48,510 nt of DNA from Nitrospinota bacterium (GCA_038108555.1 JAYNIA010000014.1:1-48510), one strand, 5' to 3'; shown: positions 1 to 48,510, counted from the first letter of the stretch. A program made the numbers and translations. The notes: generated by a model not told the origin, from the sequence alone.

Positions 1-10
1 TTATTTATTA

Positions 11-2125
11 TCAAGTTGCCGCAGGGGCAGGTGCCGCAGCTTCAAGGCCTTCCTTCAAAGCCTCTTTTCGGCTGAGTTTGACTTTGCCTTGCTGATCGAC
101 ATCGATCACTTTGACTTTGATCTCATCGCCTTCCTGAATTTCATCGCTCACATTCTTAATGCGTCTGTCGCAGATTTGCGAAATGTGAACGAGTCCATCC
201 GTACCGGGAAAGATTTCTACGAAGGCACCGAAGTCGACGATCTTTTTGACCTTGCCGAGATAAATTTTACCAACTTCAACTTCCTGGGTAAGATTCTCCA
301 CCAACTCAACGGCTTTGGATGCGGCTTCCGCGTCGGCAGAAGCAATGGAAACCAGTCCATCGTCGTTGATGTCAATTGAAACTCCGGTTTTGTCAATGAT
401 CTCGCGAATGACTTTACCGCCCGGTCCGATGACATCACGAATTTTGTCTTTCGGAACGGTAAGGGTGACAATTCTTGGAGCGTGTTTGTTGATTTCTTCA
501 CGTGGAGTGGACAGGGCTTTACTCATTTCGCCAAGGATATGCAAACGACCTTCTTTTGCTTGCTGGAGAGCTGTTTTCATCAGGTCCCGATCCAGTCCGG
601 TGATTTTGATGTCCATTTGTAATGCGGTAATTCCATTGGCGGTTCCCGCTACTTTGAAATCCATATCTCCCAAATGATCTTCGGAGCCGAGGATGTCAGA
701 CAAGATGGCGACACGGTCACCGTCTTTGATCAGACCCATTGCGATGCCAGCAACCGGGGCTTTGATGGGAATCCCTGCATCCATCATAGAAAGGGAGCCT
801 CCACAAACCGAAGCCATCGAGGAGGAACCGTTTGATTCGAGAATCTCGGAAACGATTCGAATGGTGTATGGAAATGCATCTTTGTCAGGAAGGATGGGAA
901 CCAATGACCGCTCGGCCAGCATTCCATGTCCGATTTCTCTTCGACCTGGACCGGAAATGAATTTTACTTCGCCGGTACAAAATGCGGGAAAGTTGTAATG
1001 CAGCAAAAAGGATTTGGTTCCTTTAAATTCCAGGCTGTCCATTTTTTGTTCATCAGCAGATGTGCCAAGAGTTGCTGTAACCAGTGCCTGAGTCTCTCCG
1101 CGAGTGAAAACTGCAGAGCCATGAACCCGGGGTAGATATCCGGTCATGATGCTGATGGGGCGGACGTCTGTAAGACCTCGTCCATCAACACGGTACTGTT
1201 TGTCGAGAACCAGGTTTCGTACAACCGTTTTTTCCAAATCATGGAACAGATCTTTAATCTCAGCGGTCACCTGTTCATCCTCATCGGGATTGAGTTCGGA
1301 AATTAAGTCCTCTTGAATTTGCTTTACCGCATCGCCGCGCTCATGCTTGCCAGAAATCTGACAGGCTGCATCGAGTTTTTCTGCGGCTTTACTATTAATC
1401 GTCGCTTTGAGCTCTTCGTTTACCTGTGCCGGCTCAACGGCTTGTTTTTCTTTTCCAAGAAGCTCACGCAATTTGATTTGGATATCAATGACCTTTTTAA
1501 TTCTTTCGTGGCCAAAATCCAGAGCTTCCATCATGTCATCTTCGCTGACTTCGCTGGCTCCCGATTCAACCATTACGATTCCATCTTTGGTGCCAGCCAT
1601 GATGAGGTTCAGGTCACTATTTGCAGTTTCTTCATAGTTGGGATTGAAAATAAGTTTGCCATCGACTCTGGAAATGCGAGCCCCTGCAACAGGATTTTCA
1701 AAAGGGATGTCAGAAATCATCAGAGCTGCAGAAGCCCCGGTGATGGCATTGACATCGGGTGGGTTTTCCCCGTCATGAGATACCACCATACAAACGATTT
1801 GGGTTTCATTTTTAAATTCTTTTGGGAACAGGGGACGGATGGGCCGATCGATCAATCGACAAATCAGGGTTTCCAGTTCTCCAGGTCGGGCTTCCCGCTT
1901 AAAAAAGCTGCCCGGGATTTTTCCTGCTGCATAGGTTTTTTCTCTATAGTCTACGGTCAACGGGAAGAAATCTATTCCTTCTCGTGCTGCGCTTGCCATG
2001 GTGGCTGCGACCAGAACCATTGTGTCGCCCTGGCGGACAACCACAGCGCCACCTGCTTGTCTTGCCAGGTCGCCTGCTTCCAACGAGATGGTTTTTCCAT
2101 CAATATCTATTTCTACTTTTTCCAT
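11..2125 (-). CDS. pnp: Polyribonucleotide nucleotidyltransferase (PNPase)
   Basis: FFPLTVDYREK, RLIDRPIRPLFP, FTRGETQ, SNGSSSMASVCG and DMDFKVAG motifs; C-terminal KH (IGPGGK) and S1 domains; directly downstream of rpsO. Confidence 0.99.
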   Translation of the reverse strand: MEKVEIDIDGKTISLEAGDLARQAGGAVVVRQGDTMVLVAATMASAAREGIDFFPLTVDYREKTYAAGKIPGSFFKREARPGELETLICRLIDRPIRPLFPKEFKNETQIVCMVVSHDGENPPDVNAITGASAALMISDIPFENPVAGARISRVDGKLIFNPNYEETANSDLNLIMAGTKDGIVMVESGASEVSEDDMMEALDFGHERIKKVIDIQIKLRELLGKEKQAVEPAQVNEELKATINSKAAEKLDAACQISGKHERGDAVKQIQEDLISELNPDEDEQVTAEIKDLFHDLEKTVVRNLVLDKQYRVDGRGLTDVRPISIMTGYLPRVHGSAVFTRGETQALVTATLGTSADEQKMDSLEFKGTKSFLLHYNFPAFCTGEVKFISGPGRREIGHGMLAERSLVPILPDKDAFPYTIRIVSEILESNGSSSMASVCGGSLSMMDAGIPIKAPVAGIAMGLIKDGDRVAILSDILGSEDHLGDMDFKVAGTANGITALQMDIKITGLDRDLMKTALQQAKEGRLHILGEMSKALSTPREEINKHAPRIVTLTVPKDKIRDVIGPGGKVIREIIDKTGVSIDINDDGLVSIASADAEAASKAVELVENLTQEVEVGKIYLGKVKKIVDFGAFVEIFPGTDGLVHISQICDRRIKNVSDEIQEGDEIKVKVIDVDQQGKVKLSRKEALKEGLEAAAPAPAAT

Positions 2126-2188
2126 TAATATATCTCCAATGTCTTTTCCTAATGGTCTCCATTAGGCGTGTGATTTTTTTTTGCGGGG

Positions 2189-2458
2189 TTATCTGCGGAT
2201 GCCAAGTTTGGTGATGATTTTTTGGTATCGGTTGAGGTCTTCCATTTTCAAGTGGTCGAGCAGTTTTCTTCTTTTGCTGACCAGTTTGAGCAGCCCGCGT
2301 CGAGAGTGGTGGTCTTTTGAATGGGTTTTAAAATGTTCTGTTAAATAGGTCACCCGTTTTGAGATCAGTGCGATCTGTACTTCGGAAGACCCGGTATCTT
2401 TTTCATGAAGCTTGTTATCTGTAATGATTGTTGCTTTTTGTTCAGCATTGAGTGCCAT
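2189..2458 (-). CDS. rpsO: 30S ribosomal protein S15
   Basis: [10 protein letters not shown] and [13 protein letters not shown] motifs, 89 aa. Confidence 0.99.
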
Positions 2459-2483
2459 TTTTATTCTCCAAACTCGTTAATTT

Positions 2484-2571
2484 TAGAAAAGCGATTGGAG
2501 AATGTTTTCGTAGAGAAGCTCAGGTTTTAGCCTCCGGGGCATCCCTGCGAAAACATTCCAATCTTTTTCTA
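2484..2571 (-). promoter_or_regulatory. Putative structured rpsO (S15) leader RNA
   Basis: Minus strand: long stem GAATGTTTTCGCAG / CTACGAAAACATTC closing two small hairpins (GGG-ATGC-CCC and GGAGGCT-AAAACCTG-AGCTTCT), just upstream of the rpsO RBS. Confidence 0.6.
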
Positions 2572-2577
2572 TTTGAT

Positions 2578-3519
2578 TTAGTTAACTAAAACACGTTTTA
2601 ATTTAAACGCGATTTCGTTTAATCCCATTTCCTGGTATTGATCCTGATTTACCAGCGATTCGACGATAGCCAGTAATGAGTCATTACCATCATTTACTAT
2701 CCTCAGGCTCATTCCCGGTTCAAACTTTTCGGGTAAAGCCACAAAGGAAGATTTTGGCAAAGCCCTGCCGTTTGCCAGGGGTTTGACAAATTCGTCCTTA
2801 ATGCGAATTTCAGGTAGAAAGGCCAGAGCCTTTTCTACAGAAAAAAGCACATCCCGCTTTTTTTCAACAGTTTCTTCCAGTTTTTCAAGAGTGACCGATG
2901 ATTCAAGATCGAAAACTCCGACTCCACTCCGAACCAGATGAGACATGTGGGCTCCACATCCCAATTCCTGTCCAATGTCATGACAGAGGGTGCGGATGTA
3001 AGTCCCGGCAGAACAGTGGACTTCGAATTTTACCCGATTTCCCTCCCTGCTTTCAAACTCTATGGCAAAAAAATACACGGAAACGGGTTTTCTTTCGATA
3101 GTAATACCATTTCTGGCTAATTTGTAAAGTGGAATTCCTTTGTTTTTCTTGGCCGAATACATTGGCGGCACCTGTTTTTGCTCCCCGGTAAACCTTTGAA
3201 AAATATCTATTAGTTGATTATCGGTAATTCTCGAGGTATCTCCAGTGGATATTACCTGACCGCTGGAGTCCTGGGTGTCGGTCGCAGACCCCAATTCCAT
3301 AGTGCATTGATAATGCTTGGGTAATGGGGACAGGAACTGGATGATCCTTGTGGACTGTCCCAGGCAAATTGGAAGAATACCTTCGGCCATAGGGTCCAAG
3401 GTGCCAATATGGCCGGCTTTTTTTACCTTCAGGATCCGTTTTACCCGATTGACCATGGTAAAGGAGGTGGGGCCCTGAGGTTTATAAAGATTCACTATCC
3501 GATTCTGGATGTAACTCAT
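2578..3519 (-). CDS. truB: tRNA pseudouridine(55) synthase TruB
   Basis: KAGHIGTLDPMAEG, QVPPMYSA and CSAGTYIRTL motifs; start moved to ATG 3519 (MSYIQN), overlapping the end of rbfA. Confidence 0.97.
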   Translation of the reverse strand: MSYIQNRIVNLYKPQGPTSFTMVNRVKRILKVKKAGHIGTLDPMAEGILPICLGQSTRIIQFLSPLPKHYQCTMELGSATDTQDSSGQVISTGDTSRITDNQLIDIFQRFTGEQKQVPPMYSAKKNKGIPLYKLARNGITIERKPVSVYFFAIEFESREGNRVKFEVHCSAGTYIRTLCHDIGQELGCGAHMSHLVRSGVGVFDLESSVTLEKLEETVEKKRDVLFSVEKALAFLPEIRIKDEFVKPLANGRALPKSSFVALPEKFEPGMSLRIVNDGNDSLLAIVESLVNQDQYQEMGLNEIAFKLKRVLVN

Positions 3520-3844
3520 TGAGAATTCGGGTGATTTTTTCAACGTGTTCTGCATTTTCGTCTTTTTTGAATTCCAACTCAGGCAAATACTTAAGGTACA
3601 GGTTTTTGCCCAGGGAATTTCTAATAAACCCTTTTGCGCTTTTTAACGCTTCTAATGTGTGGTTTTTTTCCTCTTCAGTGCCCATGACACTGACAAATAC
3701 TTTTGCGTATTTGAGATTATCTGATACTTCGACCCGGGTAATGGTGGTGAAACCAATTCGAGGGTCTTTCAATTCACCCTGAAGCAGTTTTGAAATCTCT
3801 TCAAGAAGCAGTTCCTGGACTCTTTGTGAACGTTTGAATCTCAC
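3482..3844 (-). CDS. rbfA: Ribosome-binding factor A
   Basis: LKDPRIGF-TITRVEVS-L-YAKVFVS and PELEF motifs; canonical infB-rbfA-truB order. Confidence 0.97.
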   Translation of the reverse strand: MRFKRSQRVQELLLEEISKLLQGELKDPRIGFTTITRVEVSDNLKYAKVFVSVMGTEEEKNHTLEALKSAKGFIRNSLGKNLYLKYLPELEFKKDENAEHVEKITRILNELHPESDSESL

Positions 3845-3891
3845 GGCTCCACCCTTAGTCCTGGTTGTGATTTAGCAAAAAGTTGCAGGGG

Positions 3892-4194
3892 CTAATATCT
3901 TTCATGCGCCATGTTCAATGTTTCCGTCTTGCAATCCACTATTTCTGCAAGGTTCATTCGGTCAACTGCATCCACGACTTTGGTCAAAAGCCCGTCCATG
4001 TACCTCTGGTCTGATCCCACTGCAGAGATACCGATATGAAGGCTTTGCCAAACATCCTGATCACCAACCTCGGCGACAGATACATTGAAATCATTTTTTA
4101 ACCGGTCTTTGATGGCCCTGACGACACGCCTTTTTCCTTTTAATGAGCTATTGCCGTGTAAATAAAACTTTATGGAACAGCAGCCAATGACCAT
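3892..4194 (-). CDS. DUF503 (YlxP-like) protein
   Basis: SSLKGKRRVV and FNVSVAEVGDQDVWQ motifs; usual position between infB and rbfA. Confidence 0.92.
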   Translation of the reverse strand: MVIGCCSIKFYLHGNSSLKGKRRVVRAIKDRLKNDFNVSVAEVGDQDVWQSLHIGISAVGSDQRYMDGLLTKVVDAVDRMNLAEIVDCKTETLNMAHERY

Positions 4195-4217
4195 CTTGCT
4201 TTTGTCTATTGTTCAGG

Positions 4218-6590
4218 TCAGGAGGTTATTTCTTCCATAACAAAAGGTTCAATAACATCTCCCAGTTTAATATCCTGAAATTTATCCATTGAGATTCCAC
4301 ATTCATATCCCGCGGCGACTTCCTTGACATCATCTTTAAATCGGCGGATGGAGGCTATCTTTCCCTGGTAGACCACAACATTATCGCGGATAAGCCTGGC
4401 TTCTAGATTTCGCTCCGCTTTTCCGGACAGTACATGGCAGCCTGCAATGGCACCCACTTTCGGGAGGGTAAAGACTTCGCGAACCTCTGCGCGACCCACA
4501 ATTCTTTCTTTGAATTTGGGTGCGAGCATTCCTTCCATTGCCGCCTTGATATCATTAATCGCATCATAAATGATACTGTACATTCGAATGTCCACTCTTT
4601 CCCTTAAGGCCAGTTTACTTGCCTGCTCCGTTGGGCGAACATTGAAACCAATGATGATTGCATTGGAGGCGGTTGCAAGCAGGACATCGGACTCCGTGAT
4701 CCCACCCACTGCATCGTGAATACACTTTATGCGTACTTCATCGCCACCCAGTTTGGCAAATGCTTCCTGTACGGCATGGATGGAACCCTGAACATCTGCT
4801 TTTACGATCAGATCCAGTTCTTTGATCTGTCCTTCAACTATCTGCTGGTGCAGGTCATCCATGGTGATTCGGGTTGACTTGGCCAATTGAACTTCCCGTT
4901 GCTGTTGTTGGCGCAGGTTGCTCAACTGACGTGCTTTTCTTTCATCCTGAACGACCATGAACTGATCCCCGGGTTGAGGAACATCAGGAAGCCCAACAAT
5001 TTCTACCGGAGTGGAAGGAATTGCTTTTTTAATTTTCTTTCCAGAGTCTCCAATTAAGGCACGGACTTTTCCGAAATGGCAGCCTACGATAAATGGTTCT
5101 CCAACATGTAAGGTACCGCTTTCAACGATCAATGTCGCGACCGGCCCCCGTCCCTTGTCCAGCTTGGATTCAATAATGACACCCTTAGCTCTCAGTTTAG
5201 GATTCGCCTTCAATTCCATTATTTCTGCCTGGAGGATCAGATTCTCCAAAAGATCATCAATGCCAGTTCCTTTTAATGCGGAGACTTCGATGTATATGGT
5301 TTGTCCGCCCCAGTCTTCAGGAAGAAGTCCCTGGTCTGCCAGTTGTTTTTTAACTTCATCTGGTTTGGCATCGGGTTTGTCGATTTTGTTGATGGCAACC
5401 AGAATGGGAACCCCGGCAGCTTCCGCGTGGTGAATCGCCTCTTTGGTTTGAGGTTTAATTCCATCATCTGCGGCCACAACCAGAACAACAACGTCGGTGA
5501 CCTGTGCTCCCCGTGCACGCATGGCAGTGAAGGCTTCGTGCCCTGGTGTATCCAGGAAAGTGATGGCAGAGCCTTTGATATGTGCCTGATAAGCACCGAT
5601 GTGCTGGGTGATTCCCCCTGCTTCTACCTTGGTCACTTCTGTTTTACGTATGGCATCGAGTAAGGAAGTTTTTCCGTGATCGACATGCCCCATGATGGTG
5701 ACGATGGGAGCCCGACCGATATGATCTTTGAGGTTGTCGTCTTCTTCTTCGATAAAATCCAGTTCAGATTTTTCAACCAGAAGTTCAACTTCAAATCCCA
5801 TTTTATCTGCCACTTTACTGGCAAGGTCATAGTTGAGGGTTTGGTTGATATTGGCCAGAACACCAAAGACCATTAACTCTTTAATAACTTCATTGGGAGT
5901 GGATTTTAAAATTTCCGCAAGATCCCGGATTGGAATGTTCTCCGGGATTCTTACCAGTTCGAAGGCCTGCTCCTCTTCTGCCGGTGCCGGTTCGGGTGCC
6001 GGTTCTGGTTCTTTTACGGCAGCCGGTTTTTTTACTTCCGGTTCTGGGGGTTTGGCTTTTTCTTTTGCAGGTGCTTTGGGTTTTTCTGCTTCAACAGGCT
6101 TTTCTTCCTGCTTAACTATTTTTAATCCCAGCTTTTTACCGGCTTTTGCTTCAGTTGCAGTTTTGCTCTCTTCTTTTTTGGTTTTGGCTTTTACGGTTTT
6201 TGCTTTTGCTGTTTTAGCAGTAGTTGCTTTTGTTTTCGTAGCGGCTTTGGCTTTGGTGGTTTTTACATCCTTGGTTTTTTTTGCCGGTTTTTCTTCTTTC
6301 TTTGCCTCTGCTTTTTTAACCTTGTCAGATTTTGCCTTGGTTTTTGCTGTGGTAATTTTTACCTTGGAAGGGGTTTTTAGTTTGATCTTTGCTTTTACTT
6401 TTGCAGTTTTAGGCGCGGCTTTGGCTCTGGTTTTTGGCGCGAACAGGTCGCGGATGTATTGGGCGGCCTCTTCATCAACGGAACTCATATGGTTTTTAAC
6501 TACAATTTCTTTCTTTTGCAGTGCATCAATGATCTGGTCGTTTTGCAGGCCGAGTTCCAGAGCTAATTTGTTTACGCGAATTTTAGCCAA
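4218..6590 (-). CDS. infB: Translation initiation factor IF-2
   Basis: [27 protein letters not shown] and NKID G-domain motifs; long Lys/Ala-rich N-terminal region. Confidence 0.99.
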
Positions 6591-6706
6591 ATTTCCTCCT
6601 GTGTTGGAAGCCTGCCAGTTTATATTTGCTTAAGCATGAAGCCTTTGAGGAATATTCGGGCAACGAAACCTGTCCTGAAAAAATTAAAAAAGGGTTTTGG
6701 TAGATT

Positions 6707-8344
6707 TTATACATTTTCTTCCATGTTCCCCAATTGTTGTTTAACCTTTTCAAGTATTTCTTTTCCCAATGCCTCGTCGATTCCATCAATGGCAACAAGT
6801 TCTTCCAAGGGTGTGACCGAAAGTTCGGCCAAGGTTTCAAATCCATTGGTTGCCAGAATGCCGGGGACTTCCGGCGGCAGACCTGATAATTCCTGAACGG
6901 GAATTTCTTCATCTTCTGCTTCTTCTTCCTGAGCTTCAATTTCTTCCACTTCCTCGGCTTCTTCCATTTCTTCAACTTTATCTTCAGGTTCTTCGGCTGC
7001 CTCGTCGACACTTTCACTTTCTTCGGGTGTTTCAGCTACCTCCGATTCAGTGGTTAAAGCCTTTGCTTCAACCTGTTCTTTTATTTTTTCAGCCAGCTCG
7101 ATCAACCCTTCCGCTTTTTTGGGACCGATTCCAGGCAAGTCGACCAGGCCCTTGACTCCTTTACTTAGAGCTTGATCAAAGGTGACAATGTTATTGCTAA
7201 ATAGAATTGTCATCACTTTTTCGCCCAAGCCTTTTGTATTTTTAATATCTTCAAGGAAATCGACATCCGATTCCCCTCCAGAAGCCAGAAAGCCATGTTG
7301 TTCGCCCATTTCTATAGCTTCAGAAGGCCCTTTAATATCGACTTTCCATTTAACGAGCTTGGCAGCCAGTCTCACGTTTTGTCCCTTTTTGCCAATGGCA
7401 AGCGACATCTGGTCATCGGCCACAATGATCGTCATTTGTTTTTCCTCACGGTTGAGGATTATCCTTGAAACTTTAGCGGGACTGAGCGCGTTCTTAATAT
7501 AGGTTTCGGGATCTTCCGAATACTCAACGATGTCGATTTTCTCACCGCGCAGTTCCTGGACGATTGATTGTACCCTCATCCCCCGCATTCCTACACAGGC
7601 ACCGACTGCGTCTATGTCTCGATCGTTTGTGCGTACGGCAATTTTGGTTCGTCCATTGGGTTCGCGAACGACACCCATGATTTCCACCATGCCTTCGCTT
7701 ATTTCCGGAACTTCCATTTCGAACAGTCTTTTGACCAGGCCTATATGGGTTCTTGATAATATGACCAGCGCGTTTTTTGGTGTTTTTCGAACATCAAGGA
7801 CGTAGGCGCGAATCCGTTCCCCACGGTTAAAGCTTTCCCGGAATACCTGTTCCCGACGCGGTAGAATTCCTTCCGCATTTCCCAGGTCCACAATCAGGTC
7901 CCCATGCTCCATACGATGCACGATTCCGTTTATAAGATCGCCTTTCTTGTCTTTATATTCGTTATGGATCAGTTCGATTTCCGCTTCGCGTACTTTTTGA
8001 ACGATGACCTGCTTTGCTAGTTGTGCTGCAATGCGTCCATAATTCTCCATCACCTGCTGCACGAGAACCTGGTCTCCAATTTGAACATCTTCTGAAAAAG
8101 AAGTTGCTTCTTTGAGACTGATTTCTTCTTCGGGAGCTGAGACTTTCTCGACTACTGTTTTCTCAAGGTAAATTTCAACCTCACCGGTAGACTCGTTAAA
8201 TTCGCTTTGCAGCTCTTTAGCCCCCGGGTAACGTTTGCGAGCAGCAACCTCAACAGCTGCTTTAAGGGCATCGATCAATACGTCTTTATCCAGACCTTTG
8301 TCTCGGGCCAGTTGTTCTAATATGCTGAGAGTTTCTAGACTCAT
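6707..8344 (-). CDS. nusA: Transcription termination/antitermination factor NusA with acidic HhH-containing C-terminal extension
   Basis: GRIAAQLAKQ, S1 and KH domains (GACVGMRG, AIGKKGQNVRLA); LPGIGPKKA and IDGIDE HhH-like segments. Confidence 0.98.
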   Translation of the reverse strand: MSLETLSILEQLARDKGLDKDVLIDALKAAVEVAARKRYPGAKELQSEFNESTGEVEIYLEKTVVEKVSAPEEEISLKEATSFSEDVQIGDQVLVQQVMENYGRIAAQLAKQVIVQKVREAEIELIHNEYKDKKGDLINGIVHRMEHGDLIVDLGNAEGILPRREQVFRESFNRGERIRAYVLDVRKTPKNALVILSRTHIGLVKRLFEMEVPEISEGMVEIMGVVREPNGRTKIAVRTNDRDIDAVGACVGMRGMRVQSIVQELRGEKIDIVEYSEDPETYIKNALSPAKVSRIILNREEKQMTIIVADDQMSLAIGKKGQNVRLAAKLVKWKVDIKGPSEAIEMGEQHGFLASGGESDVDFLEDIKNTKGLGEKVMTILFSNNIVTFDQALSKGVKGLVDLPGIGPKKAEGLIELAEKIKEQVEAKALTTESEVAETPEESESVDEAAEEPEDKVEEMEEAEEVEEIEAQEEEAEDEEIPVQELSGLPPEVPGILATNGFETLAELSVTPLEELVAIDGIDEALGKEILEKVKQQLGNMEENV

Positions 8345-8352
8345 TCTTTTTC

Positions 8353-8814
8353 CTAAAATTCTATAACTAAATTTGCTTTGGCAACCCGGTTAAAAGGGAT
8401 TGTGAAGGGTTGCCCATCCACCTCAATGTGGATTGTTTGTTCTTTAAAATCTTTCAGGATGCCGGTAAATTTTTTCCTGCCATCCAAAGGTGCGTGGCAT
8501 TGCACGCATATTTTTTTTTCTAAAAACCTGATGAAGTCTTTTTCTTTTTTTAAAACCCGATTTAGCCCCGGAGAAGATACTTCCAAGGTGTAAACCGGCT
8601 TAACGGCATCTTCAACCTCAATCAAGTCACCTGCAAACCGGCTGATCTTTTGGCAATCATCCAGATTCACTCCGCCTTCTTTGTCGATAAAGATTCGCAG
8701 GACCCAGTTTTTACCTTCTTTTTTAAACTCGACATCAACCAACTCGAGTCCCTTAGCCAAAATGCCAGGCTCGATCAACTCTGCGACCGATTGAGCGACC
8801 GGGGCTTTTCCCAT
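8353..8814 (-). CDS. rimP: Ribosome maturation factor RimP
   Basis: LRIFID, LDDC and YTLEVSSPG motifs; first gene before nusA. Confidence 0.97.
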   Translation of the reverse strand: MGKAPVAQSVAELIEPGILAKGLELVDVEFKKEGKNWVLRIFIDKEGGVNLDDCQKISRFAGDLIEVEDAVKPVYTLEVSSPGLNRVLKKEKDFIRFLEKKICVQCHAPLDGRKKFTGILKDFKEQTIHIEVDGQPFTIPFNRVAKANLVIEF

Positions 8815-8919
8815 TTACACCTCAATGTTTAAGAGAGAATTTCCAGGAACAGCTACCCGGAATCAGTTAAACCCAAAAGGAAGAGGAAGCAAAAACTGAC
8901 TGTATGCCACGGGAAAAGC

Positions 8920-8945
8920 AAAAAAAAAGCGGGCTCAAAGCCCGC
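8920..8945 (-). terminator. Terminator-like hairpin in the rimP-nusA leader (attenuator)
   Basis: Minus strand GCGGGCT-TTG-AGCCCGC followed by T9, downstream of the putative promoter. Confidence 0.75.
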
Positions 8946-8973
8946 ATTGCAGAGCCCGTATTCAGTTAAGGGA

Positions 8974-9003
8974 ATTGTACAAGAAAGACAGACCTGAATT
9001 CAA
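8974..9003 (-). promoter_or_regulatory. Putative sigma70 promoter of the rimP-nusA-infB operon
   Basis: Minus strand TTGAAT-N18-TACAAT. Confidence 0.55.
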
Positions 9004-9038
9004 GGGAAATCTGGGTTCCGGATAGGTCGATTGAAAAA

Positions 9039-10748
9039 CTATAAGCCCTTTAAAATATTGGGGATATCTTTTATGCCCTCGGGGTAGGGATGAAGCCTGG
9101 ACTCCTGGGTCTTACGGACTTTTATCTCAATATTGCCTTCCTCAAGGTTTTTGGGGCCTACAATAATTTGCAGGGGAATTCCAATTAGGTCGGCGTCTTT
9201 CAGCTTGACCCCAAGTCGGTCTTGACGATCATCTAGAAGGACATCAACACCCATATCTATCAATTGGTTGTAAATGGATTCGCAGGCGTTTTTTAAATCG
9301 TCTTTTTTGAAATTTACCGGAATGATAACGGCCTCAAAAGGAGCCAGGCTCAGGGGCCAGACCATTCCTTTTTCATCATGATTTTGCTCAACCGAGGCAG
9401 CAGCGGTTCTACCTACACCTATTCCATAGCAACCCATGATCATTAAATTTTCTTTTCCATGGCTGTCCAGATAGTGAGCTTTCATTGCTTCACTGTATTT
9501 AGTTCCAAGGATAAAAATATGTCCCACCTCAATGCCACGCTTAACCTGGTATTCACCGTCTTTACATTTGGGGCAGGGGTCTCCTGGAAGGATTCTGCGT
9601 AAATCTCCCGATTGGGTGATTTTTAAATCGCGTTGGAACTGGACGCCAGTGAAATGGGTATCCGCTTTGTTGGCTCCGGTAACAAAATTCTTTAATTGAG
9701 AAACTTCCTGGTCTGCATAAACGGGAATATCCAAATTAACAGGGCCGATGTATCCGCAGGGCAATCCCAGTTTTTCCTGGATGGTTTTTTCAGCCGCAGG
9801 TAACAACCATTCGCAACCAATCAGGTTTTTTAATTTAACTGTGTTTATTTCATGGTCCCCGCGCACCAGTCCGGCGACCAACCCATTTTCATTTTCCAAT
9901 AAGATTGTTTTAACAATCTGTTTGTCAGATAACCCAAGAAAACCTGAGACTTCTTCCACAGATTTTTTTCCCGGGGTCAAAACTTGTTTTAGTTCTTCTT
10001 CACCATCGGAAGGTGTGGTGTTAGATTCCGGGCGGGATTCTGCCAACTCCACGTTGGAAGCGTAGCTGCATTTTTCACAAAACCCAATTTCATCTTCACC
10101 CGAATCTGCCAGAACAGCGAACTCGTGTGAAAAACTACCGCCGATGGTTCCAGAGTCTGCCTGTACCTGTTTGAATTCCAAACCGCAGCGGGTAAAAACG
10201 TTTGAGTAGGCCTGTGCCATTTGTTCATAGGTTTTTTGAGTGTCTGCTTCATCGGCATGGAAACTGTAGGCATCTTTCATCAAAAACTCCCTGCCTCTCA
10301 TGATTCCGAAGCGGGGTCGAACTTCATCGCGAAACTTTGTTTGAATCTGATAAAGAATCGCGGGTAGCTGGCGGTATGATTTAATTTCTTTTCGAATGAT
10401 ATCGGTAATGACTTCTTCATGAGTGGGACCATAGCAAAACTCACGGTCATGGCGGTCTTTTAGTCTGAGCAATTCCTTTCCATAAAAATCCCACCGTTTG
10501 CTTTCTTGCCATAATTCCGCCGGTTGAATGCTTGGGAGGAAGACTTCCTGGCCTCCAATTTTATTCATTTCTTCGCGGATTATTGTTTCGACCTTTTTCA
10601 GAACCCTCAATCCGAGAGGGAGGACAGAATAAATACCTGCTGCAAGTTGCCGGATCATTCCCGCACGGACCATGAGCTTATGGCTCACCACCTCTGCATC
10701 GGCTGGTGATTCTTTCAGCGTGGGGATTAATAATTTAGAATAACGCAT
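9039..10748 (-). CDS. proS: Proline--tRNA ligase (bacterial type, with editing insertion)
   Basis: GPTHEE, FRDEVRPRFGIMRGREF, GIEVGHIF and MGCYGIG motifs. Confidence 0.99.
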   Translation of the reverse strand: MRYSKLLIPTLKESPADAEVVSHKLMVRAGMIRQLAAGIYSVLPLGLRVLKKVETIIREEMNKIGGQEVFLPSIQPAELWQESKRWDFYGKELLRLKDRHDREFCYGPTHEEVITDIIRKEIKSYRQLPAILYQIQTKFRDEVRPRFGIMRGREFLMKDAYSFHADEADTQKTYEQMAQAYSNVFTRCGLEFKQVQADSGTIGGSFSHEFAVLADSGEDEIGFCEKCSYASNVELAESRPESNTTPSDGEEELKQVLTPGKKSVEEVSGFLGLSDKQIVKTILLENENGLVAGLVRGDHEINTVKLKNLIGCEWLLPAAEKTIQEKLGLPCGYIGPVNLDIPVYADQEVSQLKNFVTGANKADTHFTGVQFQRDLKITQSGDLRRILPGDPCPKCKDGEYQVKRGIEVGHIFILGTKYSEAMKAHYLDSHGKENLMIMGCYGIGVGRTAAASVEQNHDEKGMVWPLSLAPFEAVIIPVNFKKDDLKNACESIYNQLIDMGVDVLLDDRQDRLGVKLKDADLIGIPLQIIVGPKNLEEGNIEIKVRKTQESRLHPYPEGIKDIPNILKGL

Positions 10749-10784
10749 TTTACCTGTTTGGAATTTATTTGAAGAAGTGGGATT

Positions 10785-12518
10785 CTATTCGCTAAAAGAT
10801 TTTTCAGCAAGCGCAATGTGTTCTTCGCTATGAATTTCCAGCCAGCCTTTATGGATTTCCATGAAGTGGACCATGAAACCCCGGTCAATCATTTCCTGGA
10901 TAAGGTCGGTGAAATTGAGTTGTGAAATGTCCTCGGATTCTTGGAATTGGCCCTGGTAGTTTTTTACAATATCATTGTAGGTCTCAATCAGTTGTTCCGC
11001 TCCTGTTTTGCTGAATTTTGCAAGCCCTATAAATTCGTGGCTGGCAGTTTCCGGATTTATTTTATTTCCAATTTTTGCCACCACGTTTTCGCTAGTGAAC
11101 CGTATTTCCCTTCGACTTGGCTTGTGCTGGTTCTTGGCAATAATGAAATCCAGGATATTTCCTTCCTGATGTTCATGGTATTGGGTTGAATTGTCAGCTA
11201 CCAGAATGATGTCTTCTCGTCGCCCCATTAGTTCTTTTATAATAGAGTCCTGCGCCAGAATATCCGAGTAAAGCATGATGAATCCATTATTCATTTTTTC
11301 CTTACCCACAAACAGCGAGTTAAGCATGGACCCGTTTTTGAAATCCTCGTTTTCAAGAATGTTAATCCCTTCAGCCTGCATTTGGTCTCTACCGTACCCG
11401 GCAATGACTGTGATGTCAGCGAGGTTGTTGTTGTTTAACGTTTGGATCTGATGGTCGAGAAGTGTTTTCCCACATATTTCCAGCATGGCCTTGGGTTTTC
11501 CATTTAGTTTTTTCTGTAAGACGGGATCTTCTCCTGCGGCAGGAATAATAACGGGAATATTGCTGGAAAGTTCGTTTTCCTGATCTTTTTCCTTAACATC
11601 CAGAAAGCCCACGGTTTTAAAAATTTCCCTTACGGTGCTACATAGAGGATCTGCTTCAAAGGATCGCTGGTTACGGAGAATTATTTTTGCGGTTTCCATC
11701 ATGGCTTTGTAGGCACTTCTCAGCAAATGATTTGCATGGATTATGATTTGGAATCCGGCGGCGTTAAGTTCTGTTTCGGTAGTTTGATTATAAGTGGTAG
11801 GAACACAAACCAGAGTTTTATTCAAATTCAGCTCTTTTGAAATTTCTTTATAGTGCCGGGCAAACTCGAATATTTGATCGGAGGATTTAGATTTTGAATG
11901 GATCATGATCCCATCCACTCCTGCTTGTAGATATATCCTTGCACGGTTTACAGCGTCTTCCATCGATTTTCCGGCTATGAGACTTTCCAGTCTGGCGATT
12001 ATCATGAAATCATCTGTCTTTTGGATCTTTTTTCCGCGACGAATTTTTTGTGCAAACACTTCCGGGTCTTCCAGGTTTTGCTGGACCCCTGATTCGAGGC
12101 TGTTCCGTTTGGGAAAAACCTTGTCTTCAATGATGATGGCCGAGACACCCGCTTTTTCTAATTTGGATACGGTATATTCAAAAGCATTTGCATCACCTCC
12201 TGTGTCACCATCTACAATCATGGGTTTATGGGTAACAGCGAGTATTTCATTAATGGTTTGAAGCCTGGAGTCAAAGGTTACAACCTCTATGTCGGGGTGG
12301 CCTTTTGAGGCTGAGTCAGTAAGGCTGCTTTCCCAGATTGCATCAAATTCTCGAGTGACAGGATTGCCATCAGACTCTCCCTGAACCTGAATGTTATTGG
12401 CAATGATTCCGCTCAGCCCGTTATGGGCTTCAAGGACACGTACTAATTTTCCTTCATTTAGAAGGGCTTTTAGTTTTCCTCTGCGTTGTTCAGGAAGTAT
12501 GTTGTTGAGTAGGGTCAT
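10785..12518 (-). CDS. pepM: Phosphoenolpyruvate mutase fused to a C-terminal nucleotidyltransferase (AepX/PepM-PntC-like)
   Basis: PEP-mutase signature EDKVFPKRNS (EDK-x5-NS), plus LEAHNGLSG, DGDTGG and ARLESLI; C-terminal IIPAAG...KPKAM, YSDIL and WLEI NTP-transferase motifs. Confidence 0.92.
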   Translation of the reverse strand: MTLLNNILPEQRRGKLKALLNEGKLVRVLEAHNGLSGIIANNIQVQGESDGNPVTREFDAIWESSLTDSASKGHPDIEVVTFDSRLQTINEILAVTHKPMIVDGDTGGDANAFEYTVSKLEKAGVSAIIIEDKVFPKRNSLESGVQQNLEDPEVFAQKIRRGKKIQKTDDFMIIARLESLIAGKSMEDAVNRARIYLQAGVDGIMIHSKSKSSDQIFEFARHYKEISKELNLNKTLVCVPTTYNQTTETELNAAGFQIIIHANHLLRSAYKAMMETAKIILRNQRSFEADPLCSTVREIFKTVGFLDVKEKDQENELSSNIPVIIPAAGEDPVLQKKLNGKPKAMLEICGKTLLDHQIQTLNNNNLADITVIAGYGRDQMQAEGINILENEDFKNGSMLNSLFVGKEKMNNGFIMLYSDILAQDSIIKELMGRREDIILVADNSTQYHEHQEGNILDFIIAKNQHKPSRREIRFTSENVVAKIGNKINPETASHEFIGLAKFSKTGAEQLIETYNDIVKNYQGQFQESEDISQLNFTDLIQEMIDRGFMVHFMEIHKGWLEIHSEEHIALAEKSFSE

Positions 12519-12802
12519 TGGCTTTTGTCTAGGTCAATAAATTCTCGAATCCATGCGGCGACATAGATATCTTCGAGGTCAAAGTTTTTTAATGCGTGCA
12601 GTATGACTTCAGATTGTTCCTGAAGCGAGATATTTTTATCCAGAAAGATCACGTCTTCTCCATTGATCTTGCAATACCCGCTTTGAATTTGAAATTCCTG
12701 GTCATTGAGATTGGCGATTTCAATTTTAATCGCCAGTTTTTCTGCGACACTTTTTAAATCGTCTAATTTGCTTTTTACGTCCTGCATTGCGGGCGTGGCC
12801 AA
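12515..12802 (-). CDS. Hypothetical protein (95 aa)
   Basis: Fills the gap between rseP and pepM; its stop overlaps the pepM start (ATGA); SGYC..G...IFLD motif. Confidence 0.75.
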   Translation of the reverse strand: MATPAMQDVKSKLDDLKSVAEKLAIKIEIANLNDQEFQIQSGYCKINGEDVIFLDKNISLQEQSEVILHALKNFDLEDIYVAAWIREFIDLDKSQ

Positions 12803-12815
12803 GAAGGAAATGAGT

Positions 12816-14183
12816 TTAGCTGATGACTCTCATTATGTCGTTGTAAAATGCAAATACCATTAAGCTTATTAACATGAAGAGTCCTACCTGCTGAGCTCTT
12901 TCTCTGTTTCTTTCGCTGACAGGCTTCCCTTTTAGAATTTCAATCAGGAAAAAGAAAATATGCCCACCATCTAAAACCGGGATGGGCAATAAGTTTAAAA
13001 GGCCCAGGTTAATACTCAACAATGCGGTAAGGCGAATGAGTTCGGCAAAGCCCTGTTCTGCCTGTTCCCCGTATATCTGGAAAATCAGAATGGGGCCACC
13101 AATGGAGTCTGCAGGAATTGAGCCCCATATCATTTTTTTAATGCTCACTGCGATCAGGTAAATTAGTTCCCACGTTTTTTCGCAAGCCTTTTTAAAAGCT
13201 CCTAGAATTCCATATTTCTCCTGGACTTTTTCCCCCTCCAGTCCAATGCCAATCATTCCGATTTCAATTTCTTTGCCTTGAAGGTCTTTGGTCTTCTTTT
13301 TGACAGGGGTTAGTTTCAGAACCATTTCACTTCCGTTTCTTAAAACGTGAAACGAAAGTTCTTTTCCGGGTTTATCACTCGCGGCAGGTTTTAATTCTTG
13401 CCATCCAAATATTGGAGTGTCATCAACCTTCAAAAGAATATCCCCCGCTTGAATGCCGGCTGTGTTGGCTGGGCTGCCTTCTTTTACCAAGGTGATGTTT
13501 TGCGCTAGCGGGGTGATTCCTATGAGTCCCACTGATTTTTTGTCCCCGAACAGGTCGGTAATTTGTTTTGAGACGGGAGCAATGGGGATGTCAAGGATAC
13601 TGCCATTTCTATCTATTTTGAAATTCAGAGAACGTCCGGGAGCATCGTAAACAATTTTTTGAAGTTGTTCCCAAAAAAGAATCTTATCTTCTCCAATGGC
13701 CAAAATTCGATCTCCCGTTTGCAAACCGGCAGCGAGTGCGGGGGACTCCTCATTTACCGAACCTACAACAGGTGATATTGCCGGGACTCCCATGAGATAG
13801 ACAAAATAATAGATGCCGATGGCAAAAAGTATATTGAAGAGAGGGCCTGCGAAAGCAATGGCAAGACGGTGTCCCACAGGAGCTGCGGCAAAGGACCCTT
13901 GTTCGCTGGCTTCTTCTTCTCCTATTTCTTCTCCCTTCATTTTTACATAACCCCCCAGGGGGATTGCTGCAATCAGATATTCGGTTCCTCCTCTTGTAAA
14001 GCCCACAATTTTGGGGCCGAATCCCAATGCAAATTTTTCAACCACAACTCCGACTTTCCTGGCGACAAGAAAATGTCCCAGTTCGTGCACAAATATGAGA
14101 GCTGCAAGTCCGGCAAGAAAAGCCAGCATTTTGGTGCTGAAACTCAGGATTGCATCAAAAGGTAAAATTGATAGTTCGTACAT
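12816..14183 (-). CDS. rseP: RIP metalloprotease RseP (site-2 protease, two PDZ domains)
   Basis: HELGH, PLGGYVKM and NLLPIPVLDGG motifs; two SPA..AG.Q.GD PDZ repeats. Confidence 0.96.
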   Translation of the reverse strand: MYELSILPFDAILSFSTKMLAFLAGLAALIFVHELGHFLVARKVGVVVEKFALGFGPKIVGFTRGGTEYLIAAIPLGGYVKMKGEEIGEEEASEQGSFAAAPVGHRLAIAFAGPLFNILFAIGIYYFVYLMGVPAISPVVGSVNEESPALAAGLQTGDRILAIGEDKILFWEQLQKIVYDAPGRSLNFKIDRNGSILDIPIAPVSKQITDLFGDKKSVGLIGITPLAQNITLVKEGSPANTAGIQAGDILLKVDDTPIFGWQELKPAASDKPGKELSFHVLRNGSEMVLKLTPVKKKTKDLQGKEIEIGMIGIGLEGEKVQEKYGILGAFKKACEKTWELIYLIAVSIKKMIWGSIPADSIGGPILIFQIYGEQAEQGFAELIRLTALLSINLGLLNLLPIPVLDGGHIFFFLIEILKGKPVSERNRERAQQVGLFMLISLMVFAFYNDIMRVIS

Positions 14184-14189
14184 TATTTG

Positions 14190-14846
14190 TCAGGGTTTTT
14201 TTGTGAAATCCAATACCTCCACATTGGGAGGGGTCTGGAAATGAAAGGTTTTATCGGGAATACTTCTGTTTGTTTTTATATGACTGAAAAGCATTTCAGT
14301 CCTATTTCCTAATTTATCATACACGGTTGATCCAGTAATCTGTAAGTTTTTCTTGTTGGCAAATAGTTCCAGCCTTTTTAGAGCCTGGTCTTCCTCCTTG
14401 GGGATGAGCGTTATGCTTATTGGGTCGCGGTCGAGATCAACACTTTCAACGTTAAAGGACTCAAGCAATTTTCCTTTTCCTGCAAGAAAAAGAGCAGGAG
14501 TATTTGAAGAATAAATACTTTCAATGGGCACTTGGGTGACCTGTTCTTCCTCGGATACGTAATGCCAAAGGATTTTGCCATTGCTTATCAAAACCTGGGT
14601 GTCCGGTTCACCATAGATCCATTTCATCTTGCCAGGTTTTTTTATAGTAACTGTTCCTGTTGCAGTCTGAGTGTTGTCCATCATTTTTACGTAGGATTTT
14701 TGTGTGAAATCTGCTTCGAAGGTCAAAATCTTTTCGTAATTTTTCTGCACTGTATCCAGGGCTTGTTGCTCGGGGGTTTCAGCAAAACCCATGGTGGAAA
14801 ATAAAAAAATAAAAATAATGACTATATACTTTATTAAATGAACCAA
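14190..14846 (-). CDS. lolA: Outer-membrane lipoprotein carrier protein LolA
   Basis: Signal peptide; ADFTQ, KKPGKMKWIY, ISNGKILWHY and C-terminal F.F..P motifs. Confidence 0.88.
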   Translation of the reverse strand: MVHLIKYIVIIFIFLFSTMGFAETPEQQALDTVQKNYEKILTFEADFTQKSYVKMMDNTQTATGTVTIKKPGKMKWIYGEPDTQVLISNGKILWHYVSEEEQVTQVPIESIYSSNTPALFLAGKGKLLESFNVESVDLDRDPISITLIPKEEDQALKRLELFANKKNLQITGSTVYDKLGNRTEMLFSHIKTNRSIPDKTFHFQTPPNVEVLDFTKKP

Positions 14847-14847
14847 T

Positions 14848-15474
14848 TTAGTTTCCTTTATTGTGTCTTAAAACTCTTCGGCCTGAAATTTCAATCTTTT
14901 CTTCAATAATTAATCGAATCGCTTCCGGGTATATAATGTGTTCTTGTTCCAGAATTCTTTTGGAAAGAGACTCTGTATCGTCATCATCTCGAACAGGAAC
15001 AACCGCTTGTATAATAATCTCACCTCCATCAACCTCTTCATTGACAAAATGAACTGTGCAGCCCGAAAACTTCACTCCATGTTCCAAAGCTCTTTTTTGG
15101 ACATGCAGTCCGGGGAATGCCGGAAGCAGGGAAGGATGGATATTTATGATTTTTCCAGAAAAAGCCTGGATGAATTTTTTCCCAAGTATCCTCATAAATC
15201 CGGCCAGGCATATCAGGTCCACTGATTTTGATTGCAAAAGCTCAATCATTTTTTGCTCATAATCAGCCTTGTCCGGATAAACTTTAGGGTCTAAAAAGAC
15301 AACTTCCAGTCCATGGTTTTTGCCGCGTTCCAGGGCATAAGCATCCTTAACATTGCTTAAAACCACAGATATTTCTGCTGCCAGATCATTTTTTTCAATG
15401 CTATCTATAATAGCCTGCAAATTAGAGCCGCGCCCGGACACTAGAACGGCGAGTTTGAATTTTTTCGATACCAT
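14848..15474 (-). CDS. purN: Phosphoribosylglycinamide formyltransferase
   Basis: SGRGSNLQA, LAGFMRIL, NIHPSLLP and GCTVHFV..EVDGG motifs. Confidence 0.98.
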   Translation of the reverse strand: MVSKKFKLAVLVSGRGSNLQAIIDSIEKNDLAAEISVVLSNVKDAYALERGKNHGLEVVFLDPKVYPDKADYEQKMIELLQSKSVDLICLAGFMRILGKKFIQAFSGKIINIHPSLLPAFPGLHVQKRALEHGVKFSGCTVHFVNEEVDGGEIIIQAVVPVRDDDDTESLSKRILEQEHIIYPEAIRLIIEEKIEISGRRVLRHNKGN

Positions 15475-15855
15475 TGAAAATAGGTGATTTACTATGAAAT
15501 CAAGGTTGGTGGAGATGGCAATCTCCGATCAGCTTAGCATTAACTATTATTTTAAATCAACGATTTCCCTAGAAAGGGATAAAAATAGCAAATTCTGGCT
15601 AATTTGTCGGTCTAGGAATAATTTGGGAAGCAAAAAGGGGCTTTTAATAGATAATTAGGAACAATTTGGCAAAAATATTAATAACGTTAAGAAACGTAGT
15701 GGTTTAAAATATAAATTGTGACAAATTCTTACCACTGTTGTGAATTTTGATGTGTAATTATGAATGAACTCTGTTCATTTGATTTGTTAGGAAATGTTTA
15801 TTTCGGGTTAATTTGTTAGACCGCCAGGCAAATATTGATTTTAAAGATCCAAAAA

Positions 15856-16815
15856 ATGGAAAAAATAAAGGTACTTTTGCTTGAAGATAATGAAGTTGAC
15901 GTAGAAGCAATACAAAGATTGATTCGTACTCAAAATTTACCCTACGTTCTCAAAGTTGCTTATACGTGTAATGAAACAAAAGGTTTTTTGGACCAGGAAG
16001 AATTCGATGTGATCTTGTTGGACTCGCATGTGCCGGACGGTTCGGGATTAAGTCTGTTATCCGATTTGAAAAATACACCGGCAATAATAATTACGGGTCA
16101 AGGCGATGAAGATACCGCAGTTCGTGCATTAAAGGAAGGAGCAAGTGATTATCTTGTTAAGGATCCTTCAGGAATGTATCTGCATTTGCTTCCTACAGTT
16201 GTCAAAGAAACATTAAATAAGCAGCGGCTTCATGAAGATAAAATCAAAGCCGAAAATGAAAGGGAAAAACTTTTTAAGGAATTAGAAAAAGCACATCGCG
16301 AGTTGAAAGCCTTATCTCGAATTGATCCTCTTACAAAGCTTTCCAACAGGCGGGATATAAAATACAAAATTGATTATGAAATTTCACGATTTGAAAGAAG
16401 CAGTGAGACATTCTCGATTATCCTCGCAGATATAGATAATTTTAAAGACATACATTCAAAACTGGGGGATGAAGGCACCGAAACATTGATAAAACTGGTT
16501 GCTGACCGATTGGTTCGGGAATGTCGAAAGGTGGATACGGTGGGCCGTTGGGGGACAGAAGCTTTTATGATAATTGTTCCCGAGACAAATTTGTCGGGTG
16601 CTGCAAAATTGGCTGAAAATTTGCGGGAGACCTTTATAGAAGAAATTTCTATATTGAAAACAAACCTCAAATTTTCCATAAGCTTTGGAGCCTCTGCTTA
16701 TGTAAATGGCTTGTCAGTAAATGGGTTCACCGATATTGTTGAGACCTTTTTGCTTAAAGCCAAAAGTTCTGGCGGAGGGAAGGTTGTTTCACTTCCTTCC
16801 CAGGTTAATGTTTAG
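15856..16815 (+). CDS. Response regulator with degenerate GGDEF domain
   Basis: REC domain (LLEDN, ILLDS, TGQG, YLVK), DPLT, DIDNFK; active site reads GRWGTEAF; start set at ATG 15856. Confidence 0.9.
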   Translation: MEKIKVLLLEDNEVDVEAIQRLIRTQNLPYVLKVAYTCNETKGFLDQEEFDVILLDSHVPDGSGLSLLSDLKNTPAIIITGQGDEDTAVRALKEGASDYLVKDPSGMYLHLLPTVVKETLNKQRLHEDKIKAENEREKLFKELEKAHRELKALSRIDPLTKLSNRRDIKYKIDYEISRFERSSETFSIILADIDNFKDIHSKLGDEGTETLIKLVADRLVRECRKVDTVGRWGTEAFMIIVPETNLSGAAKLAENLRETFIEEISILKTNLKFSISFGASAYVNGLSVNGFTDIVETFLLKAKSSGGGKVVSLPSQVNV

Positions 16816-16948
16816 GTTTATTTTTTAATTTGCATGCTAAAACCTGTCCCCTGCACTTAGGTTTCCATGTTAAGATCGCACAGGTTTTTGTTTTAAAAAG
16901 CATTGATTTTTCGTTTTTAAATTGCCTGGCTCCAAAAAAAGAAAATAC

Positions 16949-18379
16949 ATGAATGACCTTCTAAAAATTTTATTGGTCGATGATGACGAAGCTGATGTAA
17001 CTCAAATTCAGCGTTTGTTGGAAAGATCAAAGTTAGATGTCAACATCACCCATGTTGGAGATTGTAAAAGTGGGGTTGCCGAATTAGAAGATCAGATTTT
17101 TGATTGTGCCTTGATCGATTATCACCTTCCAGATGCAAAAGGGGTTGAAATAATCGATCAAATCCGCGATGTGGATGTAAATGAAATGCCTTTGATCGTC
17201 TTGACCGGAATGGGGAGCGAGACCACAGCAATAGAGGTTTTGAAAAAAGGCGCTGCTGATTACGTGACGAAAAACGGATTGAATGCTGAAATTCTGGAAA
17301 GAAGCATTACCAATGCTGTTCAGATCCACCAGTTTCAACAAAAAGCCAAAGCTGCAGAGAGAGCCTTGTTGGAAAGGGAGAAACAATATCGGACTATCAT
17401 TGAAACGGTTTCGGATATTATCATTCAATTGGATGTGGAAGGAAAAATAGAATTTGTTAATCCGGCGATTCGGTTTTTAGGGTATGAACCTTCTGAAATA
17501 GCGGGACACCATATAGGAAAGTTTGTTGAAAAAGTCGAGGGAGTGGAATACCACGATGATTTGATTTCCCTCATAACCACTAAAGGGGTTGGCCCCATGG
17601 CTACAAATAATTTGGAGGTCAACTTCCTGGTAGAAAAGGAATCGACCTTGTGGGAGCAGAACAGGGCCATTCCTGTATTGATGGATGCGTTTGGGTTATG
17701 GGATGTTCCGGACGAGATGGTTTTTAAAAGGGGTGAGGAAAAAAACTTTCTTGGAACTCTTTGTATAGCTCGAAAAATTACAGAGGTTAAGGCTATGGAA
17801 GAAGAGCTTCTGAATACCCAGGCCCGCTTGATAGGAGCCGTGGAGGAGCTTAAAGAGTTGGCAACCAAAGATGCTTTAAAGGGGATATCCAATCGTCGAT
17901 TTTTTGATGAGTATCTGGAAAAGGAATGGAAAAGGGCGCAAAGGGATCAATATCCTTTTTCACTGGTTATGATCGATCTGGATTATTTCAAACTTTATAA
18001 CGATACCTATGGCCATCAAAGAGGAGACACTTGTTTAAAAGAGGTGGCAGGTGTCATTGATGATGCCATGAAAAGGCCTGCGGATATGGCTGCAAGATTC
18101 GGCGGTGAAGAGTTTGCATTGGTCCTCCCTGAAACCAGCTCGGAAGGGGCCATCAGGCTTTCTGATAAATTGCGAGAAGCAATTTACTCCATGAATCTGG
18201 AGCATAAGAATAATCCTAACGAACCCCGTGTAACCGTGAGTATGGGAACCGCTACCATGAAAGTGGATAAAGGAAGCGATTATAAGGATTTGATAGCGAA
18301 AGCGGATAAGGCTTTATATGCCGCCAAAAATAGTGGAAGGAATCGGGTTGCAAGTTTCGATGAAGGTATGGAATTTTAA
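16949..18379 (+). CDS. REC-PAS-GGDEF diguanylate cyclase
   Basis: REC domain (VDDD, LIDY), PAS-like FVNPA, NDTYGHQRGD, RPAD I-site and intact GGEEF; start set at ATG 16949. Confidence 0.94.
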   Translation: MNDLLKILLVDDDEADVTQIQRLLERSKLDVNITHVGDCKSGVAELEDQIFDCALIDYHLPDAKGVEIIDQIRDVDVNEMPLIVLTGMGSETTAIEVLKKGAADYVTKNGLNAEILERSITNAVQIHQFQQKAKAAERALLEREKQYRTIIETVSDIIIQLDVEGKIEFVNPAIRFLGYEPSEIAGHHIGKFVEKVEGVEYHDDLISLITTKGVGPMATNNLEVNFLVEKESTLWEQNRAIPVLMDAFGLWDVPDEMVFKRGEEKNFLGTLCIARKITEVKAMEEELLNTQARLIGAVEELKELATKDALKGISNRRFFDEYLEKEWKRAQRDQYPFSLVMIDLDYFKLYNDTYGHQRGDTCLKEVAGVIDDAMKRPADMAARFGGEEFALVLPETSSEGAIRLSDKLREAIYSMNLEHKNNPNEPRVTVSMGTATMKVDKGSDYKDLIAKADKALYAAKNSGRNRVASFDEGMEF

Positions 18380-18462
18380 TGCCTCAAAAATACGATTTTA
18401 GGGAATAATTAGAGCCCTTTCCTGATCTTTAGTTACGGAATTTCTATTCCACCCCTTTTTGT

Positions 18463-18511
18463 AATCCGCTCGCCTGCTCTACCTCCCTGGCGGGCGGATT
18501 TTTAGTTTTTT
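18463..18511 (+). terminator. Intrinsic terminator after the diguanylate cyclase
   Basis: AATCCGCTCGCC...GGCGGGCGGATT stem followed by TTTAGTTTTTT. Confidence 0.7.
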
Positions 18512-18636
18512 CCCCCCTTATCCAGCCCAATATCATTGATCCCTTGGTGACATTTGATAAGATAGAGGCTTGTATTTTCAGCTTCTAAAAGAAGGGACCG
18601 CTTTGCCATGCAAATTAAATTATCGGGTGGAGAAAA

Positions 18637-19479
18637 ATGAAGATCGAAGATGTTGTTGACGACTGGGTTGCAAGTCCGCCGGATCTTTATTTTAAGCTCA
18701 AAGAAGTGATTGAAGACCCTGAAAGCTCATTTAAGGATATTGGAGGGGTGATCCTTCACGACCCGGCTCTTTGTGCGCGGATTTTAAAAATATCGAATAG
18801 TCCTCTTTTTAATTCCGAGTCTGAGGTTGAAACGATTGAACATGCATTGACTTTTATAGGGATGAATCAATTAGAGGAATTGGTTCTGGGTACCGTGGTG
18901 ATGGAAACTTTTAAGGGTATCCCGGTTGATTTGATAGATATCAATTCATTCTGGAAACACAGCATTGCTTGTGCTTTAACCGCCCGATTGATTGCCGAAC
19001 ATATTAACGAACCGGACCGGGAAAGATTTTACCTGCTTGGGATATTGCACGATATTGGTAGTCTGGTTATTTATAAAAAAGCACCCAAAGCTGCAAAACA
19101 GGCTTTAGACCTAAGTGAGGAAGGTTCAAAACCTTTATTTGAGGTTGAGACTCAGGTGCACGGTTTTAACCATGCAGAAGCAGGTGCTGCCCTGTTTCAT
19201 GCCTGGAGATTGCCCGAACGGTTGATTGAAGTGGTGGCCTGCCACCATTCCCCTCGAAAGTCCAAAAAATATTTAAGGGATGCTTCCATAATCCAACTGG
19301 CAGATATTATTTCCCACGAATTGGATTTGCAGGGAACGGGGGAAGGTTATTCGTCACCTATTGATGACGCCCTTCTTGAAGAATTGGGGCTTGCGGCAGA
19401 GGATGTGGATCAAATAAAAGAACAGTTAAAAGATCAGTTTGAACAAACGGCCGAAGTGTTTTTGTCTGCAACTTCTTGA
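18637..19479 (+). CDS. HDOD domain protein
   Basis: DPAL.ARILK.SNS, FWKHS, GILHDIG, HAEAGA and W.LP motifs; GGAG RBS. Confidence 0.93.
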   Translation: MKIEDVVDDWVASPPDLYFKLKEVIEDPESSFKDIGGVILHDPALCARILKISNSPLFNSESEVETIEHALTFIGMNQLEELVLGTVVMETFKGIPVDLIDINSFWKHSIACALTARLIAEHINEPDRERFYLLGILHDIGSLVIYKKAPKAAKQALDLSEEGSKPLFEVETQVHGFNHAEAGAALFHAWRLPERLIEVVACHHSPRKSKKYLRDASIIQLADIISHELDLQGTGEGYSSPIDDALLEELGLAAEDVDQIKEQLKDQFEQTAEVFLSATS

Positions 19480-19500
19480 TTGGGTTTGGAATCTTTAGTG

Positions 19501-20847
19501 ATGGTGTTTAAAAGAATAATTTGTTCATTGTTTTTTTGGGGATGGATCCTTGTTCCAACACTTGCTTTTGCGGAATTGGATGATTCATTTATGCAGGCAG
19601 TTTTCGATGGGGATACCAAAAAAGCAGCATTTCTTCTCGATTCGGGTGCGGATATCGAAACCCGTACCAAAAAAGGAAGTACAGCTTTGATCGTTGCCTC
19701 GGCCAGGGGAGATTCCGAAATGATCAAGTTTTTGCTGGATCGGGGATCAAAAGTAAACTCCAAAAACCGGTACGATGATACGGCTCTGTTACTGTGCTCT
19801 ACCCGTGGAAATAATTTTTGCGTAAAAAGTCTCCTTGAAAAAGATGTCGATGTAAATGCAAGAAACATGCATGGTTGGAGTCCGTTGGCAAGGGCAGCGC
19901 GCTATGGTCATATGGAGACGATGCAGTTGTTAATCAAGCAGGGCGCAAACATAGAAAATCAACTCAATGATGGAGCGACGCCTTTATTGATGGCCGCAGG
20001 GGAAGAACATATCGGCGCGGTTCATTTGTTGTTGGAAAAAGGGGCCAATGTCCATGCTAAAGATTACGATGGTAATCAACCCATATTGCTTGCTGCCCTG
20101 ACGGGGCGTGCAGATATTATGGAACTCCTCATTTCAAAGGGAGCGGATATAAACACCAGAAATTCTTTTGGGGATCCCATTATATTTTTAGCCATCGAAC
20201 GGGGTTTTTCCGATTGCGTAAAACTGTTGATCGAATCCGGAATAAATGTGGAATTTCGCAGCCCTAAAGGTTGGACTCCCTTAATGCGTGCTGCCAAATA
20301 TGGTCGTGACAAAACTGCGAACCTTTTGATTGAGAAAGGTGCCGATGTGAATTCTGTAAGCAGAGGGGGAGCCACTGCTTTAATGATCGCTTCGGAAAAG
20401 GGCCATTTGGATGTTGTAAAACTCTTGATTGAAAAAAACGCAAATGTAAATGCGAAAAGTAAAAACGGAGCAACTCCTATTATCAGTGCAGCTGCGGGTG
20501 GGCATGAAGATATTGTTTCCTACTTGCTGAAAAAAGGAGCAGAAATCCACACTCATATAAGAAACGGATCTACCGCTTTGATGGTCGCCGCCGAAAGAGG
20601 ACATTTGGACACCGTAAAAGTTTTGATGGATCAGGGAGCAGATATTCAAGCGCGTAGCCATCAGGGATGGACTCCTTTGATGGTTGCTGCAGCAGGGGGG
20701 CACGCGGAAATTACCCGTTTGTTTTTGGACAAGGGGGCTAAATGGGATGTGAAATCCAAAGCGGGTTGGACCCCATTGAAGGTCGCTGCTAAATTAGGTA
20801 AGAAAGAAGTGTATCAGCAACTCATTGCTGCCGGTGCAAGAAGGTAA
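19501..20847 (+). CDS. Secreted ankyrin-repeat protein (about 13 repeats)
   Basis: Signal peptide (..LAFA) followed by 13 tandem 33-aa G.TPL..AA..G....V..LL..GA repeats. Confidence 0.95.
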   Translation: MVFKRIICSLFFWGWILVPTLAFAELDDSFMQAVFDGDTKKAAFLLDSGADIETRTKKGSTALIVASARGDSEMIKFLLDRGSKVNSKNRYDDTALLLCSTRGNNFCVKSLLEKDVDVNARNMHGWSPLARAARYGHMETMQLLIKQGANIENQLNDGATPLLMAAGEEHIGAVHLLLEKGANVHAKDYDGNQPILLAALTGRADIMELLISKGADINTRNSFGDPIIFLAIERGFSDCVKLLIESGINVEFRSPKGWTPLMRAAKYGRDKTANLLIEKGADVNSVSRGGATALMIASEKGHLDVVKLLIEKNANVNAKSKNGATPIISAAAGGHEDIVSYLLKKGAEIHTHIRNGSTALMVAAERGHLDTVKVLMDQGADIQARSHQGWTPLMVAAAGGHAEITRLFLDKGAKWDVKSKAGWTPLKVAAKLGKKEVYQQLIAAGARR

Positions 20848-20852
20848 AGCCT

Positions 20853-23060
20853 TCAATTTTTCTCTATTAGATTGTCACGGATTATTTTAAGAAGGCCGAC
20901 ATTTTGGGTATGACCCGACTTGCTGGCTTTTATTTTTCCACGAATGGGTCTTCCCAGTAAATAAAAGTCCCCCAGGATATCCAAAATTTTGTGGCGTGGA
21001 AACTCATCTTCAAAACGCAATTTGGTATTTAAAACCTTCTTGTCCCCTAACAAAATAAAATTGTCGAGTTTCCCTCCAGAGGCATAGCCCATTTTTGTAA
21101 GCTGTGCTACTTCTTCCATGAAACCGAAGGTACGGGCCGGTGCAATTTCTTTCTTGAAACTTTCATCTCCCTGAAATTCAAAAGTGAAATCCTGAACTCC
21201 AATGGGTTCTGGATATTCCATATGGTAGCTGACTGAAAAATTGTCGCTGGGTTCGATCGAAATATAGGGTTCGCCTTTTTCCTTGTTGCCAAAAGAATAG
21301 CTTTTGTCAACCACGATCTCTTCATAGAAATCGTCCTGATCTTCAAATTCACCGTCTTCAAGAAGTTCGCAGAAATCTTTGGCTGAACCATCCATAACCG
21401 GTGCTTCATCACCAATTTTAATGAGAAGGTTTGTAACCCGGTACATGTGTAATGTTGCCATTATGTGTTCAATCGTTCCCACAGAATTTGCACCTCTTTT
21501 CAAGCAGGTGGAATAGTCCGTCGATTGAACGTTTTCCAACTGTGCAGGGATGGTGTTTCCAGATGCGATGTCACCAAAGATAATCCCGCTGCCGGGTGGC
21601 ATGGGTTGTAGGATGAGTCCTGTTTTAATTCCGGAATGCAGGCTGCTGCCGCAAAGAACAACACTTCTTTTTAAGGTTCGTTGTGGGTATTTTTTTTGCG
21701 GCGAAGCTGAGCTGGCTTCCTGTAACTCTATGGAATGAAATTTTAGTTTTTCCTGAAATTGGGTTTTGCTGGTTTTTAAAACCTTGCAGGTTTCGTCAAT
21801 ATTCCAGTTGTTTCTTTTTAGATGGTGAAGAATAAAATGCTTTTCCCAAATCGATTCGGCTTCCTGAAGTGATCCTGCCTCGTTAAAGGAACTGATATCG
21901 ATTTGATTTTGGGGTTTCCAGATTTCCGAGGGTAAATCCTTAATGCTTATTGTTTTCTGGTTGGCGCAAGTCAGAATCAATTTTTCTAAAACCGTTCTCA
22001 GTTCTTTAATGTTTCCCGGCCAGCTATATCTGCAAAGTGCAGTGAAGACATCTTCTTCGATAGTTGGAAGTGAAGAGTTTGTTTCACGCTTTTTCTCCTC
22101 CCAAAAGTCTTTCGCAATTAAAGAAATACTGGCTGCATGATTCCTCAGTGGGGGAATGGCCAGACGGGTTTCTTTAAAGCATTCAAGCAATCCTTGATGA
22201 AACCGACCCTTTTCAGCCAGTTCGTTGAGGTCTTCAGAAGATGAAATGAAAATTCTTTCGGGCAAAAACTCAAAGCTGGAGTCAGGATCGGTTGCGTTTT
22301 GTAATGCATCTGCAATTTTTTCCTGAAGGCCCTTGCTGAGGGATTCAATATTGCTCAGATAAACAACCTTGGCTCCTGTTGGGGATTGGGCTGTTGATGT
22401 GGTTTTTTTGTCTTTTCGTTGGAACAGTTGGGATTGAATAGCCTGCTTTTGTCGATAAGTGCAATTCAGTTTTACAAAAGGAAGGCTGCCAATCCTGCTT
22501 TGGGAATGGATGGTCCGCGCAACGGTTTCTTTCCCAGTCCCCGTTTCGCCCAATAGCAATACAGGCTTGGCATGTTTTGCCAGGGCCTTGATCCCCTTTT
22601 TAACTTCGACCATGGATTCGAAGCAATAGGGAAGTTCCTTTAGGTCCTGAGGTGACTTGACCTCTGCAGCCTGGACAGATTTCTTTTCTTGTAGAACATT
22701 TTGAATGGACTCGGTGATCCGATCGAGAGAGAAAGGTTTTTCAATAAAATCCTGAGCCCCAAGTTTTGTAGCTTTAACGGCAGTGTCTATTGTGCCGTGC
22801 CCGGACATAATCAAAACTTCAACTCCCGGATTATAGGTTTTTAAAGTCTTTAAAACTTCAATGCCATCCATCCCGGGCAGCCATATGTCGAGTAAAACGA
22901 GATCGGGCGGGTCTTTCTGAATTAATTCCAAAGCCTCTACACCGTCACCTGTCATTGAAACATCATACCCTTCGTCAGATAAGATGCCTGTAAGAGAACT
23001 GACAATATTTTTTTCGTCGTCAACGATTAGGATGCGTTCTTTAGTCAAACTTTTCTCCAA
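20853..23060 (-). CDS. lpxC: Fusion of response regulator REC, degenerate sigma54-type AAA+ and HTH domains to UDP-3-O-acyl-GlcNAc deacetylase LpxC
   Basis: N-terminal IVDDE/LLDIWLP/SGHG/EKP; GETGTGKE and WPGNIKEL; from residue ~460 QRTL, LHSG, TIEH, P.MDGS, IAPARTFGF, HKILDILGD and SGH. Confidence 0.93.
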   Translation of the reverse strand: MEKSLTKERILIVDDEKNIVSSLTGILSDEGYDVSMTGDGVEALELIQKDPPDLVLLDIWLPGMDGIEVLKTLKTYNPGVEVLIMSGHGTIDTAVKATKLGAQDFIEKPFSLDRITESIQNVLQEKKSVQAAEVKSPQDLKELPYCFESMVEVKKGIKALAKHAKPVLLLGETGTGKETVARTIHSQSRIGSLPFVKLNCTYRQKQAIQSQLFQRKDKKTTSTAQSPTGAKVVYLSNIESLSKGLQEKIADALQNATDPDSSFEFLPERIFISSSEDLNELAEKGRFHQGLLECFKETRLAIPPLRNHAASISLIAKDFWEEKKRETNSSLPTIEEDVFTALCRYSWPGNIKELRTVLEKLILTCANQKTISIKDLPSEIWKPQNQIDISSFNEAGSLQEAESIWEKHFILHHLKRNNWNIDETCKVLKTSKTQFQEKLKFHSIELQEASSASPQKKYPQRTLKRSVVLCGSSLHSGIKTGLILQPMPPGSGIIFGDIASGNTIPAQLENVQSTDYSTCLKRGANSVGTIEHIMATLHMYRVTNLLIKIGDEAPVMDGSAKDFCELLEDGEFEDQDDFYEEIVVDKSYSFGNKEKGEPYISIEPSDNFSVSYHMEYPEPIGVQDFTFEFQGDESFKKEIAPARTFGFMEEVAQLTKMGYASGGKLDNFILLGDKKVLNTKLRFEDEFPRHKILDILGDFYLLGRPIRGKIKASKSGHTQNVGLLKIIRDNLIEKN

Positions 23061-23065
23061 TGGTT

Positions 23066-23716
23066 TCAGGTGACAGAGGTCACCGCTGCCTGCTTTAAAT
23101 ATTCAAGGTAAAATATCTTTTCGCCGGCATTTATAAAGTTTTTTTCGTATTTTGATTTGGGAAGATTATTGCGCTCTTTAAGAAAACCCTGATTGTCATC
23201 CAGATTTTGCAACAGGGTTTCAGAATTTAAGTAGTCCAGCATTTCATGCGCATAGTTTTCGCTATCCGTGGCCAAACAGACCCTTCCTTCCGGACTCAGC
23301 TTGTTCGCCAATTGGAGAATAAATTCCGGTTTGATCAGTCTTCTTTTTATATGTCTTTTTTTAGGCCATGGATCAGGGAAATTGATATAAACCGTATCCA
23401 ATTCCCCCTCTTGAAACAGATAAGGGATTTTATTTCTGATATCCCCATAAACAATCCGAATGTTTTTTAACTGAAGGTTTTTAATGCGGGTCATTATTTT
23501 TCGGATACCCTTATGATAAAAATCTATCCCTATAAAATTACTTGTGGGCTCTTTGGCTGCCATCTCAATCAGGAAGCTTCCCATCCCAAAGCCAATTTCA
23601 AGCTTTAATGGATGGGAATTACCAAAATGAGTCGGCCAATCCGGCCTTTCATCCATATCCAGAAAAAAGGGATCGTGTTCGGCTATTTGTGCAAACGATA
23701 TCAGTGGTTTTCCCAT
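23066..23716 (-). CDS. trmB: tRNA (guanine-N7)-methyltransferase TrmB
   Basis: LEIGFGMG, NFPDPWPKKRHIKRRL, ATD and SKYE motifs. Confidence 0.96.
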   Translation of the reverse strand: MGKPLISFAQIAEHDPFFLDMDERPDWPTHFGNSHPLKLEIGFGMGSFLIEMAAKEPTSNFIGIDFYHKGIRKIMTRIKNLQLKNIRIVYGDIRNKIPYLFQEGELDTVYINFPDPWPKKRHIKRRLIKPEFILQLANKLSPEGRVCLATDSENYAHEMLDYLNSETLLQNLDDNQGFLKERNNLPKSKYEKNFINAGEKIFYLEYLKQAAVTSVT

Positions 23717-23728
23717 TAGCTTTTAAAC

Positions 23729-24214
23729 TTAATCCTCATCGACTGGAAAATCATGTATGGTGATAACTTTCAAAACTTCAAATTCCAACCTGTTGTCAGG
23801 GAGAGGCACGATAACATCATCCCCTTCCTGTTTTCCTACCAGAGCGCGGCCTACGGGTGAGGCCGGGGAAAGCTTTCTTTCATCGGGGTTCACTTCTTCG
23901 GGAAAAACCAAATGGTATTTATTTTCTTCACCGGTGTTTAAATCGCGGAGGTAAAGGGTGCTTCCCAGTCCGGAACGGTCATTGGGTATCTGGTCCAGAT
24001 TAATGGATGTGATATCGCTGATTCTTTTTTGTAAAAGTGAAACCCGGGACTCTAATAACATTTGTCTTTCTTTTGCTGCCTTATATTCTGCGTTTTCACT
24101 CAAGTCGCCATGTTCACGCGCAGTTTTAATGGCTTGAGGTATGTCCACCTGCAATTCTTTGTGGGCATCTTTTAAATCTTGCTCTAGTTTGTCCAAAATA
24201 GGAAGCCGAGCCAT
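23729..24214 (-). CDS. greA: Transcription elongation factor GreA
   Basis: AREHGDLSENAEYKAAKE and SPVGRALVGK motifs. Confidence 0.93.
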   Translation of the reverse strand: MARLPILDKLEQDLKDAHKELQVDIPQAIKTAREHGDLSENAEYKAAKERQMLLESRVSLLQKRISDITSINLDQIPNDRSGLGSTLYLRDLNTGEENKYHLVFPEEVNPDERKLSPASPVGRALVGKQEGDDVIVPLPDNRLEFEVLKVITIHDFPVDED

Positions 24215-24616
24215 AACGAATTCAACTCCAAAAAAACGTTTTAAAATTATTTTACCTTGGGTTTTAAAAAAAGACCATTTGGCGTAGTTTGTAAAGTTGC
24301 ACAGGTATGAAAAAAAGTGCTGGGAATTGATTGAAAAACCCGGAAAGTTAAACTGAAAAAATTCCCTAAATCATTTAAACGTGACCCTTTACATGAAAAA
24401 GGTAACTTATTGTAGGGGGTGAATTGGTTTGCGGTCAACAAAAATATATTGCTTTGTTTATTGAGATTTAATGGTGCCGAGCTACTCCCTCCACTCAGGT
24501 TTAAATGCTTGACCTGTAAAAGGATAAGTGGATAGAATGTCAAATTAGTCAAATTATTTTCGTTTTTAACCCCAAATCAATGAGTTTCATCATTGATTTT
24601 TTTTACCAGATGCAGG

Positions 24617-25471
24617 ATGAAAGAGAACCTTCTAAAATTATTGGAAACAACGGGAGATTTACCTCCTTTGTCGGATGTTCTTCTGAATCTGGAAAATCGG
24701 GTCAATGACCCCAATAGTGATATTGAAGAAATTTCGGGCCTAATTCAGACGGAACCGGTTTTGTCCGGGAGGCTGATAAAGCTTTCAAACAGTGTACTTT
24801 TTGGGGGTGGAAGAGATGAAGTCCATGACTTGAATGAAGCTATCATGCGATTGGGGATGAAGATGGTCCTGGATCTGGCCTACACCCTGGAACTACCCAA
24901 GGCTTTTAAAAAATCGAAGGCTTTTGACCATATCCAATTCTGGAAGCATTCCCTGGGGGTGGCCTATTTGTCGAGGGCTTTGGCTATTCATTTGGGTTCT
25001 CCCAAAGAAGACCTGGATGCAAGTTATCTGGCGGGACTCATGCATGATGTGGGAGTGCTCGTATTCGACTATTTGATTCCAGAAGAATATTCAAGTTTTA
25101 TTAAAGAGATTGAGGAGAATGAAAAAGCCCTGGGGGAACTGGAAATCGAAAAATTTGGGATTTCCCATTCCGAATTGGGGGCAGAATTCATAGAAAAATG
25201 GTGGCCTGTTTCGGAAACGGTGGTGAAATCGGTGAGAAGGCACCATAATCCGCCCCCAAGGAAGAAAATCAAGCCCGGAATACCCCGTTTGGTGAACTGG
25301 GCCAATCAAATAGCCAATAATAACGAGATTTTAAATGGAATTTCCATGCATTTTCCTCCCATCGACGATAATCTCTTCTCCCGATTGAAATTGGACCGGG
25401 AAGAGTTGAATTTGATAGTGACCAAAACCAAAGAGGGGGTCGAGGCTGCTGAGATGATCCTGAGAAGTTAA
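24617..25471 (+). CDS. HDOD domain protein
   Basis: LPPL, EPVL.GRLIK.SNS, FWKHS, GLMHDVG and HSELGA motifs; start set at ATG 24617. Confidence 0.92.
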   Translation: MKENLLKLLETTGDLPPLSDVLLNLENRVNDPNSDIEEISGLIQTEPVLSGRLIKLSNSVLFGGGRDEVHDLNEAIMRLGMKMVLDLAYTLELPKAFKKSKAFDHIQFWKHSLGVAYLSRALAIHLGSPKEDLDASYLAGLMHDVGVLVFDYLIPEEYSSFIKEIEENEKALGELEIEKFGISHSELGAEFIEKWWPVSETVVKSVRRHHNPPPRKKIKPGIPRLVNWANQIANNNEILNGISMHFPPIDDNLFSRLKLDREELNLIVTKTKEGVEAAEMILRS

Positions 25472-25571
25472 AGAATTGACAAGGAAGGTTTTAAATATTT
25501 GAAATTAGTGGTATAACTTTCCGTTTAACTTAATAAATCAATAAAATCCTGCTGAAAAGCAATTTGAATTT

Positions 25572-26543
25572 ATGGCAGAAGAAGTTTTTAAAGTCAGTTT
25601 TCATGGTGTAAGAGGCTCGATTCCCAGTCCTATAATGCCTGGGGAAGTGGAGGAAAAACTCCTCCGTGCCTGCCAAAAGGCACAGCCTGAAAACCTGAAA
25701 GATGAAGCCGCAATCAGGGATTTTGTCAATGACCTCCCCTTTGAATTAAAAGGGACCTTTGGGGGAAATTCCTCCTGTGTCTCTATGGAGGTAAATGGCG
25801 AACTCCTGATTTTTGATGCCGGTTCCGGGATCAGAATGCTGGGGCAAAGCCTGATGGGTTGCGAGTTTGGCCGCGGGCAAGGGAAAGCCAGTCTCTTCTT
25901 TTCCCATACGCATTGGGACCATATTCTGGGAATCCCGTTTTTTGTTCCGTTTTATATTAAAGGAAATAAATTCACGATCCACAGTCCGCTGCCGGATATT
26001 CGGGAACGCCTTGAAGGCCAGCAAAAATCCGAATATTTCCCCATACCTTTCAGTATTTATGCATCAGACATAGATTTTGAAGTATTGGAAAATAAGACGG
26101 AGATTCAGGTCGGTGATTCAAAAATCACTTGGAAAGGAATGTGCCATCCAGGGCAATGTTATGCCTACCGAGTGGATTGTGGGGATAAATCGGTTGTTTA
26201 TGCCACAGATGCGGAATATAAAAAACTGGGATCTGGAGACCTGAAACCCGCCGTAGAATTTTTTAAAGATGCGGACCTCCTGATTTTCGATTCCATGTAC
26301 ACCTTCAGTGAAGGACTCGAAAAAGAAGACTGGGGCCATAGCTCCACTTTTATTGGAGTCGATCTTGCCGTTGAAGCAAACGTAAAACAAATCGCGTTCT
26401 TTCATCACGAACCTACCTATAGCGATTTCAAGCTGGTTGATATTTTCAAACAGACGGAAAAATATCTGAAACTGGTTGCACCCAAAAAGGATCTTAAAAT
26501 GTTCCTTTCATACGAAGGCCTTACTCTGGACCTGCACCAGTAA
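25572..26543 (+). CDS. MBL-fold metallo-hydrolase (RNase Z/PhnP-like phosphodiesterase group)
   Basis: GVRGSIP, GGNSSC, DAGSG, SHTHWDH, WGHS and FHHEP motifs. Confidence 0.93.
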   Translation: MAEEVFKVSFHGVRGSIPSPIMPGEVEEKLLRACQKAQPENLKDEAAIRDFVNDLPFELKGTFGGNSSCVSMEVNGELLIFDAGSGIRMLGQSLMGCEFGRGQGKASLFFSHTHWDHILGIPFFVPFYIKGNKFTIHSPLPDIRERLEGQQKSEYFPIPFSIYASDIDFEVLENKTEIQVGDSKITWKGMCHPGQCYAYRVDCGDKSVVYATDAEYKKLGSGDLKPAVEFFKDADLLIFDSMYTFSEGLEKEDWGHSSTFIGVDLAVEANVKQIAFFHHEPTYSDFKLVDIFKQTEKYLKLVAPKKDLKMFLSYEGLTLDLHQ

Positions 26544-26569
26544 TAAACTTCACGGGTGGCAAAGAAATT

Positions 26570-29500
26570 TTGACCCCTTCATTCAAGTTTTCCATCGACC
26601 GTGGCGGTACTTTCACCGATATTTATGCTGAAGTTTCTGGGGAACCCGGATTCAGAATTCTAAAACTCCTTTCAGAAAATCCCCGGCAATATCCCGATGC
26701 CCCTCTTGAAGGAATCCGCAGAATCATCGAAGAGGTAACAGGAAATCCCATAAAGGAAATTCCTCCCGGTTTGATTGAATGGGTGCGGATGGGAACCACC
26801 CTGGCCACAAACGCCTTTCTTGAGCGTAAAGGAACCCGGGCGGCTTTGCTCATTACCAAAGGGTTTGGCGATCTGCTGCAGATCGGAAAACAAAACCGGC
26901 CACATATTTTTGAATTAAAAATTGAAAAACCTTCTCCTCTTTATGAAGCCGTTCTGGAAATAGATGAAAGGGTGCGGATTCTTTCCTCTGGAAAAGTTGA
27001 AGTTTTACGCAGACCGGATTTGGAGGCAATAAAAAGTCAACTAGTTTCTCTTCGACAAAAGGGAATCGAAAGTCTGGCGATTGCTTTTTTGCATGCGTAT
27101 GTTTTTCCCGACCATGAACAGGAAATAAAAAAAATAGCAGAGCAATATGGGTTTAAAAATATTTCCCTCTCCAGTGAAGTTCTACCTTTAATCAAGCTGG
27201 TCGACCGTGGTCAAACCACTTGTCTGGATGCCTATTTGAACCTACCCATCCAGAATTATTTGAACAGTTTTAATAAAGGTTTTTCACCCTTGTTTGTCAT
27301 GCAATCCGATGGGGGCCTGGTCGAAGCTTCCGGGGTTTCGGGGTGCCGCTCTCTGTTGTCAGGTCCGGCAGGAGGCGTCGTTGGATATGCACAATCGGTT
27401 TTTGCCGACCGCCCTGTTATTGGATTCGATATGGGGGGAACCTCCACCGATGTTTCCCGCTTTGGCGGTGAATATGAATGGAGTCTGGAAAACGAAGTCG
27501 CCGGCGTGCCGGTCCAGGTACCGCAATTGAATATCAAAACCGTGGCGGCTGGCGGTGGCTCGCGACTGTTCTTTGAAAATGGAATGTTCCGGGTGGGACC
27601 GGAATCGTCAGGAGCCTACCCCGGTCCGGTTTGCTATCGAAATGGAGGTCCGCTTTCACTCACAGACGCTAACCTGATATTGGGAAGGCTGCCACATTTT
27701 CCAAAATTTTTTGGGGAGAATGAGGACCAGGATCTCGATAAAGAAAAAACGCGAAAAGCGTTTGAAGAACTTTCTGAAAAAATTTTTGAGGAAACGGGTC
27801 ATCGAAAATCCGTGGAGGAAATTGCCTGCGGTTTCATAGAAGTTGCCAATGAAAATATGTCCTGTCCCATTCAGGAAATTTCCACCGCACGTGGATTCGA
27901 TATTCGGGAGCATGTGCTCGCCTGTTTCGGTGGGGCAGGGGGACAACACGCCTGTTCCATCGCCCGGTCGCTGGGAATCTCCGAAGTTTTCCTGCACCGG
28001 TTTGCAGGTATCCTTTCTGCTTATGGAATGGGACTCGCAAATATTACCGTTGAAAAGCAGGAATCGGTGTCCGCAGAAATTGAAAATTACATTCCAGAGG
28101 ACTTGAATAAAAAACTGGATGCTCTCGAAGAATCGGCCTGCCGGGAGTTGAAGGATAAAGGGATTCAGGATTTCGAGGTGCAGCGTTTCCTGAATATGAG
28201 ACTGGAGGGTTCCGATACGACCCTGATGGTCCGACAGGTTTCTGGAACAAATATTGCGGAAGAGTTTATGAAAACCCATCAGCGGGAATTCGGATTCAAT
28301 CCACCGGGAAGAAAAATCCAGGTTCAGGATATCCGCGTTCGCGTGGAAGGGAAGAACAGGGAACCCGTCAAGCATAAAGTGAGTGCAAAAGGTGAGAAGG
28401 TGGAACCGATTTCCATTGAACCCTGTTATTTCTCGGAAGGATGGAAGGATACCCCGGTTTTTAAAATGGAATCTCTCTCAGCCGAGTCTGAAATTCGAGG
28501 TCCCGCAATTCTGCTCCAGGGAACATCTACAATTTTAATTGAACCGGGCTGCAAAGGAATGGTGAATGACACTGGAGATTTGTTGATCAAAATTCAACAC
28601 CTCATGGAAAACAGTTTGACTGCAGAACTGGACCCTGTCCAATTATCTCTCTTCGGTTCACGGTTTATGTCCATTGCGGAACAGATGGGACGAGTCTTGC
28701 AAAGGACGGCAGTATCCACAAACATCAAGGAACGTCTAGATTTTTCCTGCGCGATTTTTGATCCGCAGGGCGGACTCGTTGCCAACGCACCCCACCAGCC
28801 GGTGCATCTCGGTGCCATGGGCGAGGCCGTCAAGAAGCAAGTTGAACTTCAAGGAGAGGGATTTACTCGCTCCCCCCGTGGGGGAGAGGTATGGGTCAGC
28901 AATCATCCTGGGGTCGGGGGCAGTCATTTGCCGGATATCACGGTCGTGACTCCAGTGCTAAAGGATGGGAAGCCGGTTTTCTTCGTCGCCAACCGGGGAC
29001 ACCATGCCGATGTCGGTGGCATCACTCCCGGTTCAATGCCGCCGTTTTCAAATTCCATCCAGGAAGAGGGGGCCTGCATCAAAACGTTTAAGCTCGTAAA
29101 GGACGGAGTATTTCAGGAAGAAGGCATTAAAAAAATTCTTAAAGAAGCCGGGACACGTTCCCTGGCAGATAATATTTCCGATTTGAAAGCCCAGGTGGCC
29201 GCCAATCAGAAAGGGATTGCTTTGCTCAATGAATTGATCGACTCCTGCTCAATTGAAGTTGTTCAGGCTTATATGAAGCACTTGCAGGACAACGCGAGCG
29301 ATTCGGTTCGAAATTTATTGCGCTCCTTTTGTGGCGAAAAAGAGGAAATCAATTTGAATGCGAAAGATTGTCTCGATGACGGTAGCGAAATCCAATTGAA
29401 TTTAAAGGTGAATAAAAAGGGTGGCCATGCCACCTTTGATTTTAGGGGGACGTCGAAACAATTGCCGGGAAATCTGAATGTGCCGAAAGCTGTGACTCGT

Positions 29501-30181
29501 TCTGCGGTTCTTTATTGTCTGCGCTGTCTCATTGACAGCGATATTCCTCTGAATCAGGGATGTCTGAATCCGATAGAAATTTTAATTGACGACGGATCTC
29601 TGTTGGCACCAACAGAAAACGCAGCAGTGGTGGCAGGTAATGTATTGACCTCGCAGAGAATTGTGGATGTGATATTCAAGGCTCTGGGCAGTTGTGCGGC
29701 TTCGCAGGGATGCATGAACAACTTCACCTTTGGCAATGACAAGTTCGCCTATTACGAAACCATCGGCGGCGGAGCCGGGGCGGGTCCCTCCTGGCATGGA
29801 GCTTCAGGGGTCCATACGCATATGACCAACACCCGTATTACCGACCCTGAAGTTCTCGAGAAACGGTATCCGGTCCTGTTGCGCGAATTTTCTTTACGTA
29901 AAAACTCCGGTGGAAAAGGAAAATATAATGGGGGTAACGGTCTCATCAGAGAAATAGAATTTCTCGAGCCACTAACTGTAACCATTCTCTCCGAACGAAG
30001 GGAGTTTTCTCCTTACGGATTGAATGGTGGCGAGGCGGGAGCCAAAGGTCAAAACCTGCAAATCAAAAAAGACGGAACCGAAACCGACCTCGGCGGAAAA
30101 AACCAGTTCCACGCCGAACCCGGCGACCGCATCCGCATTCTCACCCCCGGCGCCGGTGGGTGCTCGGCGCACGGCCATTAG
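26570..30181 (+). CDS. Single-chain ATP-dependent 5-oxoprolinase (hydantoinase A+B fusion)
   Basis: [57 protein letters not shown] and [11 protein letters not shown] motifs. Confidence 0.95.
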
Positions 30182-30204
30182 GTCAGAACCCAAATTGCGA
30201 AACT

Positions 30205-30270
30205 AACCCCCTCAAGCTTCTGGATGGAATCTTATGTTCCCCCTTGTTAAGGGGGGACTGAGGGGGGGTT
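30205..30270. repeat. REP-like GC-rich palindrome
   Basis: Inner hairpin TCCCCCTT-GTT-AAGGGGG; outer arms AACCCCCTCA and TGAGGGGGGGTT; lies between convergent genes. Confidence 0.65.
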
Positions 30271-30282
30271 GCTCTTTTTATT

Positions 30283-30398
30283 TATCGTGAGTGACCAGAG
30301 GGAACGTGGCGGTCATATTCTACCTTTGCTTTTGTGCCCGGAACAGGTAGATTCAGTTTTATTGGAATGCTGGATTGCTTCGCTTTGCTCGCAATGAC
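30283..30398. repeat. Degenerate RPE/REP-like palindromic element
   Basis: Right arm GATTGCTTCGCTTTGCTCGCAATGAC resembles the widespread GTCATTGCGAG...GCAATC extragenic palindromes; decayed left arm TATCGTGAGTGACCAGAGGGAACGTGGCGGTC. Confidence 0.55.
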
Positions 30399-30419
30399 GA
30401 TTTTGAAAACTCCACTTTA

Positions 30420-31436
30420 TTAGCTGATGTTTAAAACAACCTTGATTTCTTTCGAGGCGGACTCGAGTGCGGATTGCGTTTCTTCCAGCGGGCGGGTGGA
30501 GGTGATGAGGGATTTCAGTTTGTCCTGATGTTCTTGAATGATTTCCAGTGCGGGTTTGAACGGACCGCAACGTGATCCTTGCAAACGGATTTCATCCACC
30601 ACCAGTTTTGTCATGTCGATTCCAGTGGCCGGAAGTCCGCAGGTGGTTTTGCAGGCTATCGTTCCACGGGGACGAACGAGTTGGAGTGCTTGTGTGATTC
30701 CATCGGGATGACCCGTGGTGTCGACAACCATGTCGGCTCCCAATCCTTCCGTTAAATTTTTTATTTCATCCATGGAGTTTTCTGGCGCGAAAGCGTGTTG
30801 AGCTCCGAAATCCATTGCACGATTTCTTTTGGCTTTGCTTCGTGACACGGAGATGGCTTTGATACCATTTAAAGACGCGGCGAAGATGATTAGGATACCG
30901 AGTCTTCCCGGTCCCAATACCACGAGCGTTTCATCTTTTTGCATCGGTGACATTTCAAAGGTTTGCAGGGCTGCAGCGAGAGGTTCCGTTAATGTTGCTA
31001 CGAGCGGATCAACATTCGATGGGATTTCGTGTAGGCATCCAGCAGCGACTCTGACTTCATCGGCGAAGGAACCTTCGTGGTTGATGATTCCCGTCACCGT
31101 CCGCGTTAAACAATGCGAGGGAACCCCTTTTGCACAGGCAACGCAAAATGGTTTTCTTTCATAAGCAATACAGGTGTTGTTGATTTCAGCGGTGACGGTT
31201 TTACCGATCCATTTATTATCCACTCCGTCCCCGACTTCTTTTACTTTGCCAGTGAATTCGTGTCCGCAAACATGCGGGTAGGGGACGGGATAGTCTCCGT
31301 GGAACAGTGCCAGGTCGGTTCCGCAAACACCTGTGTGTCGAACTTCGATAATGGCTTCGCCGGGTCCGGCGTGCAGAGTTTCACGTTCCTTGATTTCTAT
31401 TTTTCCGGGGGCAATTAATTGTGTGATACGTGGCAT
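30420..31436 (-). CDS. Zinc-dependent alcohol dehydrogenase (MDR family)
   Basis: GVCGTD, GHEF.G, four-Cys structural Zn lobe, EPLA and G.G.LG Rossmann motif; start moved to ATG 31436 (MPRITQ). Confidence 0.93.
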   Translation of the reverse strand: MPRITQLIAPGKIEIKERETLHAGPGEAIIEVRHTGVCGTDLALFHGDYPVPYPHVCGHEFTGKVKEVGDGVDNKWIGKTVTAEINNTCIAYERKPFCVACAKGVPSHCLTRTVTGIINHEGSFADEVRVAAGCLHEIPSNVDPLVATLTEPLAAALQTFEMSPMQKDETLVVLGPGRLGILIIFAASLNGIKAISVSRSKAKRNRAMDFGAQHAFAPENSMDEIKNLTEGLGADMVVDTTGHPDGITQALQLVRPRGTIACKTTCGLPATGIDMTKLVVDEIRLQGSRCGPFKPALEIIQEHQDKLKSLITSTRPLEETQSALESASKEIKVVLNIS

Positions 31437-31443
31437 AAGGAAG

Positions 31444-32172
31444 TTAACCCTTTTGCTTTCCTTTTTGTTTGTCTCTCCACAATATAAGCCAATGTTGCAG
31501 CAGTTTGATAGGTTGGGTACCACGGAATTTTCGGCGTTTGATTTTTGGGGTTGCATCGTGTTGTAGTTTTGCGATGACGGTAGAACCTACTGCTTCTTCG
31601 ATGACCACTCCACGTTGTGCGTGTTCGAGTTTTTTGGATTCGCAGATACCACGGAAGGCCACCACCATGCGGCAGTCGAGCGGACGGTCTTCGTAAATCC
31701 GGCAAGCACCTTCGTCGTTTAAGAAAGGGCAGGGCTGATTGATAACGAGCCTGTGCCAGTCGACCTGATCCAGGTTTTTTCCGGAGTTAATCACTTCATC
31801 CACTTTCCGGATGGTCCGTTGCGATTTCTCTATGATTTCGTTGAGGTCGATTCCCTTTTCTTCAACGTATTTTAGGATGCCGTCCCATTCCACCTGCGTA
31901 CAGGTCACACCGGTATGGCAGCAGTGGTCGCATCCCCGATGGCATTGCAAAGGCGGTACGCCTTCGTGATAGACCTTTTCGAGGTGTTTCCAGAACATTC
32001 TCAGGGGAGAAGTTTTTTCCAGTTTGGCCTGGTCCTTGGAAAACTGGACCAGGGTTTCGTAAGCCTGTTGGATTTGGTTTTCTGGGAATTTGTGTTGCAG
32101 GAATTTGCCAAGTTCATCGGTATGGGTCATTCCATAGATGAACATTCCATTTTGATCGGTTTGCAGGGACAT
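31444..32172 (-). CDS. YkgJ-family cysteine-cluster (Zn/Fe-chelating) protein
   Basis: CHRGCDHCC and CPFL...C.IY..RP..CR motifs. Confidence 0.88.
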   Translation of the reverse strand: MSLQTDQNGMFIYGMTHTDELGKFLQHKFPENQIQQAYETLVQFSKDQAKLEKTSPLRMFWKHLEKVYHEGVPPLQCHRGCDHCCHTGVTCTQVEWDGILKYVEEKGIDLNEIIEKSQRTIRKVDEVINSGKNLDQVDWHRLVINQPCPFLNDEGACRIYEDRPLDCRMVVAFRGICESKKLEHAQRGVVIEEAVGSTVIAKLQHDATPKIKRRKFRGTQPIKLLQHWLILWRDKQKGKQKG

Positions 32173-32193
32173 TACAGATAAAATGGAAAGGGT

Positions 32194-32604
32194 TTATTGA
32201 CCGCCGGCTCCGCCCTTTGTTTTGGCGACGTATTTCATTTGCAGTTCGTAGATCAACTGCTCCAGTAATTTGTTTTCTTCTTCGTTGAGATTGCCTTTGG
32301 TTTTTTCTCGTAACATGGTCAGCATATCGATGGTCTGATGAACTGCGGGAAGGTTGGTTTCGGTTTTACCCGTTTCAGGATCGGCAATATCACCCAAATG
32401 GTAAAAAGCAGAAGAAGTCAGTGACATAATAAAGGTCGAGAAATCGATTTGAAACGGTTGTTGTGGTTGTTGGCCCGCTCCAGCCCCTTCAGGTGCAGCA
32501 CTCTCTTGCGTATCTTGAGATTCCGCTTCCTCTTCCGAGAGTTGTGAGGACCGGCTGTCTTTTATTACAAATCCTTCGCCTTCAGCTTTATCTTCGTCAC
32601 CCAT
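32194..32604 (-). CDS. DUF1844 protein
   Basis: FSTFIMSL..SA..HLG...P, IDML.ML.EKTKGNL and YELQMKYV motifs. Confidence 0.88.
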   Translation of the reverse strand: MGDEDKAEGEGFVIKDSRSSQLSEEEAESQDTQESAAPEGAGAGQQPQQPFQIDFSTFIMSLTSSAFYHLGDIADPETGKTETNLPAVHQTIDMLTMLREKTKGNLNEEENKLLEQLIYELQMKYVAKTKGGAGGQ

Positions 32605-32625
32605 AATTCACCCTTTATAAAAAAA

Positions 32626-32865
32626 TTAAGAATCTTCCTCATTCCCCAGCAGGAGGGGAACGGAAAAACCCAATACAATCATAATGAGCCCCAGCATCAG
32701 GGATAAATAACCATCACCTTCTATAAACTCCATATAAGTTTTTCCCAAAATCGGCCATTGCCTGATGATTCCCACGATGACAAAAACCGAACCCAGACCA
32801 AACAAAACCTTTTTGATCCATTGGATGCTTTGTTCCTGAGATTCAGAATCGGTTTCTTGTGACAT
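32626..32865 (-). CDS. Small membrane protein (two TM helices)
   Basis: Two hydrophobic segments; first gene of a tightly packed minus-strand cluster. Confidence 0.7.
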   Translation of the reverse strand: MSQETDSESQEQSIQWIKKVLFGLGSVFVIVGIIRQWPILGKTYMEFIEGDGYLSLMLGLIMIVLGFSVPLLLGNEEDS

Positions 32866-33009
32866 AGTCAGATAGGGTCGGTATTGGGTACTGGTTGTAG
32901 ATCAGGGGACCAGCCGCCGAAAGGGGTTAAACTCGGTTTGATGTTAGCAAATGGCCCTATTCATGTCAAAATATTAGTGTTGATTTCCACCTTCTGATAC
33001 TATTGTTTT

Positions 33010-33873
33010 ATGAACCGATTTGTCCTTGTAATATTGATGGTAACCACTGTTTTGCACGGTTGTTCATCCAGACGCATGGCAGTCGAGGCCACCTTGCCCC
33101 TCGTTGCCAGTCAAATTGTTTCGATGCAGGAAGAAAGGGATGTCGGCCTGGCTGAAAAGGCCATTCCCGCAAGCCTGAAAATGCTGGATGGCCTCGCGAA
33201 AGAAGACCCGGAAAACGTCTGGATACTTGAAAACCTTGCGGAAGGTTTTTGCAGTTACGCATTCAGTTTTCTCGAAGACACCGAACCGGAACGGGCATCC
33301 GGATTGTATTTGCGTGGAAAAAACTATGCGCTTCGAGCTCTGGAAATTCAAAGCCAGGGTAGAAAGTGGAGTGGGCTTTCGTTTGATGAATTCTCCAAAC
33401 AATTAAAGCGGGTTAAACCTGCACAGCAGGCTTCCCTTTTTTGGATGGGGCAGTGCTGGGGGAGTTGGTTATCGTTGAATCTCGATTCGGTAGAAGCTTT
33501 CAGCGATCTTCCCCGGGTAGATTTATTAATGAACCGTGTTCTTGAGCTCAATCCCAAATTTCATCATGCCGGACCCCACTTATTTCTGGGCGCTTTTTAT
33601 GGGGCGCGTAGTCGAATGCTGGGAGGAAACCCTGACAAGTCCCGCGACCATTTTGAAAAAGCTTTAAAAATAACGGAAGGGAAATATCTTCTGGTTTCCC
33701 TCCTGTACTCTAAAACCTATGCGGTGCAGAATCAGGACCGGGAATTTTTCGAAATGCAACTGAAGAAAGTTTTAAACACATCTGAAGATGTTTTGCCCGA
33801 ACAACGGCTGGCAAATCAGGTGGCAAAACAAAAAGCTAAAATTCTTATGGGAAAAATAGATGAACTATTCTAA
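33010..33873 (+). CDS. TRAP transporter T-component (TatT-like TPR lipoprotein)
   Basis: Lipobox-like LHGC; YAFSF, RA..LY.RG..Y, GG.P.K.R.HF..A and YAV..QDR..F motifs; overlaps dctP. Confidence 0.85.
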   Translation: MNRFVLVILMVTTVLHGCSSRRMAVEATLPLVASQIVSMQEERDVGLAEKAIPASLKMLDGLAKEDPENVWILENLAEGFCSYAFSFLEDTEPERASGLYLRGKNYALRALEIQSQGRKWSGLSFDEFSKQLKRVKPAQQASLFWMGQCWGSWLSLNLDSVEAFSDLPRVDLLMNRVLELNPKFHHAGPHLFLGAFYGARSRMLGGNPDKSRDHFEKALKITEGKYLLVSLLYSKTYAVQNQDREFFEMQLKKVLNTSEDVLPEQRLANQVAKQKAKILMGKIDELF

Positions 33874-34879
33874 ATCTTTTTCATTCCGGTTTTTTTGCCT
33901 GGTGCTGGCATTATTAATTTTGCTGCCAGGGTCCATAGCCTTTGCGGCAAAAAAACATGTCATTAAGTTTTCCACACTGGCCCCTGAAGGTTCGTCATGG
34001 ATGAAGTCCATGCACCGGTTTGATGTAAAATTGAAAAAGGCTACGGATGGGAATGTTGCATTCAAGTTTTATCCCGGTGGTGTTTCGGGCGATGAAAAAG
34101 ATGTGATTCGGAAAATGCGAATTGGTCAGTTGCACGGGGCCGGTTTCACTGGAGTGGGGCTGGGATCGATTCTTCCAGAGGTGAGGGTGTTGGATTTGCC
34201 TTTCCTGTTTCATTCCGATAAGGAAGTCGAGCATGTATACCAGTCCATGACAGGCTATTTCGAAGACCATTTTGAAAAAAAGGGATACATTCTACTGGGC
34301 TGGGTTCCTGTGGGCTGGGTACATTTTTTATCAAAAGATCCTATCAATTCTGTTTCAGATTTGCGTAGCGCAAAACCCTGGCTTTGGGAAGGTGACCCGC
34401 TGGTTGAAAAAGCTTATGAGGGGATGGATGTCAAACCCATCCCCCTTTCCATAACCGATGTCCTGCTCTCCTTGCAGACGGGGATGGTGGATACGGTATA
34501 TTCCTCCACACAAGGTGCACTGGTTTTGCAGTGGTTTACCAAGGTGAAGCATATTACGCGTTTGCGAATGGGTTATGCCACCGGGGGCGTATTAATTTCC
34601 AAAAGAAAATTTAAAAAGCTTCCTCCTGAATATCAGAAGATACTTAAAAAAATTGGTGCCGAATGCATGAAAGAGTTGGTGGGGGTTATCAAGAATGACA
34701 ACTTGAAAGCAGAGAAGGTTTTAGAAAATAATGGGGTTAAATGGACCCCAGCACCAGATGAAGCAACTTTAAAAGCCTTCAAACAGGCAGGCGCTGCCGC
34801 CAGAAAAAGCCTGAGTGGAAAAATGTTTTCACCAGGACTTTTGAAAAAAGTCCTGGGACATTTGGAAGAAATCCAGTGA
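33860..34879 (+). CDS. dctP: TRAP transporter substrate-binding protein DctP
   Basis: Signal peptide; TLAPEGS.W, YPGGVSGDE, KMRIGQL and LQTGMVD motifs. Confidence 0.92.
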   Translation: MNYSKSFSFRFFCLVLALLILLPGSIAFAAKKHVIKFSTLAPEGSSWMKSMHRFDVKLKKATDGNVAFKFYPGGVSGDEKDVIRKMRIGQLHGAGFTGVGLGSILPEVRVLDLPFLFHSDKEVEHVYQSMTGYFEDHFEKKGYILLGWVPVGWVHFLSKDPINSVSDLRSAKPWLWEGDPLVEKAYEGMDVKPIPLSITDVLLSLQTGMVDTVYSSTQGALVLQWFTKVKHITRLRMGYATGGVLISKRKFKKLPPEYQKILKKIGAECMKELVGVIKNDNLKAEKVLENNGVKWTPAPDEATLKAFKQAGAAARKSLSGKMFSPGLLKKVLGHLEEIQ

Positions 34880-34898
34880 CCCCTGGATTTGTTTTGGA

Positions 34899-35933
34899 TC
34901 AGTTAAAGAATGTTTCGATTTTTGCTTGTTTTTTGAGCTTTTCGACATAAACAGAAACATGCTTTTTTGCCTCTTCAAGGAAGAGGTGCTTTTGGATGCC
35001 CGGTTTCATATCTTCGAAGGGTGCCATTTCAGATGGTTTTTTTTCGATGAGTTGAATGACATGGTAACCAAAACGTGTTTTTATTTTTCCCGATGTTTCC
35101 CCGGGTTTCAATTTTCCCGCAGCTTCATCAAAGCTGGCTTCAAAGATACCTTTGTAGATAAAATCCAGATCTCCACCACTATCCCGAGATGATTCATCGT
35201 CAGACCGGGTTTTTGCAAGTTCCTCAAAATCGGCACCGTTTTTTAGTTCTTCAATAACCTTTTCGATTTTTTCTTCCGCTATTTTATCGAAGTATTCTTT
35301 ATTTTTTCTGAGCTCTTCAATGGTTTGGTTTTTTAATGCTTCGGGCGGGAAATAGGCAGCCAGAATGTGCCGTGTGTGATATGCCTCGGGACGAAAAAAT
35401 TTGGATTTGTTATCTTCGTAGTATTTCTTTACTTCTTCATCGGAGATGTTGATTTTTCCTTTGATCTGCTCGTTAAGCAACTTGCGGGCGCTTATGTCAA
35501 TCTCCATTGACTTTTTTATTTCTTCAAGATTTATATTTCGCGCCTGCAGGGCTTTATTAAATTCTTCTTCGGATTTGTAGGCTGAACGGAGGGATTCAAG
35601 CTCTTTTTCAATAATTTTCTTGTCGATTTCAAGGTTTTCTTTTTTTCCTTGTTGATTGACCAGTTCGCGAACGACTTCTTTTTCAATGAGGTCTTTAACA
35701 ATGCTGGTTTTTTCTTTAACGGTCAGGGGACGGTTAACGGTCCTTTGAATTTGGGTTAACCGGAATTTAACGTAATTGGAGTTGATATCTGTTCCATTTA
35801 CACGGGCGACTATGTCGGGAATTTCAATTTTAAGTTTAGGGCTGGGTCGCGTTTGTGCCTTAGAAAGCTTTGGAAATGCAGAAAGGGAAAGGAAACTAAA
35901 AACGACCAGGGAAAGAATAGAGCGAATCTTCAT
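34899..35933 (-). CDS. PpiC-type peptidyl-prolyl isomerase (SurA/PrsA-like)
   Basis: Signal peptide; VARVNG, RHIL, FEELAK..SDD, GGDL and TRFGYHVI motifs. Confidence 0.92.
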   Translation of the reverse strand: MKIRSILSLVVFSFLSLSAFPKLSKAQTRPSPKLKIEIPDIVARVNGTDINSNYVKFRLTQIQRTVNRPLTVKEKTSIVKDLIEKEVVRELVNQQGKKENLEIDKKIIEKELESLRSAYKSEEEFNKALQARNINLEEIKKSMEIDISARKLLNEQIKGKINISDEEVKKYYEDNKSKFFRPEAYHTRHILAAYFPPEALKNQTIEELRKNKEYFDKIAEEKIEKVIEELKNGADFEELAKTRSDDESSRDSGGDLDFIYKGIFEASFDEAAGKLKPGETSGKIKTRFGYHVIQLIEKKPSEMAPFEDMKPGIQKHLFLEEAKKHVSVYVEKLKKQAKIETFFN

Positions 35934-36052
35934 ATAAAATACTTTTTGAATGGGTTATTAAATGCGATTGGGTGAAGGATATCATCCATGAAATGGAGTT
36001 GCAATACCTCAAATTGACTGCTTGGGAAGGGTGTGGGAGAATCCGAAGTTCT

Positions 36053-38683
36053 ATGAATTCAAAAAAATCATTATCCCAATTTCATCCGGTTGCCTATGGT
36101 TGTCTGTTTTCTTCCGGCATGGCGACCCTGATTTACGAATTGATCTGGTTTCGTTATCTGACTCTGGTTTTCGGTGCGAGTTTGTACGCTTTAAGTGCCG
36201 TCTTGTGCGCTTTTATGCTGGGGTTGGCAGGGGGTGCGTGGTTAATGGGGAGGGTCCTTTCCAAAGAAGGGATCTCCAGGCGATTGATCCTTTGGTATGG
36301 AGCTTTTGAAGGATTGATTGGCCTTTATGCGTTGGCTTTTCCGTTAGGACTGGAATTACTGGAAAATATTTATCCTCTGATTTTGCCCGCAGATGGCCAG
36401 GCTGGAATGGGGCTCCATTTTATGGAATTCGTATTGGGGACCTTTCTGATGCTTCCCGCCACTTTGTTAATGGGGGCAACCCTGCCCTTGATGGGATGTT
36501 GGGCCATTGGCCAGGACAGGGATCAGGTTTTAAACCAACTATCCCGTCTATATGGCTGGAATACTCTCGGCGCGGTGTTTGGTTGTCTTTTCACCCAGTT
36601 TTTTGCCATTCGATTATTGGGAGTTCAGGGGGCTATCTGGGTTGGGGTGTTTTTAAACTTTTTGGTTTTTCTGGTTTGTTTTTTCCTTGGAAAAAAATTA
36701 AGCCAGGAAGAATTTGCAGAACCACTGGTTAAAGGGAAAAAAAAAATCAATGTCGGAGATGACAAGCCTCCCGAAGGGATCACTTTTTTGATTTTTGTGA
36801 TGTTTGCCTATTCCGGAATGGCCGCCCTTTCAAGTGAAATACTTTGGACGCGGATTCTTGTGTTCCCAATGGGAACCACCCTTTTTTCTTTTGCCCTGAT
36901 TCTTTCAACCTTTCTATCAGGGATTGCCCTGGGTAGCCTGGTTGCGAAGCAGTTTTTAGGCAATTCAAATTGGGTGTTGAAATTTATTCTGATCGAAATA
37001 GCCATTGGTCTGGTTTGTATAGGAATTCTCCCGGTGCTTGAAAACCTTACCGAGTGGACTTCAATTGCCGATCAATTTTTCTATAGTTTGGAAAGCTCAC
37101 CTGAAAAGACTCTCCTGGTCCGTTTTCTTTTTGCGTTTGGTTTGATGTTTGTTCCAACCTTTGGTTTTGGATTGTTGTTTCCCCTTGCCAACCAGATTTA
37201 TTCGCTGAACCTGTCAGCGGTGGGAAGGGCTATAGGCAATACTTACTCTATAAATACAATCGGGGGGGTGGTAGGAACTATTCTGACTCCTTTTGTGTTT
37301 ATTCCATTTTTTGGAATTCGTATGTCCATTTTTATTATTTATTCGGTATTAATTCTACTGGGTGTTTTTGTATTTGGAAAATACCGGAAGCAGAGTCCTG
37401 GTTTAAGGGCGACTACGTTGGGAATCACTTTTTTATTGTTATTTTTCGGAAAACTATTTTTTGTTCCCACCATCGAAACTGAAAAATCCGGAGTTCATAA
37501 TCTTGCCCGGTTGGAAATAAACATTCCCCGGGAAAGAATACGACTTCTTGACTATAAAGAGGGTGAGTTTTTAACCATCAGTGTGGTGGAGGACATGGAG
37601 TCCGGTGCAAGAACCATATATCTGGATGGATTCAGTACCGCTACGGTTTCCCGGGCTTTTTCCGGGAGCACCTATATGCAGGCGATGGGATTTGTTCCCA
37701 TGGTTCTACACCCTTCCCCAAAAAATGTTTTAGTCATTGGATTCGGTACCGGAAACACCCTCGGCATTGCTTCATTATTTCCCAATGCAAATGTCCATGG
37801 GGTGGAGATCGATAAGAATGTTTTGGAGTTCTCCAAGTGGTTTTCGGATTGGAATCATGATGTATTGCAAAAGTCGAATACAAAAATTTTTCTTCAGGAT
37901 GGCCGCGCTTTTCTAAGATGGTCTGAAACAAAGTATGATGTCATTATCATGGAACCCATGTCTCCCCTGCAGGCCGGTGTCGTTAATTTGTATTCCAAAG
38001 AATTTTATGATCTTGCCCTGGACCATTTAAAAGAAGGCGGGGTGCTGGTCCAATGGCTTCCCCTGCATCTGATAGGTCGGGAAGATGCTCGCTCTATCAC
38101 TCAAACTTTTAATAATGTGTTTCCAGAGTTTTCAGTCTGGAACAGTTTTTTAACACGTATTGTCCTTTTGGTGGGCTCCCGTGAAAAGGTTGAGATTGAT
38201 AAAAAACTTTTTGATAAAAAGATGAAAAACCCCGAGCTTAGAAAAGTGGCTGAGGAAATGAAGGTCATGACATTTTTGGATTTTGCAGATTTCTTCTTGA
38301 CTGATGGTGATCATCTTAACGAATTTTTGGATAGTGCACCCTTAATAAAAGATAACCGGCCTATTCTTGAATTTTCCAAAGTATCTCTTTTACCACCGAT
38401 GAAATGGGAAACCGATGAGAGTTTTTTAAATATGCTGAGACATCGAATCAACCAAAAACCGCCGGTAAAAGGGTTGCGGGTAGAGGAGCAGGAAATATTT
38501 GAGCGGGATTTTAAACTAAGAACCGCACAAAGGCTTGGCGTGTTTTCCCGCCGTTATCAGGGGCCGGGAGCGGAAGCTTTTGCAAGCAGAAATTATTTTT
38601 TAGGATTGGAAGCGATGACGATTTATTTTGATTCCTATAAGGACCCATCGGTCCATCTGGACGAAGCAATATGGCAAAGGTAA
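36053..38683 (+). CDS. Fused multi-TM / spermidine-synthase-like SAM-dependent protein
   Basis: About 13 TM helices with the repeated SG..L.YE..W.R motif; C-terminal VLVIGFGTG, VEID, DGRAFL and NLYS.EFY; start set at ATG 36053. Confidence 0.88.
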   Translation: MNSKKSLSQFHPVAYGCLFSSGMATLIYELIWFRYLTLVFGASLYALSAVLCAFMLGLAGGAWLMGRVLSKEGISRRLILWYGAFEGLIGLYALAFPLGLELLENIYPLILPADGQAGMGLHFMEFVLGTFLMLPATLLMGATLPLMGCWAIGQDRDQVLNQLSRLYGWNTLGAVFGCLFTQFFAIRLLGVQGAIWVGVFLNFLVFLVCFFLGKKLSQEEFAEPLVKGKKKINVGDDKPPEGITFLIFVMFAYSGMAALSSEILWTRILVFPMGTTLFSFALILSTFLSGIALGSLVAKQFLGNSNWVLKFILIEIAIGLVCIGILPVLENLTEWTSIADQFFYSLESSPEKTLLVRFLFAFGLMFVPTFGFGLLFPLANQIYSLNLSAVGRAIGNTYSINTIGGVVGTILTPFVFIPFFGIRMSIFIIYSVLILLGVFVFGKYRKQSPGLRATTLGITFLLLFFGKLFFVPTIETEKSGVHNLARLEINIPRERIRLLDYKEGEFLTISVVEDMESGARTIYLDGFSTATVSRAFSGSTYMQAMGFVPMVLHPSPKNVLVIGFGTGNTLGIASLFPNANVHGVEIDKNVLEFSKWFSDWNHDVLQKSNTKIFLQDGRAFLRWSETKYDVIIMEPMSPLQAGVVNLYSKEFYDLALDHLKEGGVLVQWLPLHLIGREDARSITQTFNNVFPEFSVWNSFLTRIVLLVGSREKVEIDKKLFDKKMKNPELRKVAEEMKVMTFLDFADFFLTDGDHLNEFLDSAPLIKDNRPILEFSKVSLLPPMKWETDESFLNMLRHRINQKPPVKGLRVEEQEIFERDFKLRTAQRLGVFSRRYQGPGAEAFASRNYFLGLEAMTIYFDSYKDPSVHLDEAIWQR

Positions 38684-40827
38684 ATTTATTTAAAAATTGG
38701 ATTTTTGTTGGATTTTTAATTTTGCTTACATTGGGAGCAGTCCCGGCTTTTGCTTCTGAACCGGTCCACCATCAATTGACCGTTGAGTTAGAACCTGCCA
38801 ACTCCAAAGTTCGCGTGAAAGACCGGGTTTCAATAAACCGGATTGAATCCAATTGTGAAAAAATCAAATTTTTCCTTAATGCGGGTTTGAGGCTGGAACA
38901 AAAGGAAAATCCTCCTGGATACACCGTCGTAAATGAAAAATTCGTTGCAGGAAAACCCTATCTTCAAAAAATCATAGTTCAAAAAAATAGCCAGGGAAAA
39001 TGTCCTGATGAATTGACTTTCACACTGGACTACTCAGGAGAACTTTTAGATTCATCCAATTCCTATGGAGATTCTCTGAGTGTCGAAGGAGTATTTCTTT
39101 CCGGTTCGGATCATTTTTATCCTGTTCAAATGTCCAAGGAAGCCAGAGTTTCTTTTGAAATGGAAGTTCTTACTCCGAAACCCTGGGAAGCGGTGAGTCA
39201 GGGAAAACGAGAGGCATTAAAGTCTGAAAATGACCGGAAACGGGTTCGGTGGAGTTCTGACCTGCCTTCTGAAGAAATTTATTTAATCGCCAACCGTTAT
39301 CAGGTTTTTGAAGATCAACATCGCCACTTGAAGCTTTATGCTTTCCTTTTGCAAAGCGAGGAAGCTCTGGCAAAAAGGTACATTCAAACAGCCAAGCTAT
39401 ATATTGATTTTTACAGCAAAATGTTAGGGGCCTATCCTTATTCCAAGTTCGCACTTGTTGAAAATCCCGAACAAACGGGTTATGGCATGCCTTCTTTTAC
39501 GCTGATGGGATCGCGTGTCATCCGTTTTCCTTTCATCCTGCATTCTTCCTATCCTCATGAAATTTTGCATAATTGGTGGGGGAATGGCGTATTTTTCAAT
39601 TTGGAAGGTGGCAATTGGTCAGAAGGCTTGACCTCATACCTTGCAGATCATTTGCTTTTGGAATTGAAGGGGAAGGGGCCTCAATATCGTTTTCAGGAAA
39701 TGATGAAATATATGAGCTATGTTAACGACACCAACGAATTTCCAATAACGGATTTTTCCTACCGTGACAGCATGGCCTCTCAGGCCATTGGTTACGGAAA
39801 ACTGTTGATGGTTTTCCATATGCTCCGTTTAGAGCTTGGCGATAAGACATTTTTGCAGGGATTAAAAAGATATTACAAGAAATTCAAGTACCGATATGCC
39901 GGCTTTGGGGAGATTCAAAAGACCTTTGAATCGGTTTCAGGGAAAAAACTCGATTGGTTTTTTGAGCAGTGGGTTAAAAGAAAGGGAGCTCCAAAAATCG
40001 AACTGGTGGATGCATCTTATTTAGCGAATAAGGGCCGATATGACCTTTCCATTAGAGTTAAGCAAGTGGAAGGTTCCTACAGGCTTAAGCTTCCAGTTGC
40101 TGTCTGGAAAGAAGGGACGGAGTCCCCGGAAATCGGCTATTTATTGATGGACCAGACCGAGAAGGAATTTCATTTGGGTTTTTCAGAAAAACCCAGGGCA
40201 GTAAGAATTGATCCTTATAATGAAGTGTTTCGGAAACTGGATGGAAGAGAGGTCCCGGCCAGTATCGGTCAGACTTTTGGAGCTCCTCTAATTGAAATTC
40301 TTTTTCCACCCAGAGAAAAAACTTCACAGGGGTATAGTAAATTTGAAAAATTCATTAAAGAAACAGCAGATAATAGAGGGGCAAAACTGATAATTTCCAG
40401 TCATCCACCTTCATCCATTTCAAGCATATGGATTTTGGGGGAAAATATTGGTTCTGCGTTAAATCTAGTTTCAAAATTAAAAAATCTGGGTGTGGGAGTT
40501 GAAGAAGAAGGCGTCAGGTTAAAAGATAAAATTTTTTCATTTGTAGAGCATAGCTTTGTGTTCACCCTTCCTCGGGAAAAAAATCCGGAAAAAACCATTA
40601 CCTGGTTGATAGCTTCTTCTGATAAGAGTATTCCAGGGTTGATTCGAAAATTGCCCCATTACGGGAAATACGGTTTGCTGGTGTTTAAAGGGGATGAACC
40701 ACAAAATGTAGTGAAAGAAATTTGGCCTTCAAATCCAGTGAGCCTACAGAAAGAATTTAGTCCGGGAAACCTTGCCTTACCTGAACAATCTCCTCTGGTA
40801 AAATTTCATCCGGTTGATAATAATTAG
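38671..40827 (+). CDS. Secreted M1-family metallo-aminopeptidase
   Basis: Signal peptide; HEILH-x18-E (WSEGL); GYGMPS in place of GAMEN; YGK Tyr motif. Confidence 0.88.
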   Translation: MAKVNLFKNWIFVGFLILLTLGAVPAFASEPVHHQLTVELEPANSKVRVKDRVSINRIESNCEKIKFFLNAGLRLEQKENPPGYTVVNEKFVAGKPYLQKIIVQKNSQGKCPDELTFTLDYSGELLDSSNSYGDSLSVEGVFLSGSDHFYPVQMSKEARVSFEMEVLTPKPWEAVSQGKREALKSENDRKRVRWSSDLPSEEIYLIANRYQVFEDQHRHLKLYAFLLQSEEALAKRYIQTAKLYIDFYSKMLGAYPYSKFALVENPEQTGYGMPSFTLMGSRVIRFPFILHSSYPHEILHNWWGNGVFFNLEGGNWSEGLTSYLADHLLLELKGKGPQYRFQEMMKYMSYVNDTNEFPITDFSYRDSMASQAIGYGKLLMVFHMLRLELGDKTFLQGLKRYYKKFKYRYAGFGEIQKTFESVSGKKLDWFFEQWVKRKGAPKIELVDASYLANKGRYDLSIRVKQVEGSYRLKLPVAVWKEGTESPEIGYLLMDQTEKEFHLGFSEKPRAVRIDPYNEVFRKLDGREVPASIGQTFGAPLIEILFPPREKTSQGYSKFEKFIKETADNRGAKLIISSHPPSSISSIWILGENIGSALNLVSKLKNLGVGVEEEGVRLKDKIFSFVEHSFVFTLPREKNPEKTITWLIASSDKSIPGLIRKLPHYGKYGLLVFKGDEPQNVVKEIWPSNPVSLQKEFSPGNLALPEQSPLVKFHPVDNN

Positions 40828-40896
40828 GGAAGTTTATGGAATTTGCTAATTTATAAATTGCGAGTAGCCACTTTTTGTATTTTTTGCTAGCCTCTA

Positions 40897-41811
40897 TTGC
40901 TTTGTAACTATTTTAACTTTAAAACCTTGTCTCCTTCAAAATCAAAAATACTGGATTCATTGCTTAAGGTTCTGATTGGTATCGACCTGTTCGCAATGTT
41001 AATAATTTTTATCCACGCAAGGATTTGGCCGGAATTCCCATTTCCTTCTTTGGGTTCGAGGTTGAACAATCCATTTATTTTTCTTTTGATTTTCCTGATC
41101 TTGAGGGGTTGGTTAAATCTGGAGTTTCGGGAAAAACTACTAGGCTTGATAACAAGATGGACCACGGAGGATTCTGTTCGCGTTTATTTTTTTTCCATCC
41201 TTTTGGCGATGCAGGTGGGGCTTCAGGTCATGTGGTTTCTTTATCCCTGGGATTTCTTTTGGAATTTGAACGCTGAAAAAGGTTACGGAACTCTTTATGC
41301 AACAGGACAACTGTTTCTGTTAGGAACGGTTGTCCTCATTACCGCCCGGAAGGATTATGGAGAGGACGCTCCATGGGGCCAAAAACTTCCCTGGTATTTC
41401 GTTGCCTTTGTTTATTTTTTCATTGGATTGGATGACTGTGTGGGCATCCATGAAAACTTTATAGCCATTGGCGGGAAGCTTGCGTTAGAGTCCGTCGCGT
41501 TTCATTTTATCCATGAATGGTTATGGTTTTACGGTCCGGTGGCATTGGCTGTCGCAGTATTTCTTGTGAGGTTTTTTTTGAAACGTTTTTTCTATTCCCC
41601 GAAACTCATGAGTACCATGTTTATTGCTCTGGCCTTATGGGTTGGTGTCCTCGTTTTGGAGGGGCTCTCCAAAAAGGTCGTTGATCCTTTGAGCTATGAT
41701 TACACAAGAATATTGATCGGGATTGAAGAAGGTTTCGAAATGCTGGGTGCAACCCTCTTTATGATTGGCTTCAGTAACCACTATAAATATTTGCAGGGAA
41801 AAAACAATTAA
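40897..41811 (+). CDS. Hypothetical polytopic membrane protein (start uncertain)
   Basis: About 8 TM segments; polar intramembrane motifs DDCVGIHE and IEEGFE. Confidence 0.75.
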   Translation: MLCNYFNFKTLSPSKSKILDSLLKVLIGIDLFAMLIIFIHARIWPEFPFPSLGSRLNNPFIFLLIFLILRGWLNLEFREKLLGLITRWTTEDSVRVYFFSILLAMQVGLQVMWFLYPWDFFWNLNAEKGYGTLYATGQLFLLGTVVLITARKDYGEDAPWGQKLPWYFVAFVYFFIGLDDCVGIHENFIAIGGKLALESVAFHFIHEWLWFYGPVALAVAVFLVRFFLKRFFYSPKLMSTMFIALALWVGVLVLEGLSKKVVDPLSYDYTRILIGIEEGFEMLGATLFMIGFSNHYKYLQGKNN

Positions 41812-43496
41812 CGTAAACGATTCAACACAGCCAAAACATCCTGATACCTTGGTAACGCCAGTCTTCCATTGTTAAAGGGTGTTATTTTGTCCAGCCCTTT
41901 TTCTTCTATCTCGTTTAATATTTCACGGATGGCTTGAGTTCCCCCTCCAGTTTCCTGATTTTCTTTGACCCTGTTTATTACCCATCCACATATTTCCAAT
42001 TGACCTTCTTCAACCAGATGCTCTATGTGCCGGACATCGATTTCGTTTTTTCCAAGGATCAATGTAATGAGGTCGCGTGTTTGAATGACACAATCTTTGT
42101 TCCCCCTTCGAAAACTTAGTGAAGAAAGGTTGCGGAGTCTCGGTTGAACAGTAGGAAAGGGGAACCGGGTTTCAATTTTTCGGTCGGTCGGATTATCTTT
42201 AACAATCTGTTTGGCTTTTTGTGTGACTTCTTTGGGAAGAAAAGAGTCCATGGCTATTACCTGGTGGGCTGAATCAAAATAATCTCCGCTCCCTCCCATA
42301 ACCAGAATGATGCTGGTTCCAAAATTTTTATAGAGCTCTTGCACGCGGTCAACGAGCGGGGTGATGGGCTCGCGGTCATTGGCAATCAGGGCCTGCATTC
42401 TGGAATCCCGAATCATAAAGTTCGTAGCGCAGGTATCTTCATCCATAAGTAATAAAGAAGAATCTGCCTCAAGTGCTTCAATTATATTGATGGCCTGCGA
42501 AGTGGAGCCGCTCGCAGACTGTGTCGAAAAGTTTTCAGTCGAATCAATTGAAGGCAGGTTGTCCATGAAGCCGGAAATATTGATGGGTTGCGATGCCCTT
42601 CCATCTTCGGCTCTGATTTTAACCGCAGTGAGGTTGGTTGCTATAAGCTCCCGACCATCACCTGATACATGGGGATAGATCGCATTTTGAATTGCATTCA
42701 ATAAGGTGCTTTTCCCGTGGAACCCCCCACCCACGATTAAGGTGATTCCCTGGGGTACAGGCATTCCCTTTATCTTTCCTTTGTGTGGGAGTTCCACTTC
42801 TGCTTTTAAATTTTCTGGGGAAACAAAAGGGATGCTGTTGTTTTTTAAAGGTAAATCACTGATGCCAGAAAGTCGGGGTAGATTGGACCCATCTGCAATG
42901 AAAGCCACCCAGCCGTTTTGATCCAACGCATCCCTTAAAGCGAAATAGTCTTCCAGTATTTTTATGGCGTTTTCTGCCAGATTAAAATCGATGTAATCCT
43001 TTGTTAAACTTTCTTCCCAGAGTGAGGGGAGAACCTCAGAAAAAAGACGAATGCATTCTTTTGCAAGAACACTTCTGCCATTGCCGGGTAAACCTGAAAA
43101 TAAAATAATTTTTAAAGTGCCTTGATCGATTTTTATACCGCTCCTTGGAATTACTTTTTGGCTGGGTGCCTGGATTGCAATTTCACCACTTCTTCCCGAG
43201 CCTTTAACCTGGCCCTTCAGGGAAGATATTTTTTTATAAACAATTCTTAATAAATGATCTTCAATTGCCAGCTTCCTGGTTTTGGTATTGAAGAATTCGG
43301 AGGAAAAGCCAATGTCAGATAGCCTGGTTTTCAGGGATACACGCGAAGGAGCCGCAAAAGGGTCTCCCTGGACATGCTCAAAACACAATGTGAATGGAGG
43401 ATAGGAAAAACTTTTACCTTGAAGGGTTTTATAGGCCTTGTAGCCTTTGCCATCCAATGAGCTTAAGAGATTATTGAGGTCACTGGGAATAGGCAT
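41808..43496 (-). CDS. ABC-class ATPase domain protein (ABC_ATPase / YcjX-unrelated soluble family)
   Basis: HVQGDPFAAPS, Walker A GGGFHGKST, RAEDGR, ASGSTSQA, Walker B LLLMDEDT, ATNFM.RD and GGSGDY motifs. Confidence 0.9.
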   Translation of the reverse strand: MPIPSDLNNLLSSLDGKGYKAYKTLQGKSFSYPPFTLCFEHVQGDPFAAPSRVSLKTRLSDIGFSSEFFNTKTRKLAIEDHLLRIVYKKISSLKGQVKGSGRSGEIAIQAPSQKVIPRSGIKIDQGTLKIILFSGLPGNGRSVLAKECIRLFSEVLPSLWEESLTKDYIDFNLAENAIKILEDYFALRDALDQNGWVAFIADGSNLPRLSGISDLPLKNNSIPFVSPENLKAEVELPHKGKIKGMPVPQGITLIVGGGFHGKSTLLNAIQNAIYPHVSGDGRELIATNLTAVKIRAEDGRASQPINISGFMDNLPSIDSTENFSTQSASGSTSQAINIIEALEADSSLLLMDEDTCATNFMIRDSRMQALIANDREPITPLVDRVQELYKNFGTSIILVMGGSGDYFDSAHQVIAMDSFLPKEVTQKAKQIVKDNPTDRKIETRFPFPTVQPRLRNLSSLSFRRGNKDCVIQTRDLITLILGKNEIDVRHIEHLVEEGQLEICGWVINRVKENQETGGGTQAIREILNEIEEKGLDKITPFNNGRLALPRYQDVLAVLNRLR

Positions 43497-44363
43497 TTAA
43501 GAATAGTTTCCTGCGAATCCGGTCGCTGATATGCCAACGGGTAAATATTTCCGTGCGATCCCAACCACTTTCTCTCTGTAGGAAAGGTGGATGGATTCCG
43601 GCATTAAATTGTTCATTATATCGGGTAGAGAAGATTTTCGGGTCCGTGATCCATCGGGGGTTCCATCACCAATAATGAAGTGGTCGATAACAATTGCTGA
43701 TGTCCCAGCGGATTTAATCCTGTTAAAAAAGCTGTCTGGATTGCTCAATGGATAAAGGGGCGAAAGGCAACTTACCGTGAAGATTCCACGCGAAGAAAGT
43801 TTTTCAAGCGTTCTTATACGATCGTCGACACTGCACGGGGGAGGGGGAAGGCCGGGAAGGGTATCGCGATCACCTTCTATGGATATCTGAACTCTTAATT
43901 TGCAGTTTTGCGAAAGCTGGGCAATCGCATCTATATCTTCTAAAATTGCAGAAGAGTGGGTTTGCAAAATCAACTCATCGGGCGGAGTCGATATCATGGC
44001 CTTAAGAACTTTCCGGGTGATTCGATACTTTTTTTCAGCCGGTTGCCAGGGATCGGTGGAGCTAGATAAAAAAATGCTGAAAGTCTGGGGTTGCCGTGCC
44101 GCCCAGGACCTTTCTTTGTTAACCGTTTGGGTATACAGCTCGGCGGCATTGGTTTTGACATCGACAAAACTGCCCCATTTGCGTCCCCGGTTGATCCAGG
44201 TATTGAATCGGACATAGCAACCCTGACCGCAGGAGGAGTTTCCGAATCCGCAACCGCTATAAGGATTCAGTGAATGCGAACTGACTTTTTTGAGGTAACC
44301 CGTTGTTCGGGTCAGAATGGATTTGGTTTGGATTGGATTTATCTGCACAACTTTCGGGGCCAA
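43497..44363 (-). CDS. Radical SAM protein (SplB/Rv2578c-like) with atypical Cys spacing
   Basis: SLNPYSGCGFGNSSCGQGCYV, WG.FVDVK.N, SSSTDPWQP.E and R..TL..L...GI motifs. Confidence 0.85.
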   Translation of the reverse strand: MAPKVVQINPIQTKSILTRTTGYLKKVSSHSLNPYSGCGFGNSSCGQGCYVRFNTWINRGRKWGSFVDVKTNAAELYTQTVNKERSWAARQPQTFSIFLSSSTDPWQPAEKKYRITRKVLKAMISTPPDELILQTHSSAILEDIDAIAQLSQNCKLRVQISIEGDRDTLPGLPPPPCSVDDRIRTLEKLSSRGIFTVSCLSPLYPLSNPDSFFNRIKSAGTSAIVIDHFIIGDGTPDGSRTRKSSLPDIMNNLMPESIHLSYREKVVGIARKYLPVGISATGFAGNYS

Positions 44364-44386
44364 TTTAAATTTGCAGAAATAAACTG

Positions 44387-44866
44387 TCAGGGAATTTCAT
44401 TCCATTTTATCGAGTTGAAATTCTTGCTGAATCCCGGACTGGCCTGGAAATAGGATTCAAAACCTCCCGTCTTTTCATTGGCCATGGTAACCATCCAGCG
44501 TTTATCCGGAAAATTTTTGAAATTTTTTATCCGTACATTTCGGTGGTCTGTCTTTGTCAGGGTAAGGTAACCCCTATTTTTCCCGTAAAAAAATTGGCCA
44601 TATATGGTAACGGTGGTTCCGGGAGGTCCATGAAGCGTAAGGTTGTATTCCCCCACACAAAAACGGTTTCGCATGCTGCTTGTGGCGTTGATGTCGTCAT
44701 CTTTAAGGACAACCAGCACCCGATTGCAGAGCCGACCCGCCAAATGCATTCTAATAGGGTCACTTATATACTTAACAAGAACGAGTTTGGGTTGCTCTTC
44801 TTTCCCCCAGACGGGGGCTGAGATGAAATAAAAGACAAGAAAAAGTATCAGGATTTTTTTGTTCAT
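44387..44866 (-). CDS. Hypothetical secreted protein
   Basis: Signal peptide MNKKILILFLVFYFISAPVWG; AAGGA RBS upstream of ATG 44866. Confidence 0.75.
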   Translation of the reverse strand: MNKKILILFLVFYFISAPVWGKEEQPKLVLVKYISDPIRMHLAGRLCNRVLVVLKDDDINATSSMRNRFCVGEYNLTLHGPPGTTVTIYGQFFYGKNRGYLTLTKTDHRNVRIKNFKNFPDKRWMVTMANEKTGGFESYFQASPGFSKNFNSIKWNEIP

Positions 44867-44959
44867 TTTTCCTTTAAAAAGATTAAAAAACAAACACCTG
44901 CAAGGGATTGCAGTGTGCTTTTATTTTAAGGCAAAATATTGTAATCTGCACGCAACTTT

Positions 44960-46252
44960 TTGAACACCCGTGTGAAAGATAGAACTTCTAAATTGCAGGA
45001 TGCCAACCAAAAATTAAGAGATGAAGCCAAGAGTGCGGATTTGGTAAAGGATATTGCCATGGCTTCCAATGAAACCCGCGCCATAAACGATACGTTGTAT
45101 TTCTGTATTGAGAGAGTTTGTAGATTTGCAGAATGGCCGTTGGGTCACTTATACCTGACCGAAGAGCACGCCTCAAACGTTTTGATTCCCACTGAAATCT
45201 GGCATGTCCGTGATCCGGGAAAATTTGATGTGTTCCAAAAAGTTACCGAAGATACTCCTTTAGAGTTTGGAGTTGGGCTGCCGGGGCGAGTGCTGAAAAG
45301 TGGAGAACCGGAATGGATTATTGATGTAACCAAAGACCCCAATTTTCCCCGGGCAAAACTTGCTGAAGATATTGGCGTCCGTGCCGGTTTCGCTTTTCCT
45401 ATTTTAATCGGTAAAGAGGTTGTGGGGGTGATGGAGTTTTTTTCCACAAAAGCGGTCGAACCGGATGAAGAAATGCTTGCGATCATGGCGCAAGTCGGGA
45501 CCCAGCTTGGCAGGGTGCTTGAAAGAAAACGGGCGCAGGATCAAAGTGAAGCATCTCAAAGCCAATTGAGAAACCTTTACCATCGATTGCAGCAGGTTCG
45601 CGAAGAAGAAAGAACAAGAACCGCAAGGGAGGTTCACGATCACCTCAGTCAACTTTTAACCACGATCAAGCTGGAACTTTCTTTGTTGGATAAAAAACTC
45701 ATTCATTATAATCCGGGAATAAGAGAATCGACCGGCCAGTTGCTCGATATGAGCGACGAGGCGATTCAGTCAGTACAAAGGATTGCCATGGACTTAAGAC
45801 CTCCGATTTTGGACGATCTGGGGCTTTCAGAAGCTATTGAATGGCAGGTTAAGGAGTTCAAAGGCCGAACTGGAATTCACTGCAAATTCCTGAACAAGAT
45901 GAACGGGTTTGAACTGGATCTGGAAAGATCGACAACCCTGTTTCGAATTTTTCAGGAAACCTTAACGAATATTGTACGCCACTCTCAAGCCACCCACGTG
46001 GAAGTTAAATTATATGCCAATGATGAAAATATTAACCTCCAGGTTCAGGACAACGGATGTGGAATAACCCCCGATCAAATACAAAACATGCGCTCATTGG
46101 GATTGCTTGGAATGCGTGAACGCGCTATGGTATGGGGAGGCAATGTAGAAATAAGTGGTACCCCTCAGGAAGGTACTACAGTAACAATCAACATTAAAAA
46201 GGATAGCAATGGTAAAGACGAAGGAAAAGATCAAGGTAATTATAGCGGATGA
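44960..46252 (+). CDS. Cytoplasmic GAF-domain sensor histidine kinase (HisKA_3)
   Basis: GAF domain (GLPGRV, FAFPI, GVMEFF); H-box AREVHD, LRPPILDDLGL, QETLTN, DNGCG and GL.GMRER motifs. Confidence 0.93.
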   Translation: MNTRVKDRTSKLQDANQKLRDEAKSADLVKDIAMASNETRAINDTLYFCIERVCRFAEWPLGHLYLTEEHASNVLIPTEIWHVRDPGKFDVFQKVTEDTPLEFGVGLPGRVLKSGEPEWIIDVTKDPNFPRAKLAEDIGVRAGFAFPILIGKEVVGVMEFFSTKAVEPDEEMLAIMAQVGTQLGRVLERKRAQDQSEASQSQLRNLYHRLQQVREEERTRTAREVHDHLSQLLTTIKLELSLLDKKLIHYNPGIRESTGQLLDMSDEAIQSVQRIAMDLRPPILDDLGLSEAIEWQVKEFKGRTGIHCKFLNKMNGFELDLERSTTLFRIFQETLTNIVRHSQATHVEVKLYANDENINLQVQDNGCGITPDQIQNMRSLGLLGMRERAMVWGGNVEISGTPQEGTTVTINIKKDSNGKDEGKDQGNYSG

Positions 46253-46856
46253 CCACCCCCTGTTTAGAAGAGGGTTGAAAAATGCGTTTTCAGACACACC
46301 TGATATCGAGGTGATCGCTGAAGCGGAAAACGGGGATGACTTGTTAAAGAAAATTCCAGGTTTGGACCCAAGCATTGCCCTGGTGGATGTTGCCATGCCG
46401 GGGAAAAACGGGCTGGACCTGCTAAAACAGCTTCGCGAAGAACAACCGAAGCTACCGGTACTGGTACTAACCGTATACCCGGAAGAACATTATGCCGTCC
46501 GTTTCTTCAAGGCAGGTGCCTCGGGGTTTATTACCAAAGAAAGCAGCACCGATCAAATCTATGCGGCTGTCAGGAAAGTAGCCCACGGAGGGAAATTTGC
46601 CAGCCCCGCCATCACCGAAAAACTGGCATTTGATTTTGGAAAAACCGACCGTCCATTGCATGAAAACCTGTCCGACCGTGAACATCAGGTATTCATGATG
46701 CTTGCTGAAGGTGAGTCTCCAACGGATATTGGCAAGAAACTGTCGCTGAGTGTAAAGACCATCAGTACTCACCGGTCCAGGATTTTGGATAAAATGCAGA
46801 TGAAGAAAAACGCGGAGTTGATCCACTACGCCATCTCCCACAAGCTTCTTCAGTAA
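46209..46856 (+). CDS. NarL/LuxR-family response regulator (UvrY-like)
   Basis: ADDHP, VDVAMP, GFITK; LuxR HTH LSDRE...LSLSVKTISTHRSRIL; overlaps the kinase by 44 nt. Confidence 0.96.
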   Translation: MVKTKEKIKVIIADDHPLFRRGLKNAFSDTPDIEVIAEAENGDDLLKKIPGLDPSIALVDVAMPGKNGLDLLKQLREEQPKLPVLVLTVYPEEHYAVRFFKAGASGFITKESSTDQIYAAVRKVAHGGKFASPAITEKLAFDFGKTDRPLHENLSDREHQVFMMLAEGESPTDIGKKLSLSVKTISTHRSRILDKMQMKKNAELIHYAISHKLLQ

Positions 46857-47124
46857 GAAAATCTGACTTTTAACCTAATGACCCCTGAATTACGACCAAT
46901 TGGTTTCTTTAAAACGCTATTAGGGTTTTTTCCTACAATACATATAGGTTAAATTCATACTGTTTTAGGTTTTTAGACTACTAAAAAATCAGGATTACGC
47001 CTATACCCCCGGTGAGGTGGATAAATTAGAATCTCCCCCAAGAAACTTGAAAAAGCCTTTTAAACACGTTTTTGTGGAGTGTTCTTTTAATAGTGTTTCT
47101 TTAACGCCAATTAAGGAGAGGGTT

Positions 47125-47565
47125 ATGAAAAAGATTTTTGTTTTAACAGTTGCTTTCATCGCAGGTTTTGCTCTGACAGCTAACGCAGGCAGCATTGCTC
47201 CCGGTGAAATGACCAAATGTAATGATGCCAAAAGCATCACTTTGGAAAACGCAGGTCCTGCAAACAAATCTAACGACAAATTCGGTTACACCAGTAATGA
47301 TCGTGGTGGTGCTAATGTAGTGGTTTGGAAGTCCTCAAACTTCACGACAGTTCCCATCTCATTAGGACCGAACGACAACAACGACAGTCTGAACGGTACC
47401 GATGGTGGACGTACTGGGTTGCCACAAAGAGGTGGAATGGGTAAGCATAAAGTAACCTTGACCTCCCAAAAAGCTTTTAGCCGTGGTGATTCCATTGGTG
47501 ATATTTCTGGATTGGTTAAAATCACCAACACTGGTACCAACGCTGTAACGGTTACCTGTAACTAA
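47125..47565 (+). CDS. Small secreted protein, tandem copy 1 (146 aa)
   Basis: Strong RBS TAAGGAG; signal peptide ending ANA; near-identical paralog downstream. Confidence 0.9.
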   Translation: MKKIFVLTVAFIAGFALTANAGSIAPGEMTKCNDAKSITLENAGPANKSNDKFGYTSNDRGGANVVVWKSSNFTTVPISLGPNDNNDSLNGTDGGRTGLPQRGGMGKHKVTLTSQKAFSRGDSIGDISGLVKITNTGTNAVTVTCN

Positions 47566-47613
47566 GAAAATCTGAGGAAGGACTTAATAAGCGAGTTAGG
47601 TTCTTACCCTATT

Positions 47614-47650
47614 AAGCAGCCGGCCACTCCCTGGTCGGCTGTTTTTTTTT
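47614..47650 (+). terminator. Intrinsic terminator after copy 1
   Basis: CAGCCGGCCA-CTCCC-TGGTCGGCTG followed by T9. Confidence 0.88.
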
Positions 47651-48022
47651 GCCCTTTTTCCGAATGCAGCCGCCTGTTTGGACTGCTATCCCTTCCGGTC
47701 TTTCCCTTCTTAATTTTCTAGGTTGATCCCTTTGGGTTTGTAGGAGTATAGCCTGAATGGAAAATAAATGGTTTGTCTGGCTTAGAGCTCTAATTTCTTT
47801 TTTTAATTTTTTTAAACTAAATATAATTTTTATGATAGGAAGAACCGGCCACTGGTATTGCCGATATTCCTCACGGTAAAAACAGCTTTACGCCTATATC
47901 TACAACCGGGGGTATCTATTAAACTCTCTCGCAGGAAAAATGTGAAAAAGCCTATTAACACGTTTTTGTTGAGTGTTCTATTTTGATAGTGTTTTTTTTT
48001 AACGCCATTTAAGGAGAGGGTT

Positions 48023-48463
48023 ATGAAAAAGATTTTCGCTTTAACAGTTGCTTTCATCGCAGGTTTTGCTCTGACAGCTAACGCAGGCAGCATTGCTCCT
48101 GGTGAAATGACCAAATGTAATGATGCCAAAAGCATTACCTTGGAAAACGCAGGTCCTGCAAACAAGTCTGACGACAAATTCGGTTACACCAGCAACGATC
48201 GTGGTAGCGCGAATGTTTCCGTTTGGAAATCTTCAAACTTCACCACTGTTCCCATCTCATTGGGGCCGAACGACAACAATGCAAGCCTCAATGGTACCGA
48301 TCATGGTAAAACCGGATTGCCTCAAAGAGGTGGAATGGGTGCACATAAAGTGACCCTAACCCATCAAAAGGCATTCAGCCGTGGTGATTCTATTGGTGAT
48401 ATTTCTGGATTGGTTAAAATCACCAACATTGGAACCAACTCTGTAACGGTTACCTGTAACTAA
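48023..48463 (+). CDS. Small secreted protein, tandem copy 2 (146 aa)
   Basis: 135/146 aa identical to copy 1 by manual alignment; same RBS and signal peptide. Confidence 0.9.
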   Translation: MKKIFALTVAFIAGFALTANAGSIAPGEMTKCNDAKSITLENAGPANKSDDKFGYTSNDRGSANVSVWKSSNFTTVPISLGPNDNNASLNGTDHGKTGLPQRGGMGAHKVTLTHQKAFSRGDSIGDISGLVKITNIGTNSVTVTCN

Positions 48464-48510
48464 GAATACCCAGTAAGGGCTGATTCGGTCCTTACCCTTT
48501 CAAGCAGCCG

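Follow-up and report, generated by a model that had tools for sequence, protein, structure and literature searches.

LpxC commits the cell to the synthesis of outer-membrane lipid A, and the discovery of this enzyme at the end of a reading frame that opens as a response regulator raises the question of whether a phosphorylation signal could act on it within a single polypeptide. The frame lies in a 48,510 nt stretch of DNA from a Nitrospinota bacterium (GCA_038108555.1), referred to here as the window. The original prediction, made from this DNA, was of one 735 aa protein combining an NtrX/NtrC-like receiver, an AAA+-like domain, a Fis-type helix-turn-helix (HTH) and a complete LpxC, through which either two-component signalling would gate lipopolysaccharide synthesis or the enzyme would feed back on transcription. 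The coordinates of the relevant features are given in Table 1; residues are numbered throughout according to the 735 aa reading.

Table 1. Features of the fusion gene and its surroundings, with positions counted from the first nucleotide of the window.
Feature	Position	Strand	Comment
REC-AAA(dead)-HTH-LpxC fusion gene	20853..23048	-	731 aa from likely TTG; frame open from 23060
Shine-Dalgarno-like GGAG	23055..23058	-	6 nt before TTG at 23048
NtrX-type receiver domain	22704..23033	-	residues 10-119; phospho-acceptor D58 at 22887-22889
Degenerate sigma54-type AAA+ core and lid	21906..22616	-	residues 149-385; Walker A retained, but no GAFTGA, Walker B DE or R-fingers
Fis-like HTH region	21726..21875	-	residues 396-445; recognition helix variable; absent in many relatives
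LpxC domain	20880..21683	-	residues 460-727
Fusion-specific conserved patch (S466, V468, K479, G481, I483, L546, K548)	21417..21665	-	candidate docking site; on the domain I sheet, predicted to face outwards
trmB	23066-23716	-	upstream neighbour in Nitrospinales
greA	23729-24214	-	upstream neighbour in Nitrospinales
purN, lolA, rseP-like	12816..15474	-	usual downstream neighbours of fusion

The receiver and LpxC do belong to one frame. It comprises 735 open codons (20853-23060, minus strand), in which Pfam recognises Response_reg at residues 10-119 (E 1.6e-32), a partial Sigma54_activat at 149-292, AAA_lid_14 at 306-385 and LpxC at 460-727 (E 4.3e-79), the last beginning at the predicted place, residue 460 or nt 21683. 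The junction is spanned without an indel by contigs from three further runs of one study (X2, X3 and X4), and all 120 listed homologues carry both the receiver and the LpxC Pfam domains. Translation probably starts at the second TTG, at 23048, rather than at 23060, yielding a product of 731 aa, because this TTG is the nearest start codon at the equivalent place in 52 of 68 non-identical fusions, 43 of the 68 having a TTG with a Shine-Dalgarno-like motif, and because the public gene call for the protein is likewise 731 aa. A search for an internal start conserved before LpxC led to its rejection: an in-frame ATG, GTG or TTG lies within the 25 codons preceding the domain in 32 of 68 fusions, against a chance expectation of 73%, and all three codons are absent from codons 380-460 of the window's frame, in keeping with the earlier remark that no Met precedes QRTL. 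One cluster member, P0326, ends in the middle of the AAA+ domain, far from the junction. A scan of positions 20700-24700 for promoters and terminators returned counts at the level of shuffled sequence (6 against 6.7 and 4 against 5.8, respectively).

The C-terminal part is LpxC by every sequence test applied, and deacetylase activity is predicted for it. The Pfam match (PF03331) scores 266 bits and covers profile positions 1-266 of 268, TIGR00325 (lpxC) scores 223 bits, above its cut-off of 187, and the motifs TIEH, RTF, HKILD and SGH can all be lined up with those of solved LpxC chains, TIEH, HKILD and SGH being the motifs first listed. Residues E531, H532, H690, K691, D694, D698 and H717 are invariant in all 73 fusions; we take the EH, HKxxD and catalytic His positions to have the roles of Zn ligands and catalytic residues. 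The model for LpxC-FabZ fusions (NF009667) stays below its cut-off for this protein, and fabZ is a separate gene here. Downstream of the catalytic His, the C-terminal tail has a median length of 17 residues in fused LpxC against 39 in unfused LpxC. In an AlphaFold model of a short relative (P0143; 17 sequences) both domains are well folded (pLDDT 85.9), and the modelled LpxC matches solved LpxC at 1.6-2.7 A rmsd, confirming the fold in this relative; the linker between the domains (residues 122-144) is disordered and the pTM is 0.66, which we read as no confident docking of the receiver on LpxC. Linkers vary widely in length and sequence among the fusions.

Only one lpxC match, the fusion, is present in the window's genome (G000, 91.85% complete), in which lpxA and fabZ-like and lpxB-like genes form a separate cluster. 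The closest named relatives are found in the Nitrospinales within Nitrospinota, with full-length identity reaching 87%. Exactly one lpxC match was detected in 108 of 120 Nitrospinota genomes (56 of 57 among the best assemblies): 92 of these matches lie in open frames of at least 650 aa, in which the receiver was read in the loci that were fetched, eight are shorter receiver fusions, all of them read, and eight are cut by contig ends, four having been read and four judged from coordinates. No stand-alone lpxC was apparent among the 108 matches. A deep-branching query against representatives of 50% clusters recovered further fusions of 419 to 736 aa, the named members of the fusion clusters coming from Entotheonellia, a Spirochaetota bacterium, Deltaproteobacteria and Nitrospinota. 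Leads from the ESM Atlas would extend this range: with a short member as query, 17 of 30 matches combine a receiver and LpxC, the top three belonging mostly to Binatota and Myxococcota among members of known phylum, and the window protein falls into a 381-member cluster that is mostly Nitrospinota. In database records these proteins go by the name of LpxC or of NtrX. The fusion is real, ancient and widespread, conserved across Nitrospinota and beyond with no separate lpxC seen, and to this extent the original prediction is supported.

A FastTree phylogeny was constructed from 131 LpxC domains, taken from 26 chosen Nitrospinota, 30 representatives, and 17 fused and 58 unfused metagenome proteins, the metagenome scan having kept 80 loci of at least 599 listed (17 fused, 58 unfused and five cut, the last omitted from the tree). 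The 73 fused domains all group in a single clade (support 0.96), apart from the 58 unfused and with no unfused sequence nested inside; on this tree, in which the unfused sample is narrow, the fusion is of single origin. The AAA+ and HTH parts are found together in 22 of the 73 fusions, the AAA+ part only in 15 and the HTH only in three, with neither in the remaining 33, and each of the two requires at least 11 state changes on the LpxC tree, many of them on weak nodes. A 453 aa receiver-LpxC protein occurs within the window's own family (in genome G058), in the same gene order. Hence, with the AAA+ and HTH parts changing repeatedly whilst the phospho-acceptor Asp and the LpxC residues are kept, the receiver and LpxC constitute the constant unit.

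In the window's receiver, D14 and D15 of the acidic pocket, the phospho-acceptor D58, S86, the aromatic switch F105, and K108 and P109 are all present and align with solved chains of the NtrC/NtrX family; the phospho-site is therefore as intact as was described. The signature DIW / SGH / EKP is of the NtrX type. D58 is kept in 71 of 73 fusions, K108 in 72, and W60, G87, E107 and P109 in all 73; the two proteins from which the phospho-acceptor is missing are P0141 and P0142. Set against 83 unfused NtrC/NtrX-like proteins, the fused receivers show the NtrX-type signature and stronger conservation of helix 1, with no fusion-specific receiver surface beyond that signature. In a tree of the receivers the fused proteins do not form one clade, the largest fused-only clade containing 39 of 72. 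A receiver profile, itself built from the fusion family, finds the fusion best in the window's genome at 212 bits, the next of 58 scoring 94. The best NCBIfam model for the N-terminal part is NtrX (NF051870), at 252 bits against an equivalog cut-off of 600 that is not passed; judged by profile and motif, the protein has an NtrX-type receiver, falls below the NtrX equivalog cut-off, and is not a sigma54 activator.

The AAA+-like domain is present as predicted, with its Walker A motif kept. By the usual definitions of the other motifs, however, it cannot be a working sigma54 activator: the GAFTGA loop is replaced, Walker B reads YLSN and so lacks DE, and the arginine fingers are lost, no Arg following the GxF motif. 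Among the 63 AAA-bearing Nitrospinota proteins, the Walker A residues G171, E172, G174 and K177 (G-E-x-G-x-x-K) are invariant, and the Walker B Glu (position 237) is found in none; on its motifs the module is hydrolysis-dead. The Fis-type HTH-like region is recognisable through an alignment to PDB 5m7n and because relatives P0135 and P0137 have HTH_8 matches; in the window protein itself a Pfam search at E up to 0.001 reported no HTH. It is present and under selection here, and missing from 48 of 73 fusions, including several Nitrospinales lineages. Pooled over 67 close pairs, which are not independent of one another, the dN/dS values of the receiver and LpxC are 0.041 and 0.045, those of the AAA+ core and the lid 0.15 and 0.13, and that of the HTH 0.078, the linkers having 0.23-0.36. 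By this measure selection acts on the receiver as strongly as on the enzyme, and purifying selection on the AAA+ and HTH parts, together with the invariant Walker A, implies that they are not mere baggage in the lineage of the window.

Comparison of fused and unfused LpxC domains revealed a patch of residues that may bear on how the two constant parts interact. Most fusions have S at position 466, V at 468, K at 479, G at 481, I at 483, L at 546 and K at 548; in unfused LpxC the first five positions are polar or variable, and 548 is mostly Glu. These positions alternate with buried hydrophobic ones in the strands of domain I (strands that occupy equivalent places in the P0143 model), suggesting that they face outwards. 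Relative to an unfused set that is small (effective number 16), mean entropy on the outer face of domain I is lower in fused LpxC (1.36) than in unfused (2.31), the corresponding values for the outer face of domain II being 2.59 and 2.51. A shuffle figure of 0.7% for the patch is not a clean test, since the positions were picked after inspecting the data. The patch is retained alike in 36 short and 37 long forms, the only extra part common to both being the receiver, and it is a candidate docking site for the receiver or for a partner that the receiver recruits. Alternatively, the linker could cover it, or it could stand in for the absent C-terminal tail or serve in dimerisation, and shared ancestry can also give rise to a pattern confined to fused proteins. 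As an anecdote from one small clade, P0141 and P0142, which lack the phospho-acceptor Asp, have the only Arg at 468 and the only residues other than Lys at 548.

The arrangement of genes in relatives points to a partner kinase. We chose 12 deep-branching loci from families that do not belong to the order; in 11 of them the gene immediately upstream of the fusion encodes an NtrY-type kinase, and a DUF4390-like gene precedes the kinase at all ten loci whose contig reaches far enough, Pfam having confirmed three of the DUF4390 proteins and one of the kinases. The architecture of the partner kinase is NtrY_N-HAMP-PAS-HisKA-HATPase. In Nitrospinales the kinase is not adjacent to the fusion. In the window's genome a DUF4390 (plrP) gene (E 5.7e-29) overlaps the start of an NtrY_N reading frame at the end of a different contig, C54, on which the first 162 codons only of ntrY are assembled; the pair follows mutS and an epimerase, as in the deep-branching relatives. 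An ntrY match is present in 105 of 120 Nitrospinota genomes, and is the single one in 101. At nine Nitrospinales ntrY loci, two of them on contigs that end within about 1.3 kb, no response regulator of at least 130 aa was found alongside. Among the matches listed, the 17 fused metagenome loci have the kinase directly upstream in four cases and not adjacent in nine, the contig being too short in four, whilst at the metagenome locus L229 an unfused lpxC is directly upstream of an ntrY, showing that this adjacency occurs without fusion too. No sign of a functional link between the fusion and trmB or greA is apparent at the locus, and a 5-kb block on the plus strand lies between the fusion and its usual downstream neighbours here. 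We infer that an ancestral plrP-ntrY-fusion-purN order was split through rearrangement and, from the gene order in relatives, that NtrY is the cognate kinase of the fused receiver.

The window's genome was also searched for the components of the E. coli LpxC control circuit. FtsH is present, a YejM/DUF3413 match is absent, and no LapB scores above the family cut-off (best 41 bits against 363), there being 36 weak TPR-like matches; the genome is 92% complete, and divergent LapB homologues could escape such a profile search. A match to Zn_ribbon_LapB belongs by its sequence to a RadA-like ORF, and is hence not LapB.

Our preferred reading, to which we attach a probability of about one half, is that PlrP and NtrY set the phosphorylation of the receiver, and that this switches the activity of LpxC directly in cis. 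A periplasmic DUF4390 (PlrP) partner would tune the NtrY-type membrane kinase, NtrY would set the phosphorylation state of the fused receiver, and the receiver, or a partner it recruits, would change activity allosterically by docking on domain I of LpxC, at its conserved outer face. The working unit would consist of the receiver and LpxC, the AAA+ and HTH parts being remnants that may retain a part in dimerisation or nucleotide binding. That phosphorylation activates LpxC, with NtrY acting as a phosphatase that restrains lipid A output, is a guess at about 60:40, by analogy with other organisms; the effects of kinase loss in R. sphaeroides and D. alaskensis and the proposal made for PlrP in Bordetella, described below, would all fit activation by phosphorylation. 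A broader version, in which several phyla have a three-component phosphorelay ending on LpxC, with PlrP reporting the state of the envelope and NtrY phosphorylating a receiver that docks on the LpxC face, falls slightly short of an even bet. Between the two outcomes originally offered, gating of LpxC by two-component signalling is the best reading, whereas feedback of the enzyme on transcription is weakened by the 48 of 73 fusions without an HTH and the 33 that consist of receiver and LpxC only.

The receiver might instead control the amount or location of LpxC, by exposing or hiding a protease signal or by tethering the enzyme to NtrY at the inner membrane, in place of the LapB/YejM circuit. 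This is the main rival to our reading. We consider it unlikely, though it accords with several observations: the presence of FtsH without recognisable LapB or YejM, the variable and disordered linkers, which are compatible with a tether, the conserved weak TTG start, which suggests that protein amount matters, and the lack in fused LpxC of the long C-terminal tail that carries the degron in E. coli (PMC12444477). However, no degron is evident in the fusion, the conserved patch suggests a specific contact, and a divergent LapB might be hidden in the missing part of the genome or among the weak TPR-like matches. Quite improbable, in our judgement, is a working NtrX-like transcription factor whose attached LpxC is a passenger or senses lipid A precursor, the enzyme feeding back on transcription. 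The low dN/dS of the HTH, the Walker A motif that is invariant in AAA-bearing forms and the NtrX model as the best match of the N-terminal part are in keeping with this, as is the binding of NtrX to DNA at envelope genes in R. sphaeroides (PMC7240162), but the recognition-helix positions are variable, the GAFTGA loop and the Walker B Glu have gone and the HTH is missing from most fusions, Nitrospinales among them; such a role would hold at most for HTH-bearing lineages such as that of the window.

No more persuasive is the idea of a frozen accident, whereby neighbouring ntrX and lpxC genes fused once, LpxC remains constitutive, and the receiver is a phosphate sink or an aid to folding or dimerisation. 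A single origin on the LpxC tree, the unfused lpxC beside ntrY at L229 and the lack of docking in the P0143 model could all be explained in this way, but the middle domains have been repeatedly lost, yet neither the clade nor the 108 matches of the phylum include an LpxC free of the receiver, whose retention, with its phospho-site chemistry kept in 71 of 73 fusions, would be left unexplained. An artefact of assembly or annotation, or a pair of proteins made from the one frame through an internal start, is scarcely credible: start codons shortly before LpxC in 32 fusions and the mid-AAA stop of P0326 might be cited in its favour, but chance supplies such codons more often than they are found, the window has none, the homologues listed all have both domains, and the contigs of the three further runs cross the junction, from which the end of P0326 is distant.

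Control of LpxC is not as exclusively proteolytic as the original prediction had it, since NtrYX affects lpxC transcripts in alphaproteobacteria (PMC7240162), a Desulfovibrio regulator acts on the gene, and the enzyme is bound by MurA or LapB. A 2025 review of LpxC regulation covers proteolysis, the binding of MurA, LapB and Ght, and transcription, and the words 'fused', 'fusion' and 'receiver' are absent from its main text (PMC12444477). A literature search of titles and the openings of abstracts, spanning few subscription journals and no supplements, returned no description of the fusion, although it may be mentioned in a table of domain architectures. If the preferred reading is true, this would be a new mode of LpxC control, operating in marine nitrite oxidisers as well as in certain lineages of several further phyla, and the fusion would offer a single enzymatic read-out for NtrY and PlrP. 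On the broader version, no earlier LpxC would have been switched through phosphorylation of its own chain, which would rank as a third solution after proteolysis and the binding of MurA, and the ancestral signal of NtrYX/PlrPSR systems would probably have been the lipid status of the envelope.

CheB and PleD/WspR are response regulators with enzymatic outputs, those outputs being signalling enzymes. The fusion resembles them in having a receiver joined to an enzyme; unlike theirs, its output is the committed step of an essential biosynthetic pathway. The LpxC-FabZ fusion (NF009667) is a further parallel, in that LpxC tolerates fusion. LapB/YejM/FtsH in E. coli, MurA in Pseudomonas and Ght in Neisseria likewise make LpxC a control point at which docking changes activity, LapB binding cutting the activity of E. 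coli LpxC by around 80% (PMC12444477) and MurA activating the Pseudomonas enzyme (PMC9995270); all of these, however, act in trans and none is known to involve a phospho-receiver. In Desulfovibrio, the DVU2931/DVU2934 and Dde_3000/Dde_3003 two-component systems have lpxC as the only target found (PMC3333781, PMC4045070), and the kinase mutant of D. alaskensis over-expresses lpxC (PMC4045070), but the regulator is a separate protein that works through sigma54-dependent transcription.

The nearest likenesses are with the PlrPSR and NtrYX systems. In Bordetella PlrP-PlrS-PlrR, a DUF4390 gene directly precedes that of an NtrY-family kinase with an HEIKN motif, as a DUF4390 gene does on C54, and PlrP is proposed, on genetic evidence, to curb the phosphatase activity of the kinase; PlrR, unlike the fusion, consists of a receiver and a DNA-binding domain (PMC13001219). 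PlrP systems have been described for beta- and gamma-proteobacteria, in an account whose main text contains neither 'LPS' nor 'lipid' (PMC13001219). In R. sphaeroides, loss of NtrYX raises lpxC mRNA 8.8-fold and LPS about 2-fold, an effect of NtrX on lpxC that was judged indirect, an upstream binding site being absent (PMC7240162). Phosphorylation of NtrX has been reported to be triggered by acid, in passages that say nothing of AAA+ or LpxC (PMC5892882). The window protein is colinear with the NtrX-type 'nitrogen assimilation regulatory protein' of PDB 5m7n through receiver, AAA+ and HTH, over residues 10-440 (E 1.8e-50). However, whilst known NtrX acts on DNA, here LpxC is part of the same polypeptide, and the AAA+ and HTH parts are dispensable across the family. 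The known element of this locus is an NtrYX/PlrPSR system, and the new element is its enzymatic output, LpxC.

The link between lpxC and ntrY extends beyond the fusion: in a metagenome locus (L229) an unfused lpxC adjoins an NtrY-type kinase gene, hence the association also exists without fusion of the enzyme to a receiver. In a deep-branching genome (G113; 90% complete, 430 contigs), the gene after ntrY is an unrelated one, and the search for lpxC gave no match.

Many relatives have purN-lolA-rseP directly after the fusion, with no intervening block of the type present in the window; a similar, smaller insert is found at one other locus (L046). A PEP mutase/NTP-transferase-like gene also lies near the fusion in several relatives, and the window copy may point to phosphonate synthesis. 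The two small proteins listed below had no Pfam match.

Features in the window and at related loci
Feature	Location	Strand	Remarks
REC-GGDEF, REC-PAS-GGDEF, HDOD and ankyrin-repeat gene block	window 15835-20847	+	separates fusion from purN-lolA-rseP
PEP mutase and NTP-transferase-like domains in one protein, 577 aa	window 10785-12518	-	
Two small proteins, alike	window 47017-47565 and 48023-48463	+	signal-peptide-like starts
Unfused lpxC (306 aa), then NtrY-type kinase gene	L229:571-3954	same for both	lpxC directly upstream
ntrY, then unrelated gene	L142:3668-5935		G113, deep-branching
Receiver-LpxC fusion, 453 aa	L232:1372-2733		G058, window's own family

The fusion itself also varies. In two related fusions (P0141 and P0142) the phospho-acceptor position is occupied by Ser or Asn; these are possibly pseudo-receiver forms. 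In G058, the AAA+ and HTH regions have been lost in frame, whilst the gene order greA-trmB-fusion-purN is retained; this short protein represents a construct well suited to assays.
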